Assembly (NCBI GenBank): GCA_951406725.2
Contig: OX597814.1
Location: 188,108,001-188,172,000 of the forward strand
Direction of reading: 5' to 3'
DNA length: 64,000 nt
Origin: Octopus vulgaris
Lineage: Eukaryota
Positions 1 to 64,000 of this stretch are shown here, one piece after another. The number at the start of each line of letters is the position of its first letter. Position 1 is the first letter of the stretch. The notes beneath the pieces are model-generated. The model had not been told where the DNA came from and did no database searches. It saw only the letters and a program-made list of their open reading frames with translations. The position numbers were made by a program, and so were the translations under genes.

Positions 1-420
1 ATTCTTATACAGTTCCAGTGCTGGCTTGGATCTATAGTCTTCGAATCTGCTTTCTCCTTTCTGGTCTTTTGAAGCCCAATTTCTCAAAATTGCTTCTTTG
101 GTAGTGCGATACATATCAAAGAGCCCCAATAATTACAGGTATAAACCTGAACTTGTGATCTGGGTAGATTGACTGTAAATTTCTCAATTGTTCAGTGTAG
201 GAATTTTCTTTTTCGCTCAACTTTAGCTGTTTGTTAACATCTGCTCGGCAGCTGATTTCTACTACTGTATACAGTTTCTCTTCTCCATCCCAAATCGCAA
301 TGTCAGGTCTATTGTGTTTACATTTTATTGAGGTTTTCATTGGGACATTCTACCAGTACTCCTTATTATGGGTGGCTATGGCTTCTACCATACTGTGGGT
401 TCTTTTTCATTGCAGTCAGT
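1..420 (-). mobile_element. 5'-truncated R4/Dong-type non-LTR retrotransposon remnant (restriction-like endonuclease domain)
   Basis: ORF 116..340 reads KHNRPDIAIWD...VVEISC...K...Y...IPVIIGAL, the RPD..E..K..Y signature of RLE-clade elements. It runs off the window start. Confidence 0.8.
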
Positions 421-488
421 ATGCATGTATGTATGTATGTATGTATGTATGTATGTATGTATGTATGTATGTATGTATGTATGTATGT

Positions 489-1186
489 CTCTTCTATTTT
501 TTAATTATTATGAATCTTCCACTGAGGAGGGAGCCGGTTTCCAACAAAGATACAAGGCTCCGTTTTTGGGATGTAGTCAACACAGACAAATTCACATTTG
601 GAACTTGAGAAAAGTCTTGCATATTTTTACTGTCCCATCACAGATTGCACTTGTACGAATTAGCCAGTCGATTTCTCTGTGAAAATCCCAGTTTATCCAG
701 ATTCTCCTTTAAGCATTTACTAATAAAACCTAGTGCTCCAATTATTATTGGTATGAATATGAATTCGTAGTCTGGATATAGAAGCTGGAGGTTTCAAAGC
801 AGTTGTCCATAGATATCCTATGTGATGGTACATACCTTTGCCCCTCTGTCCTAAACAACAATATCTGGCCTGTTATCTTTACATTTGACAGAAGTTTTGA
901 TGAGAATATTCCACCGGTATTCCTTGATTTGGTGTTTATGAATGTATTCCATAACAGAGGGATTTTTAAAGTATATTTCAGGACAGTCTATTTTTGCGGA
1001 TGGTTTTGTAAATTGTTTTGGCAACAACATCGTGTCGCATAGGGAGGTAGCACCGTGACGACATTTTAGGACAGCTGCTAATCACACGCGTGATGTCTTC
1101 CACAAAGACATGACATAGCCTACACATGCTGTTGCACCTTGGGATTACAAGAGCGTCATTGTCTCTCGTGTTCACCAGGTACTTCG
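489..1186 (-). mobile_element. Second 5'-truncated, degenerate R4/Dong-type retrotransposon (CCHC knuckle, RLE end, 3' UTR)
   Basis: ORF 978..1175 has CRLCHVFVEDITRVISSCP...RHDVVAKTIY (CCHC region plus RHD motif). Near 750-690 the minus strand reads PIIIGALGFISKCLKENLDKLGF. Both ends abut (TATG)n. Confidence 0.8.
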
Positions 1187-1561
1187 TGCGTATGTATGTA
1201 TGTACGTCGCTACCTTAATATTTTGTCAAGGGCACTAGCGTCATGAGCAAAAGCATTTCCAACAGGTAATTGAAACCAGCCAGAAAACTCATTTCATCGG
1301 TCACTCACCACTGCTTTGAAATGAAACACACACATACACGCGCACGCGCACGCACGCACACACACATAAAGAAATACATACATACAAACAAAAACATACA
1401 GAGAATCACATAAACACAGATATTTGTTTGTGTAAACACAAATTCAAACAACAATATATTAAGTACTCTTTCTCTCGTTTTGCATCTCGAAATGCTTGAA
1501 TGTGTGTGCGTGTACGTACGTATGTATGCATATATGTATGCACACACACACATATATATAC

Positions 1562-1602
<41 letters not shown>

Positions 1603-1944
1603 CGCACACACATATATGCATGCATATATATATACAAGCATATACGCATACACATGCAGATATATTCATGGTAAACAATTTTGTTAACCGAAGTATGCTG
1701 AAACGATAAGCAATGCCAAGAGAGAAAGAAAAATAAAGACGGGAACAAAACAAGAGGTAAAAAAAATGTAAATAATGTAAATAGCCAAAAAAAAAAAAAG
1801 AAAGAAAAAAAGCGAACAGAAATTAAAAAGAATATGACAACGAAAGATATTCAGTTAAGTAAGAATGCCAGAAACCTTGAAATACGGATGCGTGCGTGCG
1901 TTTATGTGCGGTTGTGTATGCACTTGTGTGTGCGTGCGTGCGTT

Positions 1945-1990
<46 letters not shown>

Positions 1991-2109
1991 TGTGTGTTCT
2001 AATCTATGTAAAGCTGGTTTACGATTCCTTGCTCTTCGTTTTTTTTTTGTTATTTTGTTATAACTTGCACTAGCAACATGGACAGTTCTACGTAAGAGAA
2101 CAACAGCAA

Positions 2110-3025
<916 letters not shown>

Positions 3026-3269
3026 TGACAGCAAGGATAGAAGATACAATAACAAAACCAACAAAAAAAAAAGCAATGGCGAACGTCAATACGGACAATT
3101 TATTAATAAATGTAACTTATTTCTTGTTAAGTTGTTGTTTATATTGTACTCCAAAAGTTATCAGAATTTTAGTATGGCCGCAGGGCTTCCTATCTCAATG
3201 CAAAGAGTTTACAAAGTAAAAACTCTTTGCATTTCATGCAACCGCATCTTCACAGGCACACGCACGCAC

Positions 3270-3300
<31 letters not shown>

Positions 3301-3529
3301 ACACACACACGTACACACTCATGCGCACAAGCGCAAATACGTACATGACTTAAGATATTTACTCGTGAGTATACATACGTACATACATACATATATATAT
3401 ATACGTAAAGTCCGTTTCCATGTTTTTCTTTTTATGCTTTCGTTTCTCATTGTGTTCAACGTATTTTTGTTGTCCTGTACCCATATATGCATGTATATAT
3501 ACATATAGATGTAGGTATGTACATATATG

Positions 3530-3570
<41 letters not shown>

Positions 3571-3834
3571 TAATGCAATACGAGAGTATTGCTTTCCAGT
3601 AAAGAATAGCCCGTGAGGGAAAATTATACATAGAAGTAAATATATTTACTTCTATGTATATATATATATATATATATATGTATCGTAATTGAAAGTTCAT
3701 AAACCAGATAGATAAAGTATGGAAAATATGTAAATGGATTTTCGTATGCATAAACACACATGCAAATATACTTAAGTATTTATACAAACACACATGTACT
3801 ATACCCTCAATATCATATCCTATCATATCAAATC

Positions 3835-3946
<112 letters not shown>

Positions 3947-4178
3947 GTGATACACGATCCCTATTGATTGTTTTTTCTTTTTACTTTCTTTTTTTTCCCG
4001 ATCCCTTTTGATCGAAAACCTACCTCCCCCTTTTTTTTCTCCCCAAAAGAAAAGCTCTACTTTGTAATTTGTCCCCTGTGTGGCTAGTAGAGAAACATAT
4101 CTATCTATAGGCATTCTGTATAGTAGTAGTGGTAGTAGTAGTAGTAGTAGTAGTAATTGCTGTTCTCTTACGTAGAAC

Positions 4179-4211
<33 letters not shown>

Positions 4212-4415
4212 TCACATACATACAAACACAAACACGCGTACATAGGTATGTCATTATGTATGCGCTTGTATATATATATATATATATACACACATATGAA
4301 GTGGTAACGTGCTTAGTGCATGTAAGGAAAAGATCAAGAAACGGACGGAAAATGGCCGAACAGATAGATATGAAGTGCGAATAAAGCAGACCAACACAAA
4401 GTATGTGTATTTTAT

Positions 4416-4463
<48 letters not shown>

Positions 4464-4764
4464 GCGAGAGCGTATGTGTGCGCGCGTGTGTATGCGTATA
4501 TGGATGTGAGAGAGTGGAGCAAGTTAAGAAACTGAGAAAAAAGAGAGTAAGCTATAAACGGGGGAACACACAACCCCTCTCGCCATCTCTGTGTGCGTGT
4601 GAGCATGTATATATATATATATTTATAATATATAAATAATATATAATTATATGCATATATGCATACATATATATACAGTACATATATGTATGTATACATG
4701 TATATATTTATATATTTTGCATTATTATATGATCGAACGCCACGCATACTTTTCCAAGTAAGTT

Positions 4765-4835
<71 letters not shown>

Positions 4836-4836
4836 C

Positions 4837-4882
<46 letters not shown>

Positions 4883-4904
4883 GTGTAAAGAGAAGCCTGG
4901 AGGA

Positions 4905-4940
<36 letters not shown>

Positions 4941-5126
4941 GGAGAGAAAAAGAAAGAGAGATAGAGAAGAGAGATCTAACAATTTTGGTTAAGACTTACA
5001 TACTTATAGGTACATGGAATAAAATGTTGATAGAGAGAAAAAGAAAAAAAAAAACATGATATAAATAAATCGATAGTCCAATAAATAAAAGGATAGAGAA
5101 AGGGAGAGAAGTTGAGAAAAGTGAGT

Positions 5127-5170
<44 letters not shown>

Positions 5171-5394
5171 TTAAAAGAGGTAGAGTGAAAAGCATGTCGA
5201 AAGAATGAATTTCAAATAAAAGATCACAGAACTTCAAAGGATATTTGAAGCTTTATCTTGAGAACGGAATATTTTTGCTGGAGATAGAAAGGATGAAAGG
5301 AAATTATAGGATCCAGTTCAAGAGCAACATGGAACAAATATTGAATATCGTTAGACATGTATAGATCTGCTGGTACAGTGTCCTAGCTTCTCAA

Positions 5395-6081
5395 ATAGTG
5401 ACCCAGCTATATTTGTCTACATAGGTTGACCCAGCCATATTTTTTTACATAAATTGACCCAGCTATATATGTACATAGGTTGACCTAGCCGTATTTCTAC
5501 TTAGATTGACCCAGCTATATATCTGTAGAAATTGATCCAGCTATATATCTAAATAGATTGACTCAGCAATATTTCTACCCAGATTGGCCCAGCTATATAT
5601 CTACATATTTCTACGTAGATTGACCCAGCTATTTTTCTGTAGAGATTGATCCAGCTATACATATCTACATAGATTGACCCAGCTATATATCTATCTATAT
5701 AGATTGACTCAGCAATATTTCTACACAGATTGGCCCAGCTATATTTGTCTACATAGGTTGATCCTGCAATATATTTGCATAAATTGACCCAGCTATATAT
5801 GTACATAGGTTGACCCAGCCGTATTTCTACGTAGATTGACCCAGCTATTTTTCTGTAGAGATTGATCCAGCTATATATATCTACATAGATTGACCCAGCT
5901 ATATATCTATATAGATTGACTCAGCAATATTTCTACACAGATTGGCCCAGCTACATATCTACATAGGTTGATCCAGCCATATTTCTACATAAACCGATCC
6001 AGCTATATTTCTGTAGAACGATCCAGATATATTTCAACGAAGATTTACTGAACCACATAACCACATAGATTGTCCTAGCTA
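5395..6081. repeat. ~26-bp minisatellite (consensus agattgacccagctatatatctacat) with higher-order duplications
   Basis: Unit repeated more than 20 times. Variant blocks recur at 5451/5781 and 5615/5831. Confidence 0.9.
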
Positions 6082-6083
6082 TA

Positions 6084-6273
6084 CGAGGTAAGTTCATAAA
6101 GTATCCGTCTGTACTATAGGCGTAACAGACAAGAAACTGACGCGGCCCCCTGGCGCGAAAACTTTCACACATGCACAGGAAGGTTGACGTCACCTCCTAC
6201 CCAAACGATTTTGCGCGCACAGCATTAGTTTTGGCGGGAAAAAATCGAATCGTATATTTTTGAACGTACCTTG
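6084..6273. mobile_element. Tc1/mariner-derived MITE inserted at a TA in the minisatellite
   Basis: TA-cgagg...ccttg-TA ends with imperfect TIRs (cgaggtaagttcataaagtatccg / cgtatatttttgaacgtaccttg). The minisatellite unit resumes afterwards (catatctacatagatt). Confidence 0.65.
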
Positions 6274-6974
6274 TACATATCTACATAGATTCACACAACC
6301 TCAAAGAACGAAAGACAAGTTTGATGTTGGCTGGATTTGAAGTCGAAGCCTGGAGCAACAAAATCAAATATAACTTTATGCTCTATCATTCTGATCTCTT
6401 TCCTTCTCTCATTTACTTAGATATTATCTGAAAATCCTTTCTTTCAACTATGATTATATATCTAAAGGTATATATCTCTGATGTAGCCTTTAATATAGAT
6501 AAGTTTGAGTATTTATATATCACTGAGAGGAACACAAAACTTGAAGTGCAGGAAAAAATACAATCAATAACACAATCGCCATCGTCGTCGTCATCCCCCT
6601 CCTTCTCCTCCTTCCTCCTCCTCCTCCTCCTCCTCCTCCTCCCACCATCATCATCATTCGACATGGTTGAACAACTAATCCTAACCAATTGGGATTAATA
6701 GTATGGGTTGTACTATTCACCCTTCCGATCACTCAATGCAAATGTAGCCAAGCAAAATACTTAGTAGTACTTCGCCCGTCTTTACGTTCTGAGTTCAAAT
6801 TCCGCCGAGGTCGACTTTGCTTTTCATCCTTTCGGGATCGATTAAATAAGTACCAGTTACGCACTGGGATCAATGTAATCAACTGGAATTTTTTAACTCG
6901 GTGAAACATCGTTATGAAGATCTATCTATATAATACGTGAAATTTTGAAATTTCTACAAGTCATGGTAGTTATT

Positions 6975-7362
6975 ATTCTTTTCTACTCTAGACACAAGGC
7001 CCGAAATTTTTAGGGAGGGGCCATTCGATTAGCTCGACCCTAGTACTCAACTAGTACTTAATTTATCGACCCCGAAAGGATGAAAGGCAAAGTCGACCTC
7101 GGCGAAATTTGAACTCAGAACGTAAAGACGAAATACCTATTTCTTTATTACCCACAAGGGGCTAAACACAGAGGGGACAAACAAGGACAGACATAGGTAT
7201 TAAGTCGATTACATCGACCCCAGTGCGTAACTGGTACTTAATTTATCGACCCCGAAAGGATGAAAGGCAAAGTCGACCTCGGCGAAATTTGAACTCAGAA
7301 TGTAAAGACGAAATACCGCTAAGCATTTTGTCCAGCGTGCTAACGTTTCTGCCAGCTTGCCG
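6975..7362 (-). mobile_element. SINE family B (tRNA-like head, Meta-domain-like core), tandem dimer
   Basis: The core gtcgactttgcctttcatcctttcggggtcgataaattaagtaccag occurs twice and recurs more than 15 times in the window. Confidence 0.8.
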
Positions 7363-7749
7363 ACTTATCGTAGTTATCATTATTGTTGTTGCTGTGTTTG
7401 ATGAACGGACGTGTCTAACACGGCTCCGGACACGATCTATGTTTAGTACGTATAAATTGGTTGAAAGCAATTTTTTTGGTCTCAGTTTTAGAAATTTGTG
7501 ATTTCTGAAACATTTTTTTAATAGTTTATATTTTTGTAAACATTATTTACTCGTGCTTTAATATAGCTTCTTGTAGAGGAGCAAGAAGAGGTATAAGCCT
7601 TAAAATTGGTGGTAGTCAAGGGGTCACCCGAAATTTTGGTAAAAATTGTTCGGAAGGAAAATAAACAATATTTGACAATTGCGTAGACAAGCATTTTAAA
7701 AACAGTCAGTTATACTTCAGGAAACACAAGTGGCAAAACCGTAAATTCT

Positions 7750-7820
<71 letters not shown>

Positions 7821-8493
7821 GAGAGAGGGGGGGGGAGAGAAAAGACTATAACTGTAATTATTTGTTTGCGATCGTTGTTATCTAGAAAGAAATTGATAAT
7901 GAGGTCAGCTTCCAAAATAATGATAATAATAATAAAAAAAAAGGTAAGTTACTTAAAACTATGCCTCCTGGCCTGACGATTTTATCATAGAGGAATCAGA
8001 GACGAAAGAGAAGGTTTCATTATGTCCTAGAAGGGGTAGTTAGAGAACTCCCTGGCTGATAGACAGCAAGAATTATGCTCAGCATAGGGCAGATGGCAGT
8101 GTGTGTTTGTGTATTTAAAATTGAGGTCTTGGGTTTCGGCCTAATCTAAGCACGTGCCTGCCAATTGGGAAATGACAGCTAAAAGACGGAGCTTGCCCAT
8201 GATTGTCAGAATAAGTGAGGATCTTTGAGATTCCTCGATTCACTCTAAGTAGCTGTCTTTCCTGCTTAGGAGTTTTTTTTTTGGCTATCTATTGTTTTTG
8301 ATGTCTTCCTTTGTAACTTCTCTTCATGTGTTTTCATTCAGAGAGTTCAAATTCAGCCGAGGTCGATTTTGTCTTTCATCCTTTCGGGGTCGATTAAATA
8401 AGTACCAGTTACGCACCGGCATCGATGTAATTGACTTAATCCCTTACCCCAAATTTGAGGCCTTGTGCTTCCAGTAAAAAGAATTTATTATTA

Positions 8494-8557
<64 letters not shown>

Positions 8558-9754
8558 CATTATTGTTGTTGTTGTTGTTGTAGTAGTAGTAGTTGTTATT
8601 GCTGTTGCTCTCCCCGACATGACAACACCTACCATCTCCAAAACCACCACCACAACCATCAACACCATCATCATCAACATCATCATCATTAACATCATAA
8701 ACCGTGTTGTGTTATTGTCATTGTTGTTAGTGTTGTTAGTACCGCCAAAGTAGTAATCTCTTAACGTTGTCAGGAGCGTGTAATTGGCTGACTATTTAAA
8801 AGAAAAGGAGCAAGAGAGAAAGAAAGAAAGAAAGAAAGAGAGAGAGTGAGAGAGGAAGTGAGTGAAATTGAAAGAAGGAGAAAGAGAGAATAAACGGGAT
8901 CTGGTATCATAACAACCTCAATAATTGGAAACGAAATGTTACCCTGGATATTATGGAAGGGTTGAAGAGATCATAAATCGTATTTCACACTGGAAACGAT
9001 TCAGTTTACAAACTTCTGATAGCTTTAACGACTCTATAATGAGAACTGAAGACAGTTGTGCTGTGTGATGAAAAATTAATTAGTGCAAACAGCAAGGATT
9101 CTCTGAAGATACAAATTGAAAGAGCAGCAGCAGCAGCAGCAACGACAAAGGAAGCAACAACAATAACAACTATAGTTTCAAATACTGGCACAAGGCCAAC
9201 ACATTTGGGGGCAGAGGCTAAGTCGATTACATCGACCCACCCCGAACAAACGAAAGGAAAAGTCGACCATTTTGGAATTTGAATTCAGAATGTAAAGACG
9301 GACGAAATGTCGCTAAGCATTTCACCCGGTGTGCTAATGATTCTGCCAGCTTTCCTCAATGAGCGCAGGGCCCGAAATTTTGGGGGCAGGGGCTGGTCGA
9401 TAAGATCGACCCAGTGCTTAATTGGTGTTTATTTTATCGACCCCGAAAGGATGAAAGTAAAAGTCGACCTCGGTGGAATTTGAACTCAGAACGTAAAGAC
9501 AGACGGCATACATTTTTCTTTACTACTCACAAGGGGCTAAACAATGCCGCAAAGCAGGAGGAAAATATGTCAAAAGTTGACTCTGGAGCTCAGCGCAGCC
9601 CAGCGATTCGCTGGATCGTTTCAAACTGTCTATTTCTTGCCGCCATGGAAAACGGATGTTAAATGATGATAATGATTACTCACACATATATACGAGCACC
9701 GCCAGCAATTTTTTTCCCTCTGTCTTCCCTTCTCGGGATCTTTCCTTCTCCTTT

Positions 9755-9789
9755 GTTTCCGATGAAGAGCTCCGCTCGAAACGTTAAAC
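9755..9789 (+). ncRNA. Minimal type I hammerhead ribozyme motif (Penelope pLTR-type, U4C variant)
   Basis: gttt-CCGATGA-A-gagc-tcc-gctc-GAAA-CG-TT-aaac: helix I gttt/aaac, helix II gagc/gctc, palindromic ACGT helix III. Confidence 0.65.
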
Positions 9790-9893
9790 CCTCCTTCCCT
9801 TCTTTCCTGAGCGTCCAATAATACTTTATTTGTTCCACGTCCTCGCGTTGGTGTGTTTTTTTTGTGTTTTTTTTTGTGTTTTCTTGTTTGGAT

Positions 9894-9972
<79 letters not shown>

Positions 9973-10247
9973 ATGTATATATATATATATACAGTAGTAC
10001 CTCGATTTACGAACGCCTATGATCACAAATATATCGTGCTTTATATATATCAATATATATATTTATATACATATAGATACACACACACACATACACACAT
10101 ATATAATAGTGTATGGAATATACACGGAGAGAAAACCACCATGTGGATTTCTTACATGCTAAAAATGGCAGTCAAAGCTCCAAACCAGGAAAAGACTTTC
10201 TAACATTAAAGCACGTTGTATGCGAGCAAGACATTTGAGTGAATAAA

Positions 10248-10361
10248 CATTTCGATTGACCTTATACCATGAGTTTCGCCGCTAATAACCAAATAAATCA
10301 ACTAATAAGTTAATTGATTAATTAGTCATCCGTTGCTCGTCAGTAAGGTCGTTGTGAAATG
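10248..10361 (-). ncRNA. Type I hammerhead ribozyme with long helix II
   Basis: Minus strand: catttc-acaac-gacctta-CTGACGA-gc...(long AT-rich hairpin)...gc-GAAA-ctcatgg-TA-taaggtc-aatc-gaaatg. Predicted cleavage at GUA (position 10265). Confidence 0.85.
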
Positions 10362-10380
10362 CATAAATATGAGACTACAA

Positions 10381-10776
10381 TCTTTATATATAAAAGAAAG
10401 GTTGTGTGTCTGTCTCCTACGATTTAGATTCCTAACTACTCCCACATTTTGCGGTGCAGTGTAACCAAAAGCGGGTATCTTATAGTCGTGATTCATATCG
10501 AGCCCTTCTGGTTATTAGCGCGCGTCTACGATGAGTCTACGATTAAAAAAAAAATTTACCATCATTTTTTCCCATTTTTTAATGCATTTTTTTGCTATTA
10601 TATAAGGGAAGTAACTCTCTAAAAATGTATTATTAAATCTCAGAACGTAAAGAGCTACAGTAACACCCCCCTTTGTGGTTAGCCATATTGAGATGGCTAT
10701 TATACTTTACATCTCTAAAAATGCTTATATAGTTATTTCCCTTACAAACCCGAGCAACGCCGGGCGATACTGCTAG
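10381..10776 (+). mobile_element. Non-autonomous Helitron
   Basis: 5' TC(tttatatataaaa), subterminal GC hairpin cccgagcaacgccggg, 3' CTAG; inserted between A and T with no TSD. Confidence 0.85.
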
Positions 10777-10914
10777 TATGTAATAAAAATACGAAGTAAG
10801 CACATGCGCATTCAGTTCCATCTTTATACATCAAAAATTCAAATCAAATGCTCTCAAACAGCGTGCAAGTATACATTTGAATTTATTCAACGTTATATAC
10901 ATATATAGATATTC

Positions 10915-11118
10915 ATTTATTCTTTTATTTGCTTCAGGCATTTGACTGCAGCCATGCTGGAGCACCGCCTTTAGTCGAACAAATCGACCCCAGGACTTAT
11001 TCTTTGTAAGCCTAGTACTTATTCTACCGTTCTCTTTTTGCCGAACCACTAAGTTACGGGGACGTAAACACACCAGCGTCGGTTGTCACGCGATGGTGGG
11101 GAGACAAACACAGACACA

Positions 11119-11130
<12 letters not shown>
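10915..11130 (-). mobile_element. SINE family A (CORE-like), 3' half
   Basis: Matches the 3' half of the full copies at 15055 and 55918. Confidence 0.8.
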
Positions 11131-11171
<41 letters not shown>

Positions 11172-11239
11172 TGGCCAAACTAACAGCGGAGCTCGAAGCA
11201 GTCCAATGACACTACACTAAAAAGATTGAAACTGTGCAG

Positions 11240-11766
11240 TGAATGAGCTACAGGGATAGGCTGAGAAAGCTACAACTTTACTCCCTGGAGTGAAGGCGTG
11301 AGAGATATGCAATAATATACATATAGAAAATCCTAGAAGGGCTAGTACCTAAATTCAGTACTGAGTGTTATACAAATGCCAGAACTGGCCGCCATTGTAT
11401 CGTACCAAAAGTACCATCCCTTCCATTTAAATTCAAGACCAGGTACTGCAATAGTCTTGGGTTCAAAGACCCACAGCTCTTCAATGCCCTGCCACGAAAA
11501 TTAAGATCTCTGCTCAAGGTGGAAGTAGACGGGTTCAAAAAGGAACTAGACATCTTCCTCTCCACAATACCGAATGAATCAACAGTACGACATGAAGTGC
11601 AGACGAGGGCAGCGGAATCGAACTTCCTTATACGCTAAATGTACCAATAGCTGGAATAAAGGCACATACAGGAGTGGTGATGTGAAACACCCCAGACTGA
11701 GGAAATCAGAAAGACCATGTGCTCCAGCATGATCACCGCCGCATCGCTGAAACGAGTAAAAGAGTA
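11240..11766 (+). mobile_element. CR1-type LINE 3' remnant (ORF2 C-terminus and tail)
   Basis: Reads SYRDRLRKLQLYSLE*RRERYAIIYI*KILEGLVP...SLGFKDPQLFNALP...FKKELDIFL, the CR1-type C-terminal motif with stops. The tail is gctccagcatg...ctgaaacgagtaaaagagta. Confidence 0.8.
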
Positions 11767-11886
11767 CATACATACATACATAGATACATACATACATACA
11801 TGCGTGCATACATACATACATACATACATACATACATACATACATACATACATACACACACATACATACACACATATGTATATATG

Positions 11887-11934
<48 letters not shown>

Positions 11935-12039
11935 CACATGTATATACACATATATACATACATATGCACGGAAACGCATATATACACGCACACATATACA
12001 CTGAAGCACATACATTTATATTTGTATATGTATTTATAT

Positions 12040-12115
<76 letters not shown>

Positions 12116-12713
12116 CACATGCATGCATACACACATATATGAACATGCATACGCGCACATATGCTTGTGTGAGCATACACATCTAAAAGTACATTAAACA
12201 TGAACCCAATGTGTTATCCATAACGTCGCTGGTTAGAGGTTATTATCATTATATTACATGCTTAGGAATTCATAATGAAGATATGACGACGAGGAATCTT
12301 GTATTTATTTACATTATCCAAATAGCTTTAGTTTGCAACATTCTCCGAGGCGCCTCACTGTATTTGTTGATAAGATCTGTATGACGGTGGTCTTATGAGG
12401 GAGCTTTGTCAGTAACCATCCATGCGTCACCGTTTGTTGTTCCATAGGCAGCGGCACCAACTTTCGATAACATATTTCCTGTACATTGTTATAGAAGTTT
12501 TCGGTCGACATTAACTGGGACTTCAAATAAGAAATTTCTTCTCCGCAAAATCTCGTTCTTACATAAACTGTAGACGTCTGAATGGACGCTTGTGTGTGTC
12601 TTACAGACAAAATATGAAGACAGAATTCCTCAATGTCTATAATATATTTTACTATGTCTACGATACATTTGATTTGGTGGCTGAGTCAGCTGAAAGTTTT
12701 TGTTATAAAATTG

Positions 12714-12874
12714 ACGGAGTGGCTGTGTGGTAAGTAGCTTGCTAACCAACTACATGGTTCCGGGTTCAGTCCCACTGCGTGGCATCTTGGGCAAGTGTCT
12801 TCTGCTATAGCCCCGGGCCGACCAATGCCTTGTGAGTGGATTTGGTAGACGGAAACTGAAAGAAGCCTGTCGTA

Positions 12875-12918
<44 letters not shown>

Positions 12919-13252
12919 ATCAAAAAAGGGGTCGAATTAATTAATTGTTAATAAATTCGACCAAGCAGTATTCGGTATGTAAAGACCATTTACGGTATAT
13001 TTGAAGTATTAATTTATAAAAATATGGTAAAGTAAAGAATTCACTTTACCACACACCGAACTTTTCAGAAATAGCAGCCAAAAATTTGGCTATTTCCTCA
13101 ACTGCAAATAAGTCTCCAGACAATGCATACTCAGAAAAATAACTCACATAGGTATAAGGGAAAAACAATGAAAGATCACATCCATATACGATACCCGTGC
13201 ATTGTCTGGAGACTTTTATTTGCAGTTGAAGAAATAGCCAAATTTTTGGCTG

Positions 13253-13312
<60 letters not shown>

Positions 13313-13537
13313 ATGTGTTTGTGTGTCTGTGTTTGTCCCCTTAGCATTGCTTGACAACCGATGCTGGTGTGTTTACGTCCCCGTCATTTAGCGGTTCGGC
13401 CAAAGAGACCGATAGAATAAGTACTGGGCTTACAAAGAATAAGTCCCGGGGTCGATTTGCTCGACTGAAGGCGGTGCTCCAGCATGGCCGCAGTCAAATG
13501 ACTGAAACAAGTAAAAGAGTAAAAGAGTAAAAGAGTA
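12714..13537 (+). mobile_element. Full SINE family A copy with a ~340-bp secondary insertion in its central (TA)n
   Basis: A box tggctgtgtggt, B box ggttcagtccc, CORE-like ttgggcaagtg, tail (gtaaaaga)n. Foreign segment at 12913-13255. Confidence 0.85.
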
Positions 13538-13763
13538 TGTCTCTACAAATGGCCAGTGGCATATGTTATACTAGTCAAAACTGGATTTGTATTCTCTTTC
13601 GTCGTAAGCCGGTTTTGTTATTTTCCCTGAAGTGGTTCAAAAGGTAATGAATTCGATCTAAAATGTAATAATTTAAAGGCCCTTTCCTTCCGCTTTCATA
13701 TGGTTCCTTTCTAATGAATTACAAATTATTATCATTTACGTTTTTAGTGCGACTAACAACTAA

Positions 13764-13980
13764 ATCTGTTGTGTCTGAGGAGAGTAATTTTCTTTTTGTG
13801 CCTTATAATGTAACACACTCACCGGTAAAATTTCCACTTATTTCTTATTTTTATTTTCTTAAAATTTTCGTTGCGTCTTGCAACCTTTTCAATAGTCTTG
13901 ACTCTCCCGAGACACAACAGAATATGCTTCAACACACGAACTCATATAAAGAATCATGCAAACCAAATCCAAAACGAAAT
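13764..13980. mobile_element. Interspersed repeat with internal inversion (probable Penelope pLTR-derived; other copies at 18745-18882, 21608-21690, 24665-24880)
   Basis: tctgttgtgtctg(a/g)ggagagt...actctcc(c)gagacacaacaga fold-back; the same sequence recurs in both orientations. Confidence 0.6.
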
Positions 13981-14048
13981 AACAATTAAATGCTATCAAT
14001 AAACTGAAAGATAGCTATTAATGCCCTCATATATATTTTATACCTGTT

Positions 14049-14093
14049 ATATACTGACAATCGTTCCGGGATCACTCCCTCATCTGTGTATAT
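14049..14093 (-). ncRNA. Decayed hammerhead ribozyme motif
   Basis: atataca-CAGATGA-ggga-gtga-tccc-GGAA-cgattg-TC-agtatat: helices retained, two core substitutions. Confidence 0.55.
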
Positions 14094-14954
14094 TTGTAGA
14101 ATTTAAAGTCAAAATTCAATTCATATCGTTTCCTTTTCTTTTGAAATTTTGAAGTGAATACATAATACTTGATGCCCGGAAGATATAACGATTGAATCGA
14201 AACAGAGAGAAACACGATTATTCTTGCTCTAAATTCTTATTATTCATATGATATGATATAATATAAAGTTGTGTCTCATTAATGACTGCTAAGTTGTAGC
14301 TTGTGTTGGAGACATTAATTATTATATATAGGACGGGATTCTTTCAGTTTCCGTCTACCAAATCTACTCACAAGGCTTTGGTCGGCCCGAAGCTATAGTA
14401 GAAGACACTTGCCCAAGGAGCCACTCAGTGGGACTGAACCCGGAACCATGTGATTGGGAAGCAAGCCTGTGTAGCTTATGTAACTACACAGAGGAAGATT
14501 TTATTTTGAGGAAATTTGAACAACGTACTTGATCTGTTACGCACTTTAGAAGTATAACTTTGGATTATTATTGATATACTGTTAATGTCTGATTTGCTGA
14601 TCATTAGGGAAATGCATAGTAAAGTTCAATAGTCAATTAAATTTTGCTGACGGAAAGGACAAATCTAAACAGTAAACTTAAGTGTGCACTAATTAGAGAA
14701 TGAAATAATAATTACTATCTCCTTGAGAAGATACAACGCTTATGAGAGCACAGAAAGACACACATGCACACACAGACACAGAAACACACACACACACACA
14801 CGCATGCGTAAACACTCATGTAAGTATACATGTTTCCTTCGTTTCATTTCTGCCTCATTAGCACGGGAACTGTAGGATGAAACCGTGTCTTAAGGACTAG
14901 GAGGGAAAATAAGACGACAGCAATAATGATGCTGACAATGATATTGATGACGAA

Positions 14955-15034
<80 letters not shown>

Positions 15035-15054
15035 ATAATAATAATAATAATAAA

Positions 15055-15447
15055 AACTTTTACTTTTACTTTTACTTGTTTCAGTCATTTGACTGTGGCC
15101 ATGCTGGAGCACCGCCTTTAGTCGAGCAAATCGACCCCAGGACTTATTCTTTTGTAAGCCTAGTACTTATTCTATCGGTCTCTTTTGCCGAACCGCTAAA
15201 TTACGGGGACGTAAGCACACCAGCATCGGTTGTCAAGCGATGTTGGGAGGACAAACTCAGACACACAAACATACACACACACAAACACACATATATATAC
15301 ATGTACATATATACGGCGGGCTTCTTTCAGTTTCCGTCTACCAAATCCACTCACAAGGCTTTGGTCTGCTCGAGGCTATGGTAGAAGACACTTGCCCAAG
15401 GTGCCACGCAGTAGGACTGAACCCGGAACAACCACTCCTGTGCCTAC
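15055..15447 (-). mobile_element. SINE family A, near full length
   Basis: Reverse complement of the 55918-56298 copy, with a small head deletion. Confidence 0.85.
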
Positions 15448-15844
15448 TATTTTGATTTTTAAAATTATTTATGCTGTTGTTAATAGTAATGGTGGAAATT
15501 TTTAGAACGGCTGATCACTCGCTAATGATTCTAGTCGATTAAGAGATAATCTAGAACTAGAAAAATCAACAAAAACTAAGCGTCAAAAAAGGAAGGTAAG
15601 ACACAAACTCACAGAGGTTCCAAAACATATCCAGCTTCGCCAATAAAGAACAAGAAGAAGAAAAATACAACAGTATTTTTCTGTGAATCGAATGCAAAAT
15701 TATAGAAAGCGAAAAAGGCAAAAAATGGAACGTTTCGAACTTCGGTATTCTTCCTGTTTTAGAAGAAAGAAAAACCAGCTGGTAACTATTTAGAACTTCT
15801 GCGAGTTATTACCTACTGTGCGTTTATATGAACGAGTATTTACC

Positions 15845-16258
15845 TATTTCTTTACTACCCACAAGGGGCTAAACACAGGGAACAAACAAGGACAGACAAA
15901 CGGATTAAGTCGATTACATCGACCCCAGTGCGTAACTGATACTTATTTAATCGACTCCGAAAGGATGAAAAGCAAAGTCGACCTCGGCGAAATTTGAACT
16001 CAGAACGTAGCGGCAGACGAAATACCTATTTCTTTACTACCCACAAGGGGCTAGACACAGAAGGGACAAACAAGGACAGACAAACGGATTAAGTCGATTA
16101 CATCGACCCCAGTTCGTAACTGGTACTTAATTTATCGACCCCGAAAGGATGAAAGGCAAAGTCGACCTCGGCGGAATTTGAACTCAGAACGTAGCGATGG
16201 GCAAAATACCGCTAAGCATTTCGCCCGGCGTGCTAACGTTCCTGCCAGCTCGCCGCCT
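15845..16258 (-). mobile_element. SINE family B tandem dimer with 18-bp TSD
   Basis: TSD tatgaacgagtatttacc at 15827-15844 and 16259-16276; structure head-body-tail-body-tail. Confidence 0.9.
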
Positions 16259-16969
16259 TATGAACGAGTATTTACCGGCGTTTAACTGACATACACGCAT
16301 ACAAACGAATGCATTCATTCATAAGAAATAAAGCATCTGCGTAGGGCTTTCTAGGCAGGTATTCTGCTGTTTCAGAAGCAGCTGCATAAACAATGAAATC
16401 ATGAAAGCACGTTAAAAACATCCGAATGAATTTAATTCATTTGGTTTCTGACTAAAGATTCAAAACTTTAGATGTAACAACACTCTATGATGGAATTTGG
16501 AACATGTCCAAATCCCGAATATCTAAAAGTATGATTGCACTCGTAGACACCCATGCAGCGACATATTACACACTTTTATAACAACTCTTTTACTTGTTTC
16601 AGTCATTGGAGTGTGGCCATGCTGGAGCACCTATTGAAGAGTTTAGTCGGACAAATCGGCTCCAGTACTTATTATATCAGTCTCTTTTGCCGGACCGTTA
16701 TGTTAGGAGGATGTCAAGCGGTGTAGAGACAAGCACAAAGACATGCGCACTCTCACATACATATACACACACGACACAGTTTTCAGCAATCAAATTCACT
16801 GACAAGGCATTGGTCGACTCTTGCCATCAATAAAAGACCGTTTTCCAAGGTGTGCGTAATGGGTGTGAACCCTATCTAAAATCATGTGGTTGGGATATAC
16901 CAGCAGATAGTTCTTACACCATTTTGCATATAGTCATAGACAGCAAAACACATACCTTGTGTATGTGTA

Positions 16970-17434
16970 CCGTAAATCCTCGAGTATAGCCCACAGGAGA
17001 TTTTTAGGGGTCTGTACCTCTGAAAAACCTAAACCTTGTGTATAATACGCACCCCTTCTCTAAATTGAGTCAAGGAGGTCTATATAACGTCCTTGGTTTG
17101 TAAAACTATATACAGTAACGACCTTTATTATTATTGTATATATGACATAATGCAAACGTGTAGCTTTTTTTTGCATTTTGTTTGCAGAAAATAAAGAAAT
17201 AACAGTAATAACGTTTAATAAATGTTGCTTATTGCAAGTTATGGATGATTCTTTTATGACTTCATTGCTTTCAGGCTTAGCTTAAGGTATTTTCGCGTCT
17301 GAATAAACATTGCCGGACAGCAAATAGAGACTCGGACATTGCTTAGAAAAATATTTTTCATTTTTAACCTTGTATATAGTACGCACCAGGGATTTTGACC
17401 TTCAAATTTTGGGAAAAATGCGGATTATACTCGG
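16970..17434. mobile_element. pogo/Tigger-like MITE
   Basis: TA-ccgtaaatcctcgagtatagccc ... cggattatactcgg-TA (right TIR partly deleted). Confidence 0.6.
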
Positions 17435-17479
17435 TATTCAATATTGTTTATACCTCTCGAGCTACTTCTAATTCATACT

Positions 17480-17808
17480 TGAGGTTTTTCCTTGGTCATC
17501 CCAGTAGTTGTAGGGGCACTCGGAGCTTTAACAACGAAGTTCGAGAAATATGTTGGAGAAAATGGAATTGACATAAGGATAGAGCACGCTAAAAAAAAAA
17601 AAAACTGATCTATTGGGGACAGTGAGGATTTTGAGATTGGTACTTGGTCGTTGAGTATCATCCACAATATTAAAAATCTAGGTACCAAGTCTGATAATTG
17701 GTGGAAAGAGAACCTGAGAGACCTTGTGAAACCTTTGACAACAGGTTGCCGTCCGGTCTCACAGTATTTACCGGAGCGAGCAAGATAGAGAACTCTGAGA
17801 GGTAAAAT
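17480..17808 (+). mobile_element. R4/Dong-type retrotransposon 3' end followed by (TAA)n
   Basis: Reads VIPVVVGALGALTTKFEKYVGENGIDIRIEHA...LLGTVRILRLVL, the RLE C-terminus, then a 3' UTR running into (TAA)n. Confidence 0.75.
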
Positions 17809-17829
17809 ATAATAATAATAATAATAATG

Positions 17830-17878
<49 letters not shown>

Positions 17879-17901
17879 TAATAATAATAATAATGATGAT
17901 G

Positions 17902-17933
<32 letters not shown>

Positions 17934-17955
17934 GATGATGATGATAATAATAATA

Positions 17956-18458
17956 AATGCCCTGATACAATACCAGGCATTGGGTTTGAAAGAGTTATGT
18001 ATATTGTTTTGTCTTGGTATAAAAGATGGGCTATAGCAAATATTCTGCTCAATACCTCAGATTTGCTTGTCAGTTGTTTGACCTTAATCAGTTGAGCATG
18101 TCTCTTGGTGGCTGACGATATGTGCATCTCTGATCACGAGCAGAAGTAGCGAGGGAGCATCATAACCATGTGTTGAGAGGAATTCTTTGGGGTTTGAATT
18201 ATTCAATAATTCACTTTTGGGAACATGGGCGTTCTGTTCAACTCCTCAAAAAACCGTTATCCAGGGACTTTTTGAGTGGGATGGGATACTCGACCTGAAG
18301 AAAATTCTAACTGGGCCCCACCTGTAAGGTCATGAGCTGTTTATCTTGATGCATGTGCCTGGTGTACCCTTATCAGACGGGTAGTCATAATGGGTGTACT
18401 GGGCTTTGTATATTTGTATCCCAGTGTTACTTTGATGGCTCACTCTGCTCTCTCACTC
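17956..18458. mobile_element. Interspersed repeat embedded in (TAA)n, possibly Dong/R4-derived
   Basis: Non-simple ~500-bp segment flanked on both sides by TAA tracts; the family assignment is inference. Confidence 0.35.
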
Positions 18459-18744
18459 AATAATAATAATTGATAGAATTAACACTATTATAATTAAGCT
18501 TTGTAATTTACCTGCATCGGAGATCCGTCAATGGAAGCTGATTCATAAGTCTGACCGAATTTGAACTTGAATGTTCTTCCCTTGGGTACTCCTACAATAC
18601 CAACATTGATTTCCCAGGTATCATCACTCAGTTTTTTATATTCAATCTCTGTACGGGCTGCTCTATACCACTCCTTCTTCTCGGCGGGCAGTCCTGTGGA
18701 GTAGAGAAATAAATAAAAATGTCATATGTTAAAAAGAGTCAAAA

Positions 18745-18781
18745 CTATTGAAAAGGTTGCAAGACGCAACGAAAATTTTAG
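18745..18781 (+). ncRNA. Candidate minimal hammerhead with U3:A8 covariation
   Basis: cta-TTGAAAA-g-gttgc-aagac-gcaac-GAAA-AT-TT-tag; a second copy lies on the minus strand at ~13859-13896. Confidence 0.45.
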
Positions 18782-19300
18782 GAATATAAAAATAAGAAAA
18801 AAAAAGTGGAAATTTTACCGGTGAGTGTGTTATATTATAAGGCGCAAAAAGAAAATGACTCTCCCCAGACACAACAGAATATGTTAAAAAGATATAGCTA
18901 AAAGGAGTGAAAAAAAAACAAACAAAATAAAACAATATTAAAAAGATAAGTTTGCAAACGTTATTCGAAACAGGTCATTTGTCTATAGACAGTAATTTAG
19001 AGAGCCATGGCAACGCAGTTGGGACGAGTTCCATTATAAACAAGAACTAATATAAAGATTGGACTTCAACGCTAAAATGTTTAACAATCTTATAATTCTT
19101 TCAAAAATAATCCCTATCAAAACGTAAAGGGAACAAGAGGGTTTCTGGCTTCGTTGCTGTGACAAGATTACAGCAATCACACTTGTATAAGGGATATGTC
19201 AACCACTCCCACCACACATGTATGTATGTATGTATGTATGTATGTATGTATGTATGTATGTATGTATGTATGTATGTGTGTATGTGTGTATGTATGTATG

Positions 19301-19335
<35 letters not shown>

Positions 19336-19380
19336 GTATGTATGTATATATGAATGTGTGTGTATGTGTGTATGTGCATG

Positions 19381-19414
<34 letters not shown>

Positions 19415-20405
19415 TGTATGCAAATACCCCCCCCCCCCAAAAAAAAAAAAAAACAAAAAAAAAACAACTACCAGTGCTATTGTGTAATATACATTGCATG
19501 ACATGAATGATTCAATCTTCCTTATCATCAATGTGTGATTGTTTACTTCATGTTGTTGAAACAATTGTAAACCATGGAATAATGTTATTCCACCCTTTAC
19601 TTATACATACATACATACATAGATAGATACATACACACATACGTACATACATGTATATAATAAAACATTATACAGTATAATTATACTGTATTATATATAT
19701 AATATAATATTCATGCTTAATCTTTCTCCTAGTTGCATTAACACAAGGCGTTAATTCGCCGTTTTCATATATTCCACAAATTCTTCCTGCAAACTACAAC
19801 ACGCTTTGAACATCTATCAATCTAATAATATGGGAAAAGGACGAGGAATTCTGTGTCTTGGAGAGACATGCGTTCGAAAATTATCGCAGAATGAAATCAA
19901 ATATCGAGACCTGCACCAAAAAATTTCAAATATTCGGGCCAGATATCTTTGCAAATTATCTTAATCTAGAGCGACAACTATAAAGGCGGCTTTACGGGGA
20001 TATTGGGTGTTCAGAAGAGTGGTGAATAAAAATAAATTAAACCAGTTAGAGTACTTAAATTTTTAAAATGCATTATACAAATCTTTGCTGGAATAACATA
20101 TGAGCAGTGTTATCAGTAAGAATATGACTGATGATGCCCCAGGGACGAATGTAATTCATTATATAACTCCTCGTCTTCTTTAGGAATTTTCATAAAATTT
20201 CAACGTGGAAGGCACTAGTTTACGCAAATTATGGGATAGTATTAGAAAATATAGATAACAAACCAATGTGCAAAATCAGTTCTTGTTTGATATAATTTGA
20301 TTTTATTTCGTCAAAACACGGAGAGTGGTATTATTTATAAAACATCATTCGGTGAAAGTGGGCTGTGATGATTTATAAAACATCATTGGTATCATTTATA
20401 AAGCA

Positions 20406-20821
20406 AAGGCAGCGAGCTGGCAGAAATGTTAGCACGCCGGGCGAAATGCGTAGCCGTATTTTGTCTGCCGTTACGGTCTGAGTTCAAATTCCGCCGAGGT
20501 CGACTTTGCTTTTCATCCTTTCGGGGTCGAAAATTAAGTACCAATTACGCACTGGGGTCGATATAATCGACTTAATCCGTTTGTCTGCCCTTGATTGTCC
20601 TCTCTGTGTTTAGCCCCATGTGGGTAGTGAACAAATAGGTATTTCGTCTGCCGTTACGTTCTGAGTTCAAATTCCGCCGAGGTCGACATTGCCTTTTATC
20701 CTTTCGGGGTCATAAATATAAGTACCAGTTGAGGACTGGGGTCGATATAATCGACTTAATCTGTTTGTCTGTCCTTGTTTGTCCTCTCCGTGTTTAGCCC
20801 CTTGTGGGTAGTAAAGAAATA
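20406..20821 (+). mobile_element. SINE family B tandem dimer with 15-bp TSD
   Basis: TSD ggtatcatttataaa at 20388-20402 and 20822-20836; ~183-bp body-tail duplicated. Confidence 0.9.
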
Positions 20822-21129
20822 GGTATCATTTATAAAACATCAGAGTGGTATCAATTATAAAACATCATTCGGTGAAAATGGGCTGTGATCTAGAAAATGT
20901 TCTGAGCCACTGTTTTAAAGTATTAAAACAGATTATCTAACCTGAAAATTTGACTTCTCTAAGTATTTTACAGACAATCTTAGTTTAGAAAATTTGACCT
21001 TATCTTTATGAGTCACGTAGTCTCATACTTTATATGTGCTGGATCCTTATAATGGTTTCATTAAGCTTTACTGCTGATTATTATCGTTTCTAGCCGACGG
21101 TTTTAAGTCATTCATGAGCAAGAATTATT

Positions 21130-21520
21130 GTGTTGGAAATTGATATAGTTTATTCGAAAATATATGCTGCAAAGATCAAAGCTTCAGTTTCAAGCTTCAT
21201 GGAAATTTTCGTTAGCCACACCGTTGATTTTTGTTGTCTGGCCTACTCCATCCCCATATCGCTTTTAACTTGACCAATAGATTCTTTTGTTCGTCAGTCA
21301 AACTTTCTTTCCGCCAGTTTTAATCTTTTCTTCAACATCTGTGATCTGGGATGCGTTTACTCTTTCAATAAGCTATTCCAAATCGTTCTTTACATACCAA
21401 ACAACACCATTCTCTTCTGCTTCTATGCACTTTTCACATTCAATCAGATATCCTCTTGCAGCTGTAGTTATATGTATGAATGATCGGTCCCGTTTTCAGA
21501 TGGAATGTAGCCTCAGTTAT
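21130..21520 (-). mobile_element. Degenerate R4/Dong-type ORF fragment (post-RT region)
   Basis: Minus strand reads ARGYLIECEKCIEAEENGVVWYVKNDLE and KLETEALIFAA, typical of RLE-clade ORFs (ETE..I.AAQ motif). Confidence 0.65.
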
Positions 21521-21740
21521 TCTATTTTTCTATTGTTTTAACTATATATATACATATATACATACATATACATACATAACACAGCACACACACACACACA
21601 CACACACTTTTCGTTTTGGATTTAGTTTGGAAGACTTTAGATGTGAACTCGTGTGTTGAAACAAATTTTGTTGAATCTCGTGAGGGTTATTACTCCAATA
21701 ATAAGCAAACAACCTGGTTAAGTTTTTTCCTTTATTATTT

Positions 21741-21913
21741 GTTAATTGGTTAGTTATTTAATCAGCCAGCTAATCGATCACCTCTTTAATCAGTGAGTTG
21801 ATGAGGTCATGAATAGCAACAAAAGGATTTCCACAAACAACTGATTGCTTGTTTAACCGACTGATTAAGCAAGCGGCCGATTAGTTGGCTGATTAAATAA
21901 CTAACCAATTGAC
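21741..21913. repeat. Imperfect inverted repeat (fold-back hairpin)
   Basis: gttaattggttagttatttaatcagccagctaatcg ... cgattagttggctgattaaataactaaccaattgac. Confidence 0.85.
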
Positions 21914-21954
21914 TACTAATATTATCATTATTGGCGTAATGGCCCTCCCAAAAT

Positions 21955-21989
<35 letters not shown>

Positions 21990-21998
<9 letters not shown>

Positions 21999-22333
21999 AA
22001 ATCCGTTCTGTCTGTCTGTCTAGGATCTCGGGCATCCTCCGTCTGATTGCGCTCAAATTTGATATGTAGATACCGACGTTATCAGGGCGTGTATAAGCCT
22101 TGAAAAAATTACAAAAATCGATTCCAGGTGAGAGTGCGATCGATAAAGTGGATAAAATCGTTTTTCTTTGGAATAGAAAAGAAGTCTATCTTTATTTCTT
22201 CTTTTGGTGGTGTCTCAAATTTAGGTTAAATCAGTGTTTCTCAAAGGGGAGGCCAAGTTGTTTTGAGAAAATTTGGTTTAAATGTTTCACAACTCAGCAC
22301 CATCCATTGGACGGGGTGGGGCGTTTTGCTCGT
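21990..22333 (+). mobile_element. Helitron-like non-autonomous element (second copy at 43129-44085)
   Basis: 5' tatataaaatccgttctgtctgtc, GC-rich subterminal segment and 3' gctcgt (CTAG variant); no TIR or TSD. Confidence 0.6.
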
Positions 22334-22591
22334 ATATATATATATCTATATCTATATATAATATAATATATATATATACATAAACACACATATATGGTTC
22401 AATAGTGTATTAAAACAAAACAAAAAAAAAAACAAAACAAAAAACAAAGACAGTTGAGGGAACAACAAAGAAGGTGTATTAGTTCGACGCCCGGGAAAAC
22501 ATGTACGCGTTTGTGAGTATGTATCTATATATGAACATACAAAATTGAACATACAAACAAGCTTGCATATATATGTGTAATAATATGTCAT

Positions 22592-22803
22592 TCCTTGGAT
22601 GACGTAAGAAGATACCCTGATGAATTCTTTGCCATGAAACCACATCAATTCTGGGAAGAGGGTATTTTCAAGTTAAAGGAAAGATGGAGACGCAGTATGC
22701 AACAAAATGGTTCATATTTGGTTGATTAAAAATGTAATGGCAAGTATTTATTGCCCATTCTGTTTCCTTTAAAATTCGGCACGAACTTTCCAGACGACCC
22801 AAT
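22592..22803 (+). pseudogene. mariner transposase C-terminal remnant and right TIR
   Basis: SLDDVRRYPDEFFAMKPHQFWEEGIFKLKERWRRSMQQNGSYLVD* (stop 22727-22729), then a TIR-like cggcacgaactttccagacgacccaa-TA. Confidence 0.85.
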
Positions 22804-23044
22804 AGTATCCAAACTAGTATTCAAATACCATCCGTTTTTCATAATATATAATCAGGTTTGATTTATATACCCGTACATTTATGCATATTTTCATTTAATT
22901 CCTTATTGTACTTTGTGTGAAGGAGCGTGGCTTAATGGTCAGGGGTATTCGGATCACGATCGTTTAGGTCGTGAGTTCGATTAGCGGCGGCGCGGTAAGG
23001 CACTTTATTTCATGTTGCCCCTATCCACTCAGCTGGCAAAAGTT

Positions 23045-23138
23045 AAGTTACGGGGACGTAAGTTACGCTAAGTTACAGGGACGTAAACACACCAGCATCG
23101 GTTGTCAAGCGACGTTGGGGGGACAAACAGACACACAA

Positions 23139-23191
<53 letters not shown>

Positions 23192-23375
23192 TACACATAT
23201 ATACATATATACGATAGGCTTCTTTCAGTTTCTGTCTACCAAATCCACTCACAAGGCTTTGGTCGACCCGAGGCTATAGTAGAAGACACTTGCCCAAGGT
23301 GCCACGCAGTGGGACCTGACCTGGAACCATGTGGTTGGTAAAAAAGCTACTTACCACACAGCCACTCCTACGCCT
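23045..23375 (-). mobile_element. SINE family A, partial
   Basis: Same head and CORE-like sequence as the other copies. Confidence 0.8.
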
Positions 23376-23782
23376 ATACTTTATAAATCTGATAAAAATA
23401 TTCACTGCTTATATATTTTCAGTTTTTTAATTTGTTTCTACAACCGCATTACACGCACACTATTGATGTTTGCTTTCTTCTTATAACAGATTATGCAAAT
23501 TGGTTTCATATATACCAGATAGTGTAATGTTACTTTTATAACATTTTAATGTGCAGAAGTGTACGTAACAAACCCAGTTAACAAAATGCTTTTCATTCTC
23601 ATGTTCATGATTTTATCAAATTCATTAAATTCAACTTTGTCCTCAAGTTACCAAGTACTGGAATGTATCAGGCGTACGCGTCCAGTAATCGGTAGGAAAT
23701 ACGTAAGGAGGTAATAAACGATGCTTAAATTAATATATAAAATTTCAATATTAAGCAATTTTAGTTTTCCATTGAAGTGAAT

Positions 23783-24105
23783 GTGGAGGCGCAATGATCC
23801 AGTGGTTAGGGCAGCGGACTCGCGGTCGGAGGATCGTGGTTTCGATTCCCAGACCGGGTGTTGTGTGTGTTTATTGAGCAAAAACACGTAAAGTTCCACG
23901 AGGCTTCGGCAGGGGGTGGTGGCGCCCCCTGTTGTACTCTTTTGCCCCAACTTTCTCTCATTCTTTCTTTCTGTTTCTTGAGTAACGCTGCGATGGACTG
24001 GTGTCCCGTCCAGCTGGGGAGAACACATACGCCATAGAAACCGGGAAGCCGGGCCCATGAGCCTGGCTAGGCTTGAAAAGGCACATAAATAAGAAGAAAA
24101 ATTCA
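23783..24105 (+). mobile_element. SINE family C (tRNA head, V-domain-like core)
   Basis: tRNA-like head with A/B boxes; ctgcgatggactggtgtcccgtccag core; TSD aagtgaat. Confidence 0.8.
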
Positions 24106-25123
24106 AGTGAATATTAATAATTAGTTGTTATATGAATTAAATAATTTTTAATACAGAATTTCTTCATCAAATTCGATTTCAACCTCAATCTCGTCAACGT
24201 CAACTTCATATTCGTCGATCAGTATACGTATTCACTAACGTAAACACATATATCACCATCACCGAACTCACTTTGATTACAGGTGATAATTGTTTTGGAT
24301 TCTTTTTAGAAATATGTTAAGAGAGTTAAGAAATGGAAATAAGGAATAAAAAGTTAAATTAATGACATTTATTTTTGTATATGTATATAGTATGATATTA
24401 ATAGTTATCGCCAAGCTAACATGGCAGTCCAGAAAAATAGGACAAATGCTGCCGTTGATTAGCTCCAAGAGGTCACCGCCTCTAGCTAGCTATAGAGAGA
24501 ATTAGAAATAATGATATTTCTATATAGTATGAGTTTTACGTATATATAATTGATTAAATTTACATATCCTTAAATCCTTTAAAATGTTTCAGCCCGAAGG
24601 CTGCGGCCATGCTAGGGCACCACCGCTGAAATATATTTATTATAATATATTTATTATAATGTAAGATATTCTGTTGTCCCTGGGGAGAGTCATTTTCTTT
24701 TTGTGTCTTATAATGTAACACATTCATCGGTAAAATTTCGATTTATTTCTTATTTTTATTGTAAAAAGGCACAAAAAGAAAATGACTTTCCCCAGACACA
24801 ACAGAATATGCTTCAACGCACGAACTCATATAAAGAATCTTGCAAACCAAATCCAAAAGCGAAATGTAAGACGCAACAAATTTTATTATACAAAACTTGT
24901 AATACTTTACAAAACATTTAGACTGAATCTATTGTGTGGGCGTACACATTTTAAAGAGCAATATATATATTTTAACAACTGGAAAATAACCCGTCTTTTT
25001 TAATTTTTACTATGTTTCGTAATGGCATATTATTCATTAAGCATATAGTATCTTAAATAAGTATTAGGAATGTGATTTGGATTGTTGACAGAAACAGGTC
25101 TTAAATATATGTAGCAATTCATG

Positions 25124-25355
25124 AAGGCGGCGAGCTGGCTGAATCGTTAGCACGCCGGGCGAAATGCGTAGCCGTATTTCGTCTGGCGCTACGTTCTGAG
25201 TTCAAATTCCGCCGAGGTCGACTTTGCCTTTCATCCTTTCGGGGTCGATAAATTAAGTACCAGTTACGCACTGAGGTTGATGTAATCGACTTAATCCGTT
25301 TGTCTGTCCTTGTTTATCCTCTCTGTGTTTAGCCCCTTGTTGGTAGTAAAGAAAT
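25124..25355 (+). mobile_element. SINE family B monomer
   Basis: aaggcggcgagctgg...gtagtaaagaaata. Confidence 0.85.
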
Positions 25356-25493
25356 ATATATGAAATTAACGTTACTCCCACTCGATGACTGTCACCTTAG
25401 TTCAATTCTAAGGATTTATATATCGAATATTTTAATGTGTGATACAGAATATTTCTACGATGATTTTAAATCAGTGCCAACTTCTTTAATACG

Positions 25494-25730
25494 GTGGATC
25501 AAAATATTTCAGCTAAAATTACATCCGTAGTGAGAAGAACGAATGCCCAAGGACGAAAGAAGAGAGGGAGATACAGGAAGAGATTGCACACCACCTTCAA
25601 AGAAGAGGTGAAGCAGTTTAGCGTCGCCTGGGATCTTACAGGCAATGATGCTAAAAACCAGCATTACTGGAAACGTCTTGTTGCTGAATGTAGAGGCCAA
25701 CTGTACGGGAGGAACTATGACCAATACTAA
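25494..25730 (+). mobile_element. RTE-clade LINE 3' remnant
   Basis: QGRKKRGRYRKRLHTTFKEEVKQFSVAWD...AKNQHYWKRLVAEC resembles the G.R.RGRP...W...A..R..W..LV C-terminus of RTE ORFs. Confidence 0.6.
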
Positions 25731-27192
25731 GAGTAATGAGAAGAAAAAGACCCCCCCCCACACTAACTAAACATAGACGCACATAGAGATATACGCATGC
25801 GCAAATGAAGACACATACAATAGAAATACAAAATGGTTGAAGGTTAGTAAGGAGAGACACACAAATAAGAAGGAAGAAAGCAAAGGACCACTGATGCGGT
25901 CACAGGAGTATGACGAAAGAACTCTGGCCGAAATAAGATTAAGATTAATGTAAAAAATAAATAACGCTGAAGCAAAGTAACACCAAATATATAGTGCGTG
26001 TGTTTTTATTGGCTAAACTGGCAACATGACCATTCCTAAATACAACAAAACCCATTAACTTAACTATTAATTTTTGCCAAAGAAGGTATGGGAGATAATC
26101 TTCAAATTTAACATTTTTACGATTAGTTCAGCTTCTGTTAACGCCACACTTCTCTTTTATATTTCTCAACAACTCAGTGTTATTTCTTCTGCCAACTTTG
26201 CACCACTCTTATGAAGAAATATATTTCCTGAGAATCCGTTACCGCACAGTTTTGATGAAAAATTCTGCGTGTTGCCGTACAAAAATCTTCACACATATGC
26301 ACTACATTAGATAAAATATATAACAAATACTCAGATGAATAGATATGTGTGGTTGTATAGTTATTATATTAACATTATGAATAAACATATGGTCTTTAAT
26401 AGTGGTAATTACTTGCATCTCAATTGGAAGAAGTAAGTTAACAAACTCCTGCTGTTACATGTTTACTTAAACCGACATATACACACATCAACACGTTCAT
26501 AGGCATGCACACAGGCAAGCAGGTAAATAACTTCCGTTTCACATAAGATTAAAACAATTAAGTTGAAGATAACTTATCAAGTAGTGTACGTGGGAGCGCA
26601 GAGTAGTAATATTATTAATGACTAACTGCCGCGAACGGAGATCGAAAACGCATGTTTAAAGAAACGCCATTGCTATATTCGTCTCAAAACATATAACATA
26701 TAACCTCTGTGTTATCAGGTGTTGCCTGATATTTGTTGCCTGACTACAGCCACTGTACTTAGTAATACATGTAACCGACAGATGTGCTTGATTACGGCGT
26801 CATTAAGTACTGAAGTGAGTCGATCGTAGGAGCTCAATTATTGACAGGAAATGAGTGAAGGGGGATTCGTTATCGTTTTTAAATCAATTTATGGGTTTCG
26901 ATATAATTTAACCAGAGAAAATATAGGAAGTGCTGAGAAACTTTAAGGAAAATTTGCTCTAGAACAATATTTAATAAGCATAGAGAACGCACCTGCAAGA
27001 AAGAGAAGAAAGACGTATGAATGATGGAAGGAATAAAAGAATAATAGGAAGTAAAAGAGAAGGCGAATAGAGGAATACAGTAATACAGACATACTTTTCA
27101 TATTTATTTAGATAACATTATCAAATAATCAAGTAATTACACCATATCTAAACTATGCATATATATATATGTGTATGTGTATGCGTGTATAC

Positions 27193-27263
<71 letters not shown>

Positions 27264-27387
27264 CGTATCTATCTGTCTATCCCTCCATCCATCTGGACGT
27301 ATAGTTCACACGCAGTATATTCCACTTACACTTCAAATAATTAAAGACACAAAACGCACTAAGTCACCACACACACGCATAGCCACA

Positions 27388-27425
<38 letters not shown>

Positions 27426-27473
27426 TCTTATATATATTATATATATATATATATAGATCTTATATATATTATA

Positions 27474-27512
<39 letters not shown>

Positions 27513-27597
27513 TCTTATATATATTATATATATATATATATATCTTATATATATATATTTATATATCTATATATATGTTATATATGTTATATATATC

Positions 27598-28046
27598 TAT
27601 AATTAATTAATAAGGGTGAGAGAATTAGATACTAATTTAATAGTATATTTATTCAACACCAAGTGGCCTAGTGCTACGAGAAACCTGGATTATTATAATA
27701 TTTTATAACATATTATAATATTTTTACAAAATAAATATAAGAGAGTGGTCACTATATTGCTCACTCTAGCACCAGTTAATCCAAAAGGTTTCAACCACGA
27801 AAATACATGTTTCCCATGAAAGTCAGTACGATTGTTAGCTCACACGGACAGGGCAGATAAAAAATAACAAAAATACAGATTATTTTGGGACAATTGTTTC
27901 GCTATTAATGAATTAAATGTAATTTTACTTACAAAAAATCCATTTGTAGCTCGTCAGCCAAGACTATCTGGATGAAATCCACTCAATCACACGCCAGATT
28001 TTTACCATAACGATAAATACGCGTGTGGTTCAATTGATTACATCCG
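27598..28046 (-). repeat. Inverted partial copy of the 534-bp unit (left arm of a ~436-bp-arm palindrome)
   Basis: 27598-28033 is the reverse complement of 28050-28484 (one 1-bp indel seen), with a 16-bp spacer. Confidence 0.95.
27876..27970 (-). ncRNA. Type I hammerhead ribozyme (inverted copy)
   Basis: Reverse complement of 28112-28206; core tcgtcag at 27951-27957; cleavage at position 27889. Confidence 0.85.
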
Positions 28047-28111
28047 TATTTGAACCACACGCGTATTTATCGTTATGGTAAAATCTGGCGTGTGATTGAG
28101 TGGATTTCATC

Positions 28112-28206
28112 CAGATAGTCTTGGCTGACGAGCTACAAATGGATTTTTTGTAAGTAAAATTACATTTAATTCATTAATAGCGAAACAATTGTCCCAAAAT
28201 AATCTG
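28112..28206 (+). ncRNA. Type I hammerhead ribozyme, unit 1
   Basis: cagat-agtc-ttgg-CTGACGA-gcta...tagc-GAAA-CAATTG-TC-ccaa-aata-atctg; GUC cleavage after 28193. Confidence 0.9.
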
Positions 28207-28645
28207 TATTTTTGTTATTTTTTATCTGCCCTGTCCGTGTGAGCTAACAATCGTACTGACTTTCATGGGAAACATGTATTTTCGTGGTTGAAACCTTTTG
28301 GATTAACTGGTGCTAGAGTGAGCAATATAGTGACCACTCTCTTATATTTATTTTGTAAAAATATTATAATATGTTATAAAATATTATAATAATCCAGGTT
28401 TCTCGTAGCACTAGGCCACTTGGTGTTGAATAAATATACTATTAAATTAGTATCTAATTCTCTCACCCTTATTAATTAATTATAATTATGCTGCATTTAT
28501 TTCTAAATGCTGTATTTGTTTTCCGTGAAAGTTTGGCGCGCTGTTGGTTGGGGCATTTGAATTATAACGTCGGATGTAATCAATTGAACCACACGCGTAT
28601 TTATCGTTATGGTAAAATCTGGCGTGTGATTGAGTGGATTTCATC

Positions 28646-28740
28646 CAGATAGTCTTGGCTGACGAGCTACAAATGGATTTTTTGTAAGTAAAATTACATT
28701 TAATTCATTAATAGCGAAACAATTGTCCCAAAATAATCTG
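28646..28740 (+). ncRNA. Type I hammerhead ribozyme, unit 2
   Basis: Identical motif; cleavage after 28727. Confidence 0.9.
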
Positions 28741-29179
28741 TATTTTTGTTATTTTTTATCTGCCCTGTCCGTGTGAGCTAACAATCGTACTGACTTTCAT
28801 GGGAAACATGTATTTTCGTGGTTGAAACCTTTTGGATTAACTGGTGCTAGAGTGAGCAATATAGTGACCACTCTCTTATATTTATTTTGTAAAAATATTA
28901 TAATATGTTATAAAATATTATAATAATCCAGGTTTCTCGTAGCACTAGGCCACTTGGTGTTGAATAAATATACTATTAAATTAGTATCTAATTCTCTCAC
29001 CCTTATTAATTAATTATAATTATGCTGCATTTATTTCTAAATGCTGTATTTGTTTTCCGTGAAAGTTTGGCGCGCTGTTGGTTGGGGCATTTGAATTATA
29101 ACGTCGGATGTAATCAATTGAACCACACGCGTATTTATCGTTATGGTAAAATCTGGCGTGTGATTGAGTGGATTTCATC

Positions 29180-29274
29180 CAGATAGTCTTGGCTGACGAG
29201 CTACAAATGGATTTTTTGTAAGTAAAATTACATTTAATTCATTAATAGCGAAACAATTGTCCCAAAATAATCTG
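29180..29274 (+). ncRNA. Type I hammerhead ribozyme, unit 3
   Basis: Identical motif; cleavage after 29261. Confidence 0.9.
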
Positions 29275-29713
29275 TATTTTTGTTATTTTTTATCTGCCCT
29301 GTCCGTGTGAGCTAACAATCGTACTGACTTTCATGGGAAACATGTATTTTCGTGGTTGAAACCTTTTGGATTAACTGGTGCTAGAGTGAGCAATATAGTG
29401 ACCACTCTCTTATATTTATTTTGTAAAAATATTATAATATGTTATAAAATATTATAATAATCCAGGTTTCTCGTAGCACTAGGCCACTTGGTGTTGAATA
29501 AATATACTATTAAATTAGTATCTAATTCTCTCACCCTTATTAATTAATTATAATTATGCTGCATTTATTTCTAAATGCTGTATTTGTTTTCCGTGAAAGT
29601 TTGGCGCGCTGTTGGTTGGGGCATTTGAATTATAACGTCGGATGTAATCAATTGAACCACACGCGTATTTATCGTTATGGTAAAATCTGGCGTGTGATTG
29701 AGTGGATTTCATC

Positions 29714-29808
29714 CAGATAGTCTTGGCTGACGAGCTACAAATGGATTTTTTGTAAGTAAAATTACATTTAATTCATTAATAGCGAAACAATTGTCCCAAA
29801 ATAATCTG
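29714..29808 (+). ncRNA. Type I hammerhead ribozyme, unit 4
   Basis: Identical motif; cleavage after 29795. Confidence 0.9.
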
Positions 29809-30142
29809 TATTTTTGTTATTTTTTATCTGCCCTGTCCGTATGAGCTAACAATCGTACTGACTTTCATGGGAAACATGTATTTTCGTGGTTGAAACCTTT
29901 TGGATTAACTGGTGCTAGAGTGAGCAATATAGTGACCACTCTCTTATATTTATTTTATATTATATATATCTATATATATCTTGTATATATATATATATAT
30001 ATCTATATATATCTTACACACACACGCATACACGCACACACACACATACACACACACATATATATGTATATACATACATATACATATATATCAATATATC
30101 TATATATATATCTTATATACATACATGCATACATACATACGT

Positions 30143-30196
<54 letters not shown>

Positions 30197-31449
30197 ATTT
30201 GTGATACGTATACAATCACTAAGTTGGTTGTAGTGCTCGCAAGGTTAATGATGTACTTTAGACATTGAATTTGTTGGCATGTAACCAGACGTAACAGTTG
30301 TATACGAAATGACAAATTGCACTCATTAATGGTGTATTTTCATCATTCAACTTCCGGTCAACTTTGTTTTTGAATACCAATCCTTTTCATACAAACACAT
30401 AGGTACATACATACGTGCAGGCATATATACACATACAAATGACACATCATATCATTTAGGCAACACCTACTTAACAGAAAAGAGAGAAATATGTACATCA
30501 AATGCTTACTCAACAGCAAAAATTAATAACATCATAACATCATGAGATTAAGCTAATAACTATTGATAGGTACTCCGACTGCACAGCTGCTCCATGCGAA
30601 TGAAGAATAACTGAACGGACTTTATTTTTGATAGGATCTTGAATGAGTAATTCTCGTTATAACGGCAGACAGTTATGATTGTGTACATATCTGGCAATCT
30701 CGAAAATACCATCAACATTGTCAGAAATAGTAGCCTCTCCTGGAAGCCCCTCATGGATATGTCATATATACGCCATATTTCACTGAGGTTACGTCTTCGC
30801 TGTCGAGAAATAGGACATAGTTAATCACCAAGAGAGATAAAGATGCTCTTAAGCCTACACGTTGTGATAGAAAATATCAGCTGGGTCATACCAGTGTGGA
30901 AGATATCACCCATATCATTTGACCAAAATGTCCGCTAGATACTCGATATTTTCACTAAAACCATCTACAAAGCTTTGGTACAGGTGGCCATACATGATGC
31001 ACATCAGAACCGGAATGTATCCATACCATTAGAAACAAAGAATACTGTTGGATCATCCCAATAAAAATGTCAATCATATGTAAACAGAATAGGCCAGATA
31101 TTATTTCATAGGACCATAAGCAAAAATCATGAATTGTTGAAGAGACCAGCTTCCCGGCGATGTGGATATTTTCAAAGTTTAAGGAAAAGAACGTCTATGA
31201 AGAGTTAGTGTGAAACCTACAGTTCTTATATTCAGGCTATAGATTTATATTTGTACTTCTTATCAGAGGTGCATTGGGCTACGCAACAAATGCTCTACAT
31301 AAATTCCTCGAAATGCTGGTGTTCTCTAAGGAAGAAGAAACTGATTTACATTTTCCATATATAATCGATTAGTTGTACCTTGAAAATTTGCTAAACATCA
31401 GGGATTGAGTATGTACGAAATACGTACACACACGCAAATACACACACAA

Positions 31450-31567
<118 letters not shown>

Positions 31568-31672
31568 CAGTGTGCTTATTCACTGTTTGAGAAGTTCTCT
31601 TGCCTTAAAATGTCTCTGGAAATTTGCCTGAATATACGTGCTCTCTCTCTTTTCCTATATATATATATATAT

Positions 31673-32035
31673 CCCACCTACAAATACATAGAGAGCAACA
31701 GAGAGATAAGATTTAAAAATGGTGTCATATTCAAAGTAAATGCAGATATGAACTGCAAGACGCAGAACGTCATATACTGCATAACCTGCCCCACATGCAA
31801 GGAGAATTACGTAGGAGAAACTGGTAATTCTTTGTGCCAGCGAGCCAGGATCCACCGACAACATATTCGGCAGGAAGAACTACGCAAAATACCACTAAGC
31901 ACACACCTAGCTACATGTGGAGAAGGAAAATTTAAGATATTTCCCTTCTACAAGTGTCCGAAGAATGACACCCCCTTCAGGAGGAATATGGAAAAACATT
32001 TCATAGCTAAGTTCTCCCCCAAATTAAATGGCTGA
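31673..32035 (+). mobile_element. Penelope-like element 3' fragment encoding a GIY-YIG endonuclease (Neptune-type)
   Basis: MNCKTQNVIYCITCPTCKENYVGETGNSLCQRARIHR...STHL...RRNMEKHFIAKFSPKLNG*: VIY/YVG with CxxC, conserved R, H, E and terminal LN. It is 5'-truncated at a (TA)n tract. Confidence 0.9.
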
Positions 32036-32560
32036 AACTTTACTCAACATACATTGAAGGAAAAATCTGTGTGTGTGTAGATGTGTGTATTGCCTGTTAT
32101 ATACATCATATTATATTATTATCTTTATAATTCACTTCCATCTTTACCCTTTAATTGTCACTTTAATTTTAACTTTCCTATGACATACAACTTTCAAGAT
32201 GGTATAATTTGGTTGTTCATTTTGAACCGATAAAAAGGTTTTTTCAAATATTTTATGTATAAGTCTGTGTGTGTGTATATATATGTGTTGGTATAAATAT
32301 CAACACACAAAAATATTTTTTCTTCTCCACTTCCTCCCTTATTTTTATTTTTATTTTTATTTTTATTTTTTTATTTTTATTCTTTATATTTTTATTTATT
32401 CTTTATATTTTTTTATTTTATTTTTTATTTTTTGTTTTTATTTTTTTTATTTTATTTTATTTTTTTTATTTTTTAATTTTTTATTTTTATTATTATTATT
32501 TTTATTTTCCCTTTTCTCTTTTTGTCTCTCTCCCCTTCTCCAAACACACAGACACACACA

Positions 32561-32598
<38 letters not shown>

Positions 32599-32806
32599 AA
32601 AACACACACAGACACACAGAGACACACACACACACACACCTCCACAGAATGATCATAGAAAGTGTGACCCCAAATGACATTTGCCAGGCCAACCTATGCA
32701 CAACACACACTCAGTGACATTGAAATGGACAGCCAAAGTTCTTATAAAACCACAGGGGGTCCAGCAGACCAACGGAAATAACACTTCTTCACTCTCAGAT
32801 ATAAAT

Positions 32807-32886
<80 letters not shown>

Positions 32887-33099
32887 ACATATTTTCTCTC
32901 TGTCTCACTTCCTCCTCACCCACTACTACGAAACTATAAAAAGGTTCAAACTACCCACAACTGATTTGATTTGAAAACCCACTAGAATGGGAGCAAGCGC
33001 TAATCCGAATGATATGATATATATGTAAAAAATGTAATATATAAATAAATATCTACAAATATGAACCATCTGATCTGATTACCTCAATTTTTCTAATTT

Positions 33100-33157
<58 letters not shown>

Positions 33158-33889
33158 GCAGCACGGATTTTTGTCAGTGAACAGGTCGCGGTCTTAAAGC
33201 GACGAAAATATTTTGACAAATTAAACTTAAATGTTGAAGTGAATCGAACGGCTTTTGTGTTTCTTAAATGGCTTACAAACACCTTCCACGCCGCAATTGT
33301 TTTCGTTTCAGCACACGATCTCAGATCAAATCACTTGCTATGCAAGTACATCTCTTTATATATATAATTATTTCATTAAAAAATTATATATATTTATTGC
33401 ATATTTTTCTTGCTATTATTATTATTACTTTATAATATGGAGTGCTAAAAATGGTTGTATCAGACAAAATACCTTACAGTATTTAGTTTTCATTCTTTCC
33501 GTATTTGGTACCAGAGCAACAATAATAAGGCCTGAAAGTTTGAGGGAGGGGTGAGTCGATTACATCGACTGGTACTTATTTCATCGACCTCGAAAGAATG
33601 AAAGGGAAAGTCGACCTCGGCGGAATTTGAATTCTAAACGTAAAGATGGACGAAATGCCGCTAACAATTTTGTCCGGCATGACAACGATTCTACTAGCTC
33701 GGTGCCTTAAGAAGAAGAAGAAGAAGAAGAACAACAACAACAACAACAGTAGTGATATTGGTAATGGCTCTATATGTAAGTATGTATGTATATATGTATG
33801 TACGTATGTATGTACGTATGTATGTGTGTGTGTATGTATGTATGTATGTATGTATGTATGTATGTATGTATGTATGTATGTATGTATAT

Positions 33890-34308
33890 GTATATGCATA
33901 AGAAGCTTGCTTACCAACTACATGGTTCCGAGTTCAGTCCCACTGCATGACGCCTTAGGCAAGTGTCTTCTACTATAGCCTCGGTCCGACCAAAGCATTG
34001 TCAGTAGATTTGGCAGAAGGACATTGAAAGAAGCCCGTAGTGTATATATATATATGTGTGTGTGTGTATGTGTGTGTGTGTGTGTGTGTGTGCCTTTGTT
34101 TGTCCCCCACCATCGCTTGACAACCAATGTTGGTTGGTGTGTTTATGTCCCCGTAACTTAGCGGTTCAGCCAAAGAGGACGATAGAATAAGTACAAGGCT
34201 TACAAAGAATAAGTCCTGGGGTCTATTTATTTGACTAAAAACACTTTAAGACGGTGCTCCAGCATGGCGGCGGTCATATGACTGAAACAAGTAAAAGAAT
34301 AAAAGAGT
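33890..34308 (+). mobile_element. SINE family A
   Basis: Head (5'-truncated), CORE-like region, central TG tract and gtaaaaga tail. Confidence 0.85.
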
Positions 34309-34314
34309 GTATGC

Positions 34315-34372
<58 letters not shown>

Positions 34373-35179
34373 ATATCAATCAATCTATCTGTCTGTCTGT
34401 CTCTCCGTTTTTATATATGGTAAATCCGAGAAGTTTATGGCGGTGATAGGAAACTGAATTAGAATCAATAGATAACCGCTACTACATGTATTGAATACTA
34501 TTTCTTCTAGTCTGTAAGTCCAGACGCACACCCACACCTACACGCATTCACATATATATTACATATGTACTCACTCACACATACGTGATTACAAATTGGA
34601 TGGAATTCGTTGATGTGGCAACTAACGTCCTGACGATCGGCTTTTACCAGACGTTTGTGGCTTAAAGTTTATGATGTGATAGTACGCAAATAGTTTGGAG
34701 AGCCGACTAGGTGATGGATTATCTGTGGCATCATGATTATTTCCTTCAGTTGCATGCTTTGTATAATACTTGATGATTTGCGAGGAGGAAAAATCTAGTT
34801 TTAATCATCCGTTGGAGGAATTATGTATTAGGATAACGACGGAGTAGTTAGGAAATATATCGATTAGCTATCGGGATAGTTTTTCAAATAAGCTTCCCAA
34901 TGAAACAGTTATTAGGATTTTGTTTAATGTTTATTTATTAAGACGTTTCTGAATATTATTAAGCATTGCTGTTTATATAAGGATTATGTTGTACTAACTA
35001 TAGTCTGTTGCGTGATCAATACGTGGTTTGTATCGTGTATACAAATCTATGACTAATTCCTAAGATGTATTATACAAATTTCTTACAAATACATTTTGTC
35101 TCGTCATTCATCATCTCTTGTCATTTCATTTGTCTGCTTTTGAAGGAAGTTACTGCAACCGTTGTTTCTGTTGCTGTTG

Positions 35180-35568
35180 AGCGAGCGAAGCGGTCTTCGT
35201 CCCAGAGCTCGCAAGATCGCGCCTCTGTAGTGGGAGAAGTCCGAAACGTGGTCCTTTGCTATTCAGAAGACCCGCAGAAGAGAAAGCAGGTCAACTCCCG
35301 ACACCGAGAGCATCGACGGATGATGGATGAATGCGCATCTAGGCTCAGCGGTTGCGTAGGAAGTCGGGGACAAGAAACAGGAAGAAAGAGTGAGAGAAAG
35401 TTGGGGCGAAAGAGTACAACAGGGATCGCCACAACCCCCTACCGAAGCCTCGTGGAACTTTAGGTGTTTTCGCTCAATAAACACACACAACGCCCGGTCT
35501 GGGAATCGAAACCGCGATCCTCCGACCGCGAATCCGCTGCCCTAACCATTGGGCCATTGCACCTCCAC
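35180..35568 (-). mobile_element. SINE with family C head but an alternative 3' half
   Basis: 35365-35568 matches the family C head; 35180-35360 is unrelated to the V-like tail. Confidence 0.7.
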
Positions 35569-36017
35569 CATTGTTGCTGTTGGTCAATCTAATCGAGCAA
35601 ACATATAGTGAAAGGTATTCTAGTTTTTAACCGTCTCGTCTTTTTCCAGAGAGAGTGAATGTAACCAGGATTACATTGTTCAATGTACTCTTCAGCTTTT
35701 TTTTTTTATGAAAACGGAAAAAAAAATGAAGGCAGTAGAATTTGATTTTAGGGAGATTTGACGGTAACTTATCGCAGGTCTAGCGACCTTGTAGTGCAGA
35801 CTCCTTATTGGCACGATTGCAATGACGTGTTTGGGGAACGAATGTGGTGGCGGCGGTGGCGGCGGTGGTGGTAGTGGTGGTTGTGGGGTTGTAGATCTCA
35901 GTTCTCTTTGGACATATTTTGGAGAAGACAATCTAAAAGTTGATAGCTGACATTTTATTTGGTACCTGCTAACCATTTATAATTGGTTAGCAGGTACACC
36001 AAGAACAATAACAACAT

Positions 36018-36072
<55 letters not shown>

Positions 36073-36094
36073 CACCACCACCACCACCACCACC

Positions 36095-36158
<64 letters not shown>

Positions 36159-36429
36159 TTACTGGTCAAATATTTTTGGAGCTCCTTCAAGTCGATTACA
36201 AGAACGTGAAAGTTGAGGTGAAGGGCGATCTGGTGGGATTTGAATTGAGAACAGAAAGGAGTGTAAATAAACATCGCAATGCATTTTGGGTCCGGCAATT
36301 TACCGAAAGCAACTTTGGACAAGTATTTCTTTATCTATTTTCTTCTGTATTTCTCCCTACTATTTCACTGTCTTTAATTTCCTCTTACATCTGAGAAAAA
36401 AAAAAAAGAAAAGTATTCTTGCATTCAAC

Positions 36430-36812
36430 CATTTTGTTTTTACTTGTTTCAATCATTGGATTGTGGTCAAGCTGGGGCAATGCCTTGAAGGGTTTAGTCG
36501 AACAAATAGATCCAAGAACTTATTTATAAAGCCTGATATTCATTCTATCGGTCACGTTTGCCGAAATTACAGGGACATAAACAAACCAACCCCAGTTGTT
36601 AAGCGTTGGTAAGAGACAAACACAACACAAACAGACAGACAGACAGACAGACACACAACTGGCTTCTTCAGTTTCCATCTACCAAATCCACTCACAAAGT
36701 CTTGGTAGATCCGGGGCAATGGTAGAAGACACTTGCTCAATGTGCCGCACTGTGGGACTGAACCCAGGACCATATGGTTCGGGAGCAAGCTTCTTAACCA
36801 CACAGTCACACC
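36430..36812 (-). mobile_element. SINE family A, diverged
   Basis: Colinear with the other copies. Confidence 0.75.
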
Positions 36813-37584
36813 TGCACCAAACTATTTATTGCATAACGATTGCAAGGCTATTTTGTTGCATAATGTTAATAGACTTATGTTGTTTAAACATTTGCATCCT
36901 TAAAATCAACATTGAAGAAAACAAATCTAACAAAAACACAGACTAATAATGAGAAAAAAGTTTTGATCTAAAGCCAGATTTCCCTCAGGAATTAAAAAAA
37001 GTTTCCTTAATGCTGATCTTCCTCGCTCTCGGGAGATATTTTCTCCTGGTCAAGAATTGCAGCTTTGGACAAAATGATTCTTGTATGCTACCCTTCTCTT
37101 GGAATATAAAATATCCTGTTTGTCGATATGCTCTATCAGGTATATATATCACGAAGTTATAACATCTCAGTGTTAAGGTTGATCTGTTAAGTTGCGATAT
37201 CAGAAATGCGTCTCCATTGACTTACGCTTGTGTTTAGTCAGAAGTAACTATTTAGTCATAAATTAATAATCATATGTTGATGGAAGTGGGTAGCTTGTGT
37301 GGTCGCTTGACCTACTAGAAACAACAGCTAAATCTTCTTAAAATCATTGTTTTAGGAAAACTACACACAAAAAAAGGAGTTCATATTTGACAATCTGGAG
37401 CTGTGTACAATGTATCTGAATAATGTTTGGAAAACAATTACGGATGGAATAACTTTTGGTAAGTGGTGATAGGGCTAAAGAAGAGGGAGGAGGAGGAGGA
37501 GGAGGGGAAGAAGAAGAAGAACAACAACAACAACAACAACCACAACAACACAAACAACAATCTTCACAAACATGTTAATAGAAG

Positions 37585-37975
37585 AAGGCGGCGAGCTGGC
37601 AGAAACATTAGCACGCCGGGCGAAATGCTTAGCGGTATTGCGTTCTGAGTTCAAATTCCGCCGAGGTCGACTTTGCCTTTCATCGTTTCGAGGTCGATTA
37701 AATAAGTACCAGTTACGCACTGGGGTTGATGTAATCGACTTAATCCGTTTGTCTGTCCTTATTTGACCTCTCTGTGTTTAGCCCCTTGTGGGTAGTAAAG
37801 AAATAGGTATTTCGTCCGTCCTTACGTTCTGAATTGAAGTTCCGCCGAGGTCGGCTTTGCCTTTTTATTCTTTTTTTGGGTAGATGTAATAAGCACCAAT
37901 TGAGTATTGGAGTCAATGTAACCGACTTACCCCCTCCCCCAGAATTACTGGCTTTGTGCCAAAATTTGAAATCAG
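37585..37975 (+). mobile_element. SINE family B dimer (young copy joined to an older body)
   Basis: Junction gaaatag|gtatttcgtc at ~37807. Confidence 0.8.
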
Positions 37976-38099
37976 TAAGTAAGAAATTACAAGCACTTAT
38001 ATGGCACTTTATACCAGTGCAACTTTCATATCGTATTTTTGCAAGTGAGAGCACAAACGTTCTGTCGTGTGATAGGCACCGCAGGCGTCGTACTGGCAG

Positions 38100-38167
<68 letters not shown>

Positions 38168-39340
38168 AGAGAGGGAGGGAGAGAAAGAGTGGCTTAATAC
38201 ATCTAGCATGAATTGACAAAGCTGTATACACCGAACACGCTTAAGTCACACCGAGATGAGGTTACTATTACATTGTATAAGTCCGAAACGTTATTACGAC
38301 ACCCATTTTTTTTTTGCCATGAAATGCGTAAGAGAAAAAGGCTTTCAACACTTCCCACACCTTTATCATTAAGGTGAAAAGTATAAAAATACAAGTAAAA
38401 CACAAAACAATAACAAAAACAACGACAAAGAAATAAAACTAATGGGAAACAAATGCGTGCTGTTCAAGGTACTCAGACACGCACAAAGACCAGCCCAGCC
38501 GTTATGTTGACTATGTAACAGTGATAAGGATTAAGTCGAAAAAAAGTGGCGTGTGTACGTGTATGTGGAGAGTAGGGTCGAGCTGTGATGTGGGTGGTTG
38601 TGGTGTGGTGTTGGTGTTGGTGTATGTGGTTGATGGTGGTGGTGGTAGTGTGGTGGTTGCGGGGTGGTGTGGAGGAGGTGTAGGCGTTTCGTTTCGCTGT
38701 CTATTTCTCTTGTTCCTTTGGCTGTCCGCCTGTCGACCTGTTTTGTCGTTGTCGATGGCTGCTGATCCTGTTCATTGCTTGCCGATGCGTTAATGAGCCA
38801 GTCATCTGGTGTGCTCAGCCGATATTTATAGGACAACCATTGTCAAAAATAACAAAAACAAAAGCAAAAACAAAACAAAAAAAAAAACAAAACAAAAAAT
38901 AAATAAAAAAACAATACAAAGCGAAATAAAAAAAAAGATGTAAAAAAAAAAAAATGACGCATAGCATTGCAAAGGTGCGTGTTGAGGTCGACAAGGGCAA
39001 GCTGGAAAAACTAAAATAGAAATTTTGCAGCCGTCAGATTGTCTCGCCACAAAAAGGAAAAAAAGAAAAAAAAACCCCTTAACTCACTATAAACGTGAAT
39101 ATGATGAAAATCGACTAAATACAATTCAGAGATTGTGGTAGGTGTATGTAATTTAAAGGAAAGTGGTGGATAAAGAATGAGAAGCAGAACTGATATTCAA
39201 GACACAACAGAAGACTGGCTAGTTGGCTGCTGACAACCCGATTCACTTGCATGAATAATTTCAGTTAATCGAGCTTTTTTTTTTTAATTCATTATATTAC
39301 ATGTGTGAGACCATACCATATTTCTATATAGCATGTAGAT

Positions 39341-39572
39341 AAGGCGGCGAGCTGGCAGAAACGTTAGCACGCCGGGCGAAATGCTTGGCGGTATTTCGTC
39401 TGCCGTTAGGTTCTGAGTTCAAATTCCGCCATGGTCGACTTGGCCTTTCATCCTTTCGGGGTCGATTAAATAAGTACCAGTTACGCACTGGGGTCGATGT
39501 AATCGATTTAATACGTTTGTCTGTCCTTGTTTGTCCTCTCTGTGTTTAGCCCCTTGTGGGTAGTAAAGAAAT
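39341..39572 (+). mobile_element. SINE family B monomer with TSD
   Basis: Flanked by tatatagcatg(t/c)aga. Confidence 0.85.
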
Positions 39573-39879
39573 ATATATAGCATGCAGAACGTTTCTCAGA
39601 GAATGTAATTTTTCATTCAATCGCATAAATGATACTTTAATTAGCGTCCTTACACACACATACACACACACACACACACATACATGTACACGCGCAGACA
39701 CATTTGGTGAACGTCGACTCGTGACCGAGTAAAATCACTTACTATAACCGATATCACTCTGTGAGACATCTCACGTTTGGTCTCCCCCATCGATAATGAT
39801 GTCACATATGGCTCCTAAGGCCTGCAAACGACCTACAATTCATTTCTCACTGACCACAAGTAAGCCCCCCAACTGCAAT

Positions 39880-40160
39880 CCCACACTATGGCTGATGGAA
39901 CCTTCAGTTACCGAGTGAGTCCCACTGGCCGACTCATACACTTTGCTACACAAGGCGCACGAGAGGTCATGCTTGATATCACATTGGTAGACAGAGGGGT
40001 CTACGTGGCCGCCATTGTGAAGCAGGCACGACCACACTGGTCACACGAAAAATAGTCTTTCGTGGCCTACACAGGAAGAAGGTTCACATACTCCATATAT
40101 TTACCAGTATGTTTCAACTCAATGTATGCAACCAACCTTGTTGTTTTCGAAGTTAATCAG
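39880..40160 (-). mobile_element. Probable RTE-clade LINE 3' remnant (terminal C2H2-like finger)
   Basis: WSCLLHNG...LSCALCSKVYESASGTHS; degenerate. Confidence 0.4.
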
Positions 40161-40174
40161 ATTCCTCCATGCAA

Positions 40175-40508
40175 GATCTTCCCAGGACTTATTCTTTGTA
40201 ATCCTAGAACTTATTCTATCGGTCTCTTTTGCCGAAGCGCTAAGTTACAGGACGTAAACACACCAGCATCGGTTGTCAAGGGATGTTAGGGGAACAAAGA
40301 CACAGGAACATATACACACACATACATATATACACACATATATACGACGGGCTTCTTTCAGTTTCCGTCTACCAAATCCACTCACAAGGCTTTGGTCGGC
40401 CCTAGGCTATAGTAGAAGACACTTGCCCAAGGTGCCATGCAGTGGGACTGAACCCGGAACCATGTGGTTGGTAAGCAAGCTACTTGCCACACAGCCACTC
40501 TTGCGCCT
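40175..40508 (-). mobile_element. SINE family A
   Basis: Colinear with the other copies. Confidence 0.85.
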
Positions 40509-40544
40509 ATTTTCTCTCTCTCTATCTATATATAGTATGTGTAT

Positions 40545-40636
40545 ATTTATTTTATAGAAGGAGCTTCTACAGGACTAGAACTGTTTCATTCATGAAACAG
40601 TTCTAGTCCTGTAGAAGCTCCTTCTATAAAATAAAT
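40545..40636. repeat. Perfect 45-bp-arm hairpin
   Basis: atttattttatagaaggagcttctacaggactagaactgtttcat-tc-atgaaacagttctagtcctgtagaagctccttctataaaataaat. Confidence 0.95.
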
Positions 40637-40827
40637 TAATTTACTCTGTTATGTATTGAGTACCTTATTTACTGTGGTTAACCCCGACTCAACCCGGGAC
40701 CTACATATAGTATGTGTATATATATATATTATGTATATATGCGTAAATATGTATATATACATAATATATATACATATATATAATATATATATACATATAT
40801 ACATAACATATTTACATAACATATATA

Positions 40828-40876
<49 letters not shown>

Positions 40877-41841
40877 CATACATACATATATATATATATT
40901 GTCCAAACACCATGAATCACCCTAGTAACAATGTCACCAAATAAAAGAAAACTATATAGGCGTTGCTTTATATACTGAGTTCATCCTTTCACCCGTTTGA
41001 AAAAATTTAGAAAATGTAAACCATTTAACTGAAGTTGAGTACATGTTATGACAAATCTTTTATAACATGTATGTCCCCTTTTTCAAGCCCCCTTTAATGA
41101 AACAGAGATTTATAATAAAATAGGATTTTATGTTTATATTCTTTTTATATCTTAAGCTTGAAATCCATGCTTTGCATTCAAAGAGGAAGCGTCACCGATA
41201 TGCATGCATACATATATACATATATACATACATACATATATACATACATACATACATACATACATACTTACATATATGCATACATACATACATACATACA
41301 TACATGGATGCATGCATACATACATACATACATACATACATACATACATACATGCATAAATACATACATATATTCACACATACACACACACGTATATAGT
41401 GTTTGTGTGTGTATGCCTGTGTATGTATATATGTATCATATATGTAAATATGCATGCATATATATATATATATATATATATTTATGGTATTCATCTTAAG
41501 TTGCCGAACTGCTAGGTTGACTATGAAATGTAAATATAAGAATTTACAAATATGAACATATAAACAGTCATATACTATGCATATGCTAAGCAACTATGCA
41601 TATAAACATATGCACACAGACACGCACACGTAAACACACTAGTTCACACACACACGCACACACACACACACACACATACACATAGATGCATATGTGATCA
41701 TACGTATACATTTACGCACATGTATCTACGCGCCCGTCACAAAACAAATATTTTCTTGACAGATATATTAAGATAAATAAACGAGTATGTTAAAATGAAT
41801 ATGCGCGCATTAGATACATATACATATATGAATACGCTAGA

Positions 41842-41896
<55 letters not shown>

Positions 41897-42222
41897 CTCA
41901 TAACGTGCATATCAAATCTCGTATGCGTTATCGGCTGCTATACGCCATCATACAGCAGGGTTACGCCTTTCACTGGATAGCTACGTAGAATACCGTTAGT
42001 GCATGTAGAGTTTTCTACAAAAATTTATGAAACAAGAAGATAGAATGAACAGGGTTTACTCAGAAGTCACAATAAAAGAAACATTCATTGGTTGCAACTT
42101 TGAAGTCGCTTACTCTGTTCTTGTAAAAGTATAAATATGTATTTTAGAAAAAAAAGCATATTGAGTAACCTTTCAGTAATGTAAAATTGTTTTCGTTATA
42201 ACTTGACAGGAAAACAAAACAT

Positions 42223-42324
<102 letters not shown>

Positions 42325-42419
42325 GTCTGTATGTCTGCCTCTCTATGTATCTATCTGTCTATCTATCTGTCTCTCTATGTATGTATGTATGTATGTATGT
42401 ATGTATGTATGTATGTATG

Positions 42420-42450
<31 letters not shown>

Positions 42451-42552
42451 ATGTCTCTCTATGTATCTATCTGTCTCTCTTTCTATGTATGTATGTATGT
42501 ATGTATCTATCTATCTGTCAATCTGTTTGTCTTTCTATCCACATATATATAT

Positions 42553-42614
<62 letters not shown>

Positions 42615-42733
42615 GTGTGTACATTTATAAACACATACATACATACATACATACATACATAGGTACACATATTTATATATATTTACATATGATTCTTTTC
42701 TTATTACGTCAACAATATTTTATATGAACATAT

Positions 42734-42776
<43 letters not shown>

Positions 42777-43128
42777 CGTATTGTCACTGTGGCTAGAATG
42801 ATAATTATAGAGGAAGTTAGTAGATGGGCAGACAACAAGGTGAATTAGATGGGTTAAGGAGATAAACAGATTAAACAATTTGGATAAATGATATCTTCAA
42901 AGATATGCAGACAAGGAGACAGGCGTATTCTCGCAAGATGCAGACAGGGAGGTGAGGGTAAGGTAGGAAGAAGAATAGGTAAACAGCGAAGCTGGTTTTC
43001 AGGAGTAAGATATGTAACAAATAGGTAGAGTGCTAAATGGATAAATAAGTGGAAGGATGTATAAATAAGATAGACTGTATGGTAGATAGATAGGCTGGTG
43101 TATACGTAGATCAATAGTTATATAGAAC

Positions 43129-44085
43129 GACGAGCAAAACGCTCCCCTCCCCACGTCCAATGGACGGTGCTGAGTTGTCAAACATTTAAACCAAATTTTC
43201 TCAAAACAACTTGTCCGACTCTCCGACTGTCCGACTTATACACGCCCTGATACCGTCGGTATCTACATATCAAATTTGAGCGCAATCGGATGGAGGATGC
43301 CCGAGATCCTAGAAGACACACACACAGACAGACAGAACGGATTTTATATTTGAGAAACACTGGATCTTTTCGGTTTGAACGGCAGTTTTTTAAAAATAAT
43401 TTCCATGTAACTAAACACTTTTAAACTTCGTATACTGGTAGAATGTGTTTATAAAACATCTTTTTCTCTTGGCTTTATTGAGAAAATTCTATAGTTTGTA
43501 AGATATTTGTTGCTTTTTTTCTTCAATTTCTGCAATTTCAACCAATAAATGACGTCTATTGAGTTGAAAACATTCTGTGCCGTATGAATATGTCCCTCGT
43601 TTAAGAAACAGATTGGGTTTATTTACATTTCTGAAGAAAAAAGATACCCTTCCCCCCACCCCTAACCCTAATCCTAACCCTAACCTTAACTAACCCTAAC
43701 CCCAAAACAGATTGAAATGCAATAGATCGATAGTAGGGTCATAATTATGGGTGACAATTTCATATGACACCGCTAGAAAAACTGCCGTTCAAACCGAAAA
43801 GATCCGAAACACTGATTTAACCTAAATTTGAGACATCAGCAAAAGAAGAAATAAAGATAGACTGTTTTTCTATTCCAAGAAAAACGATTTTACAAATGCA
43901 CGTTCCCACGGCTTTATCGATCGCATTCTCACCTGGAATCGATTTTTGCAATTTTTTCGAGACTTACACACGCCCTGATACCGTCGGTATCTACATATCA
44001 AATTTGAGCGCAATTGGATGGAGGATGTTCGAGATCCTAGAAGACACACAGACAGACAGACAGAACGGATTTTATATAATAGATT
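43129..44085 (-). mobile_element. Helitron-like element with a duplicated 5' segment and a nested MITE
   Basis: Homologous to 21990-22333; 43237-43349 duplicates 43961-44077. Confidence 0.7.
43362..43805. mobile_element. MITE with ~29-bp TIRs, 8-bp TSD and internal telomere-like repeats
   Basis: ggatcttttcggtttgaacggcagttttt / aaaaactgccgttcaaaccgaaaagatcc; TSD gaaacact; (taaccc)n at ~43660-43703. Confidence 0.92.
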
Positions 44086-44280
44086 GGGCAGATACATAAA
44101 GGAGGTACATGTGTGTACGTGTGTGTGTATGTATGTATGTATGTATGTATGTATGTATGTATGTATGTATGTATGTATGTATGTATGTATTATATATACG
44201 TACATATATACATACATACGCACATACAGATAAGTGTATGCACACACAAAGACGCGCGCGCACAGATATATTGTATTGTT

Positions 44281-44596
44281 AAAAAAACGATAAACATCGC
44301 CCTTTTCAAGCCTAGCCAGGCTCATGGGCCCGGTTTCCCGGTTTCTGTGGCGTATGTGTTCCCCTCAGCTGCCAGTCCATCGCAGCGTTACTCGAGAAAC
44401 GGGAAGAGAGAGAGAGCGAGAGAAAGTTGTAACGAAAGAGTACAACAGGGGTCGTCACCACCCCCTGCCGGAGCCTCGTGGAGCTTTTAGGTGTTTTCAC
44501 TCAATAAACACACACAACACCCGGTCTGGGAATCGAAACCGTGATCCTCCAACCGCGAATCTGCTGCCCTAACCACTGGGCCATTGTGCCTCCACC
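44281..44596 (-). mobile_element. SINE family C with 13-bp TSD
   Basis: TSD atattgtattgtt at 44268-44280 and 44597-44609. Confidence 0.85.
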
Positions 44597-44789
44597 ATAT
44601 TGTATTGTTGGGATCACCCAAAGTTACAAATAAGATGTATTTTCTCAGCATAAAATAGTAACTGAATGGTCAACTCTCGATAGCAAATACATATGCATAT
44701 ATAGAGTGAAGAATACTGAAAATTACAAAGCTATATGAAAGATTCCGATGATGCGGTGGATGTTATCATATGATTAACGAAAAGTATTC

Positions 44790-45200
44790 CACGACAGACA
44801 GTGCCCGGTATGGGCCCCTATCCAGGGTTACGGAAAGGAGACAACCTTCAAAGAAATCCGGAGTGGAGTCCCGTAGGTGGTTTAGTGTTCGACTCGACAC
44901 TCTTCCGGCAGCTCCTGCAAACAAGCTGGTGCCAAACGTAATGCTCTGCACTCCTTTGGACTACAAGGCCGAGAGAGGAATCCTGACGATTTGGGCCAGG
45001 ATTTTCTTACACCTAGCCCAGGCCTGCGCAAGACTGGAGAGGAAACTGGAGAGGACATGAAATGTAAAAACCAGACTGGATTAGTTTATGCGCAACTCCA
45101 TTGTCTCCCGAGACAAAAGGATGCCAACAAACAACAACAATTCCACGACACTTATTTGATCCAATGGCTGTGGATTTGTACTAATAGACCGTGGTACTTC
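44790..45200 (+). mobile_element. Probable 5' region of an RTE-clade LINE
   Basis: GC-richer island. aaatccggagtggagtccc...ttccggcagctcctgc..caagctggtgccaaacgta resembles RTE 5' UTRs as I recall them; not searched. Confidence 0.45.
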
Positions 45201-46429
45201 AATCATCTGATAGCTTTCGAAGAGGAATTCCTTCTGATGAAGACCATTAAACAATAACTCTGATCTCTGTTATGGTGGCATAGCTACAATATTTTAATGC
45301 TGAGCATTTTCGATTAGGGAAAATCCTGCCCTTTCGTAGTCTGTTGATATTGGGGTGGATTTATCGAAGATGCTTCGTATTATTGAAGGTTGTTTCAGTC
45401 CTTGACCCTCGAGTTTCCTAATGAACTATATCAAGGCTATAAAATTTTCCTTTGATCTGAATAAATAGTAACTGTTGGTAATAACGGTTTTTGAAAGTAT
45501 TCGTAGTGAGTCTGGCAAATTTCTTCCGGTATCTCTCTGGGGTGTTATATATATATATGCATTGTTCATCTCACTTTTATCTCCGCTGGTGGTAGAGGTC
45601 CTTTGTCAAAGTTGTGCTTTCTTGTGGGTAGTATAGAGAGAATATTGAAATTATGATCAGAATTATGGCCAAAGGAGAGGGATATTCGGTTTTTAAACAG
45701 TTGATTTGAGGATTCCCCCATCTATAGACGTGTTTACTTATTTTCTTTTATCAGTGTATGTTTGTGGGTTTTTATAATTTCTTAAAATAAGTAATTTAAC
45801 CCTGAAAATATGTCTGTTAAGGTTATTTTTAAATTCCTATACGAATGCTTATCAGTCTTGTCCTCAAAAGAAAGCTAGCAAAAAGGACACGGAAGATCAA
45901 AATGTTCAATATAAACACTAAAGTTAAGAATTTATGAGGCATGCGTCCTCAGCATATTCATGTATGTTTCTAAGATATTTACTATTTATTCAAGATATGC
46001 TTATAAGCTAAATTCTTTCCATTTTCAAAGTCTATGTAAGATCCTAAATATCCAATGTTGATAAAATCAACAACATTCATGTTTTGCAGTTAAGATAACT
46101 GCTAAGCTTGGCATCGTGACATAATCTATTACAGACACGAGGTTTATTTTGAATTAAGTTTGCCGTATATCTTACTGGCGTATGTTTTCAGAATCAACAG
46201 TTCTATACAGAAAATACTGAACATCGATCACTGGGATTGCGGGTTCAAACCCAGTAGTATGCAGTTTCTCTGGTGTGAAAATCAGGATGTAGTACAACAT
46301 ATTAAGTTTTGTTGAAACGTTGCCAACATAGATATAGTGCAGCAGAGTATTATAGAATTGATTGCCTTTGGTCTTGTTCCATAGTTGATTGCTTAAGTTA
46401 TTTACTATAATTTTTAAAGAACATTTCTA

Positions 46430-46772
46430 TGTAGCTTGCTTACCAACCACATGGTTCCGGTTTCAGTCCCACTGCGTGGCACCTTGGATAGTCTTCTACT
46501 ATAGCCTCGGGCCAACCAAAGTAATCCGTTTGTCTGTCCTTGTTTGTCCCCTCTGTGTGTAGCCCCTTGTGGGTAGTAAAGAAATAGGTATTTCGTCTGC
46601 CGCTACGTTCTGAGTTCAAATTCCGCCTTTGTCGACTTTGCCTTTCATCCTTTCGGGGTCGATTAAATAAGTACCAGTTACGCACTGGGGTTGATATAAT
46701 CGACTTAATCCCTTTGTCTGTCCTTGTTTGTCCTCTCTGTGTTTAGCCCCTTGTGGGTAGTAAAGAAATAGG
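46430..46772 (+). mobile_element. Chimeric SINE A head plus SINE B tail-body-tail
   Basis: Family A head to ~46520, then family B tail|body junction gaaatag|gtatttcgtc. Confidence 0.75.
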
Positions 46773-47190
46773 TAATGGTAGTAAATGTGTGTACAACTGG
46801 AATTACTTGTTACTACTGTTGTTCTTGTTATGGCAGTTGTTATTGTTGTTGTCGTTGATAGTGTTGCTGTTTATATTTTGTCGATGTTGTTGTTACTGGT
46901 ATTGATAACGGAAGAACTTCGGTTTAGAGTTGGGTTGTAAAACGAATAAGATTAGTTAAGTGTTATAAAAATGGAGGAGAAACTATATTTCGAGAAAAAA
47001 GCAATGTAATAGGTTTTTGTACCGAAATATATTTGCGTTCGTTGAGGAAAAATAGAAAAGACGAATAACTAGATACGGAAAGATCCGGTTATTGGAAATC
47101 AATAAGGAGGTCACGTGATTCTCAGAGCCAATTACAACTACTTTTCATAAAGACTGAAACTAGTTTTCTTTCATTGCAACTGTCGAGTAT

Positions 47191-47239
<49 letters not shown>

Positions 47240-47496
47240 ATGCATGCATGCATGTATGTATGTATGTATGTATGTATGTATGTATGTATGTATGTATGTA
47301 TGTATGTATGTATGCTTGCATGGACACGTGCATGCGTGTAAGATACATACATACAAGCATACACCTATATATATATGTATATATATAAATAATATGTAAT
47401 ATATATGCATATATATGTATATGTACGTACATACATACACACACACCCATATATATATATGTATATATATGTATTATATATAAATGCATATATATG

Positions 47497-47545
<49 letters not shown>

Positions 47546-47890
47546 GCATATATAGCTACAGGACGTCACAAACCGTAAACAACATGAAATAAGAAAACGG
47601 AAGAGTTGAATACGCAAACAACGAGAGAAACAAATGGAAAACAGGACATGTAACATAAAGAACGACCCTTCATCAGTTGTCGGCTGTCCATCTAATCCTC
47701 ATTTCGAGCATTGAACGACAATATGAGTCTTCGAAGGCAGTCGCTCCTGCAAACCAAAATAGAATTGGGGATTTGTGGATGATCTAAGATGGTAACAAAA
47801 CAGGACAGTGGAGACATACAAGGAACCCAACGAAAACAAACATGGAGGGTCGTTAGACCAGACGAAGGTATATGTATGTATATATGTATG

Positions 47891-47922
<32 letters not shown>

Positions 47923-48172
47923 TGTATGTATGTATGTATGCATGCATGCATGCATGCATGCATGTATGTATGTATGTATGTATGTATGTATGTATGTATG
48001 TATGTATGTATGTATGTATGTATGTATGTATATGTATATATTCGTGCGTGCGCGTCTGTCAAGTATGGCAAGTATGTGTAGGATTGTGTGAACGTGTGTG
48101 TATAACTATATTTTACTGTCATTTTTATATATCTATCTATATAGCTGTCTATCATATATATATCTATATATC

Positions 48173-48238
<66 letters not shown>

Positions 48239-48890
48239 TGTGTGTGTGTGTGTGTGTATCTACAAGTGTGTGTGTGAGTGTATGTGTGCTCGGACGTACA
48301 CATAGAAACACGTGCACAGGTATATTTGTATATTTGCATGTATAAATAATATACAAACACCCGTGCATAATTGAATGTACTTACGTGTGCCCTGATATAC
48401 ATACATGTCTCTACAGTATATGTCTCTACAGTATATGTCTCTACACAAATTTAATTATATGCGATTGTATGCACACATATGTGAACATTAGTTGATGAGT
48501 GTTCGTAAATATAAGAAACGTGTATATCATCAGCACATTCAGTTATTAGTTTCCGAAGAAAAGTACGCAGCACACCATAAGATCCCGTGAATTAATTAAT
48601 TCCGTATAAGAAATTAACTTTAGCTTTGCTCCTAAACAATTACTCTAGATATTGACAGATATATAAACACTTTGACTACAAACCGAAACGAAGATGATGA
48701 AACTCAAGTAGTTTTAAATCTTAGTTGAGGATCATCCTGAGAGTAACACTATGTTATTAGCCTTCGTTTTCTCATTAGTGGATATAATCTTCCAAATTGT
48801 TTTAGAACTAGGTTTCAAATTCCTTCTTATGTAGAATTTATTGTTAATTCCTATGCTGTAAGGCCGTAGGTCTTAATCAAGTTATGAGTG

Positions 48891-48959
<69 letters not shown>

Positions 48960-49147
48960 TAGAAAAATGAAATATCTTTTTATGGATAATTCGTTTAACC
49001 GATACCTGGGTAGCAAATTCACATCAGAAATAACACGGTTGAAGTTGCGTGCCTAGGGCAGAGACTACGTGTTTTCGTGTGGAAATTTGTCTGTATTTTT
49101 ATAAAATTTATGAATAAATGAAAGAATGGAGTTGAACGACAAATTAA

Positions 49148-49256
49148 CAAATTTCCTTTATTTTCGACATATGTTTCGAAGGCTGCATATTCCTAATTGT
49201 TAAGGAATAAGGAGTACATTATGCCGCTTTCTCTTCAGGAAAAACAAGGAATTTAT
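49148..49256 (-). ncRNA. Type I hammerhead ribozyme with long helix II
   Basis: Minus strand: ttcctt-gt-ttttc-CTGAAGA-gaaagcggcata...tatgcagccttc-GAAA-CATATG-TC-gaaaa-ta-aaggaa; GUC cleavage at position 49166. Confidence 0.88.
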
Positions 49257-49331
49257 GTCAACATCAAGATTCACAAAAACTTTTAGATGACTGCTCTCAC
49301 TGTATATATGTATATATATATACAGAGAGAA

Positions 49332-49431
<100 letters not shown>

Positions 49432-52082
49432 CAAGTTCTTGCTCTTTAAAAACCTTTGTAAAGAGGTAATTCACGCGAGATATCAGGATGAATTAAATAT
49501 TTCAAATGTAACATTTCGTTGTCTTTCATATTCTATTCTTATTGGTATTCAATGTTCCAACAGAATTACCAAAACTTTCTACAGCACACTGTTTTCTAGA
49601 TTTTTAATATATTTTATTTTATCTGTTCTCAGTTTAAATATAATTGGGGTTAACTTCGTGTTCTTCCTTAACAGCCCTTTCACTCTCTGGATCACATTAG
49701 AAGTTTTCCTTTTCACCCAGCTGCAGTATACGTTTATGAAATGCTCACATTTCATAAACGGTGTACTGCAGTTGGGGTCGATAAGATAAATATCAGTTGA
49801 ACAACAACAACAACAACAACAATAAAATATCTACCGTGTATTAAGGAAAAAAAAAAACAAAACAAAAACGAACAAATTTGAAAAGTAAGCAAACTTTTCA
49901 AGTAGTGTTATGAAAAAGAAGCGAAAATATTTGTTACTGAACACCAAAATGCTGACTAAATTCAGAATGCTCTCATCACATAAATATTTACAAAGCAATT
50001 TCCAAAAAGAATATCAGTTCCTTATGCCTCTCCAAAGTCAACTAAAAAGAATGAACTTTTTTTCTTCTCAGAATGCCAAATTCATTTGGTCATGAGACAG
50101 CTACAGATAAAATACTTTCAGAAAAACCTACGCAGATTCTTACAGATACTGTTTCAGGATATTCTCAAAGACATTAACCGTTTTGGTGAATATGTTTAAT
50201 AGCTAACATTACTAGTAGATTATTTTTGTGTGTTCCCGAGAAATAGTTTTAAACTAAACAATAATTAAAAGATAGAAAAAGAAAGAAAATAAAGAACAAG
50301 AAACAAGAAATTACTTCAAGTACAAAATGCATATCTAACGCATGACTTAAGATTACACAAGTTAGCAAAGCCTGGGTCTCATGTGTGCACACGAACACAC
50401 ATATATTGATACTCACTTGCACACAAGTACACATATATTTGTATGCATATACAAACATAATCACTAGTGCATATATACACATATAAACACGCATCTTTTG
50501 ATATATATGCTGAACATGTTATTCAAATAACAGTGGAGAATATTTCTGCATATTACACCTTGTTTATTTACCTGTTTATTGAAGTAAGGCTAATGCACCA
50601 AAACTAAATATAACTATCACTTGAAGTGCGTTCTTAAATTGCTGCCACACCCACTTCGCAACACATTGCCCTTCTCGGGTCACTTCATTTGTTTTGCATC
50701 GTTTCTTGTATTTAGCTTTCTTCGCGTCCTTCTGAACCTTATCTAGCATTTTTGGTTTTATTTCTCTGCTGAAGTACAGCGTTCACACAGACATACCAGT
50801 AGCAGTATTATCAGTAGTTAAGTAGAGACGGTACAGCTGCTTCGACTAACATATTAGTAAATTTAATATGGTACCGAAGGAAGATGAATGATAGAAATTT
50901 TGGGGCATGGGGAAATTCCTTGCATTAATTAGTACAACCTTCTACATTCCCAGTTCATACAGTGCCGAGGTGTTCTCTGTCTTTCAGTTAATTATATAAG
51001 CACCAATAAAGTACATTTAATCGATCTACATCCCGATCCTTCCTTCCAACCCTGTTTCTGATCTCACCATATAGATATACAAGAAATCAATATTATATAA
51101 AATTATAGTAACAGAGTGGCAGAAATGGTAGAAAACTGGTCAATAAATGCCTAACAACTATTCGTTTCATTTTGTGTTCAAATCCCACTTTCAATTCACA
51201 AGTCAAAATGCACAGGAATTAAAATTGGCCCACCCTTGATGAATCGAGCGTAGAACCTCCTGGGGTTAATAAAAAATATGTATCCTTACTAAGAGGTGAA
51301 GGATGAGTGCACATACTAGGCTTGGTGGCAGCTAATGAGTAAAGGAAAGCTACACGCCCTCAGTGAGAGAGAGAAATCACAAAGACAAGGGAGGAGATAG
51401 ACTAAATACTAGAGAATAAATAAATGCTTTATTGACAGTTACTAAACATCATTATAAGAGATTTCTGTCTTCATTTCTAAATAGTATTACGTAATTAAAT
51501 TATAAAGCAAGCATCGAAGAAAATAAGACCTTTGTTATAAAAAAAAGAAAGCTACCTGTAGAAATGATTACAAATCGGCAATTCTTTTCAGATTTGTCTT
51601 TTGTAAACTTTCAAAAATATTTTTGCTTACGATAGCAATACTATTTTATAAGCTTAAAGCTTATAAGCGATCACCGTGTAATTACTAAAGAAAATAGTCT
51701 AATATTGAGGCTTGCGACATATAAGCCCTCAACAGAAAAAAGTAGGGTTTCTGTATGTATGAGACTCGAACCCATAGTTCGTTGTTCTTAACGAAAAAGT
51801 GTGCTACCATTACATCAACGTATATAATACATATACATTATTCTACCTAGACATAGTGGTACTAATATCCCGGTATTAGAACTCGATATACATATGCTCA
51901 GACACTATATCCCTCGTGTCTGCTATAGATGCAATAACTAACAGTTGAGTGTTGTGTTTCAATTGTCAATATATATATATATATATATATATTGACCAAA
52001 AGTCACCGAAATAAATCCATAAATATTAATAATCAATTTTATTTATTCATTCCAATTATATGGATGTTTAATAATTAATTCT

Positions 52083-52147
<65 letters not shown>

Positions 52148-53269
52148 TACCTACATATATATATATGTATATATACATGCATATATGGGTACAGGACATC
52201 AAAAAACGTTGAACACAATGAGAAACGAAAACATAAAAGCAAAAATATAGAAACGAACTTTTTTTCAAACAACGAAAAAACAGAGAAACGAGACATACAA
52301 CATAAAGAATATTCCCCTTTTTCAGTTGTCCCTGTTTCATCTACTCCGCGTTCCGAAGGAAAGGACAATATATACATACATATATATGTGTGTGTATGTG
52401 TGTGTGTATGTAAAGAGAGAAAAGGATAGAGGGATAGAGAGAGAGAGAAAAGGATAGAGGGATAGAGAGAGAGAGGCATCACTCCAGTTTTGTGCGCCGC
52501 TATTATTTTGATTCTTAAATCTTTCTAAAAAGTACATACTTTGTAATTAAAATTTGCAGTGATAGGTTTTCGAAGGAGTAGATTGCGATTATGCTGACAG
52601 CATTTAAAAATATATTTATTGCAAATATACAAATAGAACAATTTGTTTTATTTAATTATATTTTAAGGCAATAAATATTTTCTTTTGAAAATTAGTATTC
52701 AGTTCAACGCTTTGTATAAGCGCCAAGAAATCTAACAAAAGTTAAATTATAATTATTATATGTGGGATATATTTTCTGATATTATATATGGTGGCAAAGG
52801 TATACGTCCAGAATTGGCCTTCATCTGATATCCAACGCTCTGCTGTATAATATTATCAACATAAAGTCGCAGACAGGGTATTGAATAAATTCAATTGGAA
52901 TTCGGATTATTTTCTGGATTTGTGAAGGCGGCGAGCTGGCGAAATCGTTAGTATGCCGGACAAAATGCTTAGTGGCATTTCATCCTTCATTACCTTCTGA
53001 GTTCAAATTCGGGGTCGATGAAATAAGTACCGGTTACGCACTGGGGTCGATGTAATCGACTAGTCCCCTGCCCCTAAATTGCAGGCTCTTGTGCCTCCAG
53101 TAGAAAGAATTATTTTCTGGATTTGATAAAATCCAGTAAAAAAAGATGTGAAAGAAAAAATTGATTCCGAGCAGGATTTGAAATCGAAACACAAAGAAAG
53201 ACAACAATGTAACATAACGCATTCTGTTCGGTGTCCTAAACAGGGGTCCCCATCTACTAGGTTGTGGAC

Positions 53270-53645
53270 CAGAAGCAGACCGTGGAGCATTTGGTATCGG
53301 ACCTCCCAGAAAGTATGAACTTTAAAATTTTATTTCTATTTTAGTGCCAAAGATCCCGACAACGCCATCAGCCTGGGTTTCAAGGGCCCACAGCTTTTTA
53401 ATATTCTCCCAAAGAGCCTGAGGAACGTGTACAAAGTAGATGTAAGCGTTTTTAAATCAAATCTGGACCACTTCCTGTCGAGAGTCCTAGATGAATCTAC
53501 ATCACGGCAAGAGGTGCAAATGAGGGTAGCTATATCAAACTCTATTCTTCACCAAGTGCCACATATTGGAGGAGGCTCTCAGTAATAACAGTGTAGCAAA
53601 ATGGCGGTGCATCAGCATGGCCGCAGCTCTGAGCTGAAACTACAG
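53270..53645 (+). mobile_element. CR1-type LINE 3' remnant (second copy)
   Basis: SLGFKGPQLFNILPKSLRNVYKVDVSVFKSNLDHFLSRVLDE; tail ggcggtgcatcagcatggccgcagctctgagctgaaac. Confidence 0.75.
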
Positions 53646-54304
53646 AATATATATATATTATACACTTTATTACGTTCTGATTTGCGTGGTATCGCAAGAA
53701 ATCGGTCCGTTGTGTAAAATAGTTTGGGGATCGCTCCTCTATGCAGAGTCTAAACGAGCTTAGAAAACACAGGGACGTTGCGATAGAATTTAGAATTTCT
53801 TTCCCAACATCAGCTCTGACCCTACCATCCACGGTCTTCAATTATTATCACTAAAGCCAAGAATATGAGATGCAATTTGGTTTAACCATGTTGTTCACGA
53901 TACGTAAGTCGATATCCCATTGTTTAAACCGATGCTACGATTAGTTCTCTTCTCTTTCATCTACCACGAATCAATAATAGAAATATTATTACTGACGCCA
54001 CCTTTCATTGCTTGGTTCGATAAAAAAATACGTCGATTTATATAGTAGAAACGGTAAAGAATTGCACAAAGCGCCTTTGCCATGAATAGTATCGTCCTTC
54101 TTACTTTTACTTTTTCGATTGAAATTGAATCGGGAGTGTCAGAGACGGTGAAGCAGAGGTGGTTGGTGCGTGGTTTGGTGGGGCCATGGTTGCTATTCAT
54201 TACTATCAAGAAGGAGGTCGATGAGAAAACATGCATCGGTCAATATACGTAGTTTTTTTGTGTACACACTCCTACAACTGCATGACCCAGTACTGATGTA
54301 AAGC

Positions 54305-54868
54305 ATTGTCATTGTCATCATCATCATCATCATCGACGACCACTACCACACCTCCAACACCACCACCACCACCACCACACCTCCTCCTCTTCTTCCTCCT
54401 CCTCCACCACCACCACACTTCCACCACACCTCCACTACACCTCTACCACCATCAAAATAAAGAAGAAAATAGGAATGATAAAAAGAAGAGGACGACGACG
54501 AGTTGGAGGTGGAGTAAGAGAAGAAAAGAGAGAATAATAAAGATATATAGGTGGAGTAGAAGAAGGGAAAGATGAGGATGAGTGTGAGCATGAAGAAGAA
54601 GAAGAAAAAGAAGAGGAGGAGAAGGAGGAGAAGGAAGAAGAAGAAGAAAAAGAAAGAAAGAAGAAGAAGAAGAAGAGGAGGAAGAAGAAGAAGAAAAGGA
54701 AAGAAAGAAGAAGAGGAAGAAGAAGAAGAGGAGGAAGAAGAAGAAGAAGAAGAAAGAAAGAAGAAGAGGAAGAAGAAGAAGAGGAGGAGGAGGAAGAAGA
54801 AGAAGAAAGAAAAAAGAAGAGGAAGAAGAAGAAGAAAAAAGAAGAGGATGAGCGTGAAGAAGAAGAAG

Positions 54869-54900
<32 letters not shown>

Positions 54901-54915
54901 GAAATGATGACGAGG
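54305..54915. repeat. Compound (GAA/GGA/CCA)n low-complexity tract
   Basis: Directly visible. Confidence 0.95.
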
Positions 54916-54974
54916 AAAGAACAAATGTTAGCAGATTACGATCAGGAAGATGAGACCAAAAGAATGATGATAAG

Positions 54975-55555
54975 GTGATGTAGTCGACATCATCGAACAT
55001 AAAAGGATGAAAGATGAAGTTGAACTCTGCTGGATTTGAACTCAATACGTAAAGAGGCGAAACAAATATCACAATGCATTTTGATTCTAGCAGCCCGTCT
55101 TCATAGTATTAATAATCCTTTTTGCTAATGGCACAAGGCCTGAAATTTAGGAGGAAGGGGCTTAGTTAATTTTATCAACCCAAGTGCACAACTTGTGCTT
55201 ATTTCATTAATCCCGAAAGGATGAAAGGCAAAGTCGACCTCGGCGGAATTTGAACTCAGAATGTAAAGACGGACGAAATGCCGCTAAGCATTTTGTCCGG
55301 CGTGCTAATAATACTGCAAGCTCACCAGTAATGATAATAACAATGGTTTCAAATTTTGCCACAAGAGCAGCAATTTTGGGGGAGTAGATGAGTCGATAAC
55401 ATCGACCCCAGTGTTCAACTGGTACTTATTTTATCGACCCCGAAAGGATCAAAGGCAAGGTCGACCTCGGCGAACTTTGAACTCAGAATGTGAAGACGGA
55501 CGAAATACCGTTAAGCATTTTGCCTGGCGTGCTAACGATTCTGAAAACTCACCAA

Positions 55556-55599
<44 letters not shown>

Positions 55600-55834
55600 A
55601 TAATAATAATAATAATAATAATAATCCTTGCTACCAAAGGCACGAGGAAATCCTGAAATTTTGGGGGAGGAGGCTAATCAATTACATCGACTCCACTGTT
55701 TGACTGGTACTTACTTTATCGGCTCCGAAAGGATGAAAAGCAAAGTCGACCTCGGCGGAATTTGAGCTGATAACGTAAAGAGACGAAATAAATGCCATAA
55801 TGCATTCTGATTCGAACGATCTTAGCAGCTCGTT

Positions 55835-55835
<1 letters not shown>
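54975..55835 (-). mobile_element. Cluster of four diverged SINE family B copies separated by TAA/CTA tracts
   Basis: Repeated gaaaggatgaaaggcaaagtcgacctcggcggaatttgaactcag. Confidence 0.8.
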
Positions 55836-55897
<62 letters not shown>

Positions 55898-55917
55898 GTA
55901 ATAGTAATAATAATAAT

Positions 55918-56298
55918 AGGTGCAGGAGTGGCTGTGTGGTAAGTAGCTTGCTAACCAACTACATGGTTCCGGGTTCAGTCCCACTGCGTGGCATCTTGGG
56001 CAAGTGTCTTCTACTATAGCCCCGGACCGACCAATGCCTTGTGAGTGGATTTGGTAGACGGAAACTGAAAGAAGCCCGTCGTATATATGTATATATATGT
56101 ATATGTATGTGTGTCTGTGTGTGTTCCTCTAGCATTGCTTGACAACCGATACTGGTGTGTTTACGTCCCCGTAACTTAGCGGTTCGGCAAAAGAGACCGA
56201 TATAATAAGTACTAGGCTTACAAAGAATAAGTCCCGGGGTCGATTTGCTCGACTAAAGGCGGTGCTCCAGCATGGCCACAGTCAAATGACTGAAACAA
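55918..56298 (+). mobile_element. Full-length SINE family A inserted in (TAA)n
   Basis: A/B boxes, CORE-like region, tail gtaaaaagagtaaaaaga. Confidence 0.9.
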
Positions 56299-56316
56299 GT
56301 AAAAAGAGTAAAAAGA

Positions 56317-56387
<71 letters not shown>

Positions 56388-56934
56388 TTAATAATAATAA
56401 TAATATTAATAATAATACGAAGAAGAAGAAGAAACGAAAGTAGCAGCTTACATACCATCTCACCAATTCTCCAATTTCGAAGAACTGGTGAAAGAGTAGA
56501 ATGAAGTAATATGGCCAGTCGGTACTTTAGATGAAGGCGTGTGGAAGTAGACATTCGTGATAACATCAGAGGCAGTGTTTGGCTGCCACAAATGGTACAT
56601 AGTCTGCAAGTGCAGCGGATGGAACATTGTGAAGTTCATACGGAAGGAAGGGGATGTTGTCTGAATATAGAAAAATACTTGTATCTCAGCGTCTCTTTCT
56701 CTTTTTCCTTAATTAAGTATGTCTAAATCTGTCCTTCTCTTTTATTCGTGCGTGTCTCTCTGAATCTACGTAGCCGTTGCTTTCACACATTGTGTCTACT
56801 TACAGACACTTAGTGAGAGACAGCGAAATGGTTTCCACGAAGCTACAAACATACGTACAATAAATATTTGTTGTATATTTCCATTCACAAACATACATAC
56901 ACAACGCAGACATACACCCACACACTACATGTAT

Positions 56935-56975
<41 letters not shown>

Positions 56976-57019
56976 GCATACAGAAACACAGTTATATATA
57001 GTTAAAGATACAGCATGAA

Positions 57020-57076
<57 letters not shown>

Positions 57077-57529
57077 ATTGACCCGATATTTAACAGTGCC
57101 CGATTACTGTGCCTTTAAGAAGGAATTGTCAGCGTAACCCAGTTGGCAAGGCACCAGACTTGAAAAGTGGGAGCTATTCACATCATTATTTGCTTTTGAA
57201 AGTTGACTCCATTCATATGTATTCTATCTGTGAGCTGTACACTTTTTTTTTAATATTTGAAACCTGTTCATAGATTGCAAACTTTCACAAGTATTATAAA
57301 TATAGGGGAATGCAACATGAGGTTATGAACTACTGATATGAGCTTATAAATATTTCCAAAATATCTGTTATTTTAGATAAGATTCCCACAGCAGCTGAGG
57401 CAATCAAACCTCTGGTTAACATAGTCTTACTAAAAGTGACTTAGTTTACTCTAAAACAACACAAATTAATATGGCGCAGCTTATTCAATCTGAATTTGAA
57501 ATAATATGCTTTTTTTTCTTCAAAAAATA

Positions 57530-58302
57530 CGCAGGCACGGCTGTGTGGTTAAAGATTTTGCTTCGCAACCACGTGTTTTAGGGTTCTGTCTCACTACGCA
57601 AGACCTCGGGCAAGTATCTTCTACTATAGCTCTGGGCCCACCAATGCCTTATTAATAATATATTTGGTTGACGGAAACTGTGTAGGAACCTGACGTATGT
57701 GTATGTGAATATGCGTATATATGTGTGCGCGTTTTTTTGTTTCGCAACCACCGCTTGACGACCGGTGCTGGTTTGTTTACGTCCCAGTAATTTGGTGGCT
57801 CTTGGAGGCGCGTAGCTTAGTGGTTAAGGTGTCAGCATCATAATCGTAAGATTGTAGTTTCGATTCCTGGACCGGGCGACACGTTGTGTTCTTGAGCAAA
57901 ACACTTCATTTCGCGTTGCTCCAATCCATTCGACTGGCAAAAATGGGTAACGCTGCGATGGACTAGCGTCCCGTCCAGCTGGGGAACACATACGCCATTG
58001 AAACCGGGAAACCGGGCCTTGGAGCCTGGCTAGGCTTTAAAAGGGCGCATTTATTTATTATACTCTAAAACAACACATAAATTAATATAGCGCAGCTTAT
58101 TCAATCTGAATTTGAAATAATATGCTTTTTTATTCAAAACCGGTGCTGGTTTGTTTACGTTCCAGTAACTTGGTGGTTCGGCAAAATGACTGATTGAATA
58201 ATTACTAAATGAAAATAAGTACTGGGGTCGATTTGTTCGACTAACCCTACAAGTCAGTGTTCCAGCATGACTACAGTTAATGACTGAAGCAAGTAAAAGA
58301 GT
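57530..58302 (+). mobile_element. Diverged SINE A with nested SINE C (57803-58048)
   Basis: The host is split with a duplication of accggtgctggtttgtttacgt.ccagtaa.ttggtgg. Confidence 0.8.
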
Positions 58303-59183
58303 AACCTATTTTCAATATCATAATGAGTATATAAATACTATATACATAGAAAAAGCGAAAATAATTCCCACACTTAGCATATATACTTTGCGAGCCAAAA
58401 TTAATGTTGTCCATTCATAAATTATACGAGTATATTCCTCTCTTGTGCAACGCCTATCTTAAATAAACTTAAGCAATGTCAGATACCGTTGCATTGAATA
58501 AAAATCCCGTATGAAGATAACTATACTGTAACAGCTGTTAATTTCCATCGGAGTACAGATAAGGAGAAAAGATCAGGTTTACCAGCTATCTGTTTAATGC
58601 GAAAATAAATGTGGATGTTTGATCTGAAAAGAAATGAGGAAGTCTGATGTATTCCTTTATACGTGTGTAACTCAAATAAAAATATAGCTTAGACGATTAT
58701 ACTACAAAATCCAACATCGTTGTAGCATACTCATCTAAGCTATTTTCTTTTTATTAGCGTTATTTTTATCAATGATACCATGTATTTTGGTTGGTATTGA
58801 ATTTTGAAATATTGCTCTAATTAGTTCTGCTAAAACTATACATATGTTGTAAACTTCCGTTGTAGCCAATGTAAATTGTTATAAATATCTCTAAATATTA
58901 ACGTGCTTTAGATGATAAGGTATCGAATAAAAAATGCTTAGAATCACGTACAGCTGTGACTGCTACGATATACTGCTGTGATCAAATTATCAACATAGAA
59001 TCAACTGTAAACTATTCGTTTACAACTGACAATGATAGAATGCAAAGTAGTGATGACTGGTGCTTATAGCAAAGTTAATATTTCCCACCAGGAATTTTAT
59101 TTCATAACATTAATGTTATATCCAAAAGCAAGACAATATGATGATATTTGTCATACTGTTCCTTATTTTGATTAAGAAATTTT

Positions 59184-59604
59184 GGATCTTTTCGGTTTGA
59201 ACGGCAGTTTTTTCTAGCGGTGTCATATGAAATTGTCACCCATAATTATGACCCTAGAATCTATTGCATTTCAATCTCTTTTAGGGTTAGGGTTAGAGTC
59301 AGGGTTATGGGTGGGGGAAGGGTATCTTTTTTCTTCACAAATGTAAATAAACCTAATCTGTTTCTTAAACGAGGGACATATTCATACGGCACAGAACGCT
59401 TTTTAGCTCAAATACGTCAGTGATTGGTTGAAATTGCAGAAATTGAAGAAAAAAACAACAAATATCTTACAAACTATAGAATTTTCTCAATAAAGCCAAG
59501 AGAAAAAGATGTTCTATAAACACATTCTACCAGTATACGAAGTTTAAATTTTTTTAGTTACCTAGAAATTATGTTAAAAACTGCCGTTCAAACCGAAAAG
59601 ATCC
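59184..59604. mobile_element. MITE (same family as 43362), opposite orientation, 8-bp TSD
   Basis: Same TIRs; TSD gaaatttt; (ttaggg)n inside. Confidence 0.92.
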
Positions 59605-59867
59605 GAAATTTTCTCTGTTCTTGTGTGTTTTATCTACTGAAACAAACCATGAAGTCGAAATGCATTTACTACTATGTTCGAATAAAATGATTTTGCCTGC
59701 TAAATTCTCATCAATTTAGCACCCCAAAGTCAGTTTCCTAAACAGACCGTAGGCGCATAGCAATACAGTTTTCAATAGACAGATCACTTGAAGTAATGGT
59801 CGGCCGCTGGATTCCTTGTGAGAAGCTCTTTCACCCTTTGATAAGTTTTATATTTCTTACTCTGTAT

Positions 59868-60106
59868 CAGTGGTTCTCAGCTGGGGTCCAAATAAGATTT
59901 TGTTGTTTAAAAACTATGTGCAATAAATTGGTTATAATTCTACAATGCACACAATTATTTTAACAACTTTTTCTTTTACAATTTCTAATAATATTTTAAG
60001 ATAAAATTATAATAGCATTTTAAAACATCAATTGGTTATGAGGATCTACTCGAGTAAAATAGGCATCAAAGGGGTCCATAGGCAAAAAATAACTGAGAAA
60101 TCACTG
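59868..60106. mobile_element. hAT/Charlie-like MITE
   Basis: TIRs cagtggttctca / tgagaaatcactg; degenerate 8-bp flanks ctctgtat / ttctaaat. Confidence 0.6.
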
Positions 60107-60830
60107 TTCTAAATTAATACTCAAAACTGTTAAAACCTAAACAAAGAGAAGCTTAGGTGTGTAGTTTCAGAAATATTGGTTTCAAATTTTGGCACAAAGA
60201 CAGCAATATCGGGTGTGTGTGGGGTGGGGTGGGGTGGGATTGGGGGGTAAGTCGATTATATATATATATATGCATATATACATACGTATATGTACATACT
60301 TACATCTATACGCATATATACATGCATATGTGGGCACAGGACGTCATGAAACGTGTACAACAAAATATACGAAGTACGAGTACATGGAATATGAACTACT
60401 TTTTCGAACAACGAAAGACACAAATGGAAAACAAGACAAACAACATAAAGAACGACCCTTCATCAGTTATTGGCTGTTTTTCTACTCTCGTATTTCGAGC
60501 ATTTAACAACAATATACGCTTTCGATAAAACAGTTGCTCCCGCAAAGCAAATTAAATAAAATTTGGGATTTTGCGGAGGCTCAAAATTGGTAACACAAAC
60601 AAGATAGTGAAAACAAACAGGAAGTGCTGCTTAGCCTAAACGAGGTTGTGGTGGCGAACGCGTAAATCAAGCTTGGGCAGGAGACAGACAAGAACACGTT
60701 TTCATTGCGCACACACATGCATATTAAAGCTCTGGACCAGGTAAATGATCTTCCAAGTAAAACCTGGAATATTCACGTGACTGTCTTATCGCTCGTTTTG
60801 TATACCTATCAGCTTGTATGTAAGTATATT

Positions 60831-60869
<39 letters not shown>

Positions 60870-62157
60870 GTTTGTGTGTGTGTTTCAGAGATGTGTGCTC
60901 TTTTGTGAATTGGTAGAGAAAGAAAACGTTCAAGTTGTTCATTTCCTTATGCGACATCACGATAGAAATATAAATAAATAGAAATATATAGAAAAATGAA
61001 AGATATGCTTAATATAGATTACATACTAGCATGTTGATTTTAGTAGTCTATTCTCTGTACACTACTACGTGCAAAGTCCTCGACTGTCGATATATGTAAA
61101 GAATCGAGGCTTCTGCCAGACTCTATTATTCATGAGTTTTAATGTGTTTGATATGGTCGTTGAGATAAGGTGAAATATACTAGGTGAGATGGAGGTTTTG
61201 TCCACAAACGTAAATGTAGAATAGGCAGACAACCTAGGAAGGATAGCCTTTTAAATTATTAAGAAGGCAAAAAATGGGGGGACGAGTTGAAGGGAACAGT
61301 AGTAGAGAATGAGTAAATAATATTTTGAAAAAAATTAATGAGGATGAGATGTGCTAGAAAAAAAGGAGAGGAAAAAGGCAGAAGGAGAGAAAGAGAGGAA
61401 AGATAGACAGATAGAGGGATAGATAGAAAGAGAGAGATGTGGTTGAGGGAGTGAAAAGTAGTTGTGTAATATTGAATAAAGAACGAGTAGAATAGAAGCT
61501 GTTTCGTTTGTAACAAGAGATTGTCCTTTGTTGATTCAAGGAGTGTAGAAAACGATCAATTTATTCTCTGATACAATGCTTCTACGATAATTAGAAGTTT
61601 TCTGTTGTTTTACTTCTTGGTCTTGCAAATGAGCTGATCTCAAGGTCTATCCACTTGTTATTTAGACTTGTAATAAAGAATGAGTGAAGACTTCTTTTAT
61701 TTTTTTAACTGAAAATTACAGTTGTATTTAAAATAGCAGCGAAACTACTATTGCTATCCTTGCATTACACGTTTTTTTCTTATTTTTCATTATTTATATG
61801 TATATAATCCACCTTTTCTTTTTAGTATCGACTCCAGCCTATAACTTTGCATAAATGTTTGTTCAGAAGCTGGCTGATATCGGACGACGTCTCATAATTC
61901 ACAAATATCTGAACGGTAGGATTATTAAACTATGAAATAAGAACCAAGTCTCCTTATTTCTCCGATCAATTATATAATTTTCTGAAGTAACAACTAGCAA
62001 TTAATGTGGACTCATGACGACGATAAAATAAAATAAAAAATCAACTGCGCAATTGTAGGTATGATCTATTTGTAGATATGCTTGGTTCTGAAATGAAATC
62101 AGAGTATATACAATACATAAAACACAGTTGTATTTTATCCTGTCTGGTAATCGTTTA

Positions 62158-62578
62158 GGATCTTTTCGGTTTGAACGGCAGTTTTTTCTAACGGTGTCAT
62201 ATGAAATTGTCACCCATAATTATGACCCCAGTATCGATCTATTGCACTTCAATCTGTTTTAGGGTTAGGGTTAGTTAGGGCTGGGAGGAAGGGTATCTTT
62301 TTTTTCTTCACAAATGTAAATAAACCCAATCTGTTTCTTAAACGAGGGACATATTCATACGGCACAGAATGTTTTCACCTCAATAGACGTCACTGATTGG
62401 TTGAAATTGCAGAAATTGAAGAAAAAAAACAACAAATATCCTACAAACTATAGAATTTTCTCAATAAAGCCAAGAGAAAAAGATGTTTTATAAACACATT
62501 CTACCAGTATACGAAGTTAAACATTTTTTAGTTACCTAGAAATTATGTTAAAATCTGCCGTTCAAACCGAAAAGATCC
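62158..62578. mobile_element. MITE (same family as 43362), no TSD
   Basis: Same TIRs and interior; flanks atcgttta / gctatttt do not match. Confidence 0.9.
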
Positions 62579-62840
62579 GCTATTTTTTCGTAGTGTATTC
62601 TTTAAACTCCTCTACGAATATATGACTTGCTTCACTCTCGTCCCGCTCTCTGCCATCGAAATGTAGCTGAAGTTTTAAGACATTTCAACCAACACAAAAA
62701 TTTACAAACACAATGACAATAATATCTTTCTCAATTGTAATTATTTTGTTAGTTTGCATTTTCTAATTTTTCTAATAATTATAGTTATATTATTTAATTA
62801 TATATTTTACAACAATTCAGTTATAAAAAAAATCATTTTT

Positions 62841-62889
<49 letters not shown>

Positions 62890-63542
62890 AGCGGATTGGA
62901 ACGACGTGAAATGAAGTGTTTTGCTCAAGAACACACCGTAACGCTGGTCTTGGAATCGAAACCAGAATCTTGATATCGTGAGGGCAACAGCCTAGCCACT
63001 AGGCTATATATATATATAATGTGTGTGTGTGTGTGTATGTGAAATATTTCAATGAATGCTGTTCTTGTACATAGGAAGAAATATCGAGAACCGTGGGAGG
63101 TATACAAGCGGTAGGTGGTTCATTCAGCATTGAACCTTGAAGAAATAATGAACTGTGTTTTTACAAAACTAATTTTTCTTTCGAGTGTAGAATATTTTGT
63201 TATGGAGTTGGGAGGAATAAAGTTATGAGAAGATTCTATTGTATGCATTTAATAAGATGTTTGGTGTAGTGGTGTTTAGCGGTTTCAGCGTTCCGATAAT
63301 TGATCATTATGCGCTTTTTATAACGTGAAGTATTGCCCAGTGATAATGAGTATTATATACTCCGAAGAAAATTTACCTTCGCTGCAGCTGATCCCCGGAA
63401 ACAGTTTGTATAAATGTTTGACTTTGAGAGAAGTGTAAGAAGTCTTTATCAGTGGTTTCAAATTTTGGCACTAGGCCCTTTAATATTAATAATTTAATAT
63501 TAATAATAATATTATTAAGAGTATATTATTATTAATATCAAT

Positions 63543-63579
<37 letters not shown>

Positions 63580-64000
63580 TTTTCTACAATAGGCACAAGG
63601 CCTGAAATTTGTGGGGAGGAGACTGGTCGATTACGTCGACGTCAGTGCGTAACTGGTACTTATTTCATCGACCCCGAAAGGATGAAAGGCAAAGTCAACC
63701 GCGGCGGAATTTAAACTCGGAACGTAAAGGCGGACGAAATACCTATTTCTATTTCTTTACTACCCACAAGAGGCTAAACACAGAGAGGACAAACAAGGAC
63801 AGATAAACGGATTAAGTCGATTATATAGACCCCAGTGCGTAACTGGTACTTATTTAATCGACCCCGAAAGGATGAAAGGCAAAGTCGACCTCGGAGGAAT
63901 TTGAACTCAGAACGTAACGGCAGACGAAATACCTATTTCTTTACTACCCATAGGGGGCTAAACACAGAGAGGACAAACAAGGACAGACAACCGGATTAAG
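63580..64000 (-). mobile_element. SINE family B tandem multimer (at least 3 bodies, runs off the window)
   Basis: Repeated gacgaaatac|ctatttctttactaccca junctions. Confidence 0.85.

What the first reader, a model, noticed from the sequence alone, without database searches (positions are those of the whole stretch)
10248..10361. Second, sequence-unrelated full hammerhead (minus strand) with the same architecture
Seen: 7+6-bp helix I with an internal loop, CUGACGA/GAAA core, a long AT-rich helix II, near-palindromic helix III (CUCAUGG, one base from CCAUGG) and a GUA site. It shares no obvious primary sequence with the 534-bp unit apart from the core. It sits between a TA/CA microsatellite and a Helitron. 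Inference: a distinct family of HHR-bearing retroelements; conserved structure without conserved sequence argues for function.
Basis: partly seen in the sequence, partly recalled or inferred. Interest (0 to 1): 0.75.

Follow-up and report, generated by a model that had tools for sequence, protein, structure and literature searches.

The report
Fossil retrozyme hammerhead split by Helitron
This is a real hammerhead-ribozyme motif inside an old, mutated copy of a protein-free jumping repeat of a known kind (a retrozyme, likely pasted in by Penelope-type enzymes); a later transposon has split the copy, it is probably inactive, and it is likely a distant relative, not a stranger, of the young 534-base repeat nearby.

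Summary
The type I hammerhead is there (minus strand, 10361-10248; predicted cut after 10265). It lies in a 5'-truncated copy (10101-10380 plus 10777-10868) of a dispersed, non-coding ~540-nt repeat; the Helitron-like element sits inside the copy, not beside it. The family is old (median 77% pairwise identity). Variants shared among copies mostly keep base pairs (177 of 246 cells); private ones break them (55 of 66) and do not clearly spare the core: source elements were selected for the fold, inserted copies decay. This copy keeps the core but has a private helix III deletion (family CUCAUGGG/CUCAUGAG/CUUAUAAG) and altered internal loops, so it is probably weak or dead. Copies form partial tandems and inverted arms with two fixed ends, mostly at TA repeats, a Penelope-type footprint; no coding master was found. 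'Sequence-unrelated' is not supported: the unit aligns end to end with the 534-bp unit (0 of 300 shuffles as good), with the hammerhead and both ends in register. Verdict: new family of animal non-LTR retrozymes, a known kind. The scan has reported other such families, and the two-ended footprint, elsewhere in this genome. Cleavage and expression are untested.

The parts
10101..10380 (-). 3' part of a retrozyme-like unit (about positions 247-537 of the ~540-nt monomer); ends at the family's fixed end '537' and runs into TA/CA repeats
   Evidence: 85-86% to best paralogs; family HMM built without this copy E=4.8e-84; ends
10248..10361 (-). type I hammerhead motif: helix I 10350-10344/10264-10258, core CUGACGA 10343-10337, helix II 10336-10278, GAAA 10277-10274, helix III 10273-10266, predicted cleavage between 10265 and 10264
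   Evidence: descriptor, constrained fold -26.9 vs MFE -29.0 kcal/mol, family covariance model 113.8 bits, this copy being among its training rows
10267..10273 (-). helix III insert CUCAUGG: family 8-mer with a private one-base deletion that spoils the palindrome
10381..10776 (+). 396-bp non-autonomous Helitron-like element (TC start, GC-rich hairpin, CTAG end, between A and T), younger than the host repeat and inserted into it
   Evidence: junctions and hairpin; 40 full-length places at 96-100% incl. self, 1377 first-look candidates; Helitron hallmarks recalled, no library test
10777..10868 (-). 5' remnant of the same unit (about monomer positions 155-240); 5'-truncated, possibly reaching 10891
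   Evidence: blastn 88% over 84 nt; HMM E=2.3e-20 for 10891-10775
9894..10100 (.). TA/CA microsatellite tract, the likely insertion target
   Evidence: sequence, TRF 9894-9991; paralog ends mostly abut TA-type repeats
27598..29960 (.). young 534-bp hammerhead repeat (one inverted arm, direct tandem arm): likely distant relative, used for comparison

Best explanation
The motif is a type I hammerhead inside an old, 5'-truncated, Helitron-split copy of a dispersed protein-free ~540-nt repeat family, which was likely copied from a self-cleaving RNA and inserted at TA repeats by a Penelope-like reverse transcriptase/GIY-YIG enzyme acting in trans (a non-LTR retrozyme); this copy is probably now weak or inactive. 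Steps. SHOWN: dispersed family, unit ~537-541 nt, head-to-tail partial tandems and inverted arms, variable 5' ends, two fixed 3' ends (unit position ~537 and ~100), no reading frame in the unit, fold kept by shared variants, random private decay. INFERRED: a tandem source locus was transcribed; successive hammerheads cut the RNA into unit-length monomers (palindromic helix III would allow a double-hammerhead fold); the monomer was possibly circularised; a Penelope-like endonuclease nicked TA repeats and the RT primed on the RNA at one of two fixed AU-rich sites, one site for each DNA end when both were used, giving the two-armed insertions; running past the unit junction gave the partial tandems. 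The window copy is a one-armed product primed at the '537' site, later hit by the Helitron and by point changes. The family likely shares an ancestor with a ~450-nt sister family (L151) and, more distantly, with the young 534-bp family.
For: Family: 48 matches from 40 scored of 295 candidates; 79 matches from 40 of 370. Architecture; of 57 clustered insertions 29 are two-armed, 15 of the 29 pair an end at >=505 with an end at 65-110, none pairs two ends at 65-110, and in all 4 scored '537+537' one arm visibly runs on into the next unit. No master: tblastn of three Penelope-type proteins hit 3 places among 80 family loci; the two followed up are separate insertions. RT+GIY-YIG elements with open 781-aa frames exist in the genome and also start and end at TA repeats. 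Structure: 88.9% of 1379 cells paired against 23-46% when slid; 38 two-sided cells against 13.7 shuffled; the three subfamily majorities keep 38, 38 and 35 of 38 pairs, with two-sided changes in helices I and II. Decay: singletons per column 0.64 core, 0.91 paired, 0.78 unpaired; singletons break pairs 55 of 66; variants in 3 or more copies keep pairs in 177 of 246 cells; 21 of 37 copies have an intact core, 3 of 37 keep all family signatures, and this copy fails four of them. Kinship.
Against: No cleavage, transcript or circle was observed. No Penelope pLTR homologous to the unit was found (combined HMM against 14 control loci, best E=0.39), so the helper is inferred from the footprint. The number of pairs with two-sided change (11 of 38) is reached by 35 of 500 shuffles and RNAalifold found no consensus structure; the two-sided changes are a few events on subfamily branches. 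Counted against subfamily majorities the core shows 17 changes where 42 were expected, which could mean some selection on copies or search bias. This copy has a canonical G-C at the base of helix II and a perfect 7-bp helix I, better than most subfamily A copies, so it may still cleave. Kinship with the 534-bp unit is weaker outside the hammerhead: 3' flank 1 of 300 shuffles, 5' flank 8 of 300; the sister-family HMM alone gives only E~1 on it.
Confidence: 0.82

Rival explanations
1. The unit is the terminal repeat (pLTR) of an extinct autonomous Penelope-like element, and the copies are its 5'-truncated ends rather than a free non-autonomous RNA.
For: Partial tandems, inverted 5'-truncated copies and microsatellite targets are Penelope features (PMC8557442 passages); Xenopus retrozymes resemble pLTRs (10.64898/2026.07.22.740005).
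Against: Units join directly 537 to 1 with no coding DNA between; no copy runs into an RT or GIY-YIG frame in 80 loci; the Penelope pLTRs sampled carry short hammerhead-like motifs and do not match the family HMM.
Confidence: 0.08
2. This copy is still an active ribozyme, or has been kept by the host (for example to cut an intronic or non-coding transcript).
For: All 11 core positions and the GUA site are intact; helix I is a perfect 7 bp with an extra 6-bp helix; two family G-U pairs are G-C here.
Against: Intact cores are common among decaying copies (21 of 37); 12 substitutions against the subfamily majority is typical (median 11); private helix III deletion; third pair of helix II and both internal-loop signatures altered; split by a Helitron about 20 nt upstream; single copy, no partner hammerhead on the same strand nearby.
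Confidence: 0.07
3. The family and the 534-bp family arose independently; their likeness is convergence on one ribozyme architecture and AT-rich composition.
For: Default nhmmer misses the 534-bp unit; helix II interiors do not align above chance (42 of 300); the sister-family HMM gives only E~1; shared loop letters could be structural.
Against: Global alignment 83 against -18.4 +/- 14.8, 0 of 300 dinucleotide shuffles and 0 of 300 local shuffles; 3' flank alone 1 of 300; hammerhead at 284 of 536 against 290 of 534; both fixed ends in register; the covariance model scores the five 534-type motifs 44.6 bits but none of the long-helix-II hammerheads at 49.2 kb, L108 or L109. This rival concerns ancestry only and is not exclusive of the best explanation.
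Confidence: 0.2
4. Chance match in AT-rich repeat DNA.
For: Rfam gives no hammerhead hit; the minimum-energy fold is not the hammerhead fold (2.1 kcal/mol gap).
Against: Descriptor background 2 of 60; family-wide conservation of core (95.8% against 85.6% elsewhere) and of pairing; same fold with different helix sequences in the sister family.
Confidence: 0.01

Closest known systems
Animal non-LTR retrozymes (Cervera and de la Pena 2020, PMC7229834; sections 13, 14 and passages read)
   Same: Type I hammerhead once per unit, low GC, non-coding, tandem and dispersed copies, no LTR/PBS/PPT seen; coexist with Penelope-like elements; mollusc (mussel) examples lack the archetypal loop 1-loop 2 letters.
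   Different: Unit ~540 nt against 170-400 nt RNAs there; helix II 59-63 nt with internal loops; family old and at most about two units long in the loci seen; two-armed insertions with two fixed ends are not mentioned in the parts I read; RNA circles untested here.
Retrozymes as non-autonomous Penelope derivatives (Li, Clavereau, Pollet 2026, 10.64898/2026.07.22.740005; parts 1-3 of 5 read)
   Same: Monomers, dimers and fragments of type I hammerhead units (51-972 bp there) in a genome with EN+ Penelope-like elements; solo monomers read as dead offspring; 8 of 9 tested elements did not cleave.
   Different: They show sequence kinship to pLTRs; I found none for this family. This copy fails their 'active' criterion (two consecutive complete units).
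Penelope-like element pLTR hammerheads (Cervera and de la Pena 2014, PMC4209133, passages; Craig et al. 2021, PMC8557442, passages)
   Same: Short helix III with palindromic loop suited to a dimeric fold; partial tandems, inverted 5'-truncated copies, TA-microsatellite targets.
   Different: No RT or GIY-YIG frame; full helix I and a very long helix II rather than a minimal motif; most subfamily A and C copies have G-U where G10.1-C11.1 is usual.
The young 534-bp hammerhead repeat of this window (27598-29960)
   Same: Unit length, hammerhead position, helix II base and internal-loop letters, palindromic helix III, both fixed ends, TA targets.
   Different: Only 333 identities in 473 aligned columns with 124 gap columns; it is young (99-100% copies, long arrays), this family is old.

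Membership tests
Type I hammerhead ribozyme | Core CUGANGA / GAAA / NUH around three helices, open at helix I | tested here: met
   21 of 37 family copies intact
Type I hammerhead ribozyme | Helices supported by compensatory change | tested here: met
   two-sided changes at pairs in helix I and II between subfamilies and in the sister family; few independent events; count of covarying pairs alone not above shuffles (35 of 500)
Type I hammerhead ribozyme | Match to an Rfam hammerhead model | tested here: not met
   none among the 150 listed of 207 matches or the 3 matches on 10180-10385; the long helix II is the likely cause (inference)
Type I hammerhead ribozyme | Loop 1-loop 2 tertiary contact | tested here: inconclusive
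   family keeps a 1x2 loop in helix I and a 4x4 internal loop in helix II, shared with the sister family; altered in this copy; contact itself not shown
Type I hammerhead ribozyme | Self-cleavage | not testable with these tools
   needs in vitro transcription
Animal non-LTR retrozyme | One type I hammerhead per unit of a few hundred bases, low GC, repeated head to tail | tested here: met
   ~537-541-nt unit with direct 537-to-1 junctions; tandems short; the window copy itself is a single truncated unit
Animal non-LTR retrozyme | No protein coding, non-autonomous | tested here: met
   no RT/GIY-YIG frame contiguous with a unit in 80 loci
Animal non-LTR retrozyme | Expressed as linear and circular unit-length RNA | not testable with these tools
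   no RNA holder listed; only contigs available
Animal non-LTR retrozyme | Highly self-paired monomer | tested here: inconclusive
   one decayed monomer folds no better than shuffles, z=-0.45; only the hammerhead region is clearly structured
Penelope-mobilised element | Partial tandems, inverted 5'-truncated arms, fixed 3' ends, microsatellite targets | tested here: met
Penelope-mobilised element | Homology to the pLTR of a coding Penelope-like element | tested here: not met
   no hit on the Penelope loci sampled; only 32 loci around GIY-YIG matches were examined, of 6136 first-look candidates
Autonomous Penelope-like element | RT plus GIY-YIG reading frame between terminal repeats | tested here: not met
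Helitron (insert 10381-10776) | 5' TC, 3' hairpin and CTAG, insertion between A and T without duplication | tested here: met
   hallmarks recalled; no RepHel partner sought

The most novel reading that the evidence does not exclude
Three families in this genome (this one, the ~450-nt L151 family and the young 534-bp family) are successive generations of one long-lived, protein-free RNA lineage that has kept a hammerhead whose tertiary contact uses an INTERNAL loop of an overlong helix II, a palindromic helix III rewritten at least four ways, and the same two priming sites, while the rest of the sequence drifted by 30% or more. That would be a natural covariation series for a little-described hammerhead architecture and would show that animal retrozymes evolve as their own lineage with two-ended Penelope priming, not merely as repeated offshoots of pLTRs.
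Probability: 0.4. Interest if true: 0.5.

Novelty: new member of a known kind. Interest (0 to 1): 0.24.

Why it matters
The copy itself is an ordinary fossil. Its family is useful as an evolutionary record: it separates selection on source RNAs from decay of inserted copies, shows that the two-ended insertion footprint seen in young families of this genome is old, and supplies compensatory changes that point to which loops of the long-helix hammerhead matter.

Tried and rejected
Rfam: no hammerhead match. RNAalifold on the 37 copies: no consensus structure, because private mutations break pairs. Expression: no RNA holder listed; contigs of X1, X3, X4, X12 laid at 80% cover mostly the Helitron and cannot show level, strand or ends; no conclusion drawn. 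Search for a coding master: the family HMM hit beside a GIY-YIG fragment at L151 proved to be a sister retrozyme on the opposite strand, separated by TA repeats and other DNA; Penelope fragments near copies in L030 and L077 are separate insertions; a third near L066 points towards the copy and was not followed. Whole-monomer folding of one copy: not above shuffles. Third window hammerhead (49.2 kb): no alignment above shuffles to either family. Closer relatives sharing this copy's helix III: none. Earlier-findings look-up by sequence: nothing. One Pfam accession that I recalled is not in the library. One paper on dimeric Penelope hammerheads is not held, so nothing is taken from it. No supplements were read; those of the 2020 and 2026 papers may list cephalopod families. 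Rows dropped: of 47 hammerhead-overlapping places 38 were long enough and 37 aligned (one lacked the 3' strand of helix I).

Full report
Observation. On the minus strand 10361-10248 reads as a type I hammerhead: helix I GACCUUA/UAAGGUC, core CUGACGA at 10343-10337, a 59-nt helix II, GAAA at 10277-10274, CUCAUGG, then the U and A of a GUA site; the predicted cut is after 10265 (hammerhead numbering and the NUH rule are recalled). The stretch folds at z = -4.41 (0 of 200 shuffles). The hammerhead fold is 2.1 kcal/mol above the minimum-energy fold. My descriptor, at helix I of 7 bp or more, fired in 2 of 60 simulated windows. Rfam has no hammerhead match here. The same descriptor finds five motifs of the 534-bp repeat, one at 49.2 kb and one weak hit at 43.6 kb that I did not follow.

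The element. The window is G000:C1:188108001-188172000 of a 2.8-Gb animal genome, likely a cephalopod (my inference; earlier notes say the same). DNA searches give 48 matches from 40 scored of 295 candidates and, with a full unit from L003, 79 matches from 40 of 370; these are lower bounds. The unit is about 537-541 nt, and position 537 joins directly to position 1. The window copy covers about positions 155-537: 10868-10777 and 10380-10101. Between them lies a 396-bp element with TC start, hairpin, CTAG end and an A|T target, whose copies are 96-97% identical: Helitron-like by recalled hallmarks, and younger than its host. Contigs of run X1 join across it. So the Helitron splits the repeat; it does not bound it.

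Age and decay. Among 62 fragments of 250 nt or more, median pairwise identity is 77% and the median nearest neighbour 86.6%; only three copies on C28 are near-identical (98%), probably a local duplication. Of 47 hammerhead-overlapping places, 38 were long enough and 37 were aligned. 21 of 37 have an intact core. For my 38-pair structure 88.9% of 1379 cells pair, against 23-46% when slid; two-sided cells number 38 against 13.7 in shuffles, but the number of such pairs (11) is reached by 35 of 500 shuffles, and relatedness inflates these measures. RNAalifold found nothing. Splitting by frequency explains this: the three subfamily majorities keep 38, 38 and 35 of 38 pairs and differ by two-sided changes in helices I and II; variants shared by three or more copies keep the pair in 177 of 246 cells, singletons break it in 55 of 66, and singletons fall on core, paired and unpaired columns at 0.64, 0.91 and 0.78 per column. 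Against this, core changes counted from subfamily majorities are 17 where 42 were expected; hidden sub-lineages and search bias can produce that, some selection on copies is not excluded. The simplest reading is selection on source RNAs and neutral decay after insertion.

This copy. It has 12 substitutions from its subfamily majority in the hammerhead (median 11). It keeps the core and gains two G-C pairs, but has lost one base of helix III: the family reads CUCAUGGG or CUCAUGAG, subfamily B CUUAUAAG. The 7-nt form occurs only here, the 8-nt forms 25 times as exact patterns. The third pair of helix II, the outer CAG/CUG pairs of helix I and the helix II internal-loop letters are also changed; 3 of 37 copies keep all family signatures and this is not one. 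The central four bases of helix III covary (C-G in 24, U-A in 6), a pair that cannot close a two-base loop and fits the dimeric fold described for metazoan type I motifs (PMC4209133, passages); it is one event, so weak.

How it moved. Of 57 clustered insertions (two were split by my clustering and three are the C28 duplicates), 29 have two diverging arms; 15 of these pair an end at unit position 505 or more with an end at 65-110, none has two ends at 65-110, 10 have one end elsewhere, and in the 4 scored as two '537' ends one arm visibly continues into the next unit. Most ends abut TA-type repeats (read by eye, not counted). Partial tandems, inverted truncated copies and microsatellite bias are Penelope features (PMC8557442, passages). 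The genome has many RT+GIY-YIG elements, several with open 781-aa frames, which also begin and end at TA repeats. No family unit is contiguous with such a frame: 3 places hit in 80 loci, two followed up and separate, and the family HMM does not match the Penelope loci sampled. Mobilisation in trans is thus inferred from the footprint; self-cleavage to monomers and circles is inferred from PMC7229834 (sections 13, 14).

Relation to the 534-bp unit. One copy aligns colinearly over about 460 nt (score 87, block shuffles at most 64 of 200). The family majority aligns globally at 83 against -18.4 +/- 14.8 (0 of 300 dinucleotide and 0 of 300 local shuffles), with the core at 284 of 536 against 290 of 534; the 3' flank alone is matched by 1 of 300 shuffles, the 5' flank by 8 of 300, the helix II interior by 42 of 300. 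Default nhmmer misses it; without filters E = 9e-4. The covariance model scores the five 534-type motifs 44.6 bits (E = 7e-8) and a sister family at L151 35.6 bits, but not the long-helix hammerheads at 49.2 kb, L108 or L109. The sister family (~450 nt, 70 matches) is plainly homologous to this one (E down to 4e-38) with rewritten helix I, a shorter helix II and helix III CUCGAG, yet its HMM alone reaches only E~1 on the 534-bp unit. All three end at matching places for both fixed ends. I put common descent with the 534-bp family at about 0.8.

Comparison and novelty. It works like, and by the features I could test belongs to, the animal non-LTR retrozymes (PMC7229834; 10.64898/2026.07.22.740005, parts 1-3 of 5 read); expression, circles and cleavage are untested, and pLTR homology was not found. 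It is not an autonomous Penelope element. Searches listed no paper on cephalopod retrozymes; they cover only the held library and I read no supplements. The scan's own notes list 249 fitting findings in this genome, with several young retrozyme families and the two-ended footprint (eight shown); that prompted my test. None matches this sequence. Verdict: real motif, new but old family of a known kind, probably dead copy; interest 0.24.

Noticed in passing
window 27598-29960: Young 534-bp hammerhead repeat: one inverted arm plus a direct tandem arm; copies 99-100% identical on many chromosomes, arrays of ten or more units, 897 first-look candidates. Best candidate for cleavage and circle assays.
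   Followed up: partly
window 48960-49300 (minus): Third, young hammerhead family (CUGAAGA core, helix III CAUAUG), copies 95-99% identical, many with an inverted arm, 3879 first-look candidates; no detectable kinship with the other two.
   Followed up: partly
L151:3270-3865 (G000:C4:100756769-100757364, minus): Old ~450-nt sister retrozyme family with shorter helix II and helix III CUCGAG; shares the internal loops and both fixed ends.
   Followed up: yes
L141-L143, L152: Young Penelope-like element with two frames (about 360 aa, then 781 aa RT+GIY-YIG), a tandemly repeated 3' region, a terminal repeat starting at a TA site and, by eye, a hammerhead-like motif with a variant core.
   Followed up: partly
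L144, L146, L151:5200-5260: Second Penelope-like family with a short hammerhead near its 3' end, core CCGAAGA in two copies and CUGAAGA in one, helix III GUAC (read by eye).
   Followed up: no
window 31673-32032 (plus): Fragment of a Penelope-like C-terminal (GIY-YIG) region, 90% identical to the L145 protein.
   Followed up: no
L108:45 (plus), L109:455 (plus) and 208 (minus): Further long-helix-II type I hammerheads with helix III CACAUG and CGAUCG, met by chance beside Penelope fragments.
   Followed up: no
window 11327-11638 (plus): 103-aa open frame that looks by eye like the C-terminus of a LINE protein; no Pfam match.
   Followed up: partly
window 5399-6012: 26-bp minisatellite, about 24 copies.
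   Followed up: no
window 15841-16196 and 20456-20826: Tandem dimers of a 184-bp SINE-like repeat that also occurs near 9200-9530 and 10940-11100; SINE label recalled, not tested.
   Followed up: no

What the first reader, a model, noticed from the sequence alone, without database searches (positions are those of the whole stretch)
48957..49300. Third full hammerhead family in a ~340-bp insert within (TA)n
Seen: a minus-strand HHR at 49148-49256 with CUGAAGA, a 12-bp helix II with two mismatches plus an inner ttcct/aggaa hairpin, GAAA, a perfect palindrome CAUAUG, a GUC site and an extended helix I. The insert is bounded by TA-rich microsatellites, like the main array. Three independent HHRs use hexameric palindromic or near-palindromic helix III (CAAUUG, CAUAUG, C(U)CAUGG), which is natural covariation supporting a dimer-dependent mechanism.
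Basis: partly seen in the sequence, partly recalled or inferred. Interest (0 to 1): 0.75.

Follow-up and report, generated by a model that had tools for sequence, protein, structure and literature searches.

The report
Hammerhead end of knuckle-less Penelope retrotransposon
This is the broken-off end of a common jumping gene that carries a hammerhead self-cutting RNA motif, a known arrangement, but its lineage lacks the zinc knuckle proposed to aim such elements at TA repeats and its copies still end in TA repeats, so that proposal could be tested directly.

Summary
The hammerhead is real: a type I motif on the minus strand with an 8-nt palindromic helix III, GUC site at 49168-49166, and stems that covary across subfamilies. 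It is not a stand-alone retrozyme. The 344-bp insert is the 5'-truncated 3' end (pseudo-LTR) of a high-copy Penelope-like retrotransposon (PLE) of about 3.6 kb encoding a telomerase-like reverse transcriptase and a GIY-YIG nuclease. Hammerheads in PLE ends, palindromic helix III, (TA)n insertion and an octopus Hydra-clade family are all published. The palindrome does not prove dimer dependence, and this copy has no partner nearby. What is new is in the parent lineage. It lacks the CxCx5C linker knuckle shown in the published Hydra proteins and proposed to drive (TA)n targeting; a conserved cysteine-free segment stands in its place. Copies still end in (TA)n (30 of 30 in the youngest subfamily, which has intact tandem copies). 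Copies end at two sites about 140-155 nt apart, and the two arms of an insertion mostly use different sites (15 of 18). Cleavage, targeting and priming are untested. Verdict: new variant of a known kind, moderate interest.

The parts
48957..49300 (-). 5'-truncated copy of the 3' end (pseudo-LTR with tail) of a Penelope-like retrotransposon
   Evidence: 3880 first-look candidates, 40 of 40 scored places at 95-100% identity; longer copies continue upstream into nuclease and reverse transcriptase coding sequence; 95.9% identical to the 3' end of the full-length copy in L061
49149..49254 (-). Type I hammerhead ribozyme with extended helix I
   Evidence: pairs counted on 18 copies
49232..49238 (-). 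Catalytic core CUGAAGA (U7 to A is private to this copy among close relatives)
   Evidence: CUGAAGA is the usual form in other subfamilies (13 of 69 distinct motifs)
49178..49231 (-). Helix II (12 positions, 2 mismatches) with an inner hairpin
   Evidence: 7 of 12 pairs show a change on both sides across 18 copies
49167..49174 (-). Palindromic helix III ACAUAUGU; 2 bp plus tetraloop as monomer, 8 bp as predicted dimer
49166..49168 (-). GUC cleavage triplet; predicted cut 3' of 49166
   Evidence: sequence and the standard hammerhead consensus
49093..49114 (-). End site 1: AU-rich stretch where many other copies stop and join (TA)n; inferred reverse-transcription start
   Evidence: 18 of 21 inverted arms end here
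48957..49092 (-). Tail of about 140 nt between end site 1 and end site 2
48995..49006 (-). GGUAUCGGUUAA, 5' strand of a predicted helix whose partner lies just before the start codon and exists only in RNA that runs from a pseudo-LTR into the next element; the partner is absent in this copy
48895..48956 (.). (TA)31 at the element's 3' end (end site 2)
   Evidence: TA run at 66 of 84 ends in the two clusters against 3.1% of random window positions
49301..49322 (.). Short imperfect TA run at the 5' truncation point

Best explanation
[quoted passage not shown] Shown: copy number, the link to the coding region, intact 895-900 aa frames in sister subfamilies, direct and inverted pseudo-LTRs, two fixed 3' ends next to (TA)n, covariation of the hammerhead, and the absence of the linker zinc knuckle with a conserved cysteine-free segment in its place. 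Inferred: the protein cuts both strands of a TA repeat; each strand primes at one of two AU-rich sites in the RNA, giving two-armed insertions with the tail on one arm; this copy primed at site 2 and stopped early, with no second arm. Inferred: the hammerhead serves the parent element by cutting tandem or read-through RNA, probably helped by pairing of two palindromes or by the protein; in this lone, promoter-uncertain copy it is most likely a passenger.
For: Copies 95-100% identical on many contigs. Nuclease-coding sequence about 540 bp upstream of the insert in longer copies; reverse transcriptase motifs further up. Intact 900-aa frame whose model is closest to telomerase RT structures. Tandem array of period 3,625 bp with two complete frames in the youngest subfamily. 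21 of 30 loci carry an inverted 5' arm. In nuclease-selected loci 15 of 18 two-armed insertions use different end sites (59 loci examined); 14 of 14 visible inverted arms in subfamily F end at site 1. TA run at 66 of 84 ends against 3.1% background, 27 of 27, 30 of 30. Both-strand cutting of AT-rich DNA and two internal start sites defining the tail were shown for an anole PLE (PMC11167929). Knuckle: present in 69 of 70 homologs with a nuclease domain and the 10 Hydra proteins of Craig's Fig. S7; no such motif in 54 of 54 lineage hits or 30 of 30; replacement segment pN 0.12-0.23 against pS 0.51-0.93.
Against: No empty site was found, so TA runs might partly be added or expanded after insertion rather than targeted. 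TA repeats are abundant in this genome and 5' flanks of copies without an inverted arm are TA in only 2 of 9 cases. Loci chosen by the full 344-bp match end at site 2 by construction. Knuckle-bearing Hydra-type families exist in the same genome (20 of 30 by the automated test) and could act in trans. The minimum-energy fold of this copy is not the active hammerhead; the active monomer fold lies 3.1 kcal/mol above the ensemble. In the anole PLE the hammerhead was not needed for insertion in vitro. No cleavage or expression data.
Confidence: 0.88

Rival explanations
1. The insert is a stand-alone non-autonomous retrozyme unit that is cut out by dimeric hammerheads, circularised and reinserted, like the 534-bp array in the same window.
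For: Non-coding, carries a hammerhead, sits at (TA)n like the array; retrozymes are proposed to derive from PLE ends (bioRxiv 10.64898/2026.07.22.740005).
Against: No head-to-tail repeats of the 344-bp unit among 30 loci; 5' ends vary and run on into the 3' UTR and coding region. The array family, by contrast, is tandem at many loci and has no coding neighbour.
Confidence: 0.04
2. The element is as described, but its TA preference is not its own: a knuckle-bearing Hydra-type protein from another family in the genome inserts its RNA in trans.
For: Such families are present, some with long open frames; non-coding elements in this genome must be moved in trans.
Against: The lineage keeps its own frame under purifying selection across subfamilies and has intact copies, which is expected only if the protein moves its own RNA.
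Confidence: 0.1
3. The TA runs are made by the element: the telomerase-like enzyme slips on the AUAU at its start sites and adds TA, or short AT-rich targets expand afterwards, so no targeting needs explaining.
For: Both end sites are AU-rich and merge into the TA run with a few shared bases; 5' flanks of simple truncated copies are mostly not TA (2 of 9); the RT model is telomerase-like.
Against: Two-armed insertions have TA on both outer sides with unrelated flanks beyond, as expected for a split repeat; (TA)n preference is reported for nearly all Hydra families. Neither point excludes the rival.
Confidence: 0.15
4. The hammerhead cleaves efficiently as a monomer, so the palindrome is not a dimer switch.
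For: Invertebrate motifs with 2 bp plus tetraloop cleave well alone (PMC7229834 passages); long helices I and II could stabilise the fold.
Against: The palindrome is kept across subfamilies, with one double change and one wobble change at the central pair, which cannot pair within a monomer.
Confidence: 0.35

Closest known systems
Hydra clade of Penelope-like elements, including Hydra-1_Obim (Craig et al. 2021, PMC8557442; section 11, passages and supplement parts 2 and 58 read)
   Same: One frame with RT and C-terminal GIY-YIG; DKT motif; RW motif; CxxC and CxH around the conserved E and N; no CCHH; type I hammerhead near the 3' end with near-palindromic helix III; (TA)n at ends; inverted 5'-truncated arms.
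   Different: No CxCX5C linker knuckle; about 130-aa low-complexity linker instead; element about 3.6 kb rather than under 3 kb; helix II spans 54 nt rather than about 12-24; tail about 140-155 nt rather than the 30-40 bp given for PLEs; a different family from Hydra-1_Obim (different protein and hammerhead sequence by eye).
PAc (Poseidon) of the green anole (Frangieh et al. 2024, PMC11167929; parts 1-2 of 4 read)
   Same: Two end sites that define a tail, AT-rich targets, an RNA start site within a predicted stem-loop, hammerhead in the pseudo-LTR.
   Different: There the hammerhead overlaps the start codon and the start sites lie inside the frame; here the hammerhead lies about 330 nt before the start codon and both sites are in non-coding sequence.
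Hammerheads in PLE pseudo-LTRs (Cervera and de la Pena 2014, PMC4209133; parts 1-2 of 4 read)
   Same: Type I motif, long helix II, small palindromic helix III, mostly found as single motifs from truncated copies or as close pairs on opposite strands.
   Different: Helix II here is longer (12 positions plus an inner hairpin) and has no unpaired base before it.
Metazoan non-LTR retrozymes (Cervera and de la Pena 2020, PMC7229834, passages read; Li et al. bioRxiv 2026, part 1 of 5 and passages read)
   Same: Short non-coding stretch with a type I hammerhead.
   Different: Not a tandem unit; continuous with a coding element. The 534-bp array in the window fits this class; the finding does not.

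Membership tests
Type I hammerhead ribozyme | Core CUGANGA, GAAA, UH with helices I-III, helix I open | tested here: met
   covariation
Type I hammerhead ribozyme | Self-cleavage at the GUC site | not testable with these tools
   only contigs were available; they cannot show RNA ends
Penelope-like element, endonuclease-containing | Single frame with telomerase-like RT and GIY-YIG nuclease | tested here: met
   900-aa frame; best structural matches are telomerase RTs; Y, YIG, R, E, N align with homologs. Pfam gave no hit for this protein or for two homologs
Penelope-like element, endonuclease-containing | Pseudo-LTRs from partial tandems, inverted 5' copies, tail at one end | tested here: met
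Penelope-like element, endonuclease-containing | Intron in the 5' UTR across the pseudo-LTR boundary (optional feature) | tested here: not met
   a GT..AG candidate showed no joint in possible-RNA contigs and the AG is CG in subfamily F
Hydra clade | DKG modified to DKT | tested here: met
   DKT in L105, L062, L268; DKS in L061
Hydra clade | RWK motif | tested here: inconclusive
   RWL here; homologs show RWK, RWR and once RWL
Hydra clade | No CCHH motif; CxxC and CxH flanking the conserved E and N | tested here: met
Hydra clade | Linker zinc finger CxCX5C | tested here: not met
   absent in 54 of 54 and 30 of 30 lineage hits and in subfamily F; so filed as a derived Hydra-type lineage, not a textbook member
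Hydra clade | Canonical hammerhead near the 3' end and (TA)n at insertion sites | tested here: met
Hydra clade | Falls in the Hydra clade in an RT tree with the published references | tested here: inconclusive
   nested among knuckle-bearing homologs with Hydra motifs in a quick tree of 58 rows; the published reference sequences and outgroup clades were not in the tree
Non-LTR retrozyme | Tandem non-coding units, each with a hammerhead | tested here: not met

The most novel reading that the evidence does not exclude
An active, autonomous Penelope-like lineage has turned the zinc knuckle proposed to aim these elements at TA microsatellites into a cysteine-free segment and still inserts at TA repeats. 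Aiming would then come from the nuclease core and from two AU-rich priming sites in the RNA, one per cut DNA strand, the second displayed in a structure that forms only in tandem transcripts. The intact tandem array offers a natural system to test both target choice and the role of the dimeric hammerhead.
Probability: 0.5. Interest if true: 0.55.

Novelty: new variant of a known kind. Interest (0 to 1): 0.36.

Why it matters
The hammerhead itself is ordinary for this class. The parent lineage matters for two open points named by Craig et al.: what causes microsatellite bias, and how tandem and inverted ends arise. A natural knuckle-less lineage beside knuckle-bearing relatives in the same genome is a ready comparison for the first. 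The rule that the two arms use different end sites is genomic support for priming from both cut strands. The zinc-finger idea already has exceptions (Chlamys elements lack it yet favour microsatellites), so the result would refine rather than overturn the picture. It also explains many lone hammerheads in this genome as transposon debris, and several RefSeq octopus gene models of these frames carry misleading names.

Tried and rejected
Intron across the pseudo-LTR boundary: suggested by GT..AG; no joint in possible-RNA contigs, one contig runs unspliced across the AG, the AG is missing in subfamily F, and the conserved GT stretch is better explained as one strand of a helix. Expression: no RNA holder listed on record; contigs of runs guessed to be RNA cover the element but cannot show ends, strand or level; not used as evidence. 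Neptune clade: my first guess from recall, dropped after reading the Hydra definition. Pfam gave nothing useful for the lineage. Whole-window Rfam list was swamped by microsatellite hits to miRNA models. The repeat finder was swamped by microsatellites. Coding parents for the other two hammerhead families: no tblastn hit in 60 loci or the window. The 50%-cluster search gave the knuckle in only 53 of 101 hits with enough upstream sequence (150 aligned); most of the 48 others look like fragmentary gene calls with unrelated N-termini, so I did not use it as a frequency, but it is weaker than 69 of 70. The structure model does not resolve the replacement segment (pLDDT under 50 at 763-768, about 71 at 771-780). 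The junction helix has no covariation and folds significantly in only 1 of 3 copies tested (z -2.76, -1.86, -0.47). The careful tree did not finish; the quick tree was used. No empty site was sought in reads because contigs break at long repeats.

Full report
1. Observation. The minus strand of 48957-49300 holds a complete type I hammerhead: CUGAAGA at 49238-49232, a helix II of 12 positions with two mismatches, GAAA, the 8-nt palindrome ACAUAUGU, GUC with C17 at 49166, and an extended helix I. Rfam Hammerhead_1 aligns to it at E 0.00048 in a 221-nt search but below the gathering score. A strict descriptor gives 6 hits in the window and none in 300 shuffled windows. The 3' flank is (TA)31; the 5' flank is a short imperfect TA run.

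2. It is a high-copy repeat. The insert has 3880 first-look candidates in the 2.8-Gb genome; all 40 scored places match at 95-100%. The window copy differs from 29 of 29 close copies at four positions, one being the A of CUGAAGA. The closest named proteins are from Octopus sinensis, so the genome is octopus-like.

3. It is the end of a Penelope-like element. Longer copies continue upstream through about 540 bp of 3' UTR into a GIY-YIG nuclease and then reverse transcriptase motifs. The window copy is 95.9% identical to the 3' end of the full-length copy L061 and 74% to that of L105, which has an intact 900-aa frame. In copies with a 5' pseudo-LTR the same sequence runs on for about 50 nt to the start codon. 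A model of the 900-aa protein (mean pLDDT 78.6) matches telomerase RTs best. The youngest subfamily has 40 of 40 scored copies identical over 311 nt and a tandem array of period 3,625 bp with two complete frames.

4. End geometry. Copies stop at two places: about 55-80 nt and about 205-225 nt after the predicted cut. A TA run follows 66 of 84 alignment ends in these two clusters (87 ends examined in 56 loci, 4 duplicate loci dropped) against 3.1% of random window positions; 27 of 27 subfamily C loci with a detected hammerhead, of 30; 30 of 30 subfamily F loci. Of 30 loci chosen by the insert, 21 have an inverted 5' arm and 18 of these end at site 1; this set ends at site 2 by construction. In 59 loci chosen by the nuclease, 18 show both arms and 15 use different sites, 1 is ambiguous and 2 use the same site. 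This matches the published tail at one end only (PMC8557442) and the two internal start sites and both-strand cutting shown for an anole PLE (PMC11167929), but the tail is about four times longer. Site 2 lies in a single-stranded stretch closed by a predicted 11-13 bp helix whose second strand precedes the start codon; support is conservation and folding only, significant in 1 of 3 copies.

5. The hammerhead across subfamilies. Among 18 copies chosen from 69 distinct motifs, 89.6% of cells pair; 9 of 31 pairs change on both sides, 7 of them in helix II; no shuffle of 500 reaches this, and slid controls fall to 28-46%. Relatedness inflates such counts, and I drew the structure from these sequences. 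The central pair of the palindrome changes from UA to CG in one subfamily and stays palindromic. The monomer helix III is unstable (+2.4 kcal/mol) and the self-duplex stable (-7.0); the active monomer fold is 3.1 kcal/mol above the ensemble. This fits a dimeric fold, which is the published model (PMC4209133). It does not prove it: similar invertebrate motifs cleave well as monomers (PMC7229834), and the anole motif needs its protein and is dispensable for insertion in vitro. The three families in the window share no sequence, and this copy has no same-family partner there.

6. Clade and the missing knuckle. The protein has the Hydra-clade marks listed by Craig et al.: DKT, an RW motif, CxxC and CxH, no CCHH, a hammerhead and (TA)n. 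Their supplement already lists Hydra-1_Obim from an octopus. All 10 Hydra proteins in their alignment have the linker CxCX5C motif, as do 69 of the 70 homologs with a nuclease domain among 117 found. This lineage does not: 0 of 54 nuclease hits, some overlapping, down to 46% identity (three truncated hits had cysteines from unrelated upstream sequence), 0 of 30, and none in subfamily F. The 24 residues in its place are conserved: pooled dN/dS 0.07 over 30 pairs near saturation, 0.16 for one pair, against 0.67 just upstream; pN 0.12-0.23 against pS 0.51-0.93 among three subfamilies. An unnamed relative with the knuckle aligns to this segment, suggesting it is the knuckle without its cysteines. 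A quick RT tree nests the lineage among knuckle-bearing homologs, so the loss is derived. Against a clean contrast: in the 50%-cluster search only 53 of 101 usable hits showed the motif, most misses looking like fragmentary gene calls. Knuckle-bearing families occur in the same genome.

7. Mechanism. Shown: origin, copy number, end sites, TA association, covariation, knuckle loss. Inferred: the element's protein cuts a TA repeat on both strands; each end primes at an AU-rich site of the RNA with a few bases of complementarity; aborted copying leaves short ends such as this one; the hammerhead trims tandem or read-through RNA of the parent. Rivals are trans action of knuckle-bearing proteins, TA addition or later expansion, and monomer cleavage.

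8. Novelty. Hammerheads in PLE ends, palindromic helix III, TA insertion and tails are in print. I found no report of a knuckle-less Hydra-type lineage in four full-text searches; Repbase and Dfam could not be searched, supplements of the bioRxiv preprint were not seen, and only parts 2 and 58 of 59 plus search hits of Craig's supplement were read. Earlier notes of this scan reach the same Hydra reading for other windows; the lines shown do not mention the knuckle, and they are not independent support. Verdict: new variant of a known kind; interest 0.36.

Noticed in passing
window 27593-29959: 534-bp tandem unit with its own hammerhead (CAAUUG) and a 405-410 bp inverted arm; 1391 candidates, copies 99-100% identical and tandem at many loci; no coding neighbour found. 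Fits a young non-autonomous retrozyme.
   Followed up: partly
L218 (G000:C20:31499521-31502997): A knuckle-bearing Hydra-type element whose hammerhead has the same CAAUUG helix III and similar flanks as the 534-bp array by eye; candidate relative or mobiliser, though blastn found no match.
   Followed up: no
window 10125-10375, minus strand: Third hammerhead belongs to an older dispersed family (266 candidates, mostly 76-85% identity), with some inverted partial arms and no coding neighbour found.
   Followed up: partly
window 31700-32032, plus strand: GIY-YIG nuclease remnant (PF01541, E 4.7e-7) with two cysteines inside the core, so from a different PLE clade.
   Followed up: partly
L268 (G000:C1:119516500-119526400): Tandem array of period 3,625 bp with two complete frames of the youngest knuckle-less subfamily; 40 of 40 scored copies are identical over 311 nt.
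   Followed up: yes
P0132: Unnamed protein fragment close to this lineage's nuclease but with the knuckle intact; its last two cysteines align to R and S of the replacement segment. P0120-P0122 are more distant knuckle-less relatives (39-48% identity in the nuclease).
   Followed up: partly
L074, L092 (G000:C6:75.41-75.43 Mb): Ends of different subfamilies stand head to tail, putting two related hammerheads 389 or about 920 nt apart on one strand.
   Followed up: no
L114 (G000:C20:23332400-23338600): Two copies whose translations show many N to G/S and K to R/G changes, as if from heavy A-to-G change; cause unexplained, RNA editing before insertion is one possibility.
   Followed up: no
P0085, P0108, P0006, P0118, P0119: RefSeq cephalopod gene models of these transposon frames are named myb-like, GATA zinc finger-like or dyrk1-like.
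   Followed up: no
window 15841-16196, 20456-20826 and other places: 184-bp units and several 180-260 bp inverted matches point to abundant short interspersed repeats.
   Followed up: no
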